Part shown: piece by piece, positions 1 through 64,000 of the stretch | Layout: every line of letters begins with the position of its first letter | Numbering within the stretch: position 1 is the stretch's first letter | DNA from: an uncultured Alphaproteobacteria bacterium | Lineage (GTDB): Bacteria; Pseudomonadota; Alphaproteobacteria; RF32; CAG-239 | Assembly: GCA_944391475.1 (NCBI GenBank) | Contig: CALXTR010000003.1 | Coordinates: 50,823 to 114,822 of the forward strand | Direction of reading: 5' to 3' | Length of the DNA stretch: 64,000 bases | Program-made: the position numbers and the translations under genes | Notes under the pieces: generated by a model | Seen by the model: only the letters and a program-made list of their open reading frames with translations | Database searches by the model: none | What the model was told of the DNA's origin: nothing

Positions 1-252
1 ATGAGGAGAACTAAGATGAAAAAATTAATGATTTTAAGCTTGGCCGCTCTAGTTTCAGCTTGCGCCTCTGCTCCTGAAAGAACCTACCCCTATGGCATGA
101 CAGAATCAGAATGGAGCGAACTTTCCATTCAAGATAAAGCCGCCATCAGACGTGATTTTTACTTTGTTGAAAAAGGCAAAATGAGCTTTGTAAACCCTGA
201 CCTAAAAGTTGAAGGCAAAAAAGAGGCAGTTCCCAATTTCCGCAAAGATTAA
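1..252 (+). CDS. Small lipoprotein. The ATG is at the window edge, so the true start could lie upstream.
   Basis: N-terminal signal peptide with lipobox LVSAC (MRRTKMKKLMILSLAALVSAC). An intrinsic terminator follows. Confidence 0.45.
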   Translation: MRRTKMKKLMILSLAALVSACASAPERTYPYGMTESEWSELSIQDKAAIRRDFYFVEKGKMSFVNPDLKVEGKKEAVPNFRKD

Positions 253-265
253 ACCAATCAGTGCT

Positions 266-294
266 AAAAAATTCCCTTCGGGGAATTTTTTTTG
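266..294 (+). terminator. Rho-independent terminator
   Basis: aaaaaattcccttcggggaattttttttg: GC-rich hairpin (ttccc/gggaa) followed by a T-run. Confidence 0.7.
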
Positions 295-388
295 CTTTTA
301 ATCCTTGTTAAGCTAAGCTGTTCCTTGACTCTCTGCAATAATAGTGCTAAATAATTTTTTGGTTTTTATACAGTTAAGGAATAAACAA

Positions 389-1810
389 ATGACACTCAAA
401 TTATACAACACACTTACCCGCTCGGTTGAAGAGCTCAAACCGTCTAACCCTGACAATGTGGTAAGAATGTACTGTTGTGGTCCGACTGTATATAACTATG
501 CCCACATTGGCAACCTCCGTACTTATGTGTTTGAGGACATTCTGCGCAAGACCATCAAACGCGCCGGTTTTGCTCTTAAACATGCCATGAATATTACCGA
601 TGTCGGACATTTGACCAGCGATGCCGATGAAGGCGATGACAAAATGCTCTTGGCTGCTGAAAAAGAAAAACTCAGCGTGTTAGAGATTGCTCGTAAATAT
701 GAAGATACATTTTTCAAACACACTTCGGCCTTAAACATTGAACGCCCCGACATTGTCTGCCGTGCCACCGAACATGTGGAAGATATGATCAAGTTTGTAA
801 AAAAACTTGAAGACAACGGCTATGCTTATGTTTCTAATGGCAATGTATATTATGATACTGCCAAATTTCCGCGTTATGGCTGCTTGTCTGGGCAAAATCG
901 CGAAGATTTGAAACATGGTTCACGTGTTGAACAAGATACTAACAAACGCAACCCCTCCGACTTTGTCCTTTGGTTTACTATCTCCAAGTTCAAAGATCAA
1001 ATTTTGCAATGGGATTCGCCTTGGGGAAGAGGTTACCCCGGCTGGCATATTGAATGCTCAACCATGGCCATGAAATATTTAGGCGAACATTTGGATATTC
1101 ACTGCGGCGGCGTAGACCACATTGCCGTCCACCACGAAAATGAAATTGCTCAAAGCGAAGGCTACCTCGGACACAAATGGTGCAACTGCTGGATGCATGG
1201 TGAATTTTTGCAGATGAAGGACCAAAAGATGTCCAAATCCAAGGGAAATTTCATTACTCTTGATACTTTGATTGAGAAAGGATATCTACCTGAACACTAC
1301 CGTTATTTGTGCTTAACTTCGCATTATCGCTCATCTCTGGTTTTCTCTTACGACAACCTCGATGCTGCCGCTAATACTTATCGTAATCTGCTCAACAAAT
1401 ATAAAGAGTTCAGTCAATCAAATGATGGTAGTTCTAATCGTTCAGAAGAACTTTATAGCAAATATCTCGAGGAATTTGATAGCTATATGTTTGATGACCT
1501 CAAAACTCCGCAAGCTCTAGCTACCATGTGGGCGGTCGTTAAGGATAAGGAAATGAGCTCCCAAGACAAGTTCAAGTTCTTAAACAACATTGATGTCCTA
1601 CTAGGTTTAGGCTTGGCTAAAAATCTGGCTCTTGAAAGCGCACAAAGCACCGAAATTCCAGCCGAGATTATGGCTTTGGTTGAGGAGCGCAAACAAGCCC
1701 GCCTCAACAAAGATTGGGCCAAATCTGACGAACTGCGTGATTTATTGGCTTCCAAAGGTTTTATCGTTAAAGACCTACCCAAAAACGAAGTCGAAATCTC
1801 CATTGCTTAA
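389..1810 (+). CDS. cysS: Cysteinyl-tRNA synthetase
   Basis: HIGH motif (CCGPTVYNYAHIGN), KMSKS motif and the class I CysRS architecture. The start is at the ATG at 389 (MTLKLYN), which has an upstream AAGGA; the track ORF starts further upstream at 344. Confidence 0.93.
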   Translation: MTLKLYNTLTRSVEELKPSNPDNVVRMYCCGPTVYNYAHIGNLRTYVFEDILRKTIKRAGFALKHAMNITDVGHLTSDADEGDDKMLLAAEKEKLSVLEIARKYEDTFFKHTSALNIERPDIVCRATEHVEDMIKFVKKLEDNGYAYVSNGNVYYDTAKFPRYGCLSGQNREDLKHGSRVEQDTNKRNPSDFVLWFTISKFKDQILQWDSPWGRGYPGWHIECSTMAMKYLGEHLDIHCGGVDHIAVHHENEIAQSEGYLGHKWCNCWMHGEFLQMKDQKMSKSKGNFITLDTLIEKGYLPEHYRYLCLTSHYRSSLVFSYDNLDAAANTYRNLLNKYKEFSQSNDGSSNRSEELYSKYLEEFDSYMFDDLKTPQALATMWAVVKDKEMSSQDKFKFLNNIDVLLGLGLAKNLALESAQSTEIPAEIMALVEERKQARLNKDWAKSDELRDLLASKGFIVKDLPKNEVEISIA

Positions 1811-1832
1811 ATATAATCATAATACACTTAAA

Positions 1833-1859
1833 AAGAACCCGATTTGGGTTCTTTTTTTT
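1833..1859 (+). terminator. Rho-independent terminator after cysS
   Basis: aagaacccgatttgggttctttttttt. Confidence 0.7.
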
Positions 1860-1972
1860 GTTACTAGCCAGAATTTATCTTATGAACGACAAAACTATTG
1901 ACATGCTGTGAGTGATAAAGTATGTATAAATACAAACACTTATATTATTAACTTTTTAAATTTATCACAATT

Positions 1973-2356
1973 ATGAAACTTACACCTCAAGAAGTTAATC
2001 GTCTGTTTAGAGAATGTACTGTTAGTTCTTCATCAAAAGATGTGCAAGAAGAAAGCATCACTGCCAACGGAATTTTCCATCGTGCCAGATTTTCTAAAAG
2101 TAAAATTGAGCAAAACAAATCCTCAATTCTCACACTTTTTAACGAACTACCCGATGGTTTTAGAAAAGAAAACGGCGACGGAATGTCCTTTTTGAATATG
2201 TGTGTTGATCGCTACGGAAATTATTGGACCAGCAATCATACCACCATGGAACTACTGGTTTTGCTAGGAATTGCCATTGATGCAATTGAGTTTAACGTTC
2301 CAACGCAGCTTTGGCCAATGCTTCCAGGAAACGTTCCCAACATCATCATTAAATAG
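1973..2356 (+). CDS. Hypothetical protein (127 aa), orphan
   Basis: Clean ORF, followed by a hairpin (ccctgtaagcagcagcttacaggg). I recognise no family. Confidence 0.45.
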   Translation: MKLTPQEVNRLFRECTVSSSSKDVQEESITANGIFHRARFSKSKIEQNKSSILTLFNELPDGFRKENGDGMSFLNMCVDRYGNYWTSNHTTMELLVLLGIAIDAIEFNVPTQLWPMLPGNVPNIIIK

Positions 2357-2577
2357 ACCATCTTCTACATCCCTGTAAGCAGCAGCTTACAGGGATTATT
2401 TTCATTTTCCAACCAAATATAATTAACCGTTTTTTTACCATCAGGTTATAATTTATTTACAGAAGCCTTTGTCCAAAATTTTTTCCATAAGAACTATAGA
2501 AAGCGGACTTTTAACCGGTAGAATTATCCATTTAACCGGATTTATATGTATAAACCTATTTTGACAAAGGAACAAAC

Positions 2578-3450
2578 ATGACCAGCAGTATTTCAAGCAC
2601 TAGCAATGTAGATGAAAACGGCGTTGCCGGATGGGAAAAAAGCGTAACGGACGTTAACAATATTGATGAAAGCTTTGCCAATACCCGTGACCTTGGCTAT
2701 ACCCGTCTTAATTATTCACGTATCACCACCATTGCCCAACTTGGTGAATATAACGAACGAGATATATATAAAGTTCAAGTTCAATCTAATGGTAAATTAA
2801 GTATCAGCTTAAGAAATGAAGGCGTTGAAGAAAACGTATTGGATTTATCCGAATATGAGCAATATCTAGATGAACTCAAACAACAACTCGACCCCGAAGG
2901 ATATGCAGAAGAACAAGCAGCCCAAAAGGCCGAGCAAGAGGATTTAGATTTATTAGAAACCACCGCACCGGGGATGACCCTCAAAGTATATATGGTCAAA
3001 AACGGCAAAGAAGTATTAATTGCCGACAGCACTGCCGAAAAAGATTCGGAAGAGTACCAAAATATGTCTGCCATTTTGAGTGGAGACTATCGTGCCACCA
3101 AAGGAAATTATTATATTGAAGTCGGCAAAACTGAAGACGCCGACCCTAAGGCCGACCACCCCTATGCGATGCAAATTTTACAAGGCACCACCTACAAGCA
3201 TGATTACGTCATGACACAAAGTGATTCCGCCGATACCACCAATAAAGAAATATCGACCACCCAGGATACATCGCTTAATTCCACCACCGGAACTTCGGCT
3301 ATATCAGCAGCCTATGCTGCTCAAATTCAAGCTGTCCGCGATGAAGGAGCTGCCAATTTGCTGGCCTCTGGTGCTAGTAACCTATCATCACTTACTGCAG
3401 ATGATAGTAACAGCAATGCCACAGCCTTATTTTCAGCCTTATTGTCCTAA
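2578..3450 (+). CDS. Acidic hypothetical protein with a pre-peptidase C-terminal (PPC)-like domain and a Ser/Thr-rich tail
   Basis: RBS aaagga upstream. PPC-like pattern: ESFANTRDLG...IAQLGEYNERDIYKVQVQSNGKLSISL...GNYYIEVG. Acidic coiled linker and low-complexity S/T C-terminus. No signal peptide. Confidence 0.5.
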   Translation: MTSSISSTSNVDENGVAGWEKSVTDVNNIDESFANTRDLGYTRLNYSRITTIAQLGEYNERDIYKVQVQSNGKLSISLRNEGVEENVLDLSEYEQYLDELKQQLDPEGYAEEQAAQKAEQEDLDLLETTAPGMTLKVYMVKNGKEVLIADSTAEKDSEEYQNMSAILSGDYRATKGNYYIEVGKTEDADPKADHPYAMQILQGTTYKHDYVMTQSDSADTTNKEISTTQDTSLNSTTGTSAISAAYAAQIQAVRDEGAANLLASGASNLSSLTADDSNSNATALFSALLS

Positions 3451-3626
3451 TAGTGCTGATTAATCTATTCGTCTGAAAATAAACTTCCACTAGCTAACGC
3501 AAGTGGTATTACCTGTTCCGAACTACGTTCGCCCTGCCCAAAGGCTTCGCAAGCCTAACGGCTGGGCAGGTATGTCTACATCTACCTGCTTACGCAGGTA
3601 GTGTTACGTTCGAATCATAAATCCTT

Positions 3627-3684
3627 AACTCAACATAAAAAAAGAGGCCGACAAGCGACCTCATTTTTTATGGCGTACCCGGAG
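3627..3684. repeat. Partial direct copy of the tRNA-Arg 3' end plus its terminator (attR-like scar)
   Basis: ctcaacataaaaaaagaggccgacaagcgacctcattttttatggcgtacccggaggg is 57 of 58 identical to 3873-3930. Confidence 0.8.
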
Positions 3685-3872
3685 GGCTTGAGGATAAAAA
3701 CAACCGTTACTCCGGTTGTTTTTACCGCAAAAGGCGCAGTTTTCTTAACAAGCAAGGAATGCGTAAGCTTTCCGAAGCGAGATTAGGAAACAAGTGACCG
3801 CAGCGAGTTAGCGAACTTGTGAGCTTAGGAGCCAGAACGAACCCACGAGTGGGTTCAAATCCGCCGGGACTC

Positions 3873-3930
3873 AACATAAAAAAAGAGGTCGACAAGCGAC
3901 CTCATTTTTTATGGCGTACCCGGAGGGATT
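3873..3930. repeat. Direct repeat copy 2. It overlaps the genuine tRNA-Arg 3' end and its terminator.
   Basis: Same 58-mer as 3627-3684. Its 16 nt of tRNA 3' end continue into the full tRNA at 3912-3988. Confidence 0.8.
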
Positions 3931-3988
3931 CGAACCCACGACCCTTGGCGTCGGAGGCCAATACTCTATCCAACTGAGCTACGGGTAC
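3912..3988 (-). tRNA. tRNA-Arg (anticodon CCG)
   Basis: Reverse complement reads GTACCCGTAGCTCAGTTGGATAGAGTATTGGCCTCCGACGCCAAGGGTCGTGGGTTCGAATCCCTCCGGGTACGCCA. It has a 7-bp acceptor stem, a GTTCGAATC T-loop and the anticodon loop CUCCGAC. A hairpin plus T-run terminator follows. Confidence 0.85.
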
Positions 3989-4139
3989 ATTGTTATGACG
4001 AACCTCTTTTACATCACTTTTTTGCAAAATACCACAAAAATTTTCAATTTTAAGCAGATTTTTCTTGACTTCTCCGTCAAATATGACTATTAACAAGCCA
4101 ACAAGTTTATTTTATTGATTAATCATAAGGATAATAACA

Positions 4140-4433
4140 ATGTCTAAAAAATGTGATATCGCAGGCACCGGTGCACAGAGCGGAAACAACGTCAGCCACG
4201 CTAACAACCGCACTCGCCGTCGTTTTCTGCCCAACCTGCAGAGTGTTTCTCTCCTGAGCGAAACTCTGGGTAAAATTTTCAAATTAAAAGTTTGCTCCAA
4301 GACCCTGCGTTCCATTGAGCACAATGGCGGTTTGGATGCTTACTTGGAAAAAACATCAAATACCAAGTTGACTGAAGAAGCTAAAAAAATCAAAAAAACT
4401 ATTGCTAAAAGCAAAGCTTCTGCTCAAAAATAA
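4140..4433 (+). CDS. rpmB: 50S ribosomal protein L28
   Basis: MSKKCDIAGTGAQSGNNVSHANNRTRRRFLPNL matches the L28 N-terminal signature. Length is about 97 aa, typical of the alphaproteobacterial form. Confidence 0.88.
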   Translation: MSKKCDIAGTGAQSGNNVSHANNRTRRRFLPNLQSVSLLSETLGKIFKLKVCSKTLRSIEHNGGLDAYLEKTSNTKLTEEAKKIKKTIAKSKASAQK

Positions 4434-4454
4434 TTAGTAAAGACAATCAGTCTT

Positions 4455-4486
4455 AAAGAGAACCTTTTATAGGTTCTCTTTTTTTA
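4455..4486 (+). terminator. Rho-independent terminator after rpmB
   Basis: aaagagaaccttttataggttctcttttttt. Confidence 0.7.
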
Positions 4487-4583
4487 TCCCCATTATCCCC
4501 ACAATCCACAGGGTATAAAAAATTTCTGCCTATGCTTTTTCTAAAAACTTGTTTATAAGAAGGGCAACAGAAAGGAAAGAACT

Positions 4584-6059
4584 ATGGAAAATCTCGAAAT
4601 CACCCAACTCCCCCAAAACATTGAAGCAGAACAAGCTCTACTTGGTGCCTTGCTTGCAAACAACAAGGCTTTTGAGAAAGTTTCCGAGTTCTTAAAACCT
4701 CAGCACTTTGCCGACCCCATTCATGGCAAGATCTATGAGATTATCTCCAAACTCATCACTCGCGGCCACGTTGCCGATGTCATCACCTTAAAGAACTACT
4801 TTGAACAAGAAGGGATATTAGAGGAACTCGGTGGTTACAAATACTTAATTAAACTTGCCGACAGTTCGTCGCCTCTCACCAATGCTGAATATTATGCGCA
4901 GTTCATTTATGATAAATACCTGCGCCGCCAACTAATCTCGACTGGCTTTGAAATTGTTAATGATGCTGTCAAAGAAGATATCGATTCGGATGCCATGTCC
5001 CAAATTGAAACCGCTGAAAAGAAACTTTTCGAACTCGCAAACATTGGTGAAACTCAAGGCGGTTTCCAAGACTTTGCCACTGCATTGAACACCTCTTTAA
5101 CCAACATTGAAACCGCCTACCAAAGCGACGGCAAACTCTCTGGCTTGCCTACCGCTCTAGATGCCTTAGATAACAAAACCGGTGGCTTGAACAATTCCGA
5201 CCTCATCATTATCGCCGGACGTCCGGCCATGGGTAAAACTGCTCTAGCTACCAATATTGCCTATAATGTGGCTGATTATATGTATCATGCCAAAGACATT
5301 GATCCCAAAAACAAAGGAGTGGCCTTTTTCTCTCTCGAAATGTCCGCTGACCAGTTGGCCAGCCGTGTGTTGGCAACTGTCACCCAAACCAATGCCCACA
5401 AAATGCGTACCGGCGAATTGGAAAAAGCCGAGTTTATGCGTATTGCTGCTGCCGTTCAAGAGTTGGAAAATATCCCACTGTATATTGATGATACTCCGGG
5501 CTTAAGTATTAACTCGATTCGCACCCGTGCCCGCCGCCTCAAACGCAACAAAGGTTTAGGCGCCATCGTAATTGACTATATCCAGCTGATTGTAGGCTCC
5601 GGCAGCAAGAAAACCGAAGGCAACCGCGTTCAAGAATTGTCTGAAATTTCTCGCGGATTAAAGATTTTAGCTAAAGAACTCAACCTTCCGGTCATTGCCT
5701 TATCCCAGCTCAACCGTGGTGTAGAACAGCGCGATGACAAACGTCCGGTCATGTCTGACTTGCGTGAATCCGGCTCCATCGAGCAAGACGCCGATAGCGT
5801 AATGTTTGTGTACCGTGAAAATTACTACATTCAGAACGAAGAACCCCAACCCAAAGCCAGTGAGACCCCTGAACACTTTGCCAAACGCCATGAAGAATGG
5901 GAAGCCCGCGTCCGTGCCACTACCAATCTTGCCGAGGTCATCATCGGCAAAAACCGCCATGGCTCTACCGGAACCGTTCAACTGTTTTGGAATGGCGAAT
6001 ACACTCAGTTTGGCAACCTCGCCAAAGAAGAATACCTGCCCGAGAGAATTGGCGACTAG
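4584..6059 (+). CDS. dnaB: Replicative DNA helicase DnaB
   Basis: N-terminal DnaB domain (QLPQNIEAEQALLGALL), Walker A AGRPAMGKTALATNIA and RecA-like C-terminal motifs. Confidence 0.95.
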   Translation: MENLEITQLPQNIEAEQALLGALLANNKAFEKVSEFLKPQHFADPIHGKIYEIISKLITRGHVADVITLKNYFEQEGILEELGGYKYLIKLADSSSPLTNAEYYAQFIYDKYLRRQLISTGFEIVNDAVKEDIDSDAMSQIETAEKKLFELANIGETQGGFQDFATALNTSLTNIETAYQSDGKLSGLPTALDALDNKTGGLNNSDLIIIAGRPAMGKTALATNIAYNVADYMYHAKDIDPKNKGVAFFSLEMSADQLASRVLATVTQTNAHKMRTGELEKAEFMRIAAAVQELENIPLYIDDTPGLSINSIRTRARRLKRNKGLGAIVIDYIQLIVGSGSKKTEGNRVQELSEISRGLKILAKELNLPVIALSQLNRGVEQRDDKRPVMSDLRESGSIEQDADSVMFVYRENYYIQNEEPQPKASETPEHFAKRHEEWEARVRATTNLAEVIIGKNRHGSTGTVQLFWNGEYTQFGNLAKEEYLPERIGD

Positions 6060-6307
6060 TCTTTCGTTTCCTTAAGCTCCGTTTCAGCCCGATATTCCTG
6101 AGAGCAACAGCCGTTAGTAGAACACTGAGCCGAATATGTTCCTGAGCTAAAACTCTGCCCCGGAGCAATTTGCGGAGCATCAAGCTCGCCTCGTTCAATT
6201 TCTTGGCGCATTTTTTCGAGCTTCTGGCGCTTACCTTCACAACAAGCACAACCTGAGCTTTGCACCGGAGTCTGCAATAACATTTTAGCCAACCATCCAA
6301 ACATCAT
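6056..6307 (-). CDS. Small Cys-rich hypothetical protein of about 83 aa, convergent with dnaB and overlapping it by 4 nt
   Basis: Start MMFGWLAKM preceded by GGAAAGGAAAT. Motifs GCACCEGKRQKLEKMRQ and NGCC suggest a possible DUF1289-like metal-binding protein. Weak. Confidence 0.35.
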   Translation of the reverse strand: MMFGWLAKMLLQTPVQSSGCACCEGKRQKLEKMRQEIERGELDAPQIAPGQSFSSGTYSAQCSTNGCCSQEYRAETELKETKD

Positions 6308-6368
6308 ATTTCCTTTCCATTTTAAATTTATTATAATATAATCACCAAAAATTAAAAAAGGGGAAAAA

Positions 6369-6800
6369 ATGTCAAACCATTTTTGGGAAGAAAAAGATTT
6401 ATCCGACTTCACCGAGGAAGAATGGGAAGCAATCTGCATGAACTGCGGCAAATGCTGCCTCATCAAACTCCAAGATGAAGACAGTGAAGAAATTTACTAT
6501 ACCAAAATCACCTGCCGCTATTTTGATAAAGAGCACTGCAAATGTAGCGAATATCAAAACCGCTGCACTTTGGTTCCGGCTTGCCTAAAACTAACCAAAG
6601 CCAACTTGGGAAACATTCCCTGGATGCCCAAGACTTGCGCTTATCGCACTTTATATGAAAGCAAAACCCTTCCGGCCTGGCACCCTTTACTCACCGGCAA
6701 AAGAGATGAAAACCATAACATCAAAAACTTTTGTATTAACGAAAAAGAAATCAATCCAGACGATATTGAAGATCATATAATTGATTGGGACGAACTATGA
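6369..6800 (+). CDS. ycgN: UPF0260/YcgN family protein (Cys-rich)
   Basis: EEWEAICMNCGKCCL...PKTCAYR...LPAWHPLLTG matches the E. coli YcgN signature. Confidence 0.85.
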   Translation: MSNHFWEEKDLSDFTEEEWEAICMNCGKCCLIKLQDEDSEEIYYTKITCRYFDKEHCKCSEYQNRCTLVPACLKLTKANLGNIPWMPKTCAYRTLYESKTLPAWHPLLTGKRDENHNIKNFCINEKEINPDDIEDHIIDWDEL

Positions 6801-7303
6801 GTCAAAAATCACCTTCTTTTGCCACCGAACACGACCCTCAAAGCCGCTATGATGATTTGGAGCGCTTTGAACCCGAATTTTGGAAGAAAAAGAAACTTGA
6901 AGAAATGAGCAAAGAAGAATGGGAGCTGTTGTGTGACGGCTGTGGCAAATGCTGCCTTAATAAAATTGAAATTAAAGGCAAAATTAAATTTACCAATACC
7001 CGCTGCCGCTTTTTGAACTGCGATAACTGCCTTTGCCGCATTTACGACCACCGCTTTGAAGTTGTTCCCGATTGCCGCGACATTACCTTAGATGCAGTCC
7101 GCGAAAAACCTCGCTGGCTGCCTAAGACCTGCGCCTACTGGCTGTTAGATAACGGCTACGACTTGCCCGCTTGGCACCCCTTGATAACAAAGCGAGCCGA
7201 TTCCGTGCACCAAGCGCATATGTCACTTCAGGGCCGTGAGGTTATATCAGAAACCGAGGTAAAAAATTATGAAGATCACCTTATTGACTGGCCGGACCTT
7301 TGA
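6797..7303 (+). CDS. Second UPF0260/YcgN paralog; its ATG overlaps the stop of the first (ATGA)
   Basis: EEWELLCDGCGKCCLNK...PKTCAYW...LPAWHPLIT. The ATG at 6797 overlaps the upstream TGA. Confidence 0.8.
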   Translation: MSQKSPSFATEHDPQSRYDDLERFEPEFWKKKKLEEMSKEEWELLCDGCGKCCLNKIEIKGKIKFTNTRCRFLNCDNCLCRIYDHRFEVVPDCRDITLDAVREKPRWLPKTCAYWLLDNGYDLPAWHPLITKRADSVHQAHMSLQGREVISETEVKNYEDHLIDWPDL

Positions 7304-7979
7304 TTTTGAGGCCGCATTAGGGTTTGAGATAAAAGTTACCCGTTCGCCCTTGGCCCGCAAACTCACCCTCCGCATTGATACCAAAGACCGCCTACCCGCA
7401 CTGACGATTCCCAAATATTGCAGCAACAAAAAAGCGGTAGAATTTGTGCGCGCACATCAAAGTTGGATTGCCGAAACTCTGGAAAAATTGCCGCCTTCTC
7501 GCAGTTTTGAAGATGGCGAACATATCACCTTATTTGGCAAAGAATATCAAATTTGCCACCAACCAGATGCCCGCAGTGGTGAATATACCCGCTCTGGGGT
7601 ATTGTATGTATCCGGTGAGGCTGATTTCTTACACCGTCGCGTTAAAGATTTCATCAAGAAAAAAGCTGCTGATGAATTTTACAAACGTTCTTGCCGCATG
7701 GCCGAAAAGCTCGGTTGTGAGGTGCATGACATCTGCATTAAAGACACCAAATCGCGCTGGGGCAGTTGTTCTAGCCGCAATAATATAAATTACAACTGGC
7801 GGGTTTCATTAGCTCCTAACTTTGTCATCAATTACCTCATTGCTCATGAGGTTGCACATCTCCGCCACCAAGACCACTCCCCGGCATTTTGGGATACGGT
7901 CAAACAGCTTTGCCCTCGCTATAAACAAGGCCGCGATTGGCTCAAAGAAAACGGCCGCACCTTATATTCTTACCGATAA
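7269..7979 (+). CDS. ygjP: YgjP/DUF45 (M48-like) metal-dependent hydrolase
   Basis: HExxH in IAHEVAHLRHQDHSPAFW, and a YgjP-like N-terminus (RKLTLRID). RBS GAGGT. Overlaps the upstream gene by 35 nt. Confidence 0.8.
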   Translation: MKITLLTGRTFDFEAALGFEIKVTRSPLARKLTLRIDTKDRLPALTIPKYCSNKKAVEFVRAHQSWIAETLEKLPPSRSFEDGEHITLFGKEYQICHQPDARSGEYTRSGVLYVSGEADFLHRRVKDFIKKKAADEFYKRSCRMAEKLGCEVHDICIKDTKSRWGSCSSRNNINYNWRVSLAPNFVINYLIAHEVAHLRHQDHSPAFWDTVKQLCPRYKQGRDWLKENGRTLYSYR

Positions 7980-8065
7980 TCCCAAGCCCAAAATCTGGAC
8001 TATTGATTTCAAGCTCAAAAATTTCTATATTAAGTAATAGTAGAAATCAGAGGAGAAAATATACA

Positions 8066-8776
8066 ATGGAAAATAAAACTTTTGCCAGACCTACCGCTTC
8101 GGCGATTGTAGATGAAGGTCTGCGCCAATACATGATGAAAGTATACAACTTCATGGCCGGTGGCTTGTGCATCACCGCCTTGGTTGCATATTTGATTGCC
8201 AACACTTCGCTGCAAGGTCTGTTTTTTGGTCCTAAAGGCATGACCGGACTCGGCTGGTTGGCATTTCTGTCTCCGTTCATCATGGTCTTTGCCTTTGGTT
8301 GGGTCATTTCTCGTGGCACTGCCGCTCAAACCAGACTGGCATTCTGGGTATTTTCCGGATTAATGGGAGCATCTCTTTCTCCAATTTTGATGGTCTATAC
8401 CGGAGAAAGCGTCACTAAGATTTTCTTAATCACCGCCGCCATGTTTGGCGCCATGAGCATCTATGGTTATACCACCAAAAAAGACCTTACCGCCATTGGC
8501 TCGTTTATGATTATGGGTGTATGGGGCATTGTGATTGCCTCTTTGGTTAATATGTTTTTACAAAGTAGCGGCTTGTCTTATGCCATTTCGTTCATTGCAG
8601 TTATTGCATTCACCGCTTTGACTGCCTATGACACGCAGAACATCCGCCAAATGTATTATTCCGAAGACATTGACGAAATTGCATCCAAAAAGGCTGTTGC
8701 CGGAGCATTGAGCTTGTATATGGATTTCATTAACATCTTTATAGCCTTGCTCAACTTGTTTGGTGATCGTCGTTAA
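8066..8776 (+). CDS. Bax inhibitor-1/YccA family membrane protein
   Basis: The ATG at 8066 follows AGAGGAGAAAA. Seven TM segments with the BI-1 family pattern (MENKTFARP..., GAMSIYGYTTKKDLT). Confidence 0.8.
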   Translation: MENKTFARPTASAIVDEGLRQYMMKVYNFMAGGLCITALVAYLIANTSLQGLFFGPKGMTGLGWLAFLSPFIMVFAFGWVISRGTAAQTRLAFWVFSGLMGASLSPILMVYTGESVTKIFLITAAMFGAMSIYGYTTKKDLTAIGSFMIMGVWGIVIASLVNMFLQSSGLSYAISFIAVIAFTALTAYDTQNIRQMYYSEDIDEIASKKAVAGALSLYMDFINIFIALLNLFGDRR

Positions 8777-8795
8777 GCATAATCAACAAGATTAG

Positions 8796-8817
8796 GCCTC
8801 CTTCGGGAGGCTTTTTT
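8796..8817 (+). terminator. Rho-independent terminator
   Basis: gcctccttcgggaggctttttt. Confidence 0.75.
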
Positions 8818-8829
8818 AATAAAAAAATA

Positions 8830-8857
8830 TTGACTCAACAAGATTTTATGATTATAA
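8830..8857 (+). promoter_or_regulatory. Putative sigma70 promoter for the rpmH-rnpA-yidD-yidC-engB operon
   Basis: TTGACT, 16 nt, TTATAA, located about 90 nt upstream of rpmH. Confidence 0.35.
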
Positions 8858-8949
8858 AACACTCGTCCGAGGCTTTGTAAAATCACAAAGCTTAAATAAT
8901 TAATAAAAACAACAGTCCGGGAACAGTCCCGGCCAACCGGAGAAAACAA

Positions 8950-9084
8950 ATGAAACGTACATATCAGCCTTCCAAATTGGTAAGAGCCCGTCGTCATGGC
9001 TTCCGTGCTCGCATGGCAACTGCCGGCGGTCGCAAAGTTTTGGCAGCACGCCGTTTAAGAGGACGCAAAAAACTTTCAGCCTAA
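8950..9084 (+). CDS. rpmH: 50S ribosomal protein L34 (44 aa; too short to appear in the ORF track)
   Basis: Translates to [44 protein letters not shown], a textbook L34, immediately upstream of rnpA. Confidence 0.92.
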
Positions 9085-9097
9085 GCAGGTTTTTGCC

Positions 9098-9502
9098 ATG
9101 ACTGAAGTCCGCATCATCAAGAAACGGAAAGATTTTTTAAAAGTCGCCAAGCAGGGTGAAAAAGTGGTTCAATCCACCTTGATTCTGCAAGCGGCTTTTA
9201 ATTTGTCAGTAGAACCTGATTGTTGCCATATAGGCTATACCGCCACCAAAAAATTGGGAAAAGCACATATTCGTAACCGCACCAAAAGAAGATTGCGCGC
9301 TGCTGCCCGTGTTGTATTTGGCATGAACGGACTTCAAGGAGTACAATATGTACTCATCGGACGCTACCGCACTGCCGATTGCCCTTTTGAACAACTGCTA
9401 AAAGAAATGCAACAAGCCCTCAAAAAAGTCAACAAACTGCTGCAAAAGGAGGAGGCAACGCATGAGCAAACTGCTGATCCGACTACTGATTCTGCCAATT
9501 AG
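9098..9502 (+). CDS. rnpA: RNase P protein component
   Basis: Sits in the rpmH-rnpA-yidD-yidC synteny. Basic protein with an RnpA-like KKRKDFLKV...[14 protein letters not shown] region. Confidence 0.88.
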
Positions 9503-9710
9503 AGTTTATCAAAAACTCATTTCACCGCTTTTCCCCGGAGTTTGCCGTTATCGCCCCACTTGCTCAGAATATATGATTGAGGCCATTCAAATTCACGGCG
9601 CTTGCAAAGGCATTTGGCTGGGCACCAAAAGATTATTGCGCTGTCACCCTTGGGGCGGCTCCGGTTATGATCCGGTCCCTCCCAAAGAAAACACGGATAA
9701 AAAGGCATAA
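9462..9710 (+). CDS. yidD: Membrane protein insertion efficiency factor YidD
   Basis: YidD signature: [12 protein letters not shown]...[15 protein letters not shown]...G...[15 protein letters not shown]. Overlaps rnpA by 41 nt. Confidence 0.9.
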
Positions 9711-9784
9711 ACTCTTGCTCAGAGCTTGAAATTAGGGTACAAAGACATAAAAATACTGAGATTGATTAAGGAGTATAATTCATA

Positions 9785-11473
9785 ATGAAAGACGAAACCC
9801 GGGGTCTGTATTTGGCCATTATTCTTTCCATGGTAGTAATTTTCATCACCAACTGGATGTTTCCGACTACCGAACCCCAGATACAAAACGATGTAGAAGT
9901 TCCTCAAACCGCATTAAATATGCCGGAAAATGAAACCACAAAACCTGAAAACGAGGTTAAAGAAGACAAGGTCGTACTAAGCACCGCTCAAGCTGTTGCC
10001 CAAGACCGCCGTATTAACATTGTCAATCAGGACATTCGCGGTTCTCTTCGCTTAAAAGGTGCCCGTTTTGATGAATTGTATCTCCGCAAATATCGCACCG
10101 AGATTGACCCGCAAAGCCCAGCGGTTGAATTGTTATCTCCTTCCCAAACCGCTAACCCCTACTATGCTGAGTTTGGCTGGTTGTCCTCAGATAAAAGCAT
10201 CAAATTGCCGGACAACAACACCGTCTGGACTGCCAAAAGCCGCGAATTAACCCCGCAAACCCCCTTGGTACTGGAATGGAACAACGGCCAGGGACTACGT
10301 TTTATTCGTAAGATTTCGGTTGATGAAAACTATATGTTCACCATCGACCAAAATGTTGAGAACAATAGTGGTAAAACTGTTGCTCTTTTCCCATACGGAT
10401 TAATCAACCGCCACTATGAAAAATCTGCCGAGAACAGCAGTGTTGTACACGAAGGCATGATAGGCGTTCTCGATTCGTCATTAAAAGAAGTCAAATATAC
10501 CAAGTTAAAAGAAATCGGTGAGAAAGAAAGCTTTGAAACCAACGGCGGCTGGGCCGGTTTTGGTGATCGCTATTGGTTTACTTCTTTCATTCTTAACAAT
10601 ACTGACAACGGCAAAGTCAAATTCAGCCGCACTGGCGACAACAATTATCAGGTTGACTACGTCGGACAAGCTGTTGAAATCGTTCCCGGTTCAGTTGGTA
10701 GCAACAGCATCAAATTTTATGCCGGAGCTAAAGAAATTAAACTTTTGGATTACTACACCGACAAACTCAACATTAAGAAATTTGACCTCGCTGTTGATTT
10801 TGGTTGGTATTATTTCTTGACCAAACCGTTCTTTTATATTTTAGATTTCCTATATCACTTTATCGGCAACATGGGCTGGGCCATTTTACTATTTGCCGCC
10901 TTGTTGCGTTTGGTAATGTTCCCAATTGCCAACAAATCTTATGAGAGCATGTCTAAGATGAAAAAAGTGCAGCCAAAATTAAAAGAGCTGCAAGAAAGAT
11001 ATAAAGACGATAAAGTAAAACTCCAAAAAGAGATTATGGAAACCTACCGCAAAGAAAAAATCAATCCGGCTGCCGGTTGCCTTCCGGTTTTAATCCAGAT
11101 TCCGATTTTCTTCTCTTTGTATAAGGTGCTAAACATTGCCATTGAGATTCGTCACGCTCCCTTTGTTGGTTGGATTCAAGACCTTTCAGCCCCTGACCCG
11201 CTGACAATATCCGTTTTAACCAGCTTGCCGATTCCAGGCTTGCTAGATATTGGCGTTTGGCCTATTTTGATGGGTATCAGCATGTACATTCAACAAAAAC
11301 TCAATCCGGCTCCGGCCAATAAAGATCAAGCTCGAGTCTTTGCCATGATGCCGCTGATTTTCACCTTCATGCTCGGACATTTTGCATCCGGTTTAGTCAT
11401 TTACTGGACCTTGAGCAATATCTTGTCCATTATTCAGCAAAAAGCCATCATGCATAAATTGGGAGTAAAATAA
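9785..11473 (+). CDS. yidC: Membrane protein insertase YidC
   Basis: Large periplasmic domain followed by the conserved 5-TM core ([33 protein letters not shown]...). Confidence 0.95.
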
Positions 11474-12141
11474 TGGGTTTTGAACCGGCCGCTTTCACTC
11501 AAGAACAAATCGACATTGCCAACAAATTATTTAAGCAGCCTTGTCGGTTTGTTTTAGGTGTGGCCGATTTATCCCAACTTCCGCTCAGCGGATTACCTGA
11601 AGTTGCCTTCATCGGGCGCTCTAATGTTGGCAAATCAAGCCTGATAAATGCATTGACCGGACAAAAGGGCTTGGCCAAAACCTCCAATACTCCAGGACGC
11701 ACTCAGCAGCTCAACTACTTTGAGTTTGAAGGACAAATTTATTTGGTCGACCTCCCCGGATATGGATTCGCCCAAGCTCCCGAAAACTTGGTCAAACAGT
11801 GGCAAAAACTCATTTTTGCCTACCTTCAGGGGCGTGTTGAACTCAAACGGGTCTTTATGCTCATTGACTCCCGCCATGGTGTCAAAAAGGTTGATGAAGA
11901 CATTATGAAAATGTTGGACACTGCCGCAGTCACCTACCAAATTGTTTTAACCAAAACCGATAAAATTTCTGCCCCTGCCTTAGATAAGGTTGTTAAAGCC
12001 ACCGAAGAAATTGTCAAAAAGCATGGCGCCGCTTATACCCGTGTGTTAACTACCAGTTCCGAAAAAGGAATTGGCTTAGAACAGGTTCGAACCGAGATTG
12101 CCTCGCTGATTTATTATATTGACAAAAACCGACAAATCTGA
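11473..12141 (+). CDS. engB: Ribosome biogenesis GTPase EngB/YihA
   Basis: G1 motif [14 protein letters not shown] and G3 DLPGYG. ATGA overlap with yidC. Confidence 0.9.
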
Positions 12142-12185
12142 TATGTTGTGAGCTACAAATCGAATAATTATAAAAATCTATACAT

Positions 12186-12410
12186 ATGCAAAAGAAAAAG
12201 AATTATTATTGGCGATTTTTGTTAGGAGCAATTGTGCTTATCATCGCCACTGTGGTAATTTTTTGTATCACTGATGGATATGCACAACTTTGGGCCCTTG
12301 TTCCATTTTGTGGCATTATCCCCTTGGGAATTTGGCGATTAAAACTAGATGAAAAGGAGAAAAACACTCCTTCATCGTACAATTATCGCTACAGGTATCC
12401 AAGGAAGTAA
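12186..12410 (+). CDS. Small hypothetical membrane protein (74 aa)
   Basis: Two hydrophobic segments. No clear RBS. A bidirectional terminator lies downstream. Confidence 0.3.
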   Translation: MQKKKNYYWRFLLGAIVLIIATVVIFCITDGYAQLWALVPFCGIIPLGIWRLKLDEKEKNTPSSYNYRYRYPRK

Positions 12411-12457
12411 GATTTAAGACCGCAATATTTGCCTTAGAGCAATATTCCGGTCTTTTT

Positions 12458-13219
12458 TTATTTTACAAATTTTTTATAAGCTTGTTTTCGTTCCGAACGG
12501 TTCATTGACCAAAGATTTCCCCAACCGTTAATCGGCTGCACTTCAAATTTAGATTGCAAATTAAAGTCCCGCCGCAAAAATAAACTCGTACATTTGGTAT
12601 AAGCATTCATCGGGCAAAAGCCATAAAAATCCACCTGAATAAGGTCAGCATTTTTGAGTACTTTCACCGCCTCACGATATTCTTGACTGGTATTAATACG
12701 GTCGCTGTCATCAAGAATAATCATTCCCCCGGGAGCTAGCTTGAGCACCGCCGTGCGCGCACACTCAGCACGACGCTTACCATCCACCACAATCACATCA
12801 TAAAGCTCTTCATCTTCCAGAATAGCATCTTCATAAATTTCGCCTTCTTCTCTCCAGCGTATATCCAGATTAGACTGCTTAAATTCTTGTTTCCAGCGAT
12901 TAAACCAAATCGGATTATCTTCCACACTCACCACCTTTTGAGCCCGCTCCGCCCAAAAAGGAGAAGAATATCCGCACCCAAATTCAAAAACTTTTCTATT
13001 GGCATAATCAAACTGCGAAATATATTCAATGGCCGGATAAGTGTACCAAGGAATTGGGTTACCGTCTTTATCCTGACAAAGTTTTTCATCAATTGAGCGC
13101 TCCAAACCAAAATCTTTTTGAAGCATCTCCACTGCTTTTAAAAATTTTTCGCTAAACAAAAACTCCTCCTCTTGAAAAGCCCTTTCTGAGCTATATATCA
13201 TAAACGAAAAAAATACCAA
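12458..13219 (-). CDS. Class I SAM-dependent methyltransferase (TylF/FkbM-like O-methyltransferase fold)
   Basis: Motif I VFEFGCGYSS, post-I acidic DVIVVDG, and LKPGGMIILDD. Confidence 0.65.
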   Translation of the reverse strand: MVFFSFMIYSSERAFQEEEFLFSEKFLKAVEMLQKDFGLERSIDEKLCQDKDGNPIPWYTYPAIEYISQFDYANRKVFEFGCGYSSPFWAERAQKVVSVEDNPIWFNRWKQEFKQSNLDIRWREEGEIYEDAILEDEELYDVIVVDGKRRAECARTAVLKLAPGGMIILDDSDRINTSQEYREAVKVLKNADLIQVDFYGFCPMNAYTKCTSLFLRRDFNLQSKFEVQPINGWGNLWSMNRSERKQAYKKFVK

Positions 13220-13240
13220 CCTTTTTTATGGAGATAATTC

Positions 13241-13453
13241 ATGATTTATCTGCAACGTATTGCTCTGATTTTGGTCATTATTGGTGGCTTAAATTGGGGC
13301 CTAATTGGTTTTACCGATATTGACTTGGTCGCCTTGTTGTTTGGCCCAATGAGCATTTTAAGCCGAATTGTATACATTTTGGTCGGTCTTTCGGCCATTC
13401 TTATGTGCTGGGGTGTACCTTGCAGTTTCCGCAATAATAATTCCCAAAACTAA
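13241..13453 (+). CDS. DUF378 family small membrane protein
   Basis: GGLNWGLIGF motif, two TM helices, 70 aa. Confidence 0.7.
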   Translation: MIYLQRIALILVIIGGLNWGLIGFTDIDLVALLFGPMSILSRIVYILVGLSAILMCWGVPCSFRNNNSQN

Positions 13454-13477
13454 CTTAGTTTCTTTCTCCGAAAAAAA

Positions 13478-13510
13478 ACGACCTCTGTCAGAATGACAAG
13501 GTCGTTTTTA
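13478..13510. terminator. Bidirectional intrinsic terminator between the DUF378 gene and holA
   Basis: aaaaaaaacgacctctgtcagaatgacaaggtcgttttta, with an A-run and a T-run flanking the hairpin. Confidence 0.55.
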
Positions 13511-14551
13511 TTAATATGAACGTCTTTGAAGCTTTGCCGCCGCAGAAGAAATCTGCATAATCGTGTAACTCACAATTTCTTCCACCGGCATATTGGTAGT
13601 TTTGCAATCGCGCTCACATTTGTATAGCAAATCCATCACTCCGAGCAATTTATCTTTGCGCCAAAACGACAACTGACGCTTAAATGCCGGCTCGCGGAAA
13701 AATATAATCCGCGGCACCAACTTGTAGATTGCCTTATCGGGAGTTTCGCCATTTTCCATATATCCCAAAACCGTCAACAATTTGCTGAAATGATAAGTCA
13801 GATTCCGCACAATTGAGATAGGCTCATTTCCTTCATTAATCATCTTATAAAAAGCTTTTTGCGCTTTTTCGCTGTCACCGCCTGCCGCATAGTAACACAC
13901 ATCATCAGAAGTAGAAGATGAGGCATCAGAGACAATAGTTTCGACATCAACTACGGCAATATCTTTTTTTCCGCCCATATAGGTAATCAGCTTTTCAATT
14001 TCGCCCAAATTGGTTTTGCGGTCATTTGACAAACGCGCACATAAAATTTTGAGAGCCTCATTTCCAATAGTATATCCGTTTTCGACCAACTTGTTGCGAA
14101 CTGTTGTATACACATCTTCATCTCGGTCTTCATAACAAGCGATTACCGCCATATCCTCGCGGCTTTCCGCTAAAGTTACTAAGGAAGATTTTTTATTAAA
14201 ACCGGCCCCTGAAATAATCACCAAAGTATCCGAATTGATGGTTTCGAGCATAGTTTTAATGTGTTTGGTCAAATTGTTATCAGCATCTTTAATCACAATC
14301 ACCCTACGCCCGCCCAAAAGCGACTGACTGGCATATTCTGCCATCAAAGTTGAACTATCAGCATTAACATCAGCCCCATTGAGGTATACCACTTGGAAAG
14401 GATCATAGATATTCGGGCAAATCACCGTGGTCAGACTTTTCACATATTCGGCTTGCAAACCTTCATTACTACCATAGACCAGAAAGACCTTGATTGTCGT
14501 ATCGGGCTTTTTGATATATTTGTCAATCTGCGCTTGCTTATAAATCGCCAT
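13511..14551 (-). CDS. holA: DNA polymerase III delta subunit
   Basis: Conserved leuS-lptE-holA order. N-terminus VFLVYGSNEGL and overall HolA-like AAA+ lid domains. Confidence 0.82.
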   Translation of the reverse strand: MAIYKQAQIDKYIKKPDTTIKVFLVYGSNEGLQAEYVKSLTTVICPNIYDPFQVVYLNGADVNADSSTLMAEYASQSLLGGRRVIVIKDADNNLTKHIKTMLETINSDTLVIISGAGFNKKSSLVTLAESREDMAVIACYEDRDEDVYTTVRNKLVENGYTIGNEALKILCARLSNDRKTNLGEIEKLITYMGGKKDIAVVDVETIVSDASSSTSDDVCYYAAGGDSEKAQKAFYKMINEGNEPISIVRNLTYHFSKLLTVLGYMENGETPDKAIYKLVPRIIFFREPAFKRQLSFWRKDKLLGVMDLLYKCERDCKTTNMPVEEIVSYTIMQISSAAAKLQRRSY

Positions 14552-15089
14552 AGGAGTCCTTATTATACATTTCTTTATGGAAATATGCCCCCAACCGCAA
14601 AGCTATATCGTTAGCGATAATTTTAGCGGCATCTTCTTCAGTTTTTTTCTGCGCCATAGTGGTAGAATAAGGGTTAGAAAGAATGTCGTAACTCACAAAA
14701 GAAATACTATTGCCACTGACTAAGGTTTTGCCGTTGGCTACCAATTTATAGCGCACCAAATACCGCACTCTTTCACGGGTTGCCGTAATATCCTTACGCA
14801 AAGCTTGTTGAGTAACTTGTTTGCTTGCCGGTGTCACATAAAGACGATATTTAGGCTTTTTAGGGGAGCCCAGCGGCGTAATCAAATCCAACAACTGATT
14901 TCTGATTTGCTGGCCAAAACGCTCAGCAATCGGTTCAATTGAAATTTGTTCCATTTCCGTTGTAATGGAATTATCAAATTTGCCGCCAAAATACCACCCG
15001 GTATTATTTTGCTTTTTGGCATATAGAGGTTCAAAACCACAAGCTGTCAACAACGACAACACCAAACCAAGAACTAATATCTTTTTCAT
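14538..15089 (-). CDS. lptE: LPS-assembly lipoprotein LptE
   Basis: Lipoprotein signal MKKILVLGLVLSLLTAC. Position between leuS and holA. The ATG at 15089 has an AAGG RBS. Confidence 0.75.
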   Translation of the reverse strand: MKKILVLGLVLSLLTACGFEPLYAKKQNNTGWYFGGKFDNSITTEMEQISIEPIAERFGQQIRNQLLDLITPLGSPKKPKYRLYVTPASKQVTQQALRKDITATRERVRYLVRYKLVANGKTLVSGNSISFVSYDILSNPYSTTMAQKKTEEDAAKIIANDIALRLGAYFHKEMYNKDSYGDL

Positions 15090-15158
15090 TCGTAACCTTT
15101 GCAAAATTAATTACCTTCAATTTAACCACAATTAGCCTTCAAGTCCACCATTTTTTAT

Positions 15159-15195
15159 CAAAAAACCCCGTGAAAATTCACGGGGTCTAAAAAGC
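15159..15195 (-). terminator. Intrinsic terminator downstream of the leuS-lptE-holA unit
   Basis: aaaaaaccccgtgaaaattcacggggtctaaaaag, a palindrome with flanking A and T runs. Confidence 0.5.
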
Positions 15196-15209
15196 TGATT
15201 AGTAGTACC

Positions 15210-17699
15210 TTAAGCCGCCACAATATTGACGATTTTGTTTGGCACCACAATAATCTTCTTAATCTCCTTGTCTGCTACCTGACGTTTAACATTATCAAGC
15301 GCCAAAGCCGCAGCCTCCACATCAGCTTTGGGAGCATCTTTAGGCATTTCGATAGTGCCACGCATCTTGCCGCAAATCTGAACGGCAATAGTCACAACAT
15401 CATCTTGCGCCAAAGCAGCATTTCCTTTCGGCCAAGTTTCAGCCACAATCAAGGTTCCATGCCCCAATCTCGTCCACATTTCCTCAGCTAAATGCGGAGT
15501 AAATGGACACATCAATTTGAGCAATGTTTCATAGAGTTCAGGAGCAATTTTATCTAAGCTTGCCAAATGGTTAACATAAACCATCAGCGAAGAAACTGCC
15601 GTATTAAACTTCATCTGGTCAATACGCTCCGTCACTTCCAAAATACATTTGTGCATTGCGCGCAAATCTTTATCGCTTGGTTTAACATCTTTGTAAACTT
15701 TCTTAAACAGGTTAAAGACCTTGCCCACAAAGCGATAAACCCCGTTCAAGCTTTCTTCCGACCACATTGCTACTTGATCAAACGGCCCGATAAACATCTC
15801 ATAGAGGCGGAAGGTGTCTGCCCCGTAGTTTTCAACAATATCATCGGGGTTAATTACATTTCCGCGAGATTTTGACATTTTCTCACCGTTTTCAGCCAAA
15901 ATCATACCATGCGAAGTACGTTTTTGATAAGGCTCTTTGGTCGGAACACAACCAATATCATACAAGAACTTGTGCCAGAAACGGGAGTAGAGCAAGTGCA
16001 GAGTTACATGCTCCATACCACCATTATACCAATCAACCGGCATCCAATATTCCAAAGCTTCTTTAGAGGCAAACTCTTTGTCATTATGGGGATCACAATA
16101 ACGCAAGAAATACCACGAAGAGCCAGCCCAATTCGGCATGACATCGGTTTCACGACGGGCATGACCACCGCATTTCGGGCAAGTAGTATTGACCCAATCG
16201 GTCGCTTTGGCCAAAGGAGAGTCGCCGTTGTCATTAGGCATAAAATCAGAAACTTCCGGCAGGGTTAAAGGCAAATCTTCTTCCTTGAGCGGAACCCAAC
16301 CGCATTTTTCACAATATACCATCGGGATTGGCTCACCCCAATAACGCTGACGAGAGAAAACCCAATCTCGTAGTTTGAAGTTAACCTTTGCACGACCAAA
16401 ACCTTTTTCTTGAGCATAATCAATCGCTGCTTTCATCGATTCTTCTTTATTCATGCCATCAAGAAAAGAGGAGTTGATATGCGGACCATCTTCTTCAAAA
16501 GCTTTTTCGCTGATATCACCACCTGATAACACTTGGATAATCGGCAAATTAAAGGCTTTAGCAAAATCATAGTCGCGCTGGTCGTGCGCCGGTACTGCCA
16601 TAATTGCACCGGTTCCATATCCGGTTAAAACATAATCGGAAATAAATACCGGTATCAGCTCGCCATTAAACGGATTTTTCGCTTTAATACCTTTGAGTTC
16701 CACTCCGGTCTTGCTATCATTCATTGTCCGTTGCAAATCAGACTTTTTGGCAGTTTCAGCCACATAAGCTTGCACTTCGGCAGCATTAGAAAATTCATTC
16801 ATCAGCTCACTGACATAAGGATGCTCTGGCGCTAACACCATATAGGTAACCCCAAAAGCAGTATCCGGACGAGTAGTAAACACGGTCAATTTTTTATCTG
16901 CAAAGGGGGTACCGTCAGCTTTTGCCAAACCAAAATCAAGCTCAGCACCTTCCGAACGCCCAATCCAGTTGATTTGTTGTGCTTTGACTCGATCCAAGAA
17001 ATCCAAGTCTTTTAAATCATCAATCAAGCGATCGGCATATTTGGTAATTGCCACCATCCACTGCTCTTTATCTTTGCGAACCACTTGCGCACCACAACGC
17101 TCACAACAACCATTGACCACTTCTTCGTTAGCCAACCCCACCTTACAACTCGGGCACCAGTTAATGGCAATTTTATCTTTATATGCCAAACCGTTTTCAT
17201 AGAGTTTGAGGAACATCCACTGTGTCCACTTATAATATTTAGGATCACAAGTAGAAATACATCTGTCCCAATCAAAGCTAAACCCGATAGATTTCATCTG
17301 ACGAGTAAAGTTTTTAATATTTTCGGCAGTTGAGATTGCCGGATGGATTCCGGTTTTAACCGCATAGTTTTCAGCCGGCAAACCAAAAGCATCAAAACCC
17401 ATTGGATACAAAACATTAAATCCCTGCATCCGTTTTTTGCGAGAAATAACATCTAAAGCAGTATAAGAACGCGGGTGCCCCACATGCAAACCGGCTCCCG
17501 ATGGATAAGGAAACTCAACCAATGCATAAAACTTTTCTTTGTTTTTATCTATCTCAACCTTATAGGCCTTCTCCTCATCCCAAATATTTTGCCATTTTTT
17601 CTCAATTGCATGAAAATTGTAACGGTCTTCCTCCCGCCATTCTTTAGCCCAATCTTCATAGCTGTCTTTACCGTTATAACGGTTTTTATTTTTTATCAT
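15210..17699 (-). CDS. leuS: Leucyl-tRNA synthetase
   Basis: HIGH motif (PYPSGAGLHVGH), KMSKS, and the CP1 editing domain. 829 aa, with a short N-terminal extension. Confidence 0.95.
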   Translation of the reverse strand: MIKNKNRYNGKDSYEDWAKEWREEDRYNFHAIEKKWQNIWDEEKAYKVEIDKNKEKFYALVEFPYPSGAGLHVGHPRSYTALDVISRKKRMQGFNVLYPMGFDAFGLPAENYAVKTGIHPAISTAENIKNFTRQMKSIGFSFDWDRCISTCDPKYYKWTQWMFLKLYENGLAYKDKIAINWCPSCKVGLANEEVVNGCCERCGAQVVRKDKEQWMVAITKYADRLIDDLKDLDFLDRVKAQQINWIGRSEGAELDFGLAKADGTPFADKKLTVFTTRPDTAFGVTYMVLAPEHPYVSELMNEFSNAAEVQAYVAETAKKSDLQRTMNDSKTGVELKGIKAKNPFNGELIPVFISDYVLTGYGTGAIMAVPAHDQRDYDFAKAFNLPIIQVLSGGDISEKAFEEDGPHINSSFLDGMNKEESMKAAIDYAQEKGFGRAKVNFKLRDWVFSRQRYWGEPIPMVYCEKCGWVPLKEEDLPLTLPEVSDFMPNDNGDSPLAKATDWVNTTCPKCGGHARRETDVMPNWAGSSWYFLRYCDPHNDKEFASKEALEYWMPVDWYNGGMEHVTLHLLYSRFWHKFLYDIGCVPTKEPYQKRTSHGMILAENGEKMSKSRGNVINPDDIVENYGADTFRLYEMFIGPFDQVAMWSEESLNGVYRFVGKVFNLFKKVYKDVKPSDKDLRAMHKCILEVTERIDQMKFNTAVSSLMVYVNHLASLDKIAPELYETLLKLMCPFTPHLAEEMWTRLGHGTLIVAETWPKGNAALAQDDVVTIAVQICGKMRGTIEMPKDAPKADVEAAALALDNVKRQVADKEIKKIIVVPNKIVNIVAA

Positions 17700-17703
17700 T
17701 TAC

Positions 17704-18144
17704 CTATCCCTTATTTGATAACAAATCTTTTCTATACAAATTTCTAGCCTGAAGCAAAATTTGATGTTTAATTTCTGCGGCGAGAGTCTTATCCGCCTTC
17801 ACATCGACCCACTGCCCATCTTCCAGCTGACGTTTATAGACCTTAACATTCAAACCGTCGCTACGCAGTTCTCGGGTATATACTTTGGCTTCCACCTTAA
17901 ACAAATCGTTGGGGCTGCCCTCCATTCTTATCCACTTGGTAACAATGATACCCCCATTTTTATCTTCAATTTCTATGGGCAAGCTGCCCAATTTGTCCAG
18001 TGCGCCCTGCCACAAATAGTGGTTCACCCCGGCTTGTTCTACCGGAATTTGTTTTTCCTCACTTGCAAACGGGTTGAGCGATGACCAAGAACAACCTCCG
18101 GCCAAAAGCAAAAGCCCAAGCATCATACCAAAATATTTTTTCAT
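17704..18144 (-). CDS. Putative lipoprotein
   Basis: MKKYFGMMLGLLLLAGGCSW lipobox. The start at 18144 has an AGGGG RBS. Confidence 0.5.
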   Translation of the reverse strand: MKKYFGMMLGLLLLAGGCSWSSLNPFASEEKQIPVEQAGVNHYLWQGALDKLGSLPIEIEDKNGGIIVTKWIRMEGSPNDLFKVEAKVYTRELRSDGLNVKVYKRQLEDGQWVDVKADKTLAAEIKHQILLQARNLYRKDLLSNKG

Positions 18145-18305
18145 TTTTACCCCTACAAAAAACGCAATTGTCAGTAAGGTATACCAATTTGAAACAAAAC
18201 ACAAGCTGCATCAAAGATTTTAACAGCTGATTTTATCAAAAAATTCGGACTTGTATTTAACATAAAATATAACTAGAATGCAAGAAAATTAAGGAAGAAA
18301 AATTA

Positions 18306-19610
18306 ATGAGCAACGCCAGACAAATCAGTGTAGAAATCATTTTTCAGATTCTCAATAACAAAGTTTTTTTCAGCGAGGCCAAAGCAGCGCTGAAAGTTGA
18401 AGAAAACGCCGAGATATCTTTTATCAATATGCTGGTTTTAACCACACTTCGCCGCCTCACCTTCATTAAAAAAGTTCTGTACCAATTTATAAAAAAAAGA
18501 GCCACCCCAAATTTACGCTTTGTTGATTGCGCTTTGTATGTTGCTGCCGCTGAAATGCTATTTTTAGAAACGCCGGATTACGCCGTAATTAACAGCTACG
18601 TTGAGCTCATCAAAAAGAAACAAGACAAATATGTTGCCAATTTTGCCAACGGTGTTTTAAGAAATCTCGCGCGTATAAAAGATAAGGTAATATGGTCAGT
18701 AACATCTGAATTTTTTCCACCCGAATTTATTAAAGTTCTCCAAGGATATACTCACGAACAGATTCGTCAAATTGAGGAATATTCAATCCAAGAAGCTCCG
18801 CTGGACTTAAGCTGCAAAAGTTTAGAACAAGCCAAACTATGGAGTTCTAAGCTTGACGGTACTTTATTGCCTAATAGCTCGATTCGCCTAGAAAACAACG
18901 GCAAAATTTCTGCCCTTCCCGGATACCGAGAAGGAGCTTGGTGGGTACAAGACTTTGCCGCCTCATTACCGGTTTTATCTTTAGGAAAAGTTGAGGGCTT
19001 GCAAGTACTAGACTTATGCGCCGCCCCCGGAGGCAAAACTGCCCAGCTTATCAGCTATGGCGCAAATACAACTGCTTTAGATATTTCCAAGAGCAGACTC
19101 CAGACCTTAAAAGAAAATCTGAAAAGGCTCAATTTGACCGCGCAAGAGATTATTTGTGCCGATGCATTAACATATCTTAAAGACTATGCAGGACCTCTTT
19201 TTGATATCATATTGCTTGATGCACCTTGCTCGGCCTCTGGCACACTTCGCCGCCACCCCGAGCTCATGCATATCAAAAACACTAAAGATATTAAAGAAGC
19301 CGCCAAACTACAACGACAATTACTTGATATGGCGGGCAATGCATTAAAAAAAGACGGCATATTGCTATATACCGTATGTTCAATCGCAAAAGCGGAAGGA
19401 GAAAAACAAATCCAAACTTTTCTTGAACAAAACTCTGACTACCGCTTACTGCCAATTAAGATTAATGACATTGATTTCAGTGGCACCAAGAGCCTATCAC
19501 TACTAATTAGCAAAGAAGGTTATATCCGCACTCTACCCTATTATTCCGGCCCACAAGGAGGCATGGATTCATTTTTTGTAGCCAAACTTCAAAAGGTAAA
19601 AAACTCATGA
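18306..19610 (+). CDS. rsmB: 16S rRNA m5C967 methyltransferase RsmB/Sun
   Basis: NusB-like N-terminus. SAM motif DLCAAPGGKT, catalytic DAPCS...TLRR and PC motifs. Confidence 0.9.
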   Translation: MSNARQISVEIIFQILNNKVFFSEAKAALKVEENAEISFINMLVLTTLRRLTFIKKVLYQFIKKRATPNLRFVDCALYVAAAEMLFLETPDYAVINSYVELIKKKQDKYVANFANGVLRNLARIKDKVIWSVTSEFFPPEFIKVLQGYTHEQIRQIEEYSIQEAPLDLSCKSLEQAKLWSSKLDGTLLPNSSIRLENNGKISALPGYREGAWWVQDFAASLPVLSLGKVEGLQVLDLCAAPGGKTAQLISYGANTTALDISKSRLQTLKENLKRLNLTAQEIICADALTYLKDYAGPLFDIILLDAPCSASGTLRRHPELMHIKNTKDIKEAAKLQRQLLDMAGNALKKDGILLYTVCSIAKAEGEKQIQTFLEQNSDYRLLPIKINDIDFSGTKSLSLLISKEGYIRTLPYYSGPQGGMDSFFVAKLQKVKNS

Positions 19611-20527
19611 GCGACACCAAAGACCACAACAACAACCAATCCCCCATTTATCTCTTAGGGGAAACTCCGCTGAGTATTTATTTAGCCTTTATTTTGGATT
19701 CTGCCGGCCAAAAACCACTAATCATCACCACTCCTCGGCCTGATACACCCGAGGTGGTTGATATTACTATCAAAGAAGCACAAAGCTTAAAAAAGCATAA
19801 ATTTAGCTATACTCGCAAAAGCTACACCTTTGAACCAGGGAAGCTGCTACTCATTACTTCACCGATTTCCAAGCTCAAATCAGAGCTGATGTTGCTTTCG
19901 CCCAAAAACTTAAGCTCCACCCCAAGTGTAATATTTTCCACTATAGAAAATGTTTCAATTGCCGAAACCTTACTGGGAAAATCTTTAATTCGGGGCTATG
20001 TTGACGGTTGGCTGCAAAACGGCAATCAAACCATTTCTCTACTAGGGGATAAACCCAAAATCAGCCTCGTTAAAAATTATTCCGTCTTAGAAGATTGTCT
20101 AGCAGTTTTGTCTTTGTTTAACCAAATTGAGCTTGACTGCCAGACCACAGAAAACAATAACCAAATTTTCTGGGAACATTTTGCAGTTGAGTTTTTAGGT
20201 TCAGTTCTTTCTGCCTCCACTCAACAAAATATTTATAACCTTATCAAAAGCAAAGATCGGCAACGCGAAATTGAAGCCTTTGCTGTCGAACTTGCCCAAT
20301 TGGCACAACACCAAAAAGCCGCTCTTGACCCCGCACAAATTAGCCAACAATTGCAAAATATCCCCATGCAATACTCTTTTCCTGCCCAGAAACTCGATTC
20401 GGAAGCCATCAGCGAACTCAACCACTATTACCGCTTTCTGATAAACCAAAGTTCTACAGCCAAGCTTCGCCTACCCAAACTTCGTTCTCTTATGAAAGAA
20501 ATATATTTTCGAATTAATTCATTTTAG
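19607..20527 (+). CDS. Hypothetical protein, possibly a degenerate ketopantoate-reductase (PanE/ApbA)-like Rossmann protein
   Basis: ATGA overlap with rsmB. N-terminus IYLLGETPLSIYLAFILDSAG resembles a GxGxxG dinucleotide fold in which the glycines are lost. There is loose C-terminal resemblance to PanE. Confidence 0.4.
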   Translation: MSDTKDHNNNQSPIYLLGETPLSIYLAFILDSAGQKPLIITTPRPDTPEVVDITIKEAQSLKKHKFSYTRKSYTFEPGKLLLITSPISKLKSELMLLSPKNLSSTPSVIFSTIENVSIAETLLGKSLIRGYVDGWLQNGNQTISLLGDKPKISLVKNYSVLEDCLAVLSLFNQIELDCQTTENNNQIFWEHFAVEFLGSVLSASTQQNIYNLIKSKDRQREIEAFAVELAQLAQHQKAALDPAQISQQLQNIPMQYSFPAQKLDSEAISELNHYYRFLINQSSTAKLRLPKLRSLMKEIYFRINSF

Positions 20528-20586
20528 CTTGAAGAAAAAAATAAAACCGCTAAACTAACCATAAGGCAACCAGTAGGGGAAACAGA

Positions 20587-21654
20587 ATGTATTCGGAAAA
20601 TCTTACCATTTATGCCGTTGCGGTCATGGCTTTCATTTTAAGTTTCGGCGGCTTTTATTATTTAAGCCTCCGCAACGAAGAATTAGCCCCTCGTAAAAAT
20701 GCACCTTTTGTAATTATTTTTCCGATTTTATCTCTGAGTTTTGCTTTTTTGTTTTACCAAATATCCAACCAACAAGATTTTATTTATAACCTATCTTGGG
20801 CAAACATTTTGTTGCCTTTACTTGGAAGTGCACTGATATATGTCAGTTGGCGTTTTGTGCGCTCTGCTCATATTGCAACCCTCATGATGTTTTTTTGCTC
20901 CGCCAGCGCCTATTTTTTTCAACCAGATGAGTTTTCAATTGCTTCCACAATTGCTCCATGGCTCAGCGGTTTACTTCTGTGCTTAGGACTATTTTTCTTT
21001 ACCTTTTTTTATCCCTACATTAGTGGGATAGATGGCATTTTAGGACTTCAAACCGCCAGTATCGGACTTGGGATTTTTGCTCTTTCGTTGCTTGGCGGTG
21101 TCCCTACTTTACTTGGTGGTTTCGGCCTAAGTTTAGGCGCCATTTTCTGTGCGTTTCTGATTTTTAATTGGTATCCGGCCAAACTAAGTTTAACCAAAGG
21201 CGGCGCACATGCGATTGGTTTTATTATCGGCTGGCTGATGCTTTGCGGCACATATGAAGGTAGTGGTCCGGCAGTTATTATTTTTGCGATGTTCTTTGTC
21301 GTAGAAATCTTAAGCGCTCTGCTCAAAAAAATGACCCTTCGCCCCGAATATGCCAATCTATCGGCCAACACCAACTGCTATGAGGCAAATTTATCTGGTT
21401 TTCCACCCTCATCAATTTCTGCCAACATCTTCCGCCTTTTGTTAATTTTGCTGATGATGGGCTGCTTTGAGCTCTATGCCCCTAATGCCTATACCATTCC
21501 GTTGTTTACCATGGTAGTTACCATCTGGTATCTCTCCAAAATAAAAAATTGGCAAACTTCCGGCAAGACCATTCGCGAGCTCAACCAAGATCTGATGATT
21601 GAGATTAAAAACAATCTTAACAATGTCAAAAATCAAATCAACAAGGAGAAATAG
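20587..21654 (+). CDS. Polytopic membrane protein, divergent glycosyltransferase family 4 (MraY/WecA-like), apparently missing catalytic motifs
   Basis: ISGIDGILGL resembles DGIDGL, and FNWYPAKLSLTKGGAHAIG corresponds to FNxxPAKxFMGDxGS with the GDxGS lost. About 10 TM segments. Confidence 0.45.
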   Translation: MYSENLTIYAVAVMAFILSFGGFYYLSLRNEELAPRKNAPFVIIFPILSLSFAFLFYQISNQQDFIYNLSWANILLPLLGSALIYVSWRFVRSAHIATLMMFFCSASAYFFQPDEFSIASTIAPWLSGLLLCLGLFFFTFFYPYISGIDGILGLQTASIGLGIFALSLLGGVPTLLGGFGLSLGAIFCAFLIFNWYPAKLSLTKGGAHAIGFIIGWLMLCGTYEGSGPAVIIFAMFFVVEILSALLKKMTLRPEYANLSANTNCYEANLSGFPPSSISANIFRLLLILLMMGCFELYAPNAYTIPLFTMVVTIWYLSKIKNWQTSGKTIRELNQDLMIEIKNNLNNVKNQINKEK

Positions 21655-21663
21655 ACCTCAACC

Positions 21664-23028
21664 ATGACCCCCATAAGCTGGCTGCAACAAAAAATTTCTA
21701 ATTTATCTCCCCGTAAGGAACCCCAATCCCTTACGGCAGCCGACCTTATAGACTTTAAAATCGTGGTAGTTGAATTTTTAGACAATGTTGAAAGCAACTG
21801 CGGAGAAATCATCACACGCCTTCTTGATAGCAAAGAAGGGCTATCGGCGACTTACTATGACGATCCCTTTCCCAAAACTTTCCTCAATTTGGAAAGCCGC
21901 ACCCTTTTTGACTTGATTGACCGTGGACAGTCAATAATTGAACGCAGCCGTGCCGATGTTTTGGTCTGGGGTTGCCGCGAAGGCAATAAAATCAGGCTAA
22001 ATTTTCAAACCGAACAACAATATGAAAATGAAGACCACGCCTTTGTATCTTTACTAGACAGCTTATATATCCCCGCTGCAATTTTCACCGCAGGTCAACC
22101 ATTACCACATGCCATTGGCAATTTGATTTATGGCGCCGTTATTAGTTCGATTAATACTTTTTCCAAAGAAAAGCAGATTCAAAAACGCTATTTACTCAAG
22201 AAGATAATCAACCAGTTATCAAAAGACGATTCTGCCAAAAGCCTCTCCATTGATTATCTCCCCTATATTATGAATTTTCTGGGAATTATCTATTTAAGCT
22301 ATAGTTATGACAACCATCAAGAAAAAGATTTCAAGATAGTTCGCAACTTGTTTGATACAGCATTAAAACACCAAGATTTAATCAAAAACCCCATTCATCT
22401 TGGTTGCATATATTACCATTTAGGCCAATTATACGATAGTGCCACCCAAAATATGGTTCATCGCCCCATGTCATATTATCGCGATGCCATCACCTTTTAT
22501 CGCCAAGCCCAAAAACATTTGAGCAAATATAATTACCCTTATGACTATGGGTACATTTCCTATAAACTTTCAGAATTGTTTTTTAATTATTGGAAACAAA
22601 AGAACGACATTCAGGCTCTGCGCGATGCCGTGTTCCAATTGCGCGAAAGCGAGAAAATCTACACCTATGCGCAATTTCCCGAATTTTGGTCAGAATTACA
22701 AGGCAGATTGGGCTATTTGTTGTCATTGCTCGGCAGTTTCACTAATAGTGAAGAAATTTGCGAATTAGCCATTGCCAGCTACAAAAACCAACAAAAAGTC
22801 ATTACCGAAAGACGAGATCCATTGGCTTGGGCACGTATCCAAGAAGACATCGGCGAAATTTATTACCGCTTGGGTAAAGAAGCCGCGGATAAAGATTTGC
22901 TGGAAGAAGCCTTAGAATATTTTCACGACGCTTTGTATATATTTGAAAACGCCGAAGACGAAGAAGAAGTAAAAAAACTTAATACGCATATCGCAAAAAC
23001 CAGCCAAATTTTATCTCTCAGCCGCTAG
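21664..23028 (+). CDS. Hypothetical TPR-like helical repeat protein (454 aa)
   Basis: Repeated aromatic-rich helical hairpin motifs (YYHLGQLYD, YYRDAITFYRQA, IYYRLGKEA). No enzymatic motif. Confidence 0.45.
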   Translation: MTPISWLQQKISNLSPRKEPQSLTAADLIDFKIVVVEFLDNVESNCGEIITRLLDSKEGLSATYYDDPFPKTFLNLESRTLFDLIDRGQSIIERSRADVLVWGCREGNKIRLNFQTEQQYENEDHAFVSLLDSLYIPAAIFTAGQPLPHAIGNLIYGAVISSINTFSKEKQIQKRYLLKKIINQLSKDDSAKSLSIDYLPYIMNFLGIIYLSYSYDNHQEKDFKIVRNLFDTALKHQDLIKNPIHLGCIYYHLGQLYDSATQNMVHRPMSYYRDAITFYRQAQKHLSKYNYPYDYGYISYKLSELFFNYWKQKNDIQALRDAVFQLRESEKIYTYAQFPEFWSELQGRLGYLLSLLGSFTNSEEICELAIASYKNQQKVITERRDPLAWARIQEDIGEIYYRLGKEAADKDLLEEALEYFHDALYIFENAEDEEEVKKLNTHIAKTSQILSLSR

Positions 23029-23063
23029 TCAGCAATGCATAAATAAGATATGTAGATTTTAAA

Positions 23064-23357
23064 TTCTCCGTAAAATTGCTCTAGACGACCATTATACGAG
23101 CTTTAAGTAAAAGGTCGGATAGTGAGGAGAATAATAAGAAACCAGAAAAAATACGACTGAGTGTATAAAGACATACACGATTGGAGTATTTTTTCTGGCT
23201 TCTGTATTAGTCACCCGCTAGACGAGCTTAAAGTAAAAGTTCGGAGTTTTAGGTTAGTAGAGTAGTTTTTAGGGCGAGAAAAGCTTGAGCGTATATAGAA
23301 ATACGTGAGCTTTTCGAGACCCGCTAAAACTGCTCTAATAACCCAAAATACGAACTT
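23064..23357. repeat. Block of modular about 125 bp palindromic repeat units (standalone copy), directly abutting the lptG-like stop codon
   Basis: Shares ttctccgtaaaattgctctagacgaccattatacga, ctagacgagcttta, tattagtcacccgctagacgagc and the gagYgtatawagaaatacRYg hairpins with 30478-30748 and 44730-45016. Confidence 0.8.
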
Positions 23358-24464
23358 TTACCCGTCTTCCAAATGCAACAACACCGACACACTAATCATC
23401 GTGACAATCAAAGTCGGCGTCCACACCGCAAGCAAACCGGGAATATCCCCGTTCACCCCAAAAGCATAAATCAGCTGAGAGAGAAAATAGACCAAGAAAC
23501 CGGTAGAAATTCCCCCCACAATCAAATACATCACCCCTCCGCGCCGATTGTTAGGACGCAAAGCAAACACCGCTGCCACTAAAACCATCGCACACAGCAA
23601 GAAAGGAGATGCCAACAAAGACCAGTAACGGAGCTGATGCTTTTGAGCTGAAAAGCCTGATTTTTCATAAAAGCTGATAGTCCCAGGCAAATTCCAAAAC
23701 GAAATAGCTTCCGGCGGCACAAAATTTTCTTTGATTCTATCAATGGTCAGTTCAGTTTTATATTTAACATTGTTTGCGGTTTTAACCGGCTTTCCGGCCT
23801 CATAAATTTTGACATCGGCCAGCTCAAACATATTATTTTTAAGTGTTGCGGCAAAGGCCTGAATATTTTTGATTAGTTCGGAGTTTCGTCCTAGCTCCAA
23901 AATACTAACCCCATGCATCAGCAACACATTCTTATCTTGGCGAACTGATTTTGCCTGCAGCACCAAGAAACAATCTGCATCAATCGCCTCACGCAGCCAC
24001 AAGCCTTTTTCAGAAAAGAGCACCGCTTTAGGGTTACGGGTTTTGAAACGATAATCAAGTGTTTCATAAAGTTCATTCATCCGTGCGGCAATCGGATTAA
24101 TCACGGTGATATTGATTACCCCGATAATAAAGGTAGTCAAAAGCACCGGCGCCAAAAATCCCCAAATAGAAACTCCGGCAGCCCGAATAATCACAAATTC
24201 GTTACTTTTACTAACTTTCCAAAACGTAATCATTGCCGCAATCATCATCACAAACGGAAAGACCAGCTCAAGCGTTTTGGGCAGTTTGGTAATTGCCATT
24301 TCCATCACAAACCCAAAACCGGCATCATCACGTCCGGATGTTCGGCGCAGTAATTCCACCACTTCAAACAGCAAGACGATACCCATCACCATCATGAGCA
24401 CGCCAAAAAAGCTAAACAAGAGCTGCTTACTTAAATATTTTCCTAAAATCGACTTTGGGTTCAT
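23358..24464 (-). CDS. LPS export ABC permease, LptF/LptG family
   Basis: YjgP/YjgQ permease topology: six TM segments with a periplasmic beta-jellyroll insert. Whether it is LptF or LptG cannot be decided from sequence. Confidence 0.8.
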   Translation of the reverse strand: MNPKSILGKYLSKQLLFSFFGVLMMVMGIVLLFEVVELLRRTSGRDDAGFGFVMEMAITKLPKTLELVFPFVMMIAAMITFWKVSKSNEFVIIRAAGVSIWGFLAPVLLTTFIIGVINITVINPIAARMNELYETLDYRFKTRNPKAVLFSEKGLWLREAIDADCFLVLQAKSVRQDKNVLLMHGVSILELGRNSELIKNIQAFAATLKNNMFELADVKIYEAGKPVKTANNVKYKTELTIDRIKENFVPPEAISFWNLPGTISFYEKSGFSAQKHQLRYWSLLASPFLLCAMVLVAAVFALRPNNRRGGVMYLIVGGISTGFLVYFLSQLIYAFGVNGDIPGLLAVWTPTLIVTMISVSVLLHLEDG

Positions 24465-24508
24465 GTTTATAATCCGATAATACTGGCACTAAGATAATAA
24501 AAAAGCTC

Positions 24509-25450
24509 TCACTTGGCAAGCTTATTATCTTCTTTGCGTGTAGGTTGAAACAATTTCAAAATTTCAGGATCATCTTGTTTGGCCTCAATCACTTCCTTGC
24601 GGATTTTACGGTTGCGAGCAAACAGCTCAAACAATTTGTCACCTTCGTCCCATCGAATATTGCGTTCTAAGGCAATCAAATCCTCAACAAAGCGCTGAAT
24701 TAGCTCCAAAATTGTGGTTTTATTATTAAGCAAAATATCGCGCCACATTGTCGGGTCAGAACCGGCAATACGAGTAAAATCGCGAAAACCCGAGGCCGAA
24801 TATTTAATAATTTCTTGTTGTTCATAACCCTCAAGATCAGCCACCGTTCCCACAATTGAAAAAGCAATCAGGTGAGGCAAATGCGAAACCGCAGCCATCA
24901 CTTTGTCGTGGTGCTCAGGCGACATAAAATCGATTCGCATTTTAGCAGATTTCCACATATCTGCAATTTTTTGTATCGCTTCTTGAGGAGCGTTACCTGA
25001 TGGGGTTAGGATACACCAACGTCCTTCAAAAAGCTCATAGAAACCAGCCTCCGGCCCCGACTTTTCGGTACCGGCCACCGGGTGACCGGGAATATAGATA
25101 ACCCCGCTTTGGGCTGGAATATGCGGCATAATTTGTTCAATGGCAAATTTTTTGATTGAGCCGACATCAGTGATAATTGCCCCTGACTTTAGTACCGGAA
25201 CAATCTCTTCAGCTATCTTACCATACACCCCAACCGGAGTAGACAGCACCACCAAATCTGCCCCCTTGGAGGCTTGTGCAGCAGATTGAGCATAAGCATC
25301 GGCAATTTTGAGCTCCACGGCCTTATGCATATAATCAGCGTTGGTATCAAACACCACCACTTCACGACACAGCTCATTGCGCTTTAGCACTCGAGCCAAA
25401 GATGAGCCAATAAGTCCAATACCGATAATTGCAACTTTATCAAATAGCAT
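24509..25450 (-). CDS. tyrC: Prephenate/arogenate (cyclohexadienyl) dehydrogenase, TyrA family
   Basis: N-terminal GIGLIGSS Rossmann motif and the TyrA core (HPVAGTEKSGP, PHLIAF). Confidence 0.85.
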   Translation of the reverse strand: MLFDKVAIIGIGLIGSSLARVLKRNELCREVVVFDTNADYMHKAVELKIADAYAQSAAQASKGADLVVLSTPVGVYGKIAEEIVPVLKSGAIITDVGSIKKFAIEQIMPHIPAQSGVIYIPGHPVAGTEKSGPEAGFYELFEGRWCILTPSGNAPQEAIQKIADMWKSAKMRIDFMSPEHHDKVMAAVSHLPHLIAFSIVGTVADLEGYEQQEIIKYSASGFRDFTRIAGSDPTMWRDILLNNKTTILELIQRFVEDLIALERNIRWDEGDKLFELFARNRKIRKEVIEAKQDDPEILKLFQPTRKEDNKLAK

Positions 25451-25463
25451 CTAGATACCCTTA

Positions 25464-26393
25464 TTAATCAAAATAACCCAAAGAGAGGTAACGCTCCACC
25501 GCATCAGGCAGAATTATGACAATATTTTTGCCCTTAAATTCTTCTCGTTTAGCGATTTCGATTGCCGCACTCAGAGCTGCTCCGGCCGAAATCCCCACTG
25601 GCAAACCTTCAACTTTTGCCACTTCTTTAGCCACCAATAAAGCGTCTTCGTCGGTGACATCAATCACTTCATTGACCAAGTTTTTATCATAGAATTTAGG
25701 AACAAAACCCGCACCGATGCCGGGGATTTTGTGAGGACCGGCCTCTCCACCGTTTAAGACCGGACTAGATTTTGGCTCCACCGCCACCACATATAAATCC
25801 GGATTATACGAACGCAAGGTTGAGGCAATTCCGGTTAAAGTACCCGAAGTACCCACTGTTGCTACCAATACATCAACCGCTCCGCCGGTATCTTCAAAAA
25901 TCTCAATACTGGTGCTAAAACGATGCGCATCAGGATTAGCTTCGTTAGTAAACTGGCTCAGCAACAAAACATTGGGATTTTTTTCAGCCAGCATATCGGC
26001 TTTGGCAATTGCTCCGCTCATACCATCTTCAGCCGGCGTCAAAATCACCTCAGCCCCAAAATGACGCATCAAGAGAATGCGCTCTTTGCTCATATTTTCA
26101 GGCATGGTTATTACCAATTTATACCCTTTAGCGGCACAAATAGCTGCCAACCCAATACCCGTATTACCGGAAGTTGCCTCCACAAATACAGTTTCATCTG
26201 TGAGTTTTCCGCTTTTTTCGGCATTTTCAATCATTTTGAGAGCCACTCGGTCTTTAATCGAAAAAGCCGGATTGTAAAACTCGCATTTTGCCAGCAGATT
26301 AGCTTTCACTTTGTGAGCTTTAGCCAGTTTAGAGAGTTTGAGCATGGGTGTTTTGCCAACCATTTCTGCCACCGAATTATAAATTTTTGTCAT
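25464..26393 (-). CDS. cysK: Cysteine synthase (O-acetylserine sulfhydrylase)
   Basis: PLP-lysine motif SIKDRVA, and GNTGIGLA, GTSGTLTG. Confidence 0.9.
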   Translation of the reverse strand: MTKIYNSVAEMVGKTPMLKLSKLAKAHKVKANLLAKCEFYNPAFSIKDRVALKMIENAEKSGKLTDETVFVEATSGNTGIGLAAICAAKGYKLVITMPENMSKERILLMRHFGAEVILTPAEDGMSGAIAKADMLAEKNPNVLLLSQFTNEANPDAHRFSTSIEIFEDTGGAVDVLVATVGTSGTLTGIASTLRSYNPDLYVVAVEPKSSPVLNGGEAGPHKIPGIGAGFVPKFYDKNLVNEVIDVTDEDALLVAKEVAKVEGLPVGISAGAALSAAIEIAKREEFKGKNIVIILPDAVERYLSLGYFD

Positions 26394-26493
26394 CTTTCAA
26401 CCTTTTACCTTGTTTATAATCCATAAAATATACTTTAATAAGTATCAAGACTTGAGTATTATTACAATCAAATTAAGGAATAAAGCACAAAAA

Positions 26494-27057
26494 ATGAAAA
26501 AGATTGTATTTATCATCCTCAGCTTGATGTTTGCCGCACCGGAAAGTTCGGCTAATAGCCTTGACGAACTTTACCGCGATTTAATCCGCGCCGATAATGA
26601 AGGCTATTTACCCTTGTTTGTCAAGAACCGTAAAGTGCCCGATATTTTGAGTGATGATAAAATTCCTGCAGCTCCTAAAACTACAACCACCACTACCACC
26701 CCGACAGATGTTCCGCAAGAGGTCAGTTTTGTTGACCCCCGCCAAAAGGAAGCCGAAACCGCCAAAGCAGAAGCTTTAGCTTGGGAAAATGCAATCAAAG
26801 CCATTCAGGAAAATCGGGTCACACCGGTTGAGTTAGAAGAGATTATCAAAAGAGTAGAACAAAACAATCCTCGCGCGGTTGAGATATATGCCTGGATGTT
26901 AACCAAAGGCGTGGGCGTCAAACAAAACCTGATTAAGGCCTTTCAGCTGTACCAGCAAGCTGCCAAATTAGGAGTGCTCAACGCCGAAAACAATGCCGCA
27001 CAAATCTATCGAGTTTTATCTCCTGACGAGAGAGCCTATTTAGCTAAAAACTCTTAG
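26494..27057 (+). CDS. Secreted Sel1-like repeat protein with a poly-Thr linker
   Basis: Signal peptide MKKIVFIILSLMFAAPESSA, a TTTTTTTP tract, and the Sel1 repeat YAWMLTKGVGVKQNLIKAFQLYQQAAKLG. The start at 26494 has an AAGGA RBS. Confidence 0.6.
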   Translation: MKKIVFIILSLMFAAPESSANSLDELYRDLIRADNEGYLPLFVKNRKVPDILSDDKIPAAPKTTTTTTTPTDVPQEVSFVDPRQKEAETAKAEALAWENAIKAIQENRVTPVELEEIIKRVEQNNPRAVEIYAWMLTKGVGVKQNLIKAFQLYQQAAKLGVLNAENNAAQIYRVLSPDERAYLAKNS

Positions 27058-27743
27058 TGATGCAGAGCTTTGTCTTCTTCTGCCTCTTTCATCAGCTCTT
27101 TAACAAAGCGTTTGAGTCCGACCTGACGTACTCTCTTCATCCGTTCTCCGGAGATAATTTTTTGCACCTTTTTGATGGTTTCTTCCAAATCCACATTCAC
27201 AATCACGTAGTCAAACTCATCCCAGTGCACAATTTTATCTAAGATGATACCCATTCTTTTTTCAATCACCTCTTGAGAGTCGGTTCCGCGGCTTTCCAAG
27301 CGGCGGCGCAGTTCCTTAATTGAGGGTGGCAAGAGATAGATTGTCACCACATCATCACCGGCTTTAGCTTTCATCTCCCGAGCACCGGCCCAGTCAATAT
27401 CAAACAGCACGTCTTGCCCAATATTGATAAAGCTATCGACCTCAGAGCGCAAAGTTCCGTAACGAGCCGAATATTGCGATTCGACATGTTCATAAAAAGC
27501 ATCTTGCGCCAAATATTGGTCATATTGTTCATCGGTCACAAAGATATAATCCACGCCGTCAACCTCGCCCGGACGTTTAGGTCTGGTGGTTACCGAAACC
27601 GAGAATTTGATATTTTTATCACGAGCCAACAACTCTTTGACCACGGCACTTTTACCGGTTCCGGAAGGTGCTTCAATAATAAACATGGCACCTTTACGCA
27701 CTTTTCTTAAATTATCAATAATTTCATCCATCACACACCTCAC
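27054..27743 (-). CDS. gmk: Guanylate kinase
   Basis: P-loop IEAPSGTGKS, then TTRPKRPGEVDGVDYIFV. Confidence 0.9.
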   Translation of the reverse strand: MRCVMDEIIDNLRKVRKGAMFIIEAPSGTGKSAVVKELLARDKNIKFSVSVTTRPKRPGEVDGVDYIFVTDEQYDQYLAQDAFYEHVESQYSARYGTLRSEVDSFINIGQDVLFDIDWAGAREMKAKAGDDVVTIYLLPPSIKELRRRLESRGTDSQEVIEKRMGIILDKIVHWDEFDYVIVNVDLEETIKKVQKIISGERMKRVRQVGLKRFVKELMKEAEEDKALHH

Positions 27744-28660
27744 TCTATATTTTGAACTTGTTCTCTAAATTGCTCAATCAGCGCTTTTAGCTCCATTCCG
27801 CAGTTTGTCAGTTCGATTTCAGCAGACTTGGAGCAAATTGTGTTGCTTTCACGATTGAGCTCCTGACACAAAAAGTCGAGCCTCCGCCCGATATTTCCAC
27901 CGTTATTAAGTAACTCTCCGGCTGTTTTGATATGCGCTTTTAAGCGGTCGATTTCTTCTTGAATATCAGCTTTGGTTACATATAAAACCACTTCTTGCGC
28001 CAAACGCTCCTCGCTGATTTGGTTAGAAGGCTCGAGCCAAAGCGCAATCTGTTGTTGGAGTTTGTCTTTAAGACGAGCTGGCAGATTTTGAGCAATTTCA
28101 TCAACTTTAGAAACCACTTCACTGATTTTATAAATAATCTCGCGCAGAGCGGCGGCAATTTTTTCACCCTCGGCCTGACGATCTTGTTGCAAAGCCTCAC
28201 AAGCCTGCGCAAAACTCTCTAAAATTTCCGATTGCAGTTCGGCAATTTCTTGTTCATCAAGTTTGTGATCCTCAATCTCGACCACCCCGCGAATATTTAA
28301 TATTTCGGCCGGATTAGGCTTTTGCATCAAGTTTTGATTATCTTGGTAGAGCTGCAAAATTTGGCTAGTAATTTTAGCAAGCAACTGTTCATTAATTTTG
28401 AGCTCCGGTTCACTGTTTGAGGCCGATACATCTAAAACCGCATAGACATTGCCGCGGGTTAGATATTCAGCAGCCAAATTTTTCACCGATTGGCTCATCG
28501 CATCAAGCCACATCGGGAGTTTGGTTTTGAGCTCTAATGATTTGCCATTAACCGATTTCAGTTCCCAAAACCAAGTATAATCGGTTTCCTTCACCCGAAA
28601 CGCACCATTCACCCGTGCAAATCCGGTCATACTGGATATATACAAAATAACACTCCTCAA
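27740..28660 (-). CDS. yicC: YicC family stress-induced protein
   Basis: MTGFARV N-terminus and the YicC_N/DUF1732 pattern. Conserved gmk-yicC adjacency. Confidence 0.85.
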   Translation of the reverse strand: MRSVILYISSMTGFARVNGAFRVKETDYTWFWELKSVNGKSLELKTKLPMWLDAMSQSVKNLAAEYLTRGNVYAVLDVSASNSEPELKINEQLLAKITSQILQLYQDNQNLMQKPNPAEILNIRGVVEIEDHKLDEQEIAELQSEILESFAQACEALQQDRQAEGEKIAAALREIIYKISEVVSKVDEIAQNLPARLKDKLQQQIALWLEPSNQISEERLAQEVVLYVTKADIQEEIDRLKAHIKTAGELLNNGGNIGRRLDFLCQELNRESNTICSKSAEIELTNCGMELKALIEQFREQVQNIE

Positions 28661-28720
28661 ATCAGATTTTTTATATTATATTAGCGATTATAAAGACTAA
28701 ACCTTAACTCAGGATTAAAA

Positions 28721-29491
28721 ATGCTAAAAAATGCCGAAAATATCTTAATCACCGGAGCAAGCAGCGGAATTGGCCGAGCTCTGGCAATATACTATGCTCA
28801 AAACGGAGCTAAGAATTTGTTTATCTGCGGCCGAAATTTTGAAAGACTTTCCGCTGTTCAAAACGAATGTACCAAATATGGTGCGACGGTTTATCCGTGC
28901 ATTTTAGATGTTACCGATAGACAAGCTGTTAAAGAATGGATATTTAACTGCGAGCAGGTTGCACCGCTAAACTTAGTCATTGCCAATGCCGGTGTAGCCA
29001 CTCTGCAAGAAACCCCGGAGCACATCTACAACACTTTTGAGACCAACATTTTTGGGGTTGTCAATACGGTATTACCGAGCATTGAAGTATATCGAAAAAG
29101 AGATAATAAGGCAGATAAGCGCAAAGCCATTGCCATCATCAGTTCGATAGCGGGTTATCATGGTATGCCGAGTTGTCCTTCTTATAGTGCCTCTAAAGCC
29201 TGCGTTAAAGCTTGGGGCGAAGGCTTAAGAGGAGATTTGAAAGGAGATAAAATTAAAGTTAGTGTGGTGTGCCCCGGCTTTGTCCGTTCAGGGATTACGG
29301 ATAAAAATACTTGCCCCATGCCATTTTTCTTAGAAAGTGAGAAGGCCGCTGCAATCATTGCTCAGCGCATAGATAAGAATATCGGGTTGATAGCATTCCC
29401 CTGGCCTACCCGATTTTTTGCATGGTTTGGTTCCATTTTACCCAACCGAATTAGCCAGTTTATATACGACCGCCTTCCGCATAAAGTTTAG
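28721..29491 (+). CDS. Short-chain dehydrogenase/reductase (SDR)
   Basis: TGASSGIGRA cofactor motif, NAG, and the catalytic YxxxK (YSASK). Confidence 0.85.
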   Translation: MLKNAENILITGASSGIGRALAIYYAQNGAKNLFICGRNFERLSAVQNECTKYGATVYPCILDVTDRQAVKEWIFNCEQVAPLNLVIANAGVATLQETPEHIYNTFETNIFGVVNTVLPSIEVYRKRDNKADKRKAIAIISSIAGYHGMPSCPSYSASKACVKAWGEGLRGDLKGDKIKVSVVCPGFVRSGITDKNTCPMPFFLESEKAAAIIAQRIDKNIGLIAFPWPTRFFAWFGSILPNRISQFIYDRLPHKV

Positions 29492-29517
29492 ATAATAAGG
29501 CCTTAATTAAAACTCCG

Positions 29518-29546
29518 CTTGGTGCGGAGTTTTTTTGTGCCCGAAA
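29518..29546 (+). terminator. Rho-independent terminator after the SDR gene
   Basis: aaaactccgcttggtgcggagttttttt. Confidence 0.75.
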
Positions 29547-29576
29547 AATCCGCTTGCAAATTTTACGAGATAGGAT

Positions 29577-30050
29577 AAGCTAAAACTGCACTCGGGAGAG
29601 CCGAGTGCGGAGTGTAGTAACTCCTTGGTCAGAAAAGAACAACTCCTTTAATGGGGAGCTGGGGAAATAAGGCTATGCACGAATAACCCAGACTGTTTCT
29701 GTGTACAGTTTGGCCCCTAAATCCCCCTTAAAAATATATTTTAGTTTAGCTAGAAAAAGATAGATGCGAGCAAAATGGTGTAGCGGATAGTTCTTCATAT
29801 CCGCAAAGCATTTTACGAAGCAGATGCTTTTTATAGCTAAATCCGCAGGACAAGCCTCCAATCATCATCCTACTTGCCATTTTTCTTGGTGTTAGCAATA
29901 AGTAGCACCTGCGAAAAATGCCTGCGTATTATAATGATTGGGCGGCTTGCTAAAATATGTCTTTAAGGGAGATTTAGGGGCATCCTCCCCACCTTGATTT
30001 GTTGTCAAGGTGGTTTCTTTTTAACCGGAAACCTAAAGGGAGTTTAGAAC
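29577..30050 (+). promoter_or_regulatory. Structured leader of XRE module copy 1: conserved 5' hairpins and a terminator-like hairpin plus T-run immediately upstream of the RBS. It carries a nested MITE-like insert.
   Basis: Conserved gcactcgggagagccgagtgcggagt hairpin, ctcctttaatggggagc, and ccaccttgatttgttgtcaaggtgg followed by tttcttttt, 20 nt before the RBS. Homologous to 44170-44368. Confidence 0.45.
29714..29980. mobile_element. MITE-like 267-bp insertion with 19-bp terminal inverted repeats inside the leader; absent from the paralogous module
   Basis: Terminal inverted repeats cccctaaatcccccttaaa at 29714 and tttaagggagatttagggg at 29962 (18 of 19). Internal hairpins. No ORF. Confidence 0.45.
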
Positions 30051-30299
30051 ATGGGTCATCATCGTAACCGTATTAAATCTTGGCGAGAATGCCGCCAAGA
30101 AATTGGCGAAAAAATTAAGGAAATGCGATTAGAGTTGGATTTACCACCCGAAACCGCCGCCGAAATTTTGCGTATCGGCACCAATCATTTGCTTTGTTTA
30201 GAAAATGGCGATATCCGCAAAATGGAAATTTCTTATCTCCATTCTATAGCTTATAAATATCACTATAAGTTAAAAATCAGTTTTGAGAAAAAAACATAA
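30051..30299 (+). CDS. XRE-family helix-turn-helix protein (82 aa), paralog 1
   Basis: HTH LDLPPETAAEILRIGTNHLLCLENG. RBS AAAGGGAG. Roughly 70% identical to the 44369-44614 product. Confidence 0.7.
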   Translation: MGHHRNRIKSWRECRQEIGEKIKEMRLELDLPPETAAEILRIGTNHLLCLENGDIRKMEISYLHSIAYKYHYKLKISFEKKT

Positions 30300-30477
30300 C
30301 GTAAGCAAAAAGAGTTATTCCTCAATTGCTTTAGCAATATTTAAAGTCATCCCTCGTTTTTCGGAGAAAAACGTCCAGGGATCTTCGAATTTGTAAATAA
30401 AAAAACAACCTTCCGATTATTAAAAACTAACTCGAAGACCCCTTAACGACTACTAACGTAGTCGAGGGGTGACATTA
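30300..30477 (+). repeat. Conserved hairpin pair downstream of the XRE gene (copy 1)
   Basis: tcatccctcgtttttcggagaaaaacgtccagggatcttc and ccccttaacgactactaacgtagtcgaggggtgac are nearly identical to 44615-44729. Confidence 0.6.
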
Positions 30478-30748
30478 TCTAGACGAGCTTTAAGTAAAAG
30501 GTCGGATAGTGAGGGGAATAATAAGATTTCAGAGTGGCGGCGACTGAGTGTATAAAGAAATACACGGGTTCGAGCCGCCAGCTCGCAAAATCTGTATTAG
30601 TCACCCGCTAGACGAGCTTTAAAGTTCGGAGAATGAGTCGTATAGAGTAATTTCTAGGAGCGAAACAAACCCTAGCGTAGATAGACCTACGTGGGTTTGT
30701 TGAGTTCTCCGTAAAATTGCTCTATACGACCATTATACGAACTTTAAG
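30478..30748. repeat. Block of about 125 bp palindromic repeat units (module 1 tail), abutting the ftsH stop codon
   Basis: Units begin with ctagacgagcttta and contain the hairpins gtgtataaagaaatacac and cgtagatagacctacg. Ends with ccattatacgaactttaag. Confidence 0.8.
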
Positions 30749-32614
30749 TTAGAGTTCGGGGACAGAAGAATGCGTCCTCCTCTCTTCAGCTACCGGAACA
30801 TCTTCGCTGCGCTCCAACTTCTCGCCTTTGACCACTTGCTTGATTTCATCACCGGTCAGGGTTTCATATTCAATCAAGGCTTCGGCCAAAAGTTCCCATT
30901 CTTTGCGTTTGTCTTGCAAAATTTGCTTGGCTTCATTATAACCCGACATCACCAAGGACTTGATTTCGGCATCAACCAAACGGGCCGTATCTTCACTCAT
31001 ATTTTTGTTTTGAGTAACCGACTTGCCTAAAAATACTTCGCCCGAATTTTCGGCATACAACACCGGACCAAGCAAATCGCTCATTCCCCATTCGGTCACC
31101 ATAGAGCGCGCCAAGTTGGTTGCCGCCGCAATATCCGAAGAAGCCCCGCTGGTCACATCATCTGCCCCAAACTTGATTTCTTCTGCCACGCGTCCACCCA
31201 TCATAATTGCCAAGCGCGATTTCATTTTCTGCTTAGAATAAGAATATTGGTCTTTTTCGGGCAGTTGTTGCACCATACCCAAAGCCCGTCCCCGCGGGAT
31301 AATCGTTGCTTTGTGAATGGGGTCGGTTTCTTTAACATATAGCGAGCAAATCGCATGTCCGGCCTCGTGATAAGCGGTGAGTTGCTTTTCTTTCTCGTCC
31401 ATCGCCATTGACTTGCGCTCTGAGCCCATCATCACTTTATCTTTAGCTTCATCAAAGTCCTTAGAAGTAACTTTGTGCTTGTTTTTGCGCGCTGCTAATA
31501 AGGCGGCCTCGTTCACCAAGTTGGCCAAATCTGCCCCCGAAAACCCCGGAGTACCCCGAGCAATTACCGACAAATTAACATCTTTGGCTAGCGGCACTTT
31601 TTTGACATGAACTTTCAAGATTTCTTCTCGACCTTTTTTGTCCGGATTAGAAACCACCACCTGACGGTCAAAACGCCCCGGACGCAACAAAGCCGGATCC
31701 AAAACATCGGGACGGTTGGTTGCCGCAATCAAAATCACATTTTCATTGTCTTCAAAACCATCCATCTCCACCAACAATTGGTTTAAGGTCTGTTCGCGTT
31801 CATCATTACCACCGCCGAGTCCGGCTCCACGATGACGTCCCACCGCATCAATTTCATCAATAAACAACAGGCAAGGAGCATTTTTCTTGGCTTGAGCAAA
31901 CATATCCCGCACTCGCGAGGCACCCACACCCACAAACATCTCCACAAAATCTGAACCCGAAATTGAAAAGAACGGTACATTAGCCTCACCGGCTACTGCT
32001 TTGGCAATTAGGGTTTTACCGGTTCCCGGAGGTCCGACCAGCAACACGCCTTTAGGGATTTTGCCGCCCAAACGCTGAAATTTTGATGGTTCTTTCAAAA
32101 AGTCGATTACCTCTTCAAGCTCTTGTTTGGCCTCATCGGCTCCGGCCACATCTGCAAAAGTAACTTTTTTAGTATTTTCAATCAACCGCGCGCGTGATTT
32201 TCCAAAACTCATGGCTTTGTTGTTGCCTGAGCTTGCCTGACGCATAAAGAAAATCCACACCCCGATTAGCAAAATCATCGGGAACCAAGAAATCAGCACT
32301 CCCCAAAACGTATTAGCCGAAGTGTCTTCCGGACGAGCCTCCACTTTTGCTCCGCTGGAACGCAAGGTTTCAATCATGGTCGGGTCATATGGGGCATAAG
32401 TACTAAACTTGGTACCATCGGTTGCCGTACCCATAATATTTGCCCCCTCAATCATCACCTCGCTGATTTGCTTATTTTCGGCTTTACTCATAAAGTCCGA
32501 AAAAGCAATTGTCTGATAACCACGACTTTGCGGATTATTGCTAAACATATTCATAATTGCAGAAAGCAGCACGATTGCCACCAGCCAAATAATGATACTT
32601 TTTCCTGATTTCAT
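30749..32614 (-). CDS. ftsH: ATP-dependent zinc metalloprotease FtsH
   Basis: Two N-terminal TM segments, AAA+ Walker [12 protein letters not shown], and the HEAGHA zinc motif. Confidence 0.95.
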
Positions 32615-32706
32615 TCCATTTCCTCTAAAGATTTTGTTCTTTATATAGATATAGAGTCAAATCCCCCAAAACACAATAGCGATTTTCAACTTAGGCCACC
32701 AAAAAA

Positions 32707-32735
32707 CTGCCGTTGATATAAGCGGCAGTTTTTTT
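32707..32735 (-). terminator. Intrinsic terminator after trxA (end of the addB-addA-trxA unit)
   Basis: ctgccgttgatataagcggcag flanked by an A-run and a T-run; bidirectional capable. Confidence 0.7.
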
Positions 32736-32759
32736 GAGTTAAGTAATTGAGGTTAAAAC

Positions 32760-33074
32760 TTAGCAGTATTGATTAATCCAAGCTTCCAAAGTGGCCTTAG
32801 AGTTCAGACCTACTTTCGTATCCACCTGTTTACCGTCTTTAAATAAGAACATAGTCGGGATACTACGGATACCAAACTGAGCAGCCGTATTTGGAGCTTC
32901 ATCAACATTCATTTTGCAAATTTTGATTTTATCGCCCATAGATTTGGAAACTTCTTCCAAAATGGGGCCCAACTGGCGGCAAGGTCCGCACCATTCTGCC
33001 CAAAAGTCGACCAACACCAAACCTTTAGACTTCAAAACCTCGGATTCGAACTGGCTGTCATTGATAGATTGCAT
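32760..33074 (-). CDS. trxA: Thioredoxin
   Basis: Active site WCGPC (VDFWAEWCGPCRQ), 104 aa. Confidence 0.95.
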   Translation of the reverse strand: MQSINDSQFESEVLKSKGLVLVDFWAEWCGPCRQLGPILEEVSKSMGDKIKICKMNVDEAPNTAAQFGIRSIPTMFLFKDGKQVDTKVGLNSKATLEAWINQYC

Positions 33075-33166
33075 GATATATTCCTTTCTTGTCTGAGTAA
33101 TCGCGTTTCTTCTAATATAGTGTATAATTTTGTGAGATTAAAGAGGAATTGTTACAAAAATGCATT

Positions 33167-36100
33167 TTATTCCACCCGCATCAAATTTGCCGTATCGGTC
33201 CACAAAATAAAAGTCGAGATTTTCTTGCCCGGATATACCTCCGATAATAAAGATTTATAAGCCTTTAGCTGACTGATATAAGCTTTTGGCACTTCGCTAA
33301 GCGAACTTGCCGCCGGACGGTTAGTCTTATAATCTACCACCATCACCTCACTTGGCATCACCACCAAACGATCCACCTGACCGGAAATAATTTTGCCATC
33401 AGCTAATCCCATAATCGGCACTTCGGCCTGAGATTGTGGTGAAAACAGTGGAGCAAATTCCGGATTTTCAATTAGCTCTGCCACTTCCTCGCAGATTCGC
33501 TCTTGTTCAGACTGAGGCAGCTCTGCCGCATTTTTCGCCACAAACTCACGCATCAGTTCTCGCTTGTTCTCATCTCCGGCTAGCGGCACAAATTGCAGCA
33601 ATTTGTGAATAATCAAACCGCGCCGATATCGATTCGCTTCTTTTTTGCCGAGTGGCGAAAACAGTGCCGGCTCATCTTCTTCCATTTTCGAAGGCGCTAA
33701 CGGCCGCGCTAAAGCACCTTCTTCGGGCGCCGACTGATAAATCCAATCAAATTCAGGGCGGGTCAATTCTTGGACTATTGGAATTTTTTTGCTTTCAGGT
33801 TCAATTTGTTGCTCGGAGCAATAATTAATTGCGCCGCTATCATCACTCTGCCCAATACTGCTAAGAGATTCTTTACAAATCTCATACCAAGATTCCGCAC
33901 TGGGTTTACTTTTTTGGCTCTTGTAATAACCGCAAATGCATAACCTATCCTCGGCACGGGTCAAAGCAACATATAACAAGCGCCGATATTCTTCTAAAGT
34001 GGCAACTTTTTCAGCTTGTTTAATTTTCTTGCAGTTGCTTTCATAATCTTTGGAAGATAGAGGATAATAAAACACCTCATCCCACAACATATCAGATTCG
34101 TTTTTAACTTGAGGCACTCTGACCGTATCTGGCAAAATCACCACCGGCGCTTGCAAACCTTTGGAGCCATGCACCGTCATTACCCGAACTGCATCGGCAT
34201 CGCTTTGTTCCAACTCCCGTTTGATTTCCACTTCATCTTTGGACATCCAATCCACAAATCCTTGCAAATCTGGAATATGCTCTTGCTCAAAATTAAGCGT
34301 AAGGTTCACAAACTCGTCCAAACCATCTTCAGCCTCGGGTCCCAAACGCGAGACAAATTTTTTCCGCCCCTCAAGCTTACTCAACACATGGGCATATAGC
34401 TCAAACGGACGCACTTTTTCCGCTAAAGAACATAAATCTGCCAAACAGCTATATTCTTGAGCGTATTTGGGATTAGAACCCAAACTGCTCCAGAGCGAAA
34501 CTCCTTTTTCCCGCGGGTAGCACAAATCAAACAAATCATCATCATCAAGCCCAAACAATGGCGATTTCAGAACTTCGGCCAAAGAAAGGTCATCACTTGG
34601 CAACAACAAAAATTTTCCAAGCGAAACCAAATCTTGCACCGCAATTTGTTCCGAGAGTTTGATTTTATCAACACCGGCAATTGCCACTCCGGCATTTTTG
34701 CAAGCCCGCACCAGCTCTTCCACAAAACTGTTGCGCCGCTGTACCAAAATCATAAAATCGCGATACCGCAACGGACGATTTTGCGATAGTAAAATTTCGC
34801 CGCCTTCCACCAAATTACGAATTTTTAACGCAATTTCTTTAGCCAAACGCGAACTGGTAGATTCGGCCACCACTCTTTCAACCGGAGGCTGCCACACATC
34901 TGGATTTTCGCCGTCTTGCGGCTCGGTTAGAGGCCAAAATTCAATTTTCCCGGCATCACCGATTCGAAACGGGATATGCGTAATATCTTCACTTTCTTCC
35001 GCCACTCCGGGTTTATATTGCGGATTCGAAAACACCACATTAACTGCATCTAACACCGCCGAGGTAGAGCGGAAAGAAACTTCCAAATTCACCTCATCAA
35101 AAGTATCACTTTCCGCTAAGATTTCGGCAAAATACTTTCGCATCCGCTCAAATTCTTTGGGCTCTGCACCTTGAAAACTATAGATAGATTGCTTTTTATC
35201 ACCCACCGCAAAGACCGTGCGTCGTTTTTCTCCGGCTCCGATATCATCAAAGAACCCCGCACTCAAAGCCTTGACAATTGCCCACTGATCCGGAGAGGTA
35301 TCTTGTGCCTCATCAATTAAGATATTATCAATACCGCCATCAAGCTTAAACATCACCCACTGCGGCACTTGCGGACTATCCAAAAGTTTGCGGGTCAGCA
35401 CAATCAAATCCTCATAATCGAGCTTTGAATGCTGCGCCTTAAATTGGTTATATCCGCCAATCAAATCTTCTGCCAAATACAACACTGCTTTAGTCGATTC
35501 GAGCAAATGAACTGCTGTAAGTTTATCATAAAGCTGTTGCAAACGAACTGCCTCCGCTAGCGCCACCTCAGGCAACTCGGGATAAAAAGCCACTGCATCT
35601 TTAGTTCCGAAACGCGCCGGAAGTTCGTTTCCTTTGTTCAAAAAGCACTGTCGATATGCCTCCAAATTATCCGCCACAGCTCTGGTTTCAAGCAACTTAA
35701 ATATGGTTTCGGCTTTCGCATTATCGGTCTTTGCCCCATGTTGCCAAGCCTCCGCCAAATTGCGCAAAATGTTCCAATCAATCTGGCTGACAAATTCACC
35801 AATCAACTCTTCTTCCGTGCTGGTTGGTGAGATTCCCATACGGTAAGCCAACTCATTTATGACGGCATCAGGAGTTTTATATTTAGCAAACATCCGCGAA
35901 ATTTTGTTGCGCGAGTTAGCAATCGCACTCATAATTTTCGGAAAAGAAAATTCACTCACCTTTCCGGTTAAAAACGACATTGCCTGCGCCGCCCGACTTT
36001 GCGGATTGTTCTCAATTTCAGCCAGCAACTTGCCGCGCACCTCATCTAATGCCTCTGCGGCCAAACGATCATCCATCACCTCAAAATAAGGCGAGATATG

Positions 36101-36559
36101 AGCTTCAATCGGAAATCGTTTCAAAATTTCCTGGCAAAAACTATGAATGGTCTGAATTTTCATTCCGCCCGGAGTGTCTAACAAAACTGCAAACAAACGT
36201 CTGGCCTTGTCTTCCAACTGGGCTAAATCTTGCGGATTGTCGGGTAAATCTCCCAGCAGCTTTTTCAGTTCTTTATCAAGCTTTTCGGTCGGCATCACCG
36301 CCCAAGCACTTAAACGAGCCGAAATACGCTGACTCATTTCCACCGCCGCCGCTTTGGTATAAGTCAAACACAAAATCCGCCCCGGCAAACAACCACTAAG
36401 CAAAATCCGCAAAACCCTATCAGAGAGCACTTTGGTTTTTCCGGTTCCGGCCGATGCCTGCACCCATACCGATTTTTGCGGATTTGAGGCTTTGCGCTGT
36501 TGTGCGGTCGCCAGTTCTCCACGTTTTTCTCGGCTTTGTTTAATTGTTGCTTGCTCCAT
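33167..36559 (-). CDS. addA: Double-strand break repair helicase-nuclease AddA (alphaproteobacterial type)
   Basis: UvrD-like motifs (ASAGTGKT Walker A, DEAQDTS), a C-terminal PD-(D/E)XK nuclease, and the conserved addB-addA-trxA synteny. Confidence 0.9.
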   Translation of the reverse strand: MEQATIKQSREKRGELATAQQRKASNPQKSVWVQASAGTGKTKVLSDRVLRILLSGCLPGRILCLTYTKAAAVEMSQRISARLSAWAVMPTEKLDKELKKLLGDLPDNPQDLAQLEDKARRLFAVLLDTPGGMKIQTIHSFCQEILKRFPIEAHISPYFEVMDDRLAAEALDEVRGKLLAEIENNPQSRAAQAMSFLTGKVSEFSFPKIMSAIANSRNKISRMFAKYKTPDAVINELAYRMGISPTSTEEELIGEFVSQIDWNILRNLAEAWQHGAKTDNAKAETIFKLLETRAVADNLEAYRQCFLNKGNELPARFGTKDAVAFYPELPEVALAEAVRLQQLYDKLTAVHLLESTKAVLYLAEDLIGGYNQFKAQHSKLDYEDLIVLTRKLLDSPQVPQWVMFKLDGGIDNILIDEAQDTSPDQWAIVKALSAGFFDDIGAGEKRRTVFAVGDKKQSIYSFQGAEPKEFERMRKYFAEILAESDTFDEVNLEVSFRSTSAVLDAVNVVFSNPQYKPGVAEESEDITHIPFRIGDAGKIEFWPLTEPQDGENPDVWQPPVERVVAESTSSRLAKEIALKIRNLVEGGEILLSQNRPLRYRDFMILVQRRNSFVEELVRACKNAGVAIAGVDKIKLSEQIAVQDLVSLGKFLLLPSDDLSLAEVLKSPLFGLDDDDLFDLCYPREKGVSLWSSLGSNPKYAQEYSCLADLCSLAEKVRPFELYAHVLSKLEGRKKFVSRLGPEAEDGLDEFVNLTLNFEQEHIPDLQGFVDWMSKDEVEIKRELEQSDADAVRVMTVHGSKGLQAPVVILPDTVRVPQVKNESDMLWDEVFYYPLSSKDYESNCKKIKQAEKVATLEEYRRLLYVALTRAEDRLCICGYYKSQKSKPSAESWYEICKESLSSIGQSDDSGAINYCSEQQIEPESKKIPIVQELTRPEFDWIYQSAPEEGALARPLAPSKMEEDEPALFSPLGKKEANRYRRGLIIHKLLQFVPLAGDENKRELMREFVAKNAAELPQSEQERICEEVAELIENPEFAPLFSPQSQAEVPIMGLADGKIISGQVDRLVVMPSEVMVVDYKTNRPAASSLSEVPKAYISQLKAYKSLLSEVYPGKKISTFILWTDTANLMRVE

Positions 36560-36564
36560 TAGTA

Positions 36565-39447
36565 CTAACTCTCACTCTCATCAGCCACAACCGACCATTC
36601 TCTCACCCGCGCCAAATGCTCATAATCCGAATATTCCGGCAACCGCTTTGGATTCGGCTGACAAACATAAGGCGTAGTTTCAAATTCAAATAAATTAACC
36701 AGCTTTTGCAACCGCTCATAAGTGTTATCAAGTAGTTGGTTCATGTCTTTCTCAATAATGGTTTCTTGCTTGGCTAACTGCCAGTAAATCAGTTTATCCA
36801 CTTCTCGGGCATTAAGCTTGCCAAATCCACCGCTCCGCGCAATCAAGCCCTCAATCGGCAATTGGGGCGCATATCCGGCTCTGACCTCGGTTTCTTTGCG
36901 GGCTTTTCCGGTTTTATAATCAATAATGTTATATTTTCCATCTATGGTTTCGTCAACCCGATCGGCAATTGCCGTAACCTTAAAACCGCGCGGCGTCTCA
37001 ATTTCTACTTCCCCGCGCACTTCATTATGCACTTGTGCCACATTCGAACGATAAGTTTTTTCTTGTTCCAAAATCCAGTCAATGCTTTTTATAAAATTCG
37101 GCCACCAAAAAGCTTTGGTTTCTGAGGCAATCTGATTTTGATTAAAATAAACCTCACCAAGTTTAATCAGCTCCTCGCGAGCATTATCCGGCAGTTGTTT
37201 AGGATATTTGTTGTTAAACTGTTGTAAAATAGCATGAATGATTGTTCCGTAATCAGCCGGTGTCAATTCACGGTCCAGTTCATCTAGTGGTTTGAGGTTG
37301 AGAATATATTTTGCAAAAATCGCATAAGGATCACGCATCCACATCTCAATTGCACTGGCCGAAAGTTCTCGCGGACGAGCTTCAAGCGGCGGCATCGGCT
37401 GAGGCGGATTAATCGGCACAACCCTTTGCGGCCGATCCAAATGCTTGGCCCACAAACGATACACCGCATTTTCCAAACTTTGCGGCTCAATGTTAAGTGC
37501 TTTTAAGACTGTTTCCAAACGCAGCCACCAGCGCGATTTTACCATCGGCGTCCCTTGCACTCTCTCGGCTCTGGTCAAATAGACTTCCTCTCCGGCCAAG
37601 AGCTGACTAAAATCAAAAGCATTAACCCCAATCTCTCGCTCCGGTAACGGAAAACCGAAATCTTTCTTCATCGGGCGCGACATCCACGGGTCAGAACCGG
37701 CTGCTTTCGGCCAAATTCCTTCATTTACTTCACCTATAATCGTTACATCAAAATGGTTTAAGCGCGCCTCAATCGGCCCCAAAATCTTTAACCGCGGATG
37801 CATACCAAATTTCGGCCGTACATTTATCGAAATCATCAAAGTTTCGAGCAAACCGGCATATTCTTGCGGGTTAATCTCGCCCAAGACCTCCGCTTGCTCA
37901 TCTAAATCAGCCACCAAACGGGCTGCTGCTTCTCCGTCATCTCCGCCCCACAAAATCTGCGCTCCGTCTTTTCCCGGACGCGAGACCAGTTTTTCAGCTG
38001 TTTTAATATGACAGGTCAGTAGTTCCTTGAAATCCACTTTGCTTTGCGATAACAACAAAGCCAAATCGGCCAAAATAGCTTGTGCAGATACTTCAAATTG
38101 GGATAATTGCTCATCATCTTGCCCTCGCCGCCACACATTTTTCTCCAAACGGCGTATAAGCTGACGCACTTCACCATATTCTTGCCCCATACAACAAAGC
38201 GGATTTTTCCAAAGCTCGGCCAAATGTAATTTTTTATCCGCTGTCGCCGCTTGCACAATCTGCCGCAAAAAGATACCCACTCCCGAAAGCGCCAAAGGTT
38301 TTCCGGCCGAATCATCAACTTGGACATTCCAGCGCTCCAGCTCATTTGCCACTCGTCGAGCCAAATTTCTGTCTTGGGTTACCAAAGCCGCCGTCTTGCC
38401 TTCTTCTTCCAAGGTTTCGCGCATAATAAGGGCAATTGCTAAAGCTTCTTCTCTGATATCGGCACAGTTAATCAGATTGATTCCGCCCCAAGCCTGCGGC
38501 GAAAAACTCTGGCTTGGAAGCTCACGCCATTTTTCGCTTGAGAGAGCCGGACGCATCACCTCTGCAATAAACCTTTCCGCTTCTAGATTCGCCGCCGGAC
38601 ATAAATCTTGAACTTCATAGCGATTAATCTCAAGATAATCCAGCAGTTCTTTAAGCTCAAATTGAGGATGAGTTTCATCAACCATCTGCCAATCCTCATC
38701 ACTCAAAAACTTGTCTAAGCCCGCCAAATAAAGTTCGCCGTTTTCAAGCCCCAATACGGTCGCCACCAATTTTTTCATCGCCGGAAAGGCGGCCGTTGTT
38801 CCCGCAATCACGATTCGCCCTTGAGGTCGATTTTGTTGCCAAATCTCGCTTTGTGCTTCAAGTAGACGGTTGCGGCGCAAACTGGCATCAATCAGTTGGC
38901 GCTCTTCTAAAATCTGCGGCCAAAAATGAGTAATGATTTTGAGAAATTTCAGAGTATCTTGCCAGTGAGCGGCATAATCTTCAGGTACCAAATTTTCTAA
39001 GTTATCAAAACTGAGCTGTTTGTTATTGACCATATCAATCAAACCGCCCAGCTCTTGAGCCAAAGCACAAGCCTGCGCCAAAGACATTTTCTCCACCCCA
39101 AACTCTGCGGGCTTTGCCATGATAATCCGCACAAACAACAGCAAACGCTCGGTTGTCCCAATTGCCGGATACATACCGCTCAGCAATTCACGTGCATTTC
39201 CACCGGTTAGGAATAGTTCTTCGTCTTCCACCTCCCCGATTGGCATCATCTTAGGCAAGAGCATCGGGGTCAAACCCCGCAAACGCACAAAAGCTTCTTT
39301 CATACTTCGCACCGCCCGACGATTCGGCAGCAGCAACAACACCTTAGAAAGCTCCGGCAAATCGGACTGATATTCTTCCAGCAAATGCTCGGCTAAAGTT
39401 TCGGAAAACCCCAAAGAAGAAGGTATATTATAAATTTTTTTGCTCAT
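36565..39447 (-). CDS. addB: Double-strand break repair protein AddB
   Basis: 960 aa partner immediately upstream of addA with a 5-nt gap. It has a degenerate helicase-like N-terminus and a C-terminal nuclease-like region. Confidence 0.8.
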   Translation of the reverse strand: MSKKIYNIPSSLGFSETLAEHLLEEYQSDLPELSKVLLLLPNRRAVRSMKEAFVRLRGLTPMLLPKMMPIGEVEDEELFLTGGNARELLSGMYPAIGTTERLLLFVRIIMAKPAEFGVEKMSLAQACALAQELGGLIDMVNNKQLSFDNLENLVPEDYAAHWQDTLKFLKIITHFWPQILEERQLIDASLRRNRLLEAQSEIWQQNRPQGRIVIAGTTAAFPAMKKLVATVLGLENGELYLAGLDKFLSDEDWQMVDETHPQFELKELLDYLEINRYEVQDLCPAANLEAERFIAEVMRPALSSEKWRELPSQSFSPQAWGGINLINCADIREEALAIALIMRETLEEEGKTAALVTQDRNLARRVANELERWNVQVDDSAGKPLALSGVGIFLRQIVQAATADKKLHLAELWKNPLCCMGQEYGEVRQLIRRLEKNVWRRGQDDEQLSQFEVSAQAILADLALLLSQSKVDFKELLTCHIKTAEKLVSRPGKDGAQILWGGDDGEAAARLVADLDEQAEVLGEINPQEYAGLLETLMISINVRPKFGMHPRLKILGPIEARLNHFDVTIIGEVNEGIWPKAAGSDPWMSRPMKKDFGFPLPEREIGVNAFDFSQLLAGEEVYLTRAERVQGTPMVKSRWWLRLETVLKALNIEPQSLENAVYRLWAKHLDRPQRVVPINPPQPMPPLEARPRELSASAIEMWMRDPYAIFAKYILNLKPLDELDRELTPADYGTIIHAILQQFNNKYPKQLPDNAREELIKLGEVYFNQNQIASETKAFWWPNFIKSIDWILEQEKTYRSNVAQVHNEVRGEVEIETPRGFKVTAIADRVDETIDGKYNIIDYKTGKARKETEVRAGYAPQLPIEGLIARSGGFGKLNAREVDKLIYWQLAKQETIIEKDMNQLLDNTYERLQKLVNLFEFETTPYVCQPNPKRLPEYSDYEHLARVREWSVVADESES

Positions 39448-39520
39448 AACGCGAGTTTAAAACAATCTTTACATTAGTCAACAAAAAAGGTCTTCCGCCA
39501 CAGCAGAAAACCTTTCTTTA

Positions 39521-39865
39521 TTAAAGAGGCAAAATTGCCCAAATGAACTTAAACGGCAAGACCATAAATTTCTTACCATGAATCGTTTCAACAACCACAT
39601 ATTCGGTCAAACCCAAATTGCAGTTAGCCACCACAATTTCTTTTTTGCGCACCGACCTTGATGCCACCCGACAACCATAACGTAATTTTTTAGCCACATT
39701 TTCGACTGAAAAATTTTCATCTTCACCATTATCGGTTTGTGGTTTTAAACAGCCCCATAATCGTACGCTTATATGATTAGACCAAGGATAACTACACAAA
39801 GAGACATTATCCATCAAGTCGGCAGGTTGCGGCGGGCGAAAACCATCTAAACATTTCTGCTCCAT
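39521..39865 (-). CDS. Hypothetical protein (114 aa)
   Basis: Clean ORF upstream of addB. I recognise no family. Confidence 0.4.
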   Translation of the reverse strand: MEQKCLDGFRPPQPADLMDNVSLCSYPWSNHISVRLWGCLKPQTDNGEDENFSVENVAKKLRYGCRVASRSVRKKEIVVANCNLGLTEYVVVETIHGKKFMVLPFKFIWAILPL

Positions 39866-39912
39866 ACCTAATAATTTTAAAATAGTTACTATAATCAGTT
39901 ATAAAAAAACTC

Positions 39913-40506
39913 TTACTTCTGACGCAAATAAGCTACAAATTTTTCCAGAGCTCGACCCCGATGCGAGATAAGTGCTTTTTCTTCTGCGCTAAAATGACCA
40001 AATGTCTTATCATATCCTTCAGGAATAAAAATCGGGTCATAACCAAAACCGGCATTACCGCTTTTTTCCAAAGCTATTTTTCCATCCACCCGACCTTCAA
40101 AAACTTTAGTTTCCTCACCGGGAACCGCTAAGGCTAGAACACAAGAAAAGTGAGCACTTCGGTTGTCAAAACCACTTTGCTTCAGCTCAGCTAATAACAT
40201 ATCCATACCTTTGTCAAAATCGCGGTTTGGTGCATAGCGAGCCGAATATACTCCCGGCCGGCCCGAAAGCGCATCAACACACAAGCCTGAATCATCGGCC
40301 AAACAAGGCAAACCTGAAAGTTTGGCTAAAGTTTCAGCCTTCAGGCGCGAATTTTCTTCAAAAGTAGTTCCGGTTTCTTCCACATCCGGAAGACTTAAAT
40401 CTTGAGCCGAACAAACTTCAATCTCAAGCGGAGCCAACATTTTTCTAAATTCGGCAATCTTACCTTGGTTGTGCGAGGCAATAACGATTTTTTTGAAATT
40501 AAACAT
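39913..40506 (-). CDS. rdgB: dITP/XTP pyrophosphatase (Ham1/RdgB)
   Basis: IVIASHNQGKIAEF, and FGYDPIF...KTFGH. Conserved rph-rdgB pair. Confidence 0.9.
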   Translation of the reverse strand: MFNFKKIVIASHNQGKIAEFRKMLAPLEIEVCSAQDLSLPDVEETGTTFEENSRLKAETLAKLSGLPCLADDSGLCVDALSGRPGVYSARYAPNRDFDKGMDMLLAELKQSGFDNRSAHFSCVLALAVPGEETKVFEGRVDGKIALEKSGNAGFGYDPIFIPEGYDKTFGHFSAEEKALISHRGRALEKFVAYLRQK

Positions 40507-40507
40507 T

Positions 40508-41221
40508 TTATTTTTTTCCTAAAGCTTGTTTTTGTGCATCAATCAGTTCGGCAATACCTTTTTTAGCCAAAGCATACAAAGCATGAAACTGATCATCATC
40601 AAAAGGCATACCTTCGGCTGTTCCTTGGATTTCTACAATTTTGCCACTTTCAGTCAGCACAAAATTCATATCCGCCTGCGCATTAGAATCTTCCACATAG
40701 TCGACATCTAAAACCGGCTCTCCGTTATAGAGCGCACAAGAAACCGCGGCCACAGCTTCTTTAAGCGGATTAACCAAAAGTTTGCCTTCTTGTTGGAGTT
40801 TGGCTAAGGCAATAGATAAGGCCACATAACCACCGGTAATTGAGGCAGTACGAGTTCCACCGTCAGCCTGAATAACATCGCAGTCAATACAGATTGAAAT
40901 ATCTTTCATGGCGTTAAGATCGACCACAGCCCGCAAAGCACGCCCAACCAAACGCTGAATTTCTTGAGTGCGCCCCGAAGGTTTGGTTGTTTCACGCGCT
41001 ACCCTAACTTGAGTTGAGCGCGGCAGCATTCCATATTCGGCCGTAATCCACCCTTTGTTTTGGCCTTTGAGCCAAGCCGGAACTTTATCCTGCACACTTG
41101 CCGTACAAACCACATGCGTATTGCCACATTTAATCAAACAAGAACCTTCAGCATAAGGATTAAAATTGGGTACAATTTCAATTTTGCGGAGTTCATCTGC
41201 TTTTCGATTAGAATTTCTCAT
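40508..41221 (-). CDS. rph: Ribonuclease PH
   Basis: R(A/P)DELR, and GSCLI.GNT.V.C.AS; 237 aa. Confidence 0.95.
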
Positions 41222-41268
41222 GATATGTCTTCTATAAAATTAAGTTAGTCGCTTAAGAGATATAATGC

Positions 41269-43305
41269 TCATAAATGACCGCTTGTCAACAGCTTATAAT
41301 ATTGGTAGACACTACCTTCTTTCACATCCCAGCTAAAATCTTTGCGCATCGCCGCCACTTCCATTTCAGTCAGTTTTTGGGGATGATTAGCAAACACATC
41401 TAAAGCCTTGAGCAAAACATCGGCATAAGCATTAACATTATTTTTGAAGTGCTTGCCGTCTTTTTCACTGCCATAGACCTGACGAGTGTTACCAAAGAAG
41501 ACTAAAGTCCGAAAACCGTCCGTTCCGTCTTCAATCGTATCCACCAACCCTCCGGTTGACATTGCCACCGGCAGACTTCCTTTGGCCATGGCCTCCATCT
41601 GGGTCAGTCCGCAGGGCTCAAAGCGACACGGCATCATATAAAAATCACTCGCCAGCTGAATAGCATAGGCAAACTCGTCTTTATAGCCGCGGAAGACAAA
41701 GATTCTTTTTGCTGCTTCTGGGTTCAAGTCCGCCACGGTATCTTTGAGTTTCATCAAATGCTCAAAGCATTTCATATCACCGGCGCCACCCAAAATAAAT
41801 AACGGCGCGACCTTAATTTTTTTGGCCTTATAAAGTTCAATAATGGCACTGGCCACAATGTCGTAACCTTTTTGTTCCACCAAACGGCTGGTCGCGCAAA
41901 ACATCGGGATTTCATCGCTGATATTTTCCAACTCCGAAATATCTTCAAATTTATAGAAATTAATCAGCGGCAAAGTTTTGCGACGATAATCGGCATCAAC
42001 CGCCAACTTAGAGATAAGGCGGATAAATTCGCGTTTGTTTTGCTTTTTGATTTCTAAAGAATTTTCATCATAACAACCAAAATTAAAGCCGACAAAATGG
42101 TTATTGATACAATTGATTTTTTTAGGATTAGGGGTAATCAGTTTCTTGTCATAACCATTAACAATCCCGACAAAAGTTCCATTTTCTTTACGCAGATTGA
42201 GGAGTTTGCAAAAATCATAACCAAAATCGGGCTCTTTAGAAACTTCTTCACAATAGTTGCGCGAAACCGTCACCACCCGATCTGCCAAATGGAAATTGCA
42301 ACAAGCCTGATTATAAACCCCGTCCACCACTAGAGAGTTATGAATACGCGGATTATCTTTACGACAAGCCTTAGCATTTTTGAGCACCGGTTTGATGGCA
42401 TTTTCATACAAAGAGTTAAGAATGCGCACGGTGTTTTGATTATCCCAGCCCTGATACCCCAAATGATGAGCCAAATGGATAACCGGAATATTACGGATTC
42501 TCTCTGCGGTCTGAGCCTCCAAACGCCCTTGTTTTTGGAGCATCACGGTCATATACTTGGTCAAACCGGCAATTGCCCCGCTGTGCCAGTCATTAGCAAT
42601 CAGGACATTCGGACAAGAGATTTCGACCAAATCATCATTATCGGCACACAAACTTTTTAGCAATACAAAAACTGCTTTAGAGAAGAAGGCAAAACGCTCC
42701 ACCTCGTTAATACCCAGCTTATTGAGCACATAGCAACCGTCCTGACAATCCGGATTGCGATAATCGGTAGTAATGCTAAAGAAACGATGATTTTTCAAGA
42801 AAATATAATCAACCAACCCTTTTTTAGCGGTATAAACGCCCACATCAAAGGACTGCAGAACATTATTTTTTCCAACAAAGGGAACATTGATAGTAGAGAT
42901 TTTTTTGATTTCGATAGAACGGTTTTCGGCACCGGTATAGATATTTTTACGAAGGAAAGCTTTTTTGTGTTTAGTATCGCCAAGATAAAGCGGAGTAACG
43001 ACAGTGATTTTATCACCCTGATTTTGGAAAGTGGAGTTAAATGCCTCAGGCAACTCAGTTGCCACCACTCCAAGCCCTCCAACTTTCATAAACGTCGCTG
43101 TTTCAGAAGAAATCATCCAGGCATTAATTTTGTGGATATTGGGCCATTTACCCGCCGCAGCACATTGTTGTTTTGCCACCTCATAAATCTCGGAAATCTG
43201 CTCACTCGGTATTGCTTCACCATGCAGTGCCGAAATTTTACCAAACTCGATCTTTGATAACAACCCCCGCTGATTAACTTTACTTGACGTAGGCTTATCT
43301 ATCAT
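41269..43305 (-). CDS. GT5-family (glycogen/starch-synthase-like) glycosyltransferase with an N-terminal extension and internal insertions
   Basis: KVGGLGVV corresponds to the GlgA K(T)GGL(A)DV motif. C-terminal GT-B motifs RLVEQKG and FEPCGLTQMEAM. 678-688 aa against about 480 for GlgA. Sits where hrcA is expected, between rph and grpE. Confidence 0.7.
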   Translation of the reverse strand: MIDKPTSSKVNQRGLLSKIEFGKISALHGEAIPSEQISEIYEVAKQQCAAAGKWPNIHKINAWMISSETATFMKVGGLGVVATELPEAFNSTFQNQGDKITVVTPLYLGDTKHKKAFLRKNIYTGAENRSIEIKKISTINVPFVGKNNVLQSFDVGVYTAKKGLVDYIFLKNHRFFSITTDYRNPDCQDGCYVLNKLGINEVERFAFFSKAVFVLLKSLCADNDDLVEISCPNVLIANDWHSGAIAGLTKYMTVMLQKQGRLEAQTAERIRNIPVIHLAHHLGYQGWDNQNTVRILNSLYENAIKPVLKNAKACRKDNPRIHNSLVVDGVYNQACCNFHLADRVVTVSRNYCEEVSKEPDFGYDFCKLLNLRKENGTFVGIVNGYDKKLITPNPKKINCINNHFVGFNFGCYDENSLEIKKQNKREFIRLISKLAVDADYRRKTLPLINFYKFEDISELENISDEIPMFCATSRLVEQKGYDIVASAIIELYKAKKIKVAPLFILGGAGDMKCFEHLMKLKDTVADLNPEAAKRIFVFRGYKDEFAYAIQLASDFYMMPCRFEPCGLTQMEAMAKGSLPVAMSTGGLVDTIEDGTDGFRTLVFFGNTRQVYGSEKDGKHFKNNVNAYADVLLKALDVFANHPQKLTEMEVAAMRKDFSWDVKEGSVYQYYKLLTSGHL

Positions 43306-43474
43306 TTTTACTCTCTCGCAACCACAAAAACACACCCCTCATCATTGCACAACTTCCTTTCTTTTCACAAAAGGGAGTATGCACCAACATAACTTCCGCT
43401 ATTGACTTGTTGTGTAATAATCACTAAATATCATAATATATACAAGCATAATCCAAAAGTTTAAAGAGGAAAAA

Positions 43475-44077
43475 ATGAAAAAAGAAAAAATAGTTGATAA
43501 ACCCGAATGTGAAGAAACTCAAACTGCGGAAAGTGAGCTTGAGCAAGAGCTTGAGAGTGTTGATACCGCTGAGAGCGAAACCGAAAATGAGCTCGAAGAT
43601 TTAGAGTTTTTGAAAGCGGAAAATCAACGTCTTAAAGAAGATTTTTTAAGAGCTTATGCAGATGCCGAAAACATCAAAAAACGCTGCGCCCAAGAAATTG
43701 AGAAAAACAACAAATATGCCATTTCCTCTTTTGCCAAAAGTTTGTTAAGCGTTGCCGACAATCTTCACCGTGCAATTGAAGCCATTCCCGAAGATAAAAA
43801 ACAAAGCTGTACTGAGGCCATGAGCCTGCTTAAAGGGGTTGAGCTTACCGAGGCAGAACTGATGAAAGTTTTTGATAAATTCGGGATTAAGAAGATGGAA
43901 ATTATTGGTACAGTATTTGACCCCAACTACCATCAGGTGATTCAGGAAGTTGAAGACAAAGAAAAACCCAACGGCACCATTGTTGCGGAACTCCAAACTG
44001 GATATATGATTAACAATCGCATTTTGCGTGAGGCCATGGTTGTAGTTACCAAAGGCGGACCGAGCGAACAGCATTAA
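43475..44077 (+). CDS. grpE: Nucleotide exchange factor GrpE
   Basis: Acidic N-terminus, coiled coil, and the GrpE core (YADAENIKKR, FDPNYHQ). Confidence 0.9.
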   Translation: MKKEKIVDKPECEETQTAESELEQELESVDTAESETENELEDLEFLKAENQRLKEDFLRAYADAENIKKRCAQEIEKNNKYAISSFAKSLLSVADNLHRAIEAIPEDKKQSCTEAMSLLKGVELTEAELMKVFDKFGIKKMEIIGTVFDPNYHQVIQEVEDKEKPNGTIVAELQTGYMINNRILREAMVVVTKGGPSEQH

Positions 44078-44100
44078 GCGATAAAAAAGGATTAAATTTT

Positions 44101-44136
44101 ACACTACTTACCGGAAAGGGTAAGTAGTGTTTTTTG
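44101..44136 (+). terminator. Rho-independent terminator after grpE
   Basis: acactacttaccggaaagggtaagtagtgttttttg. Confidence 0.75.
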
Positions 44137-44169
44137 TTGCAATTTTGCAAAAATACTTTAAGTTAGTAG

Positions 44170-44368
44170 ATGCACTCGGGAGAGCCGGGTGCGGAGTATC
44201 GAAACTCCTCGTATGAAAAAAATAGCTCCTTGAATGGGGAGCGACCGGAATAAGTGTGCCTTGCGCATAACGAAGAAGGTCGACTGACATACGCAGTTTC
44301 GAACTCCCCGCCTTAGGAAAGCTAGGGCGGTTTCTTTTTAACCGGAAACCTAAAGGGAGTTTAGAACC
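44170..44368 (+). promoter_or_regulatory. Structured leader of XRE module copy 2 (no MITE insert), with a terminator/attenuator hairpin directly upstream of the RBS
   Basis: Hairpin gcactcgggagagccgggtgcggagt, ctccttgaatggggagc, and gccttaggaaagctagggc followed by ggtttcttttt, then the identical RBS region aaccggaaacctaaagggagtttagaac. Confidence 0.45.
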
Positions 44369-44614
44369 ATGAGTCACAATTACCGCCGTCAAGCTTGGCA
44401 AGCCTGTCAGCAAGAGATTGGCGAACAAATTAAGAATATGCGCTTAGAGTTGGATTTACCTCCACAAATTGCCGCAGAACTTTTACATATCGGATTAAAC
44501 CAGCTTTTGTACCTTGAAAACGGCTATATTGGGAAAATGCAAATTACCGTTCTCCATGCACTGGCTTATAAATATCACTATAAGTTAAAGATAAGCTTTG
44601 AGAAAAAGAATTAG
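44369..44614 (+). CDS. XRE-family helix-turn-helix protein (81 aa), paralog 2
   Basis: LDLPPQIAAELLHIGLNQLLYLENG, with the C-terminus AYKYHYKLKISFEKK identical to paralog 1. Confidence 0.7.
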   Translation: MSHNYRRQAWQACQQEIGEQIKNMRLELDLPPQIAAELLHIGLNQLLYLENGYIGKMQITVLHALAYKYHYKLKISFEKKN

Positions 44615-44729
44615 AAAAAACAAAAGAGTCATCCCTCGTTTTTCAGAGAAAAACGTCCAGGGATCTTCCGATTAAAGAAACTAACTCGAAGACCCCTTGA
44701 CGACTACTAACGTAGTCGAGGGGTGACAT

Positions 44730-45016
44730 TACTTATGTATTAGTCACCCACTAGACGAGCTTTCATCTCCGGCACGGCTTAAAGTTCGGAGAATGAGTCG
44801 TATAGAGTGATTTCTTTGGCGATGACAATCCTAGCGTATATAGAAATACGTGGATTGGCTAAACAAGTTTCAACCTCTGGCACGGCTTAAAGTTCGGAGA
44901 ATGAGTCGTATAGAGTAATTTCTAGGAGCGAAACAAACCCTAGCGTAGATAGACCTACGTGGGTTTGTTGAGTTCTCCGTAAAATTGCTCTAGACGACCA
45001 TTATACGAACTTTAAA
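44730..45016. repeat. Block of about 125 bp palindromic repeat units (module 2 tail), abutting the fabG stop codon
   Basis: tattagtcacccactagacgagc, two copies of ggcacggcttaaagttcggagaatgagtcgtatagag, and the hairpins cgtatatagaaatacg and cgtagatagacctacg. Ends with ccattatacgaactttaaa. Confidence 0.8.
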
Positions 45017-45754
45017 TTAAATCATGGCCATACCACCATTAATATTAATAGTCTGTCCGGTGATATATTGAGCTTCATCAGATGCCAAGAAAGCAACCAC
45101 ATTGGCAATGTCTTGAGCTTCACCCAGCTTGCCTTCCGGAATTTTGGCCAACAAAGCAGCTTTCACATCTTCAGGCAAAACATCGGTCATCGGAGTACGA
45201 ATGAAACCAGGAGCAATCGAGTTAACCGTAATTCCGCGAGAACCAACTTCTTGAGCCAAACATTTGTTCATGGCAATCATACCGGCTTTTGAAGCAGAAT
45301 AGTTAGCTTGTCCGGCATTTCCGGTAACACCAACCACCGAAGCAATACCGATAATACGACCATAGTGACGTTTCATCATACCGCGAACGGCAGCTTTAGC
45401 CAATTTGAAACCAGCCGAAAGGTTAACATCGAGAACCAACTGCCAGTCTTCATCGCTCATACGAATAAACAAGTTATCGCGGGTCAAACCGGCATTGTTA
45501 ACCAAGATATCAATGCGGCCGAGTTTGTCTTCCACATTTTTAACCAAGTTTTTAACATCATCAGGGTTGGTCAAGTTAGCTACAAAGATTTCGACATTAT
45601 CACCGAGCTCAGCTTTGAGTTTTTCCATCGGCTCAGCGCGCATATCAGTCAAAGCCAAAATTGCACCTTGAGCATGCAAGGTACGAGCAATTTTATCACC
45701 CAAACCGCCGGCTGCACCGGTAATCAAAGCTACTTTTCCATCAAGTCTAAACAT
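45017..45754 (-). CDS. fabG: 3-oxoacyl-ACP reductase
   Basis: TGAAGGLG, NAG, and YSASKAG; 245 aa. Confidence 0.93.
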   Translation of the reverse strand: MFRLDGKVALITGAAGGLGDKIARTLHAQGAILALTDMRAEPMEKLKAELGDNVEIFVANLTNPDDVKNLVKNVEDKLGRIDILVNNAGLTRDNLFIRMSDEDWQLVLDVNLSAGFKLAKAAVRGMMKRHYGRIIGIASVVGVTGNAGQANYSASKAGMIAMNKCLAQEVGSRGITVNSIAPGFIRTPMTDVLPEDVKAALLAKIPEGKLGEAQDIANVVAFLASDEAQYITGQTININGGMAMI

Positions 45755-45776
45755 ATTATTTCTCCATATAAGATTA

Positions 45777-46724
45777 TTACAAGCTGCTAGCCAGCGTTTC
45801 GATTTCTTCAGCAGAACCTGCAGAAACCGCTTTCATTTCTTTATCGCTTCTCTTCACGATTCCCGAAAGAACTTTTCCGGCACCAAGTTCAACCACATCG
45901 GTCACTCCTTGTTCTTTCATATAAAGAACGGTTTCGCGCCAACGCACCGAACCGGTTACCTGTTTGATAAGATTTTGCACAATTTCTTTTTCATCATCAA
46001 CCGCAGAGGCCAAAACATTCGCAATCAACGGAATTTGCGGTTTATGAGCTTGAACTTTACCCAAAGCCTCAGCCATCACCACGGCAGCAGGCTCCATTAA
46101 GGGACTGTGGAACGGTGCACTAACCGGAAGTTTGATGCAGCGTTTAGCCCCAAATTCGGGAGCCAGTTCAACCGCCCGATTAATAGCCTCCATATGTCCG
46201 CTCAAAACCACCTGACCATCAGCATTATCATTAGCGGCCACACAAACATTGCCACCCTCTGCACAAGCCTCGGCTAAAGCCTCCACATCTTTGAAGGAAA
46301 CACCCAAGACTGCAGCCATTCCGCCAACTCCGACCGGCACCGCCTTTTGCATCGCCTCACCACGAGTACGAAGCAAACGAGCTGTATCCGAAAGAGAGAA
46401 CACTCCGGCAGCACAAGCAGCCGAATATTCACCCAGCGAGTGACCAGCCACAAACGCGGCTTTGTCTTTGAGTTTGATACCAAATTCGTTTTCCAACACT
46501 CTCACCACGGCCATTGAATGAGCCATCAGTGCCGGTTGCGCATTAACCGTTAGGGTCAATTCGCTTTCCGGTCCCTCACACATAATTTTGAACAAATCTT
46601 GAGAAAGAGCGTCATTAACTTCCTGAAATACTTCCTTGGCCGATTTGAAATTATCTGCCAATTCTTTACCCATGCCAACAAACTGAGAGCCTTGGCCTGG
46701 GAACACAAAAGCATATTTCATCAA
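45777..46724 (-). CDS. fabD: Malonyl-CoA:ACP transacylase
   Basis: FPGQGSQ, and the active site GHSLGE. Confidence 0.95.
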   Translation of the reverse strand: MMKYAFVFPGQGSQFVGMGKELADNFKSAKEVFQEVNDALSQDLFKIMCEGPESELTLTVNAQPALMAHSMAVVRVLENEFGIKLKDKAAFVAGHSLGEYSAACAAGVFSLSDTARLLRTRGEAMQKAVPVGVGGMAAVLGVSFKDVEALAEACAEGGNVCVAANDNADGQVVLSGHMEAINRAVELAPEFGAKRCIKLPVSAPFHSPLMEPAAVVMAEALGKVQAHKPQIPLIANVLASAVDDEKEIVQNLIKQVTGSVRWRETVLYMKEQGVTDVVELGAGKVLSGIVKRSDKEMKAVSAGSAEEIETLASSL

Positions 46725-46818
46725 TACCTCTTATTACTATTAACATTCGATTAATCAATATCTATTATTGTGATAAAGGTCAAGACAAAAACCAAGCTTA
46801 TACGACACAAAGGAGTCT

Positions 46819-47253
46819 TTGATAATGTTTGAACTCGTCCCCGGGCTGGCCAAGAAAATGCCCATTACCGATTTAAAGTTATGTAAAGTCTTATTTGAAG
46901 ACAATCGCTTTTACCCTTGGATTTTTTTGGTTCCCAAGCGAGAGAACGTCAAAAACATGACCTATCTTTCCATGGAAGACCGCCTGCAATTGATGAGAGA
47001 AATGGCTCTTTGCGAAAAAGTCATGTGCGAGCTTTTTCCACATGACCAAACCAACGTAGCCATGATTGGCAACAAAACTCCGCAGTTGCATATTCACATT
47101 CTCTGCCGCAAAGAGGGCGACCCCGATTGGCCAACCACCGTCTGGAACAACCATAGTGAGCCTTATCCTCTAGGCGAGGCACAAAAAGTGGCCGAAAGCA
47201 TCAAAAAAGCCATTGAAGCCGCAAAAAATGATCCTCAATATGGGCAAAATTAA
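46819..47253 (+). CDS. HIT-family (histidine triad-like) protein
   Basis: PWIFLVPKRE, and a histidine-triad variant QLHIHIL. Confidence 0.65.
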   Translation: MIMFELVPGLAKKMPITDLKLCKVLFEDNRFYPWIFLVPKRENVKNMTYLSMEDRLQLMREMALCEKVMCELFPHDQTNVAMIGNKTPQLHIHILCRKEGDPDWPTTVWNNHSEPYPLGEAQKVAESIKKAIEAAKNDPQYGQN

Positions 47254-47312
47254 ACCTTTTTTGAGAAATTTGGGCATATAATTGCCGCAAATTAGAATAT
47301 GGAATTAGAAAA

Positions 47313-49595
47313 ATGGCTCGTACTAAAAACAAAAAAAACCTCAGCTTAGTTCAAAAAATCACCCGCCGAGTTTTTGGCAGTGCATTAATGTTATTTTGCG
47401 GATTAGTAATTTTGAGCTGTTTTTTCTATCATTCATCAGATAACAGTTTAACCGCCGCCGGATATGGCAAAATTCAGAATTATCTAGGTTTTTTTGGAGC
47501 TTCTTCGGCTGAAATATGCTTGGTTTGGTTTGGTTTGTCATTGCCGATTTTCCTAATTGCTCCCATTGCTTGGGGCTATGATATTTTGCGCCTGCGCGGA
47601 TTTGCGCATCGCTATGTCCGAGTTTTTGCATTTTTAAGCGGAACTATCTTTTTTGCCGCTTTCTTAGGACTGCTGCCCCAATATTTTGGGTCTTTCCAAC
47701 TTGGCGGCAATATTGGAAAATTTTTTGCCCGCCAATTTTTGAGTTTGTTTAGCAATTTCTATGTCTATGCTTATGGCAAACATATTCTGGCGCTCATTTT
47801 CTTGATTATGAGCTGGCTCGCTTTCAATCTGGCTGCCGGATTAACTTTCCGTCACTGGGGTAATGGCATAAAAATTGCTGCGCACGGTAGCAAAATAGCT
47901 GCCATTTGGCTGTGGAACGCTCTCAAAGTAATCTTCAATTTCCACTCCAAAGAAGGCGAGGAAAAAACCTCTCGCATTGCCAAGAGCAAAGCCCCTCGCG
48001 AACGTAAAGAGCCCAAACTCAAAGAAGAAAAGATTTCCGCTCCCGGAAAAACTAAGGATAAGAGCGAAAAAATGCCGGTTATGCACTCTGAACCAGACGA
48101 CAACTATCAGTATCCGAGTGTCGACATTTTAACCAAACCCAAAGCGCACAGTTCAAATAACATGAACGAGAAAGAGCTCGAAAAAATCGCCGCTGATTTG
48201 GAAAATGTTTTGCAAGAGTTTGGTGTCAACGGCAAAATTGTCAAAATCCGCCCCGGACCAGTCGTCACCTTATATGAACTCGAACCCGCTCCCGGCACCA
48301 AAACCGCCCGCGTTATTGGCTTGGCTGATGATATCGCCCGCTCCATGAGTGCAGTTTCGGTGCGTATTGCCGTAGTTCCGGGCAGTAACACCATTGGTAT
48401 TGAAATGCCTAACCCCACCCGCGAGATTGTATACTTCCGCGAGCTGATAGACACTGACGAGTTCCGCAATGCCAAAGGCGCCTTAACCGTTACTTTGGGT
48501 AAGGATATCGGGGGCAGAAATATTTATGCCGATTTAACCAAAATGCCGCACTTGCTGGTTGCCGGTACCACCGGTTCGGGTAAGTCTGTGGGTGTCAACA
48601 CCATGATTGTTTCCTTGCTCTATAAGATGCGTCCTGACGAATGCAAACTCATCATGATTGACCCCAAAATGTTGGAATTTTCAGTTTATAACGGCATTCC
48701 GCATTTGCTCACTCCGGTCATTACCGACCCGGCCAAAGCCGTCATTGGTCTCAAATGGGCGGTAAAAGAAATGGAAGACCGCTATCGCGCCATGGCTCAG
48801 CTCAATGTTCGTAACATCTCGGGCTATAACCAAAAATTAAAAGAGCTCAAAGCCAGCGGCCAAACTGTCAAAAGAACCGTTCAAACCGGATTCGATATGG
48901 AAACCGGCAAACCAATTTATGAAGAGCAAGAACTAGACCTCACCCCCTTGCCCTACATTGTGATTATAGTAGATGAAATGGCCGACTTGATGTTAGTTGC
49001 CGGCAAAGATGTAGAAGCCGCCATCCAGCGTCTGGCTCAAATGGCTCGTGCGGCAGGCCTACACTTAATTATGTCCACCCAGCGTCCGTCAGTTGACGTC
49101 ATCACCGGTACAATTAAGGCCAACTTCCCGACCCGCATCAGCTTTCAGGTTACCTCAAAAATTGACAGCCGCACCATTTTGGGAGAACAAGGAGCCGAAC
49201 AGCTGCTCGGCATGGGTGATATGCTGTATATGCCAGCCGGTCAACGCCCCACTCGTATCCACGCCGGATACATCAAAGACCCCGAGATTGAAGAGATTGT
49301 CGAATTCTTAAAATCGCAAAAAGAACCCGAATATGTCGAAGGAGTCACCGAAGGCGAGTTAAACGAGAAGGATACCGGAGCGGTGTTTGATAAAGGCGAA
49401 TTTGGTAGTGGCAGCGATGAAGATTTATATGCTCAGGCCGTAGCCATTGTCCAAAACGACAAGAAAGCCTCAACCAGCTATATCCAGCGCAAACTCCGCA
49501 TTGGCTACAACCGCGCCGCCTCGTTGATTGATAAAATGGAAGCCGAAGGTATCATCAGTGCTGCCGATCACGTTGGCCGCCGCGAAGTATTATAA
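47313..49595 (+). CDS. ftsK: DNA translocase FtsK
   Basis: N-terminal TM domain, a Pro/Lys-rich linker, motor domain with Walker A GTTGSGKS, and the gamma domain. Confidence 0.95.
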   Translation: MARTKNKKNLSLVQKITRRVFGSALMLFCGLVILSCFFYHSSDNSLTAAGYGKIQNYLGFFGASSAEICLVWFGLSLPIFLIAPIAWGYDILRLRGFAHRYVRVFAFLSGTIFFAAFLGLLPQYFGSFQLGGNIGKFFARQFLSLFSNFYVYAYGKHILALIFLIMSWLAFNLAAGLTFRHWGNGIKIAAHGSKIAAIWLWNALKVIFNFHSKEGEEKTSRIAKSKAPRERKEPKLKEEKISAPGKTKDKSEKMPVMHSEPDDNYQYPSVDILTKPKAHSSNNMNEKELEKIAADLENVLQEFGVNGKIVKIRPGPVVTLYELEPAPGTKTARVIGLADDIARSMSAVSVRIAVVPGSNTIGIEMPNPTREIVYFRELIDTDEFRNAKGALTVTLGKDIGGRNIYADLTKMPHLLVAGTTGSGKSVGVNTMIVSLLYKMRPDECKLIMIDPKMLEFSVYNGIPHLLTPVITDPAKAVIGLKWAVKEMEDRYRAMAQLNVRNISGYNQKLKELKASGQTVKRTVQTGFDMETGKPIYEEQELDLTPLPYIVIIVDEMADLMLVAGKDVEAAIQRLAQMARAAGLHLIMSTQRPSVDVITGTIKANFPTRISFQVTSKIDSRTILGEQGAEQLLGMGDMLYMPAGQRPTRIHAGYIKDPEIEEIVEFLKSQKEPEYVEGVTEGELNEKDTGAVFDKGEFGSGSDEDLYAQAVAIVQNDKKASTSYIQRKLRIGYNRAASLIDKMEAEGIISAADHVGRREVL

Positions 49596-49598
49596 TTC

Positions 49599-64000: not shown

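Follow-up and report, generated by a model that had tools for sequence, protein, structure and literature searches.

The GT5 gene that lies between rph and grpE in the window (the whole 64,000-nucleotide stretch of DNA analyzed here) probably codes for a retaining GT-B glucosyltransferase that is functional and cytoplasmic, makes an intracellular, storage-type α-glucan and belongs to a long GT5 clade uncharacterized so far. Most likely, the enzyme would transfer glucose from an NDP-glucose (ADP- or UDP-glucose) to the non-reducing end of an α-1,4-glucan. The protein has a GT5 fold and conserved catalytic residues, evolves under purifying selection, and is encoded in a conserved gene arrangement. 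Every known GT5 activity is that of a glucan synthase using ADP-glucose, UDP-glucose or both (reviewed in PMC11046441), and we have as yet no evidence for any role of the window GT5 other than α-glucan synthesis.

Reading frame and selection

The mechanical reading frame (41269..43335, minus strand) comprises 688 aa from a GTG codon and was found exactly as the initial annotation had described it. The true start, however, is probably not this GTG but a conserved ATG at 43305, which gives a gene of 678 codons plus stop (41269..43305, minus strand). The 678-aa product is preferred because the homologues have lengths of 673–681 aa, because the frame of one relative (L002) is closed by a stop one codon upstream of the Met equivalent to the window ATG, and because a GAGAG sequence precedes the ATG. 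The 10 additional codons read from the GTG (43306..43335, minus strand) are not conserved as coding in the relatives and are probably an untranslated leader.

The dN/dS ratio of the GT5 gene was 0.060 against relative L001 and 0.070 against L002, showing purifying selection; these values and the intact reading frame rule out a pseudogene or an artefact. The window protein and all 119 of its close homologues were scanned, and no hydrophobic or signal segment was found. With neither a signal peptide nor a membrane anchor, the window GT5 is predicted to be cytoplasmic.

Domains and catalytic residues

Two Pfam domains were identified in the GT5 reading frame: Glyco_transf_5 (PF08323; E 3.6e-28, 99.3 bits vs. 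a cut-off of 22.7) and Glycos_transf_1 (PF00534; 41.2 bits vs. a cut-off of 26.4). These domains, a GT-B fold made up of two Rossmann domains, and the catalytic residues place the protein in CAZy family GT5, and its fold is closest to that of the solved GT5 enzymes. Both motifs that had been named at the outset were confirmed by translation. KVGGLG (43069..43086, minus strand) contains K74, equivalent by alignment to K15 of E. coli GlgA, and the E-x7-E motif, EPCGLTQME (41593..41619, minus strand), contains the invariant E563, equivalent to E. coli E377.

The alignment further matched E9, K15, D137, H161 and N246 of E. coli GlgA with window residues E68, K74, D239, H280 and N383, and R300, K305, Y355 and E377 with R474, K479, Y541 and E563. 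Across 63 sequences, each of these residues was invariant or at least 90% conserved. Among K74, D239, H280, N383, R474, K479 and E563, only K74 was not invariant (at least 90%), and the adjoining G76, G77 and L78 were invariant. Y541 corresponds to the adenine-stacking Tyr (Y355 in E. coli), and R474 and K479 to phosphate ligands, all of them conserved. The conserved Y541 is suggestive of ADP-glucose-dependent elongation of an α-1,4-glucan; the adenine-stacking Tyr alone does not fix donor choice in GT5 enzymes (PMC6086201). Roughly 25 of the distant long-type cluster representatives have another residue in place of the KxGGL Lys, which the window's own lineage retains; these replacements hint at differences in function within the long GT5 clade.

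N-terminal extension and insertions

Compared to E. coli GlgA, the window protein has an N-terminal extension and five internal insertions, adding up to ≈200 extra residues; solved GT5 structures offer no equivalent for about one third of the protein. An AlphaFold model of the protein had a pLDDT of 90, and its top structural matches were glycogen and starch synthases only. The extension, originally put at approximately 70 aa, measures ≈69 aa in the 688-aa reading and ≈59 aa in the 678-aa form, where it corresponds to residues 1–59 (43129..43305, minus strand), absent from E. coli GlgA in the alignment. In the model, residues 1–11 were disordered, while residues 12–60 were folded and helical, with mean pLDDT values of 80–94 in 10-residue blocks. 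In the 63 sequences, W54 was invariant and P55 nearly so, and W63, just past the extension, was also invariant.

The insertions are all given here in minus-strand coordinates. Region A (residues 111–165; 42811..42975) lengthens β-hairpins in the N-domain, with model strands within residues 115–162 and a K-to-D spacing of 165, compared to 117–139 in canonical GlgA. Region B (residues 253–269; 42499..42549) is an extra helix after the DWH motif, modeled at residues 264–271. The corresponding D-to-H spacing is 41 in the window protein, in every aligned sequence of the window clade and in most other long-type proteins, and 22–31 in most canonical GlgA. Region C (residues 301–321; 42343..42405), with a model helix at residues 292–310, brings the H-to-N spacing to 103, vs. 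79–85 in most canonical GlgA. Between the two Rossmann domains, region D (residues 433–470; 41896..42009) adds helices (residues 438–444 and 457–465) and a strand (449–451), with an N-to-R spacing of 91 vs. 52–56 in most canonical GlgA. Region E (residues 603–622; 41440..41499), identified by alignment to E. coli GlgA, forms an extra β-hairpin in the C-domain (strands 603–605 and 608–611). The R-to-E spacing is 89, vs. 74–79 in most canonical GlgA.

Regions A, C and E, like the insertions as a whole, were gap-free within the clade. The insertions had normal entropy and complexity, were confidently folded, and were common to relatives at only 30–40% identity; their lengths were fixed across 30–96% identity. 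Low-complexity linkers are thereby ruled out as the source of the additional length, and the elaboration seen in the initial annotation is genuine rather than padding. The extra segments probably add surfaces for glucan binding, oligomerization or priming.

Comparison with known GT5 enzymes

The window protein scored 213.7 against the GlgA model TIGR02095, which has a cut-off of 328.45, and 171.1 against the best equivalog, NF001898, which has a cut-off of 603; all 12 NCBIfam models for GlgA and starch synthase were below cut-off. By score, by its length of 678 aa and by the spacing of its anchor residues, the protein falls outside GlgA proper (the TIGR02095 and PRK00654 equivalogs). It is only 20–26% identical to the glycogen synthases of E. 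coli (2qzs/3d1j) and A. tumefaciens (1rzu). Canonical bacterial GlgA has ≈475–500 aa (477 aa in E. coli); the window GT5 has 678 aa, with a folded 59-aa extension and five insertions, and is not encoded in a glgBXCAP-type operon. Nesting within alphaproteobacterial GlgA, raised earlier as a check, was not observed: A. tumefaciens glycogen synthase scored 71 bits against the window GT5 and the E. coli enzyme 87 bits, so that alphaproteobacterial GlgA is no closer to it than E. coli GlgA. The best named GlgA match was from Lactiplantibacillus, at 26% identity.

Plant and cyanobacterial starch synthases were distant as well. The catalytic domain of Arabidopsis SS4 (6gne), the CLg1 GBSS (6gnf), rice GBSSI and barley SSI were 19–26% identical to the window protein, only ≈450 residues could be aligned, and the insertions were not present in them; the sequence score of Arabidopsis SS4 was only 58.9 bits. 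Pfam detected no long coiled-coil or CBM N-terminus of the SSIII/IV type in the window GT5, and the protein belongs neither to the plant and chlamydial SSIII/SSIV type nor to the animal and fungal GT3 glycogen synthases. Neither profile search had a protein with a eukaryotic name among its 120 best hits. The eukaryotic UDP-glucose GT5 lineage is a deep, separate GT5 branch (PMC6086201).

UDP-glucose is used by the GlgA proteins of Chlamydia trachomatis and Aeromonas, by archaeal glycogen synthases and by the eukaryotic UDP-glucose-specific GT5 enzymes (PMC11046441, PMC6086201). Because these synthases work without ADP-glucose and GlgC, they may serve as a model for a GT5 gene to which no glgC is linked, and non-storage glucans are among their possible products (PMC11046441, PMC6086201).

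A clade of long GT5 proteins in gut bacteria

We define long GT5 proteins by an N-terminal extension with a W..P..W element, the five insertions and a D-to-H spacing of 41, all of which are present in the window protein. In a neighbor-joining tree, the long GT5 clade was monophyletic with a bootstrap of 100/100, as was the window lineage (100/100). HMMER scores were 260–475 bits for the nearest long relatives of full length, ≈120–215 bits for more distant ones and ≈100–115 bits for canonical GlgA of ≈480 aa. Judged by these comparisons, the window gene belongs to a discrete, so far uncharacterized clade and is not a stretched GlgA.

Long GT5 genes were found in 236 species-level genomes, and the 80 examined were nearly all labeled as gut or rumen alphaproteobacterial MAGs. 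These relatives come from the gut and rumen lumen and often have adjoining [FeFe]-hydrogenase genes. Contigs of 1.9–2.0 Mb from relatives support, though only indirectly, the description of the source genome as reduced. We assign the window lineage to the order RF32. Rumen genomes of this order were reported to be reduced, with a size of 1.59 Mb (PMC8199421). One relative has its GT5 in a fusion with a domain of the NDP-sugar epimerase/dehydratase type.

The named distant members of the clade are from Candidatus Gastranaerophilales (gut Melainabacteria), likewise gut anaerobes, and Gastranaerophilus genomes have been described as having glycogen-storing potential (PMC5877343). Their glycogen/starch synthases (such as P0156 and P0164) align end to end with the window GT5 at 27–33% identity, and the aligned representatives share the insertions and the D-to-H spacing of 41. 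They differ in being mostly ≈840–1000 aa long, with an N-terminal extension of 200–330 aa, and in having a membrane-anchor-like hydrophobic segment (91 of 115 homologues), of which the window GT5 has none. The occurrence of one long clade in gut and rumen alphaproteobacterial MAGs and in gut Gastranaerophilales suggests horizontal exchange between gut anaerobes, which may have gone in either direction.

The locus between rph and grpE

Downstream of the GT5 gene, 47 bp away and co-directional with it, is rph (40508-41221, minus strand; Pfam RNase_PH), followed by rdgB (39913-40506, minus strand; Pfam Ham1p_like). Its divergent neighbor on the other side is grpE (43475-44077, plus strand; Pfam GrpE, 4.1e-49), behind which lies a terminator-like hairpin (44101-44130). 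In S. meliloti, which we checked directly, the gene order is rdgB(−) ... rph(−) / hrcA(+) grpE(+), and a hrcA–grpE operon in Caulobacter is cited in PMC8119881 (from Roberts et al. 1996). The window thus shares with this type of locus the rdgB(−), rph(−) and grpE(+) flanks, in the order and orientation of S. meliloti, and differs in having a 2-kb opposite-strand GT5 gene instead of hrcA. Because of this order, the GT5 gene can be said to occupy the hrcA position, as originally proposed, with the amendment that it lies on the opposite strand and diverges from grpE.

The absence of hrcA from the locus, also part of the initial annotation, held up: none was found in the 64-kb window, either by Pfam or by tblastn with S. 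meliloti HrcA, or within ±10 kb of the locus in 80 related species. Of 81 sequences, two were cut by contig ends; in all 79 that could be assessed, the GT5 and grpE genes lay side by side and diverged. The rph–rdgB–addBA genes move or invert around this constant pair, rph–rdgB being downstream of GT5 in ≈37 of the 81 sequences, downstream of grpE in nine, and elsewhere in the rest. Recurring neighbors in the related loci were grpE, rph–rdgB–addBA, hydrogenase and Lpt/fab genes. The pairing was absent in all seven distant long-GT5 contexts. No grpE lay near the GT5 gene of L087, a diderm anaerobe that represents the one context covered from the more distant, Gastranaerophilales-type group.

The GT5 gene and grpE share a divergent intergenic region of 169 bp (43306..43474); across the alphaproteobacterial lineage, this control region is 170–400 bp long. 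It contains a grpE promoter-like motif, TTGACT (43402-43407) and TAAATA (43425-43430) separated by a 17-nt spacer, with AAGAGG before the grpE ATG at 43475. TTGACTT was present, with conserved flanks, in all 79 related intergenic regions, and palindromes were present in many species. This clade-wide motif reads as a promoter for grpE only, and the GT5 side of these regions showed no conserved element. Neither a strict σ32 consensus in the 79 intergenic regions nor a CIRCE element within three mismatches in the window was detected, and a σ70 scan of the intergenic region showed no enrichment over shuffles. Sharing of the region may lead to co-regulation of GT5 and grpE.

Glycogen pathway and export genes

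To survey the window for partner genes, we took 58 reading frames, comprising every frame of 150 aa or more, except those antisense within a longer one, and three shorter frames. None had a Pfam match to glgC, glgB, glgP, glgX or hrcA, and tblastn with E. coli GlgB, GlgC, GlgP and GlgX found nothing in the 64 kb, in line with the original remark that no glgC, glgB or glgP is nearby. Nor did the ±10 kb around the gene contain glgC, glgB, glgP or glgX in any of 80 related species and seven distant relatives (87 contexts). Weak matches to E. coli GlgC in two related loci (L006 and L052) came from a 242-aa NTP_transferase encoded between rdgB and addB, and not from GlgC. This gene, which we take from its position to be MurU-like, was present in nine loci and absent from the window.

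No export, ligase, flippase or polysaccharide-assembly genes adjoined the GT5 gene in the window, and none were conserved beside it in related loci. The nearest reading frame of polysaccharide type was a Glycos_transf_4 protein (WecA/MraY-type; 20587-21654), ≈20 kb away. A literature search for RF32 or CAG-239 together with glycogen gave nothing useful.

Alternative roles for the window GT5

The window GT5 could simply be the GlgA of its lineage, supplied with ADP-glucose by an unlinked GlgC and acting with unlinked GlgB, GlgP and GlgX, with the extra segments as inconsequential decoration. We regard this reading, which has the same chemistry as the preferred one but sees nothing special in the enzyme, as possible, though doubtful. 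Conservation of Y541, R474 and K479 and the NCBI annotation of relatives as glycogen/starch synthase fit such a classical pathway, and bacteria frequently do not keep all glg genes in a single operon. However, the protein is below all GlgA cut-offs, none of the 87 contexts has a linked glg partner, and most Gastranaerophilales homologues have a hydrophobic N-terminal segment that occurs in no canonical GlgA; moreover, insertions that keep their length over such a range of identity under purifying selection are unlike decoration. The initial annotation had instead suggested that, in a reduced genome, the enzyme serves a purpose other than storage, drawing on a host-derived NDP-sugar or building a surface α-glucan, which could also be capsular. 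There are precedents in Chlamydia GlgA, which uses host UDP-glucose, and in Aeromonas GlgA, which makes a surface glucan exported via WecP/WaaL (PMC11046441). The membrane-anchor-like segments in Gastranaerophilales, the relative fused to an epimerase/dehydratase-type domain, the lack of a nearby glgC and the reduced RF32-order genomes are also in keeping with it. We nevertheless consider this role quite improbable, and the step to it from a lone, elaborated enzyme as unsupported: the window protein and its 119 close homologues have no signal peptide or hydrophobic segment, no genes for export adjoin the gene or are conserved nearby, every GlgA catalytic residue is kept, and the relatives are MAGs from the gut lumen that have hydrogenase genes, rather than intracellular bacteria or symbionts.

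Stress-coupled synthesis, in which shared regulation of GT5 and grpE would yield a glucan for protection or reserve during heat or other stresses, with hrcA replaced, appears unlikely. The constancy of the GT5–grpE pair while rph–rdgB–addBA moves, the conserved motif and palindromes in the spacer, and the absence of hrcA from all of these loci argue for it, but the motif has no GT5-side counterpart, neither σ32 nor CIRCE sites were found, the seven distant contexts do not have the pairing, and one lineage could simply have inherited the adjacency as a frozen accident. Least probable, and very unlikely in our judgment, is a changed acceptor, whereby the ≈200 extra residues would remodel the acceptor side so that a small molecule, lipid or protein is glucosylated. 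The third of the protein that is unmatched in solved structures and the variable KxGGL Lys of the wider clade would allow this, but the residues aligned with the glucose and acceptor contacts of E. coli glycogen synthase (E9, D137, W138, H161 and N246) are invariant, and the review of GT5 lists only glucan synthesis as an activity (PMC11046441). A joint reading, also improbable, would make the long clade a functionally distinct, self-sufficient, GlgC-independent synthase that was horizontally exchanged between the alphaproteobacterial MAGs and Gastranaerophilales, as two gut lineages with reduced genomes, and that in the alphaproteobacteria displaced hrcA and became stress-wired to grpE. The enzyme would then use, for example, UDP-glucose, its ≈200 extra residues would carry out the priming or glucan handling that is elsewhere left to separate proteins, and the shared control region would couple glucan synthesis to the stress response.

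With synthesis of an intracellular storage-type α-glucan as the preferred reading, the long clade represents a GT5 enzyme outside every curated model and common to two widespread uncultured gut lineages, in one of which, Gastranaerophilales, the constant set of folded additions is joined by apparent membrane anchors. Stores of the glycogen type are believed to aid bacterial persistence in the gut (PMC10395257), and by current estimates the classical GlgC–GlgA pathway occurs in just ≈20% of microbes (PMC11046441). If the additions alter donor use, priming or localization, the clade would offer a new way to α-glucan with a minimal gene set; if they alter nothing, the gain is smaller and consists of a better annotation rule, a record of hrcA loss from its usual locus in this lineage, and the GT5–grpE pair as a synteny marker with which mis-binned contigs can also be spotted.

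The GT5 gene and its product

The open reading frame at 41269–43335 on the minus strand comprises 688 codons from a GTG, exactly as described in the initial annotation. Pfam analysis showed a Glyco_transf_5 (GT5 starch-synthase catalytic) domain (PF08323, E = 3.6e-28), with a group-1 glycosyltransferase domain (PF00534/PF13692) C-terminal to it. The translation contained KVGGLG (43069–43086, minus strand) and the E-x7-E motif EPCGLTQME (41593–41619, minus strand), so that the proposed GT5 identity and motifs were borne out. The GTG, however, is probably not the true start: homologues are 673–681 aa long, the GT5 frame in L002, an 84% identical locus, is closed one codon 5′ of the equivalent Met, and a Shine–Dalgarno-like GAGAG precedes the ATG at 43305. 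On these grounds the protein was numbered as 678 aa (41269–43305); the length of 688 aa holds for the open reading frame, but probably not for the product.

Alignment with E. coli GlgA matched its residues E9, K15, D137, H161, N246, R300, K305, Y355 and E377 to E68, K74, D239, H280, N383, R474, K479, Y541 and E563 of the window protein. All nine were invariant or at least 90% conserved in 63 long-type sequences, that is, GT5 proteins with an N-terminal extension and five insertions. The dN/dS ratios against the two closest orthologues were 0.060 and 0.070. An AlphaFold2 model based on the 63-sequence alignment had a mean pLDDT of 90.3 and a pTM of 0.88, with disorder confined to residues 1–11. 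The top 16 Foldseek matches in the PDB were all GT5 glycogen/starch synthases, and ≈450 of the 678 residues could be aligned to PDB GT5 structures.

The N-terminal extension (residues 12–59), which the initial annotation had singled out for modeling, was predicted to form three short helices (10-residue block mean pLDDT 80–94). It is closed by a W-P element in which W54 is invariant and P55 nearly so; W63, just beyond, is also invariant. Alignment and model placed the five insertions at residues ≈111–165, 253–269, 301–321, 433–470 and 603–622. Within the window clade the extra segments were gap-free, and almost so in eight relatives at 31–36% identity. Their sequence entropy was normal, and their majority-residue frequency was 0.52–0.74, compared to 0.70–0.83 for the core. 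These properties, with conservation only moderately below that of the core, indicate that the segments are structured, selected parts of the enzyme. The normal entropy and near-absence of gaps rule out low-complexity linkers as the source of the extra length. The segments may plausibly provide additional surfaces for glucan binding, contacts between oligomer subunits, or a means of self-priming.

A scan of the window GT5 and 119 close homologues detected no hydrophobic segment in any of them. By contrast, a hydrophobic, membrane-anchor-like segment, which would be unusual in a GT5 glucan synthase, was present in 91 of 115 Gastranaerophilales-type proteins (P0355–P0469) and, among 60 other long-type representatives (P0122–P0210), in 36. 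It lies in their N-terminal extension, which at 200–330 aa is longer than that of the window protein.

A distinct clade of long GT5 proteins

For no NCBIfam model of GlgA or starch synthase did the window GT5 reach the curated cut-off (for TIGR02095, 213.7 versus 328.45). Its sequence distance to solved GT5 structures was roughly equal for all, with 86.9 bits for both E. coli GS and CLg1 GBSS, 75 for rice GBSSI, 71.2 for A. tumefaciens GS and 58.9 for Arabidopsis SS4. The closest named GlgA in annotated replicons, from Lactiplantibacillus plantarum, was 26.4% identical, and alphaproteobacterial GlgAs were no nearer. An exhaustive HMMER search over 1.84 billion cluster representatives returned, next after the window clade, proteins of 685–1120 aa with 27–42% identity, many of them alignable end to end (≈residues 50–677). 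Canonical GlgAs of ≈480 aa ranked below these, at ≈100–115 bits, mainly through the C-domain.

The spacings between six catalytic residues in 134 sequences were bimodal, separating long from canonical forms with few exceptions. From K to D, long forms had 158 or more residues and most canonical forms 117–139; the corresponding values were 41 (most long forms) and 22–31 from D to H, 100 or more and 79–85 from H to N, 84 or more and 52–56 from N to R, and 85–102 and 74–79 from R to E. A distance tree of 477 trimmed columns recovered the long forms as monophyletic (100/100 bootstraps), with the window lineage as one subclade (100/100). Nesting within alphaproteobacterial GlgA, with low-complexity linkers accounting for the length, had been named beforehand, along with a full glg operon elsewhere, as the outcome that would count against a non-glycogen role. 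By bit score and identity the window GT5 does not nest there, and the linker explanation failed as well.

All named distant members were labeled 'glycogen/starch synthase [Candidatus Gastranaerophilales bacterium]' or 'Cyanobacteria bacterium SIG29', i.e., gut Melainabacteria, and no eukaryote-named proteins were found among the 120 best matches of either profile search. Since databases name long-type proteins glycogen/starch synthase, the broad family is already known. The databases and literature searched held no description of the discrete clade with its defining architecture, of its distribution, confined to alphaproteobacterial MAGs from the gut, Gastranaerophilales and a small number of other anaerobes, or of the fixed GT5 position by grpE, replacing hrcA.

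In ≈25 distant long-type representatives the Lys of KxGGL, kept in the window lineage, has given way to S, Q, N, A, P, T or F, with the other anchors (D, H, N, R and E) retained. This may partly be alignment noise, or may reflect functional divergence inside the clade. One member, P0140 (L089:10001–13141, a distant context), has an NAD-dependent epimerase/dehydratase (SDR) domain fused to its N-terminus, which links the clade to nucleotide-sugar metabolism in a general way. Two radical-SAM genes adjoin the P0140 gene.

Genomic context

In the window, Pfam identified rdgB (39913–40506, minus strand), rph (40508–41221, minus strand) and grpE (43475–44077, plus strand). A Sinorhizobium meliloti chromosome has, in order, rdgB(−), a VOC-family gene(−), rph(−), hrcA(+) and grpE(+). 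By this one chromosome, the GT5 gene fills the hrcA slot, as had been proposed, although it is encoded on the other strand, pointing away from grpE and in the same direction as rph.

The reported absence of hrcA and of glg genes was upheld at the scale of the locus. Pfam was run on 58 window ORFs (every ORF of at least 150 aa, save those nested antisense in a longer one, and three smaller ORFs), and those with no hit were searched again at E ≤ 0.1; none matched glgC, glgB, glgP, glgX or hrcA. With five E. coli Glg proteins as tblastn queries, the GT5 gene was the sole match in the 64-kb window. S. meliloti HrcA gave no tblastn match in the window or the related loci, while the GrpE control matched in 79 loci. 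Two ORFs without a meaningful Pfam match even at this threshold, 49599–52640 (minus strand, 1013 aa) and 52801–54324 (plus strand, 507 aa; E = 0.064, chance level), adjoin the lptF/lptG-lptD-surA cluster; others were 2578–3450 (plus strand, 290 aa) and 62654–63556 (plus strand, 300 aa).

Among 81 sequences (the window and 80 related loci), grpE was the immediate divergent neighbor of the GT5 gene in 79, and the other two were broken by contig ends. The flanks were more mobile. rph-rdgB-addB-addA lay downstream of the GT5 gene in ≈37 and downstream of grpE in nine (L009–L011, L015, L020, L025, L030, L031 and L042), as if the GT5–grpE pair had been inverted as a two-gene unit; it had yet another orientation in three and lay beyond the 10-kb flank in the remainder. 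No grpE, rph or glg genes were found near seven distant long-type genes; the pairing is peculiar to the window lineage.

All 79 assessable intergenic regions shared the motif CTCTTGACTTGT..ACTAAAT..TATATATACA..TTTAAAGAGG-ATG (window 43396–43476), which reads as a strong grpE promoter (in the window, TTGACT at 43402–43407, a 17-nt spacer and TAAATA at 43425–43430) and ribosome-binding site. In many species, the window not among them, the motif included two palindromes, CTTGAC-TT-GTCAAG and TTAGT-C-ACTAA, a possible operator for some regulator in a lineage without hrcA at the locus. Neither a conserved element on the GT5 side nor a strict sigma-32 consensus was found in the 79 regions, nor CIRCE in the window. 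Since only 47 bp separate the GT5 stop from the rph start, and a scan of that strand found no terminator-like site between them, GT5–rph–rdgB co-transcription is plausible for the window rather than clade-wide. A terminator-like hairpin lies 3′ of grpE (44101–44130). Beyond it, an 81-aa ORF (44369–44614, plus strand) resembles a small helix-turn-helix protein by eye; it had no significant Pfam match, and among the related loci tblastn matched it in L001 and L002 only.

Nine loci (e.g., L069:13439–14167) carry a 242-aa NTP_transferase between rdgB and addB, where the window has just a 114-aa ORF (39521–39865). It gave the sole, weak E. coli GlgC matches, and its position speaks for another identity, presumably a MurU-like protein rather than glucose-1-phosphate adenylyltransferase.

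Proposed function

The evidence supports the window GT5 being a cytoplasmic, retaining GT-B glucosyltransferase that would elongate alpha-1,4-glucan with NDP-glucose as donor, as all characterized GT5 enzymes do (PMC11046441). The residues predicted to contact glucose and acceptor are conserved, which makes a changed acceptor unlikely. By donor, the GT5 synthases of prokaryotes form three groups, which use ADP-glucose, UDP-glucose or both (PMC11046441). The adenine-stacking Tyr (Y541) is conserved in long-type GT5, but this residue and its surroundings provide no simple rule for the donor (PMC6086201).

As far as the pathway goes, it is quite possible that the protein is an ordinary GlgA with partners encoded at unlinked sites, although this leaves the fixed, selected insertions unexplained. 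GlgC-independent GT5 enzymes are known from Chlamydia, Aeromonas and, by implication, Bacteroidetes (PMC11046441, PMC10395257). The non-glycogen role proposed initially, with a host-derived NDP-sugar or a surface glucan, has precedents, but neither the protein nor the adjoining genes back it, and we consider it conceivable but not supported. A stress-coupled role is suggested by a single pointer, the invariant pairing with grpE.

Host lineage

A search across genomes, one per species, found GT5 relatives encoded in 236. The best 80 were MAGs from gut, rumen or faeces, nearly all labeled uncultured Alphaproteobacteria, 'Azospirillum sp.', Proteobacteria bacterium CAG:495 or Candidatus Scatocola (Alphaproteobacteria, Rhodospirillales in NCBI taxonomy); L001 was conspecific with the window (96% protein identity). 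We take the GT5-bearing alphaproteobacterial MAGs to be GTDB order RF32. Contigs bearing GT5 homologues of 60% identity were 1.94–2.04 Mb, and rumen RF32 genomes are reported to be reduced, at 1.59 Mb (PMC8199421). In ≈35 related loci (e.g., L048:12096–12578, L042:14014–15708 and L018:6713–8485), trimeric [FeFe]-hydrogenase genes lay near the GT5 gene, encoding NuoE-like and NuoF-like proteins and HydA with a NuoG-like N-terminus, the NuoE-like gene often directly downstream; they were absent from the corresponding position in the window. These neighbors point to a fermentative, hydrogen-producing way of life, and together with the genome and contig sizes suggest that the hosts are fermentative anaerobes of the gut with small genomes rather than intracellular symbionts.

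Some GT5-bearing contigs (L057 and L078; proteins P0294 and P0342) were labeled in their source records as Bacteroidaceae, Lachnospiraceae, Lactobacillaceae or Lactobacillus; L057 and L078 also have grpE divergent from the GT5 gene. These appear to be contigs of alphaproteobacterial origin that were mis-binned with other genomes, and the GT5–grpE pair could therefore be used as a contamination marker.

Follow-up and report, generated by a model that had tools for sequence, protein, structure and literature searches.

Does the region in front of a small putative XRE-type regulator gene, found twice in the window (the whole 64,000-nt stretch of DNA that was analysed), act as a structured RNA, and if so, how might it control the gene? 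A sequence-only reading of the second copy (copy 2) had proposed a functional leader RNA whose structure is kept relative to copy 1 while its sequence drifts. Copy 2 is a compact module in which a promoter, a structured leader RNA of about 170 bases and the regulator gene follow each other in this order (Table 1). The leader is probably a previously uncatalogued cis-acting structured attenuator or riboswitch-like element. It would limit XRE expression by intrinsic termination, to which sequestration of the Shine-Dalgarno (SD) sequence probably adds a further limit.

The module had earlier been taken to span 44140-45016. The features named within this range are found at their places, but its 3' part (44615-45016) consists of unrelated repeats and is outside the leader RNA. 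These are separate repeat elements, which also occur where no XRE gene stands.

Table 1. Features of the copy 2 module, with coordinates within the window
Feature	Position	Strand	Support or remark
-35 hexamer TTGCAA	44137..44142	+	TTGCA invariant, sixth position A or T (TTGCAA/TTGCAT) in 21 aligned copies
-10 hexamer TAAGTT, 16-nt spacer	44159..44164	+	within the family TAAGCT, TAAGTT, TAATCT, TATTCT
H1, hairpin of 8 bp at the 5' end with pentaloop G(A/U)GAG	44172..44192	+	paired throughout in 21 copies (100%)
Pa 5' strand: GGAGU, bulged A, UCGAAACU	44193..44206	+	pairs with 44295-44307 (RNAalifold and every single-sequence MFE)
Pb 5' strand CGUAUG (8-10 nt in most copies)	44210..44215	+	complementary to its own 3' partner
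H3, GCUCC-UUGAAUGG-GGAGC, arm of the three-way junction	44225..44242	+	stem invariant in 34 copies
H4: outer stem GACC/GGUC, internal loop GGAAUAAG / CGAAGAA, inner hairpin	44243..44281	+	covarying stems
Junction strand GACUG, near-invariant	44282..44286	+	G(A/G)CUG in all copies
Pb 3' strand CAUACG	44288..44293	+	complement of 44210-44215
Pa 3' strand AGUUUCGA + ACUCC	44295..44307	+	partner of the Pa 5' strand
Predicted intrinsic terminator: 9-bp stem CCGCCUUAG/CUAGGGCGG, loop GAAAG, tract UUUCUUUUU	44308..44339	+	terminator scan
Post-terminator hairpin GGUUUC ... GAAACC	44329..44350	+	shares the two final G of the terminator stem
Shine-Dalgarno region AAGGGAGUU	44353..44361	+	7 nt 5' of the start codon; invariant in all copies
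XRE ORF, 81 aa, putative divergent XRE-family helix-turn-helix	44369..44614	+	sub-threshold Pfam hits, family profile, HTH hits of relatives

Gene, genomic contexts and promoter

With regard to the encoded protein, the window copies score below the Pfam cut-offs of HTH_31 and HTH_37 (13-19 bits vs. 24.6-27), and NCBIfam and PHROGs give weak HTH or antitoxin-like matches only. A profile of the family matches the XRE-type structure 4ghj at E 4.8e-5 and, more weakly, DdrOC, ComR, ImmR and HigA2, while relatives from a divergent branch carry precomputed HTH_19/25/31 hits. The AlphaFold (AF2) model is poor (pLDDT 75, pTM 0.46), and a Foldseek search of it against the PDB yielded no match below E = 4. 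Ahead of the HTH, Arg6 and Trp10 are invariant within a basic N-terminus. Only about 60 relatives of the 81-aa ORF exist at 90% clustering, none of which is named; the cluster look-up returned no protein names.

Genomic contexts were taken from contigs fetched for diverse relatives and for a further branch of the family that is more divergent. The gene copies stem from MAGs of uncultured Alphaproteobacteria and from human-gut metagenomes (several contigs; L064 and L114 are human-gut). In about eight contexts, the XRE gene stands alone amid housekeeping genes, i.e., after topA, grpE or an SDR gene, or beside atpH, lpxA, rpmI or proS. For copy 2, the order is glycogen-synthase, grpE, XRE, fabG, fabD. 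Five paralogues are found in a single MAG (uncultured Alphaproteobacteria, BRZ_DM bin47).

The leader is present 5' of every homologue with enough upstream sequence (nhmmer; covariance model R1, 143-199 bits), and the leader RNA is in turn always accompanied by the ORF in the loci examined. In the window, copy 2 is the sole intact match of R1 (185 bits), with copy 1 being matched in two pieces. A metagenome scan with the invariant 17-mer returned 79 loci, of which only L064 and L072 are real; the remaining ones turned out to be chance matches when checked by nhmmer and cmsearch. Scanning viral contigs for the motif gave 4 matches, all of them chance 16-mers, i.e., no copy was found there.

Both window copies had been noted to share a TTGCAA-N17-AAGYTA element. 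It is indeed present in copy 2 (TTGCAA at 44137-44142, N17, AAGTTA; 6 nt 5' of hairpin 1) as well as in copy 1 (TTGCAA at 29555, N17, AAGCTA; 5 nt 5' of hairpin 1), but is best read as a sigma-70 promoter, i.e., TTGCAA, 16 nt and TAAGYT. Promoters of this type carry conserved hexamers 16-18 nt apart around a variable spacer, and this is what we find in all copies: both hexamers are conserved and stand 16 nt apart, with the sequence between them drifting freely. Across the family, T1, A2 and T6 of the -10 hexamer are kept and its other positions vary. The homology among paralogous copies begins about 3 nt 5' of the -35 hexamer. A simple consensus promoter scan did not list the site, whose -10 hexamer matches at only 3-4/6 positions, and the promoter spacer shows no conserved palindrome that could serve as an operator. 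Transcription is predicted to start at about 44172, i.e., at the first base of H1 and about 7 nt 3' of the -10 hexamer. A promoter of the XRE gene itself, 3' of the terminator, had been named as an observation that would speak against a leader. No such second promoter motif is visible in the sequence: the 30 nt or so between terminator and start codon are conserved throughout, and the aligned copies show no promoter-like conserved motif within them.

Fold and covariation of the leader RNA

We compared the fold of the copy 2 leader (-74.1 kcal/mol) with dinucleotide shuffles (-48.5 +/- 4.1 kcal/mol), which gives z = -6.3, while the opposite strand reaches z = -4.0. Together with the G.U pairs, these z-scores favour the + strand. 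The same architecture results from unguided RNAalifold and from each of the 21 single-sequence MFE folds. That is, a long-range helix Pa, with the general form GGAGU-N-UNNNAACU paired with AGUUNNNA-ACUCC, and a second helix Pb jointly close a three-way junction whose arms are H3 and H4, and the terminator follows directly.

For 21 copies, 96.3% of the cells are paired and 18 pairs show double-sided change. The sequence-only reading had recommended a search for further copies, and with 34 distinct copies from about eight contexts we observe double-sided change in 25/47 pairs and 98.4% paired cells, a figure that is somewhat inflated since the 34-copy alignment was fitted to the model, compared to 36-48% in a slid control (partners shifted by 1-3 columns). 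The claim that a functional structured leader RNA keeps its structure while its sequence drifts is thus strongly supported. With regard to its architecture, the terminator hairpin before the RBS was correctly recognized, but the main covariation resides in Pa and Pb, which close the three-way junction and had gone unseen.

The Pa triplet is AGU/ACU, CGA/UCG or CAC/GUG and is complementary in 21/21 copies. The types of Pb, H4 and terminator that lie between or after the Pa strands are reshuffled among the copies, yet the triplet matches. Pb is 6-10 bp long and very variable in sequence. It occurs in at least eight sequence types, every one of them complementary to its own 3' strand, with double-sided changes at all 6 pairs in the extended set. 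In H1, pair 5-17 is UA, UG or CG (11, 7 and 3 of the 21 copies, respectively) and pair 4-18 is CG or UG, with UA being added in the wider set; the G.U pairs of H1 fit the + strand only. All four pairs of the H4 outer stem covary (GACC/GGUC, GGCC/GGUC, UGGG/CCCA, UGGG/CCUA), as do 3/5 pairs of its inner stem, where the inner hairpin is variable; the internal loop is conserved family-wide as GRAAUAAG/CGAAKAA. H3 cannot be tested by covariation because its stem is invariant. Its loop is near-invariant, with UUGAAUGG, UUUAAUGG, UUUUAUGG and UUUUAAGG as the only variants. The unpaired nucleotides of the junction are invariant across all paralogues, and a CU-rich internal loop (CCUU/CUCC) is also among the invariant single-stranded segments.

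The terminator, about 30 nt 5' of the start codon, is predicted to be intrinsic: its stem of 9 bp, including 6 G-C pairs, encloses a 5-nt loop and is followed by a U-tract. In the family, the stem takes at least five sequence types with double-sided change at 6/9 pairs, while the U-tract is invariant. Terminated transcripts are predicted to be about 168 nt long. The post-terminator hairpin has invariant arms and a varying loop (AACCGG, AACUAG, UUUUCA); it forms in the read-through conformer.

The two window copies illustrate this drift only in part. Hairpin 1 of copy 2 is GCACUCGG-GAGAG-CCGGGUGC (44172-44192), while in copy 1 (29587-29607) the 3' arm reads CCGAGUGC, i.e., one base differs. This turns the U-A of copy 1 into U.G at pair 5-17 of copy 2. 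Such a difference keeps the pairing, but it is one-sided and hence not compensatory as had been stated. The pre-RBS stem-loops, CCGCCUUAG-GAAAG-CUAGGGCGG in copy 2 (44308-44330) and CCACCUUGA-UUUGUUG-UCAAGGUGG in copy 1 (29989-30013), had been described as completely different. In fact, 5 of the 9 pairs are common to both; the other 4 comprise one U.G/U-A change and three double-sided ones (G-C/A-U, A-U/G-C, G-C/A-U), i.e., here the compensation is real. The U-rich tract UUUCUUUUU follows both stems directly, as had been observed, and the terminator scan calls both terminator-like.

For the intact RNA, copy 1 serves badly as a reference, since an insert of 269 bp disrupts its long-range helix. 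The insert, which has 32-bp inverted ends, lies in the Pa 3' strand and is also found in L003; the two inserts are 98.9% identical as mutual reverse complements and have identical junctions. A global pairwise alignment of the two window copies mis-aligns the leader because of the insert. Furthermore, three chimeric leader types (L114-L117 and L119, from at least 5 samples; L122; L124) show a mismatched Pa triplet and a mismatched Pb, and they fold into local hairpins instead. Copies that break the stems had been named beforehand as evidence against a functional RNA. They are few, yet they do exist, and chimeras and insert copies together indicate that the long-range helices are not indispensable in every copy. 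These helices thus appear strongly favoured yet not obligatory throughout.

Next to the structure, we compared the conservation of RNA and protein for L121, the positional orthologue of copy 2 in another species (grpE-fabG, same gene arrangement). The leaders are 87% identical, and the last 47 nt 5' of the start codon even reach 94%, while the XRE ORFs share 55% nt and 32% aa identity; for GrpE at the same loci, the value is 81.5% aa. That is, the leader is better conserved than the protein it precedes. Paralogues within one genome are closer to each other than to their positional orthologues, and module types are combined mosaic-like in the leaders, a sign of gene conversion between copies. 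Since the loci are syntenic between species, the module was not recently mobile.

Proposed mechanism and rival readings

Three GGAG-type elements lie in the leader (GGAGU, GGGGAGC and, as the SD, GGGAGUU), along with CUCC-type elements that likewise number three (two AACUCC and one A/GCUCC). The Pa 5' strand can form a local hairpin with ACUCC at 44204-44208. We considered such local hairpins (GGAGU/ACUCC and ACUG/CAGU) as the main fold and rejected this, given that they are invariant and that the competing helices Pa and Pb carry the covariation; they may represent an alternative state. For the full-length mRNA, the predicted MFE structure of most copies pairs GGAGU with the local ACUCC and AACUCCC (44302-44308) with the SD. 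In the same read-through structure, the terminator stem is two pairs shorter and GGUUUC/GAAACC is formed. As the SD pairs with AACUCCC, its predicted unpaired probability in the full-length mRNA is only about 0.05. The SD-sequestered fold is the MFE in 19/21 full-length leaders, where the mean difference to the Pa conformer is 2.1 kcal/mol of about -80. The switch elements (GGAGU, ACUCC/CUCC, SD and GGUUUC/GAAACC) are invariant, such that covariation neither supports nor refutes their pairings. We also sought a leader segment that covaries with the terminator arms, i.e., an antiterminator, and found none. As every variable segment is taken by other helices, termination may be constitutive.

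With regard to the operation of the switch, its effector and the direction of regulation, we infer the following course of events. Transcription would start at about 44172, and the nascent RNA would fold H1 at its 5' end, after which Pa and Pb would clamp the three-way junction. The invariant junction nucleotides (the H3 loop UUGAAUGG, GACUG and GGAAUAAG/CGAAGAA) presumably bind one shared effector, either a metabolite or a protein. With a strong terminator directly after Pa, most transcripts would end as an RNA of about 168 nt. Read-through RNA would refold, i.e., GGAGU would return to the local ACUCC and the freed AACUCCC would pair with the SD GGGAGUU, while the terminator hairpin would shorten and the GGUUUC/GAAACC hairpin would form. 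XRE would thus be gated twice, by termination and by sequestration of the RBS, and the effector would shift the balance between two near-isoenergetic folds. A more far-reaching version, which we consider conceivable and put forward only tentatively, sees a new riboswitch-like class in which the invariant junction core senses one signal and gates the paralogous XRE family (at least 5 members per genome in uncultured gut Alphaproteobacteria) via GGAG/CUCC strand exchange. The RNA, and not the protein, would then be the conserved core of the module, and the 168-nt product might double as a small RNA.

The main rival to the cis-leader reading takes this product to be the purpose of the locus: a stand-alone, terminated RNA of about 168 nt would act in trans by base pairing or protein titration, and the XRE ORF would be a secondary matter of leak-through. 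The parts are those of a typical small RNA, i.e., an own promoter, a 5' hairpin for protection and a strong terminator that ends in a U-tail. Conservation of the RNA far exceeds that of the protein (see above), and the invariant single-stranded segments, including the CU-rich internal loop, could contact targets. We nevertheless regard it as rather unlikely. In none of the loci examined is the RNA present without the ORF, and the near-invariant sequence between terminator and start codon is able to pair with the leader, which speaks for an effect in cis. Both readings may hold at once. It is less probable still that a protein controls the attenuator, i.e., that binding of the XRE protein, or of some other factor, to the nascent leader favours read-through or translation as a feedback. 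The unpaired nucleotides common to all paralogues would suit such a factor, as would the covarying H1 stem with its constant G(A/U)GAG loop and the lack of a visible conserved palindromic operator in the promoter spacer; a candidate site might be the H1 stem with its GNRA-like pentaloop, contacted by the basic N-terminus with the invariant Arg6 and Trp10. This assignment is one of resemblance, though, and in HTH repressors DNA is the usual contact of a basic N-terminal arm. Profile searches of the protein detected no RNA-binding domain, and with the poor AF2 model the fold search is uninformative.

Two further explanations do without a regulatory leader RNA of the kind favoured here. If the inverted repeats acted as DNA, they would be XRE operators, recombination sites or ends of mobile elements. 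GGAGT-N6-ACTCC and AGCTCC-N8-GGAGCT are in fact palindromes with invariant arms, and the module is multi-copy and mosaic. Still, the covarying helices hold many G.U pairs, which would be A.C on the other strand, and are interrupted by internal loops and asymmetric bulges. The fold of the + strand is much the better of the two, synteny of the loci between species speaks against recent mobility of the module, and no copy was found in viral contigs. We thus consider a role as DNA very improbable. Hardly any weight is left for classical attenuation, where a translated leader peptide (MGS..NK) controls the terminator. It would derive from the mini-ORF that the sequence-only reading had called conserved. 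Both window copies do have an ATG-initiated ORF that overlaps the invariant motif. From the ATG in CTCCTTGAATGGGGAGC, copy 2 would encode MGSDRNKCALRITKKVD (17 aa), and copy 1 MGSWGNKAMHE (11 aa). Its features are, however, not those of a coding sequence. There is no SD, with AGCUCCUUGA standing before the ATG; the length ranges from 11 to 66 aa with varying stop positions and, once, fusion to the XRE frame; and AAG replaces the ATG in L121 and in the L114-type copies. The amino acid changes D/W and R/G fall exactly where the stem GACC/GGUC becomes UGGG/CCCA, i.e., they track compensatory changes of the RNA. The mini-ORF is, to judge from these patterns, a by-product of the conserved RNA.

If the cis-leader reading is confirmed, the module provides a well-supported new structured RNA family from a barely studied lineage of uncultured gut Alphaproteobacteria. 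One leader before every member of a multi-copy set of small XRE regulators is an unusual arrangement, and so is a leader whose conservation lies far above that of the proteins. Together, this suggests an RNA-level input that is shared by a set of transcription factors. The mosaic copies, the natural chimeras with broken helices and the insert copy form a ready-made mutational series for studying the roles of the helices. It counts against a riboswitch, though, that such an element would be an uncommon find ahead of a transcription-factor family with many copies.

Relation to known systems

Rfam 15 at gathering threshold reports tRNA-Arg only for the whole window, and an Rfam scan of 44080-45030 at E<=10 gives nothing on the leader (44172-44368). 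Our literature search found no description of the leader motif; one survey mentions structured RNAs near HTH-XRE genes. That is, Fremin and Bhatt 2021 (PMC8040213) report 100 such candidates, i.e., structured RNAs in the vicinity of HTH-XRE genes, from human-microbiome assemblies. Like these candidates, the leader motif occurs in human-gut metagenomes (L064, L114). Its core sequence is absent from the first 200 of the 408 supplementary files of PMC8040213, by which identity with those candidates is neither shown nor excluded. PMC8040213 gives no structure-function model for its candidates.

Type III toxin-antitoxin systems (ToxIN) show the same order of promoter, RNA, terminator and protein gene, where the terminator would set the RNA:protein ratio. 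The leader has no tandem repeats, and its ORF is an 81-aa HTH protein rather than an endoribonuclease.

The c4 RNAs of phages P1/P7 and the CI RNA of P4 pair with sites that overlap a downstream RBS, and their types differ by compensatory changes. The leader resembles these immunity RNAs in that an RNA is encoded 5' of a regulator, shows complementarity to the RBS region and exists in discrete, covarying types of a short segment. In contrast to c4/CI, its covarying segments form intramolecular helices. None of the Rfam families, including c4, matches the leader, which resides outside any phage context at chromosomal, syntenic loci with housekeeping neighbours.

Among known systems, riboswitches and attenuators with a terminator platform remain to be compared. 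Unlike catalogued riboswitches, the leader lacks an Rfam 15 match and no covarying antiterminator was found; unlike riboswitches before metabolic or transport genes, it precedes small transcription factors in multiple copies, some of which are without the closing helices. The purine and TPP riboswitch classes have a three-way junction closed by a P1 helix. With these, the leader shares a closing long-range helix, the three-way junction and invariant unpaired nucleotides, and, as in a riboswitch aptamer, a conserved fold with covariation (25/47 pairs) frames an invariant junction and invariant loops. As in terminator-platform riboswitches, the 3' strand of its closing helix abuts a predicted intrinsic terminator, and the predicted alternative pairing would involve the SD.

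Probable sequence exchange among XRE paralogues and leaders

We compared the small XRE-type regulator of copy 2 with its positional counterpart in another species (L121), which shares the grpE-fabG arrangement. The two proteins show only 32% identity, despite 81.5% identity of GrpE at the same locus, while XRE paralogues within one genome are 65-95% identical. Given these differences, the paralogues look, on sequence comparison, as if they undergo concerted evolution.

The leader RNAs also include natural chimeras (L114-L117, L119, L122, L124), i.e., leaders whose 5' and 3' halves are of differing types. As a consequence, the long-range helices Pa and Pb, which close the three-way junction, are mismatched in these leaders. 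At least five independent samples contain the L114-type chimera, which is thus probably real and not a product of misassembly.

A 269-bp element within the leader

In the copy 1 leader as well as in L003, a further locus of the family, the 3' strand of Pa is split by a 269-bp element. The two elements, which reside at distinct chromosomal loci, are reverse complements with 98.9% identity and have the same flanking junctions. For both loci, insert-free counterparts are present in other strains (L002; L097-L101). There are two readings of this element: it may be an invertible segment, or else a MITE that was inserted in both orientations and spread via gene conversion.

Repeats and elements in the window and at related loci
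Feature	Window position	Other loci	Remarks
XRE ORF, copy 2	44369-44614 (+)	L121 1501-1758	grpE-fabG locus
269-bp element	29713-29981	L003 2656-2924	inside copy 1 leader; ends 32-bp imperfect inverted
GUCAUCCCUCG-[hairpin]-CGUCNAGGGAUC	44627-44673, 30345-30391	L002, L004, L072, L085, L087, L106	3' of XRE stop codon
CCCCUUGACGACUAC-UAAC-GUAGUCGAGGGG	44678-44731, 30424-30477		adjoins only some XRE copies
AAAGUUCGGAGAAUGAGUCGUAUAGAG ... CUCUAGACGACCAUUAUACGAACUUU units	44732-45016, 30480-30760, 23059-23360		MITE/REP-like, palindromic, ~110-130 nt
62-nt direct repeat	3628-3689, 3869-3930		97% identity between copies
tRNA-Arg(CCG) gene	3912-3988 (-)		3' end overlapped by second 62-nt copy
1013-aa ORF	49599-52640 (-)		465-nt internal tandem duplication

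Repeats downstream of the XRE gene and elsewhere in the window

The structured GUCAUCCCUCG-CGUCNAGGGAUC repeat, which has no U-tract, follows only some XRE copies and is found twice in tandem at some loci. Its inner stem reads CGUUUUUC/GAAAAACG in some copies and CGAUUGC/GCAAUCG in others, suggesting covariation. The second conserved hairpin (CCCCUUGACGACUAC-UAAC-GUAGUCGAGGGG) shows 98% identity between the window's two copies, i.e., far more than the 74% observed for the ORFs.

Two further repeats are observed in the window. The duplication of the 1013-aa ORF repeats a domain of ~155 aa (49766-50065 vs. 50231-50530, 94% identity), and the 62-nt direct repeat includes a terminator-like hairpin.

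The MITE/REP-like units are intergenic and arranged in tandem, and one of their sites has no XRE gene. With regard to known RNA families, they yield weak Rfam matches on both strands to a plant microRNA precursor; a long hairpin by itself accounts for such matches.
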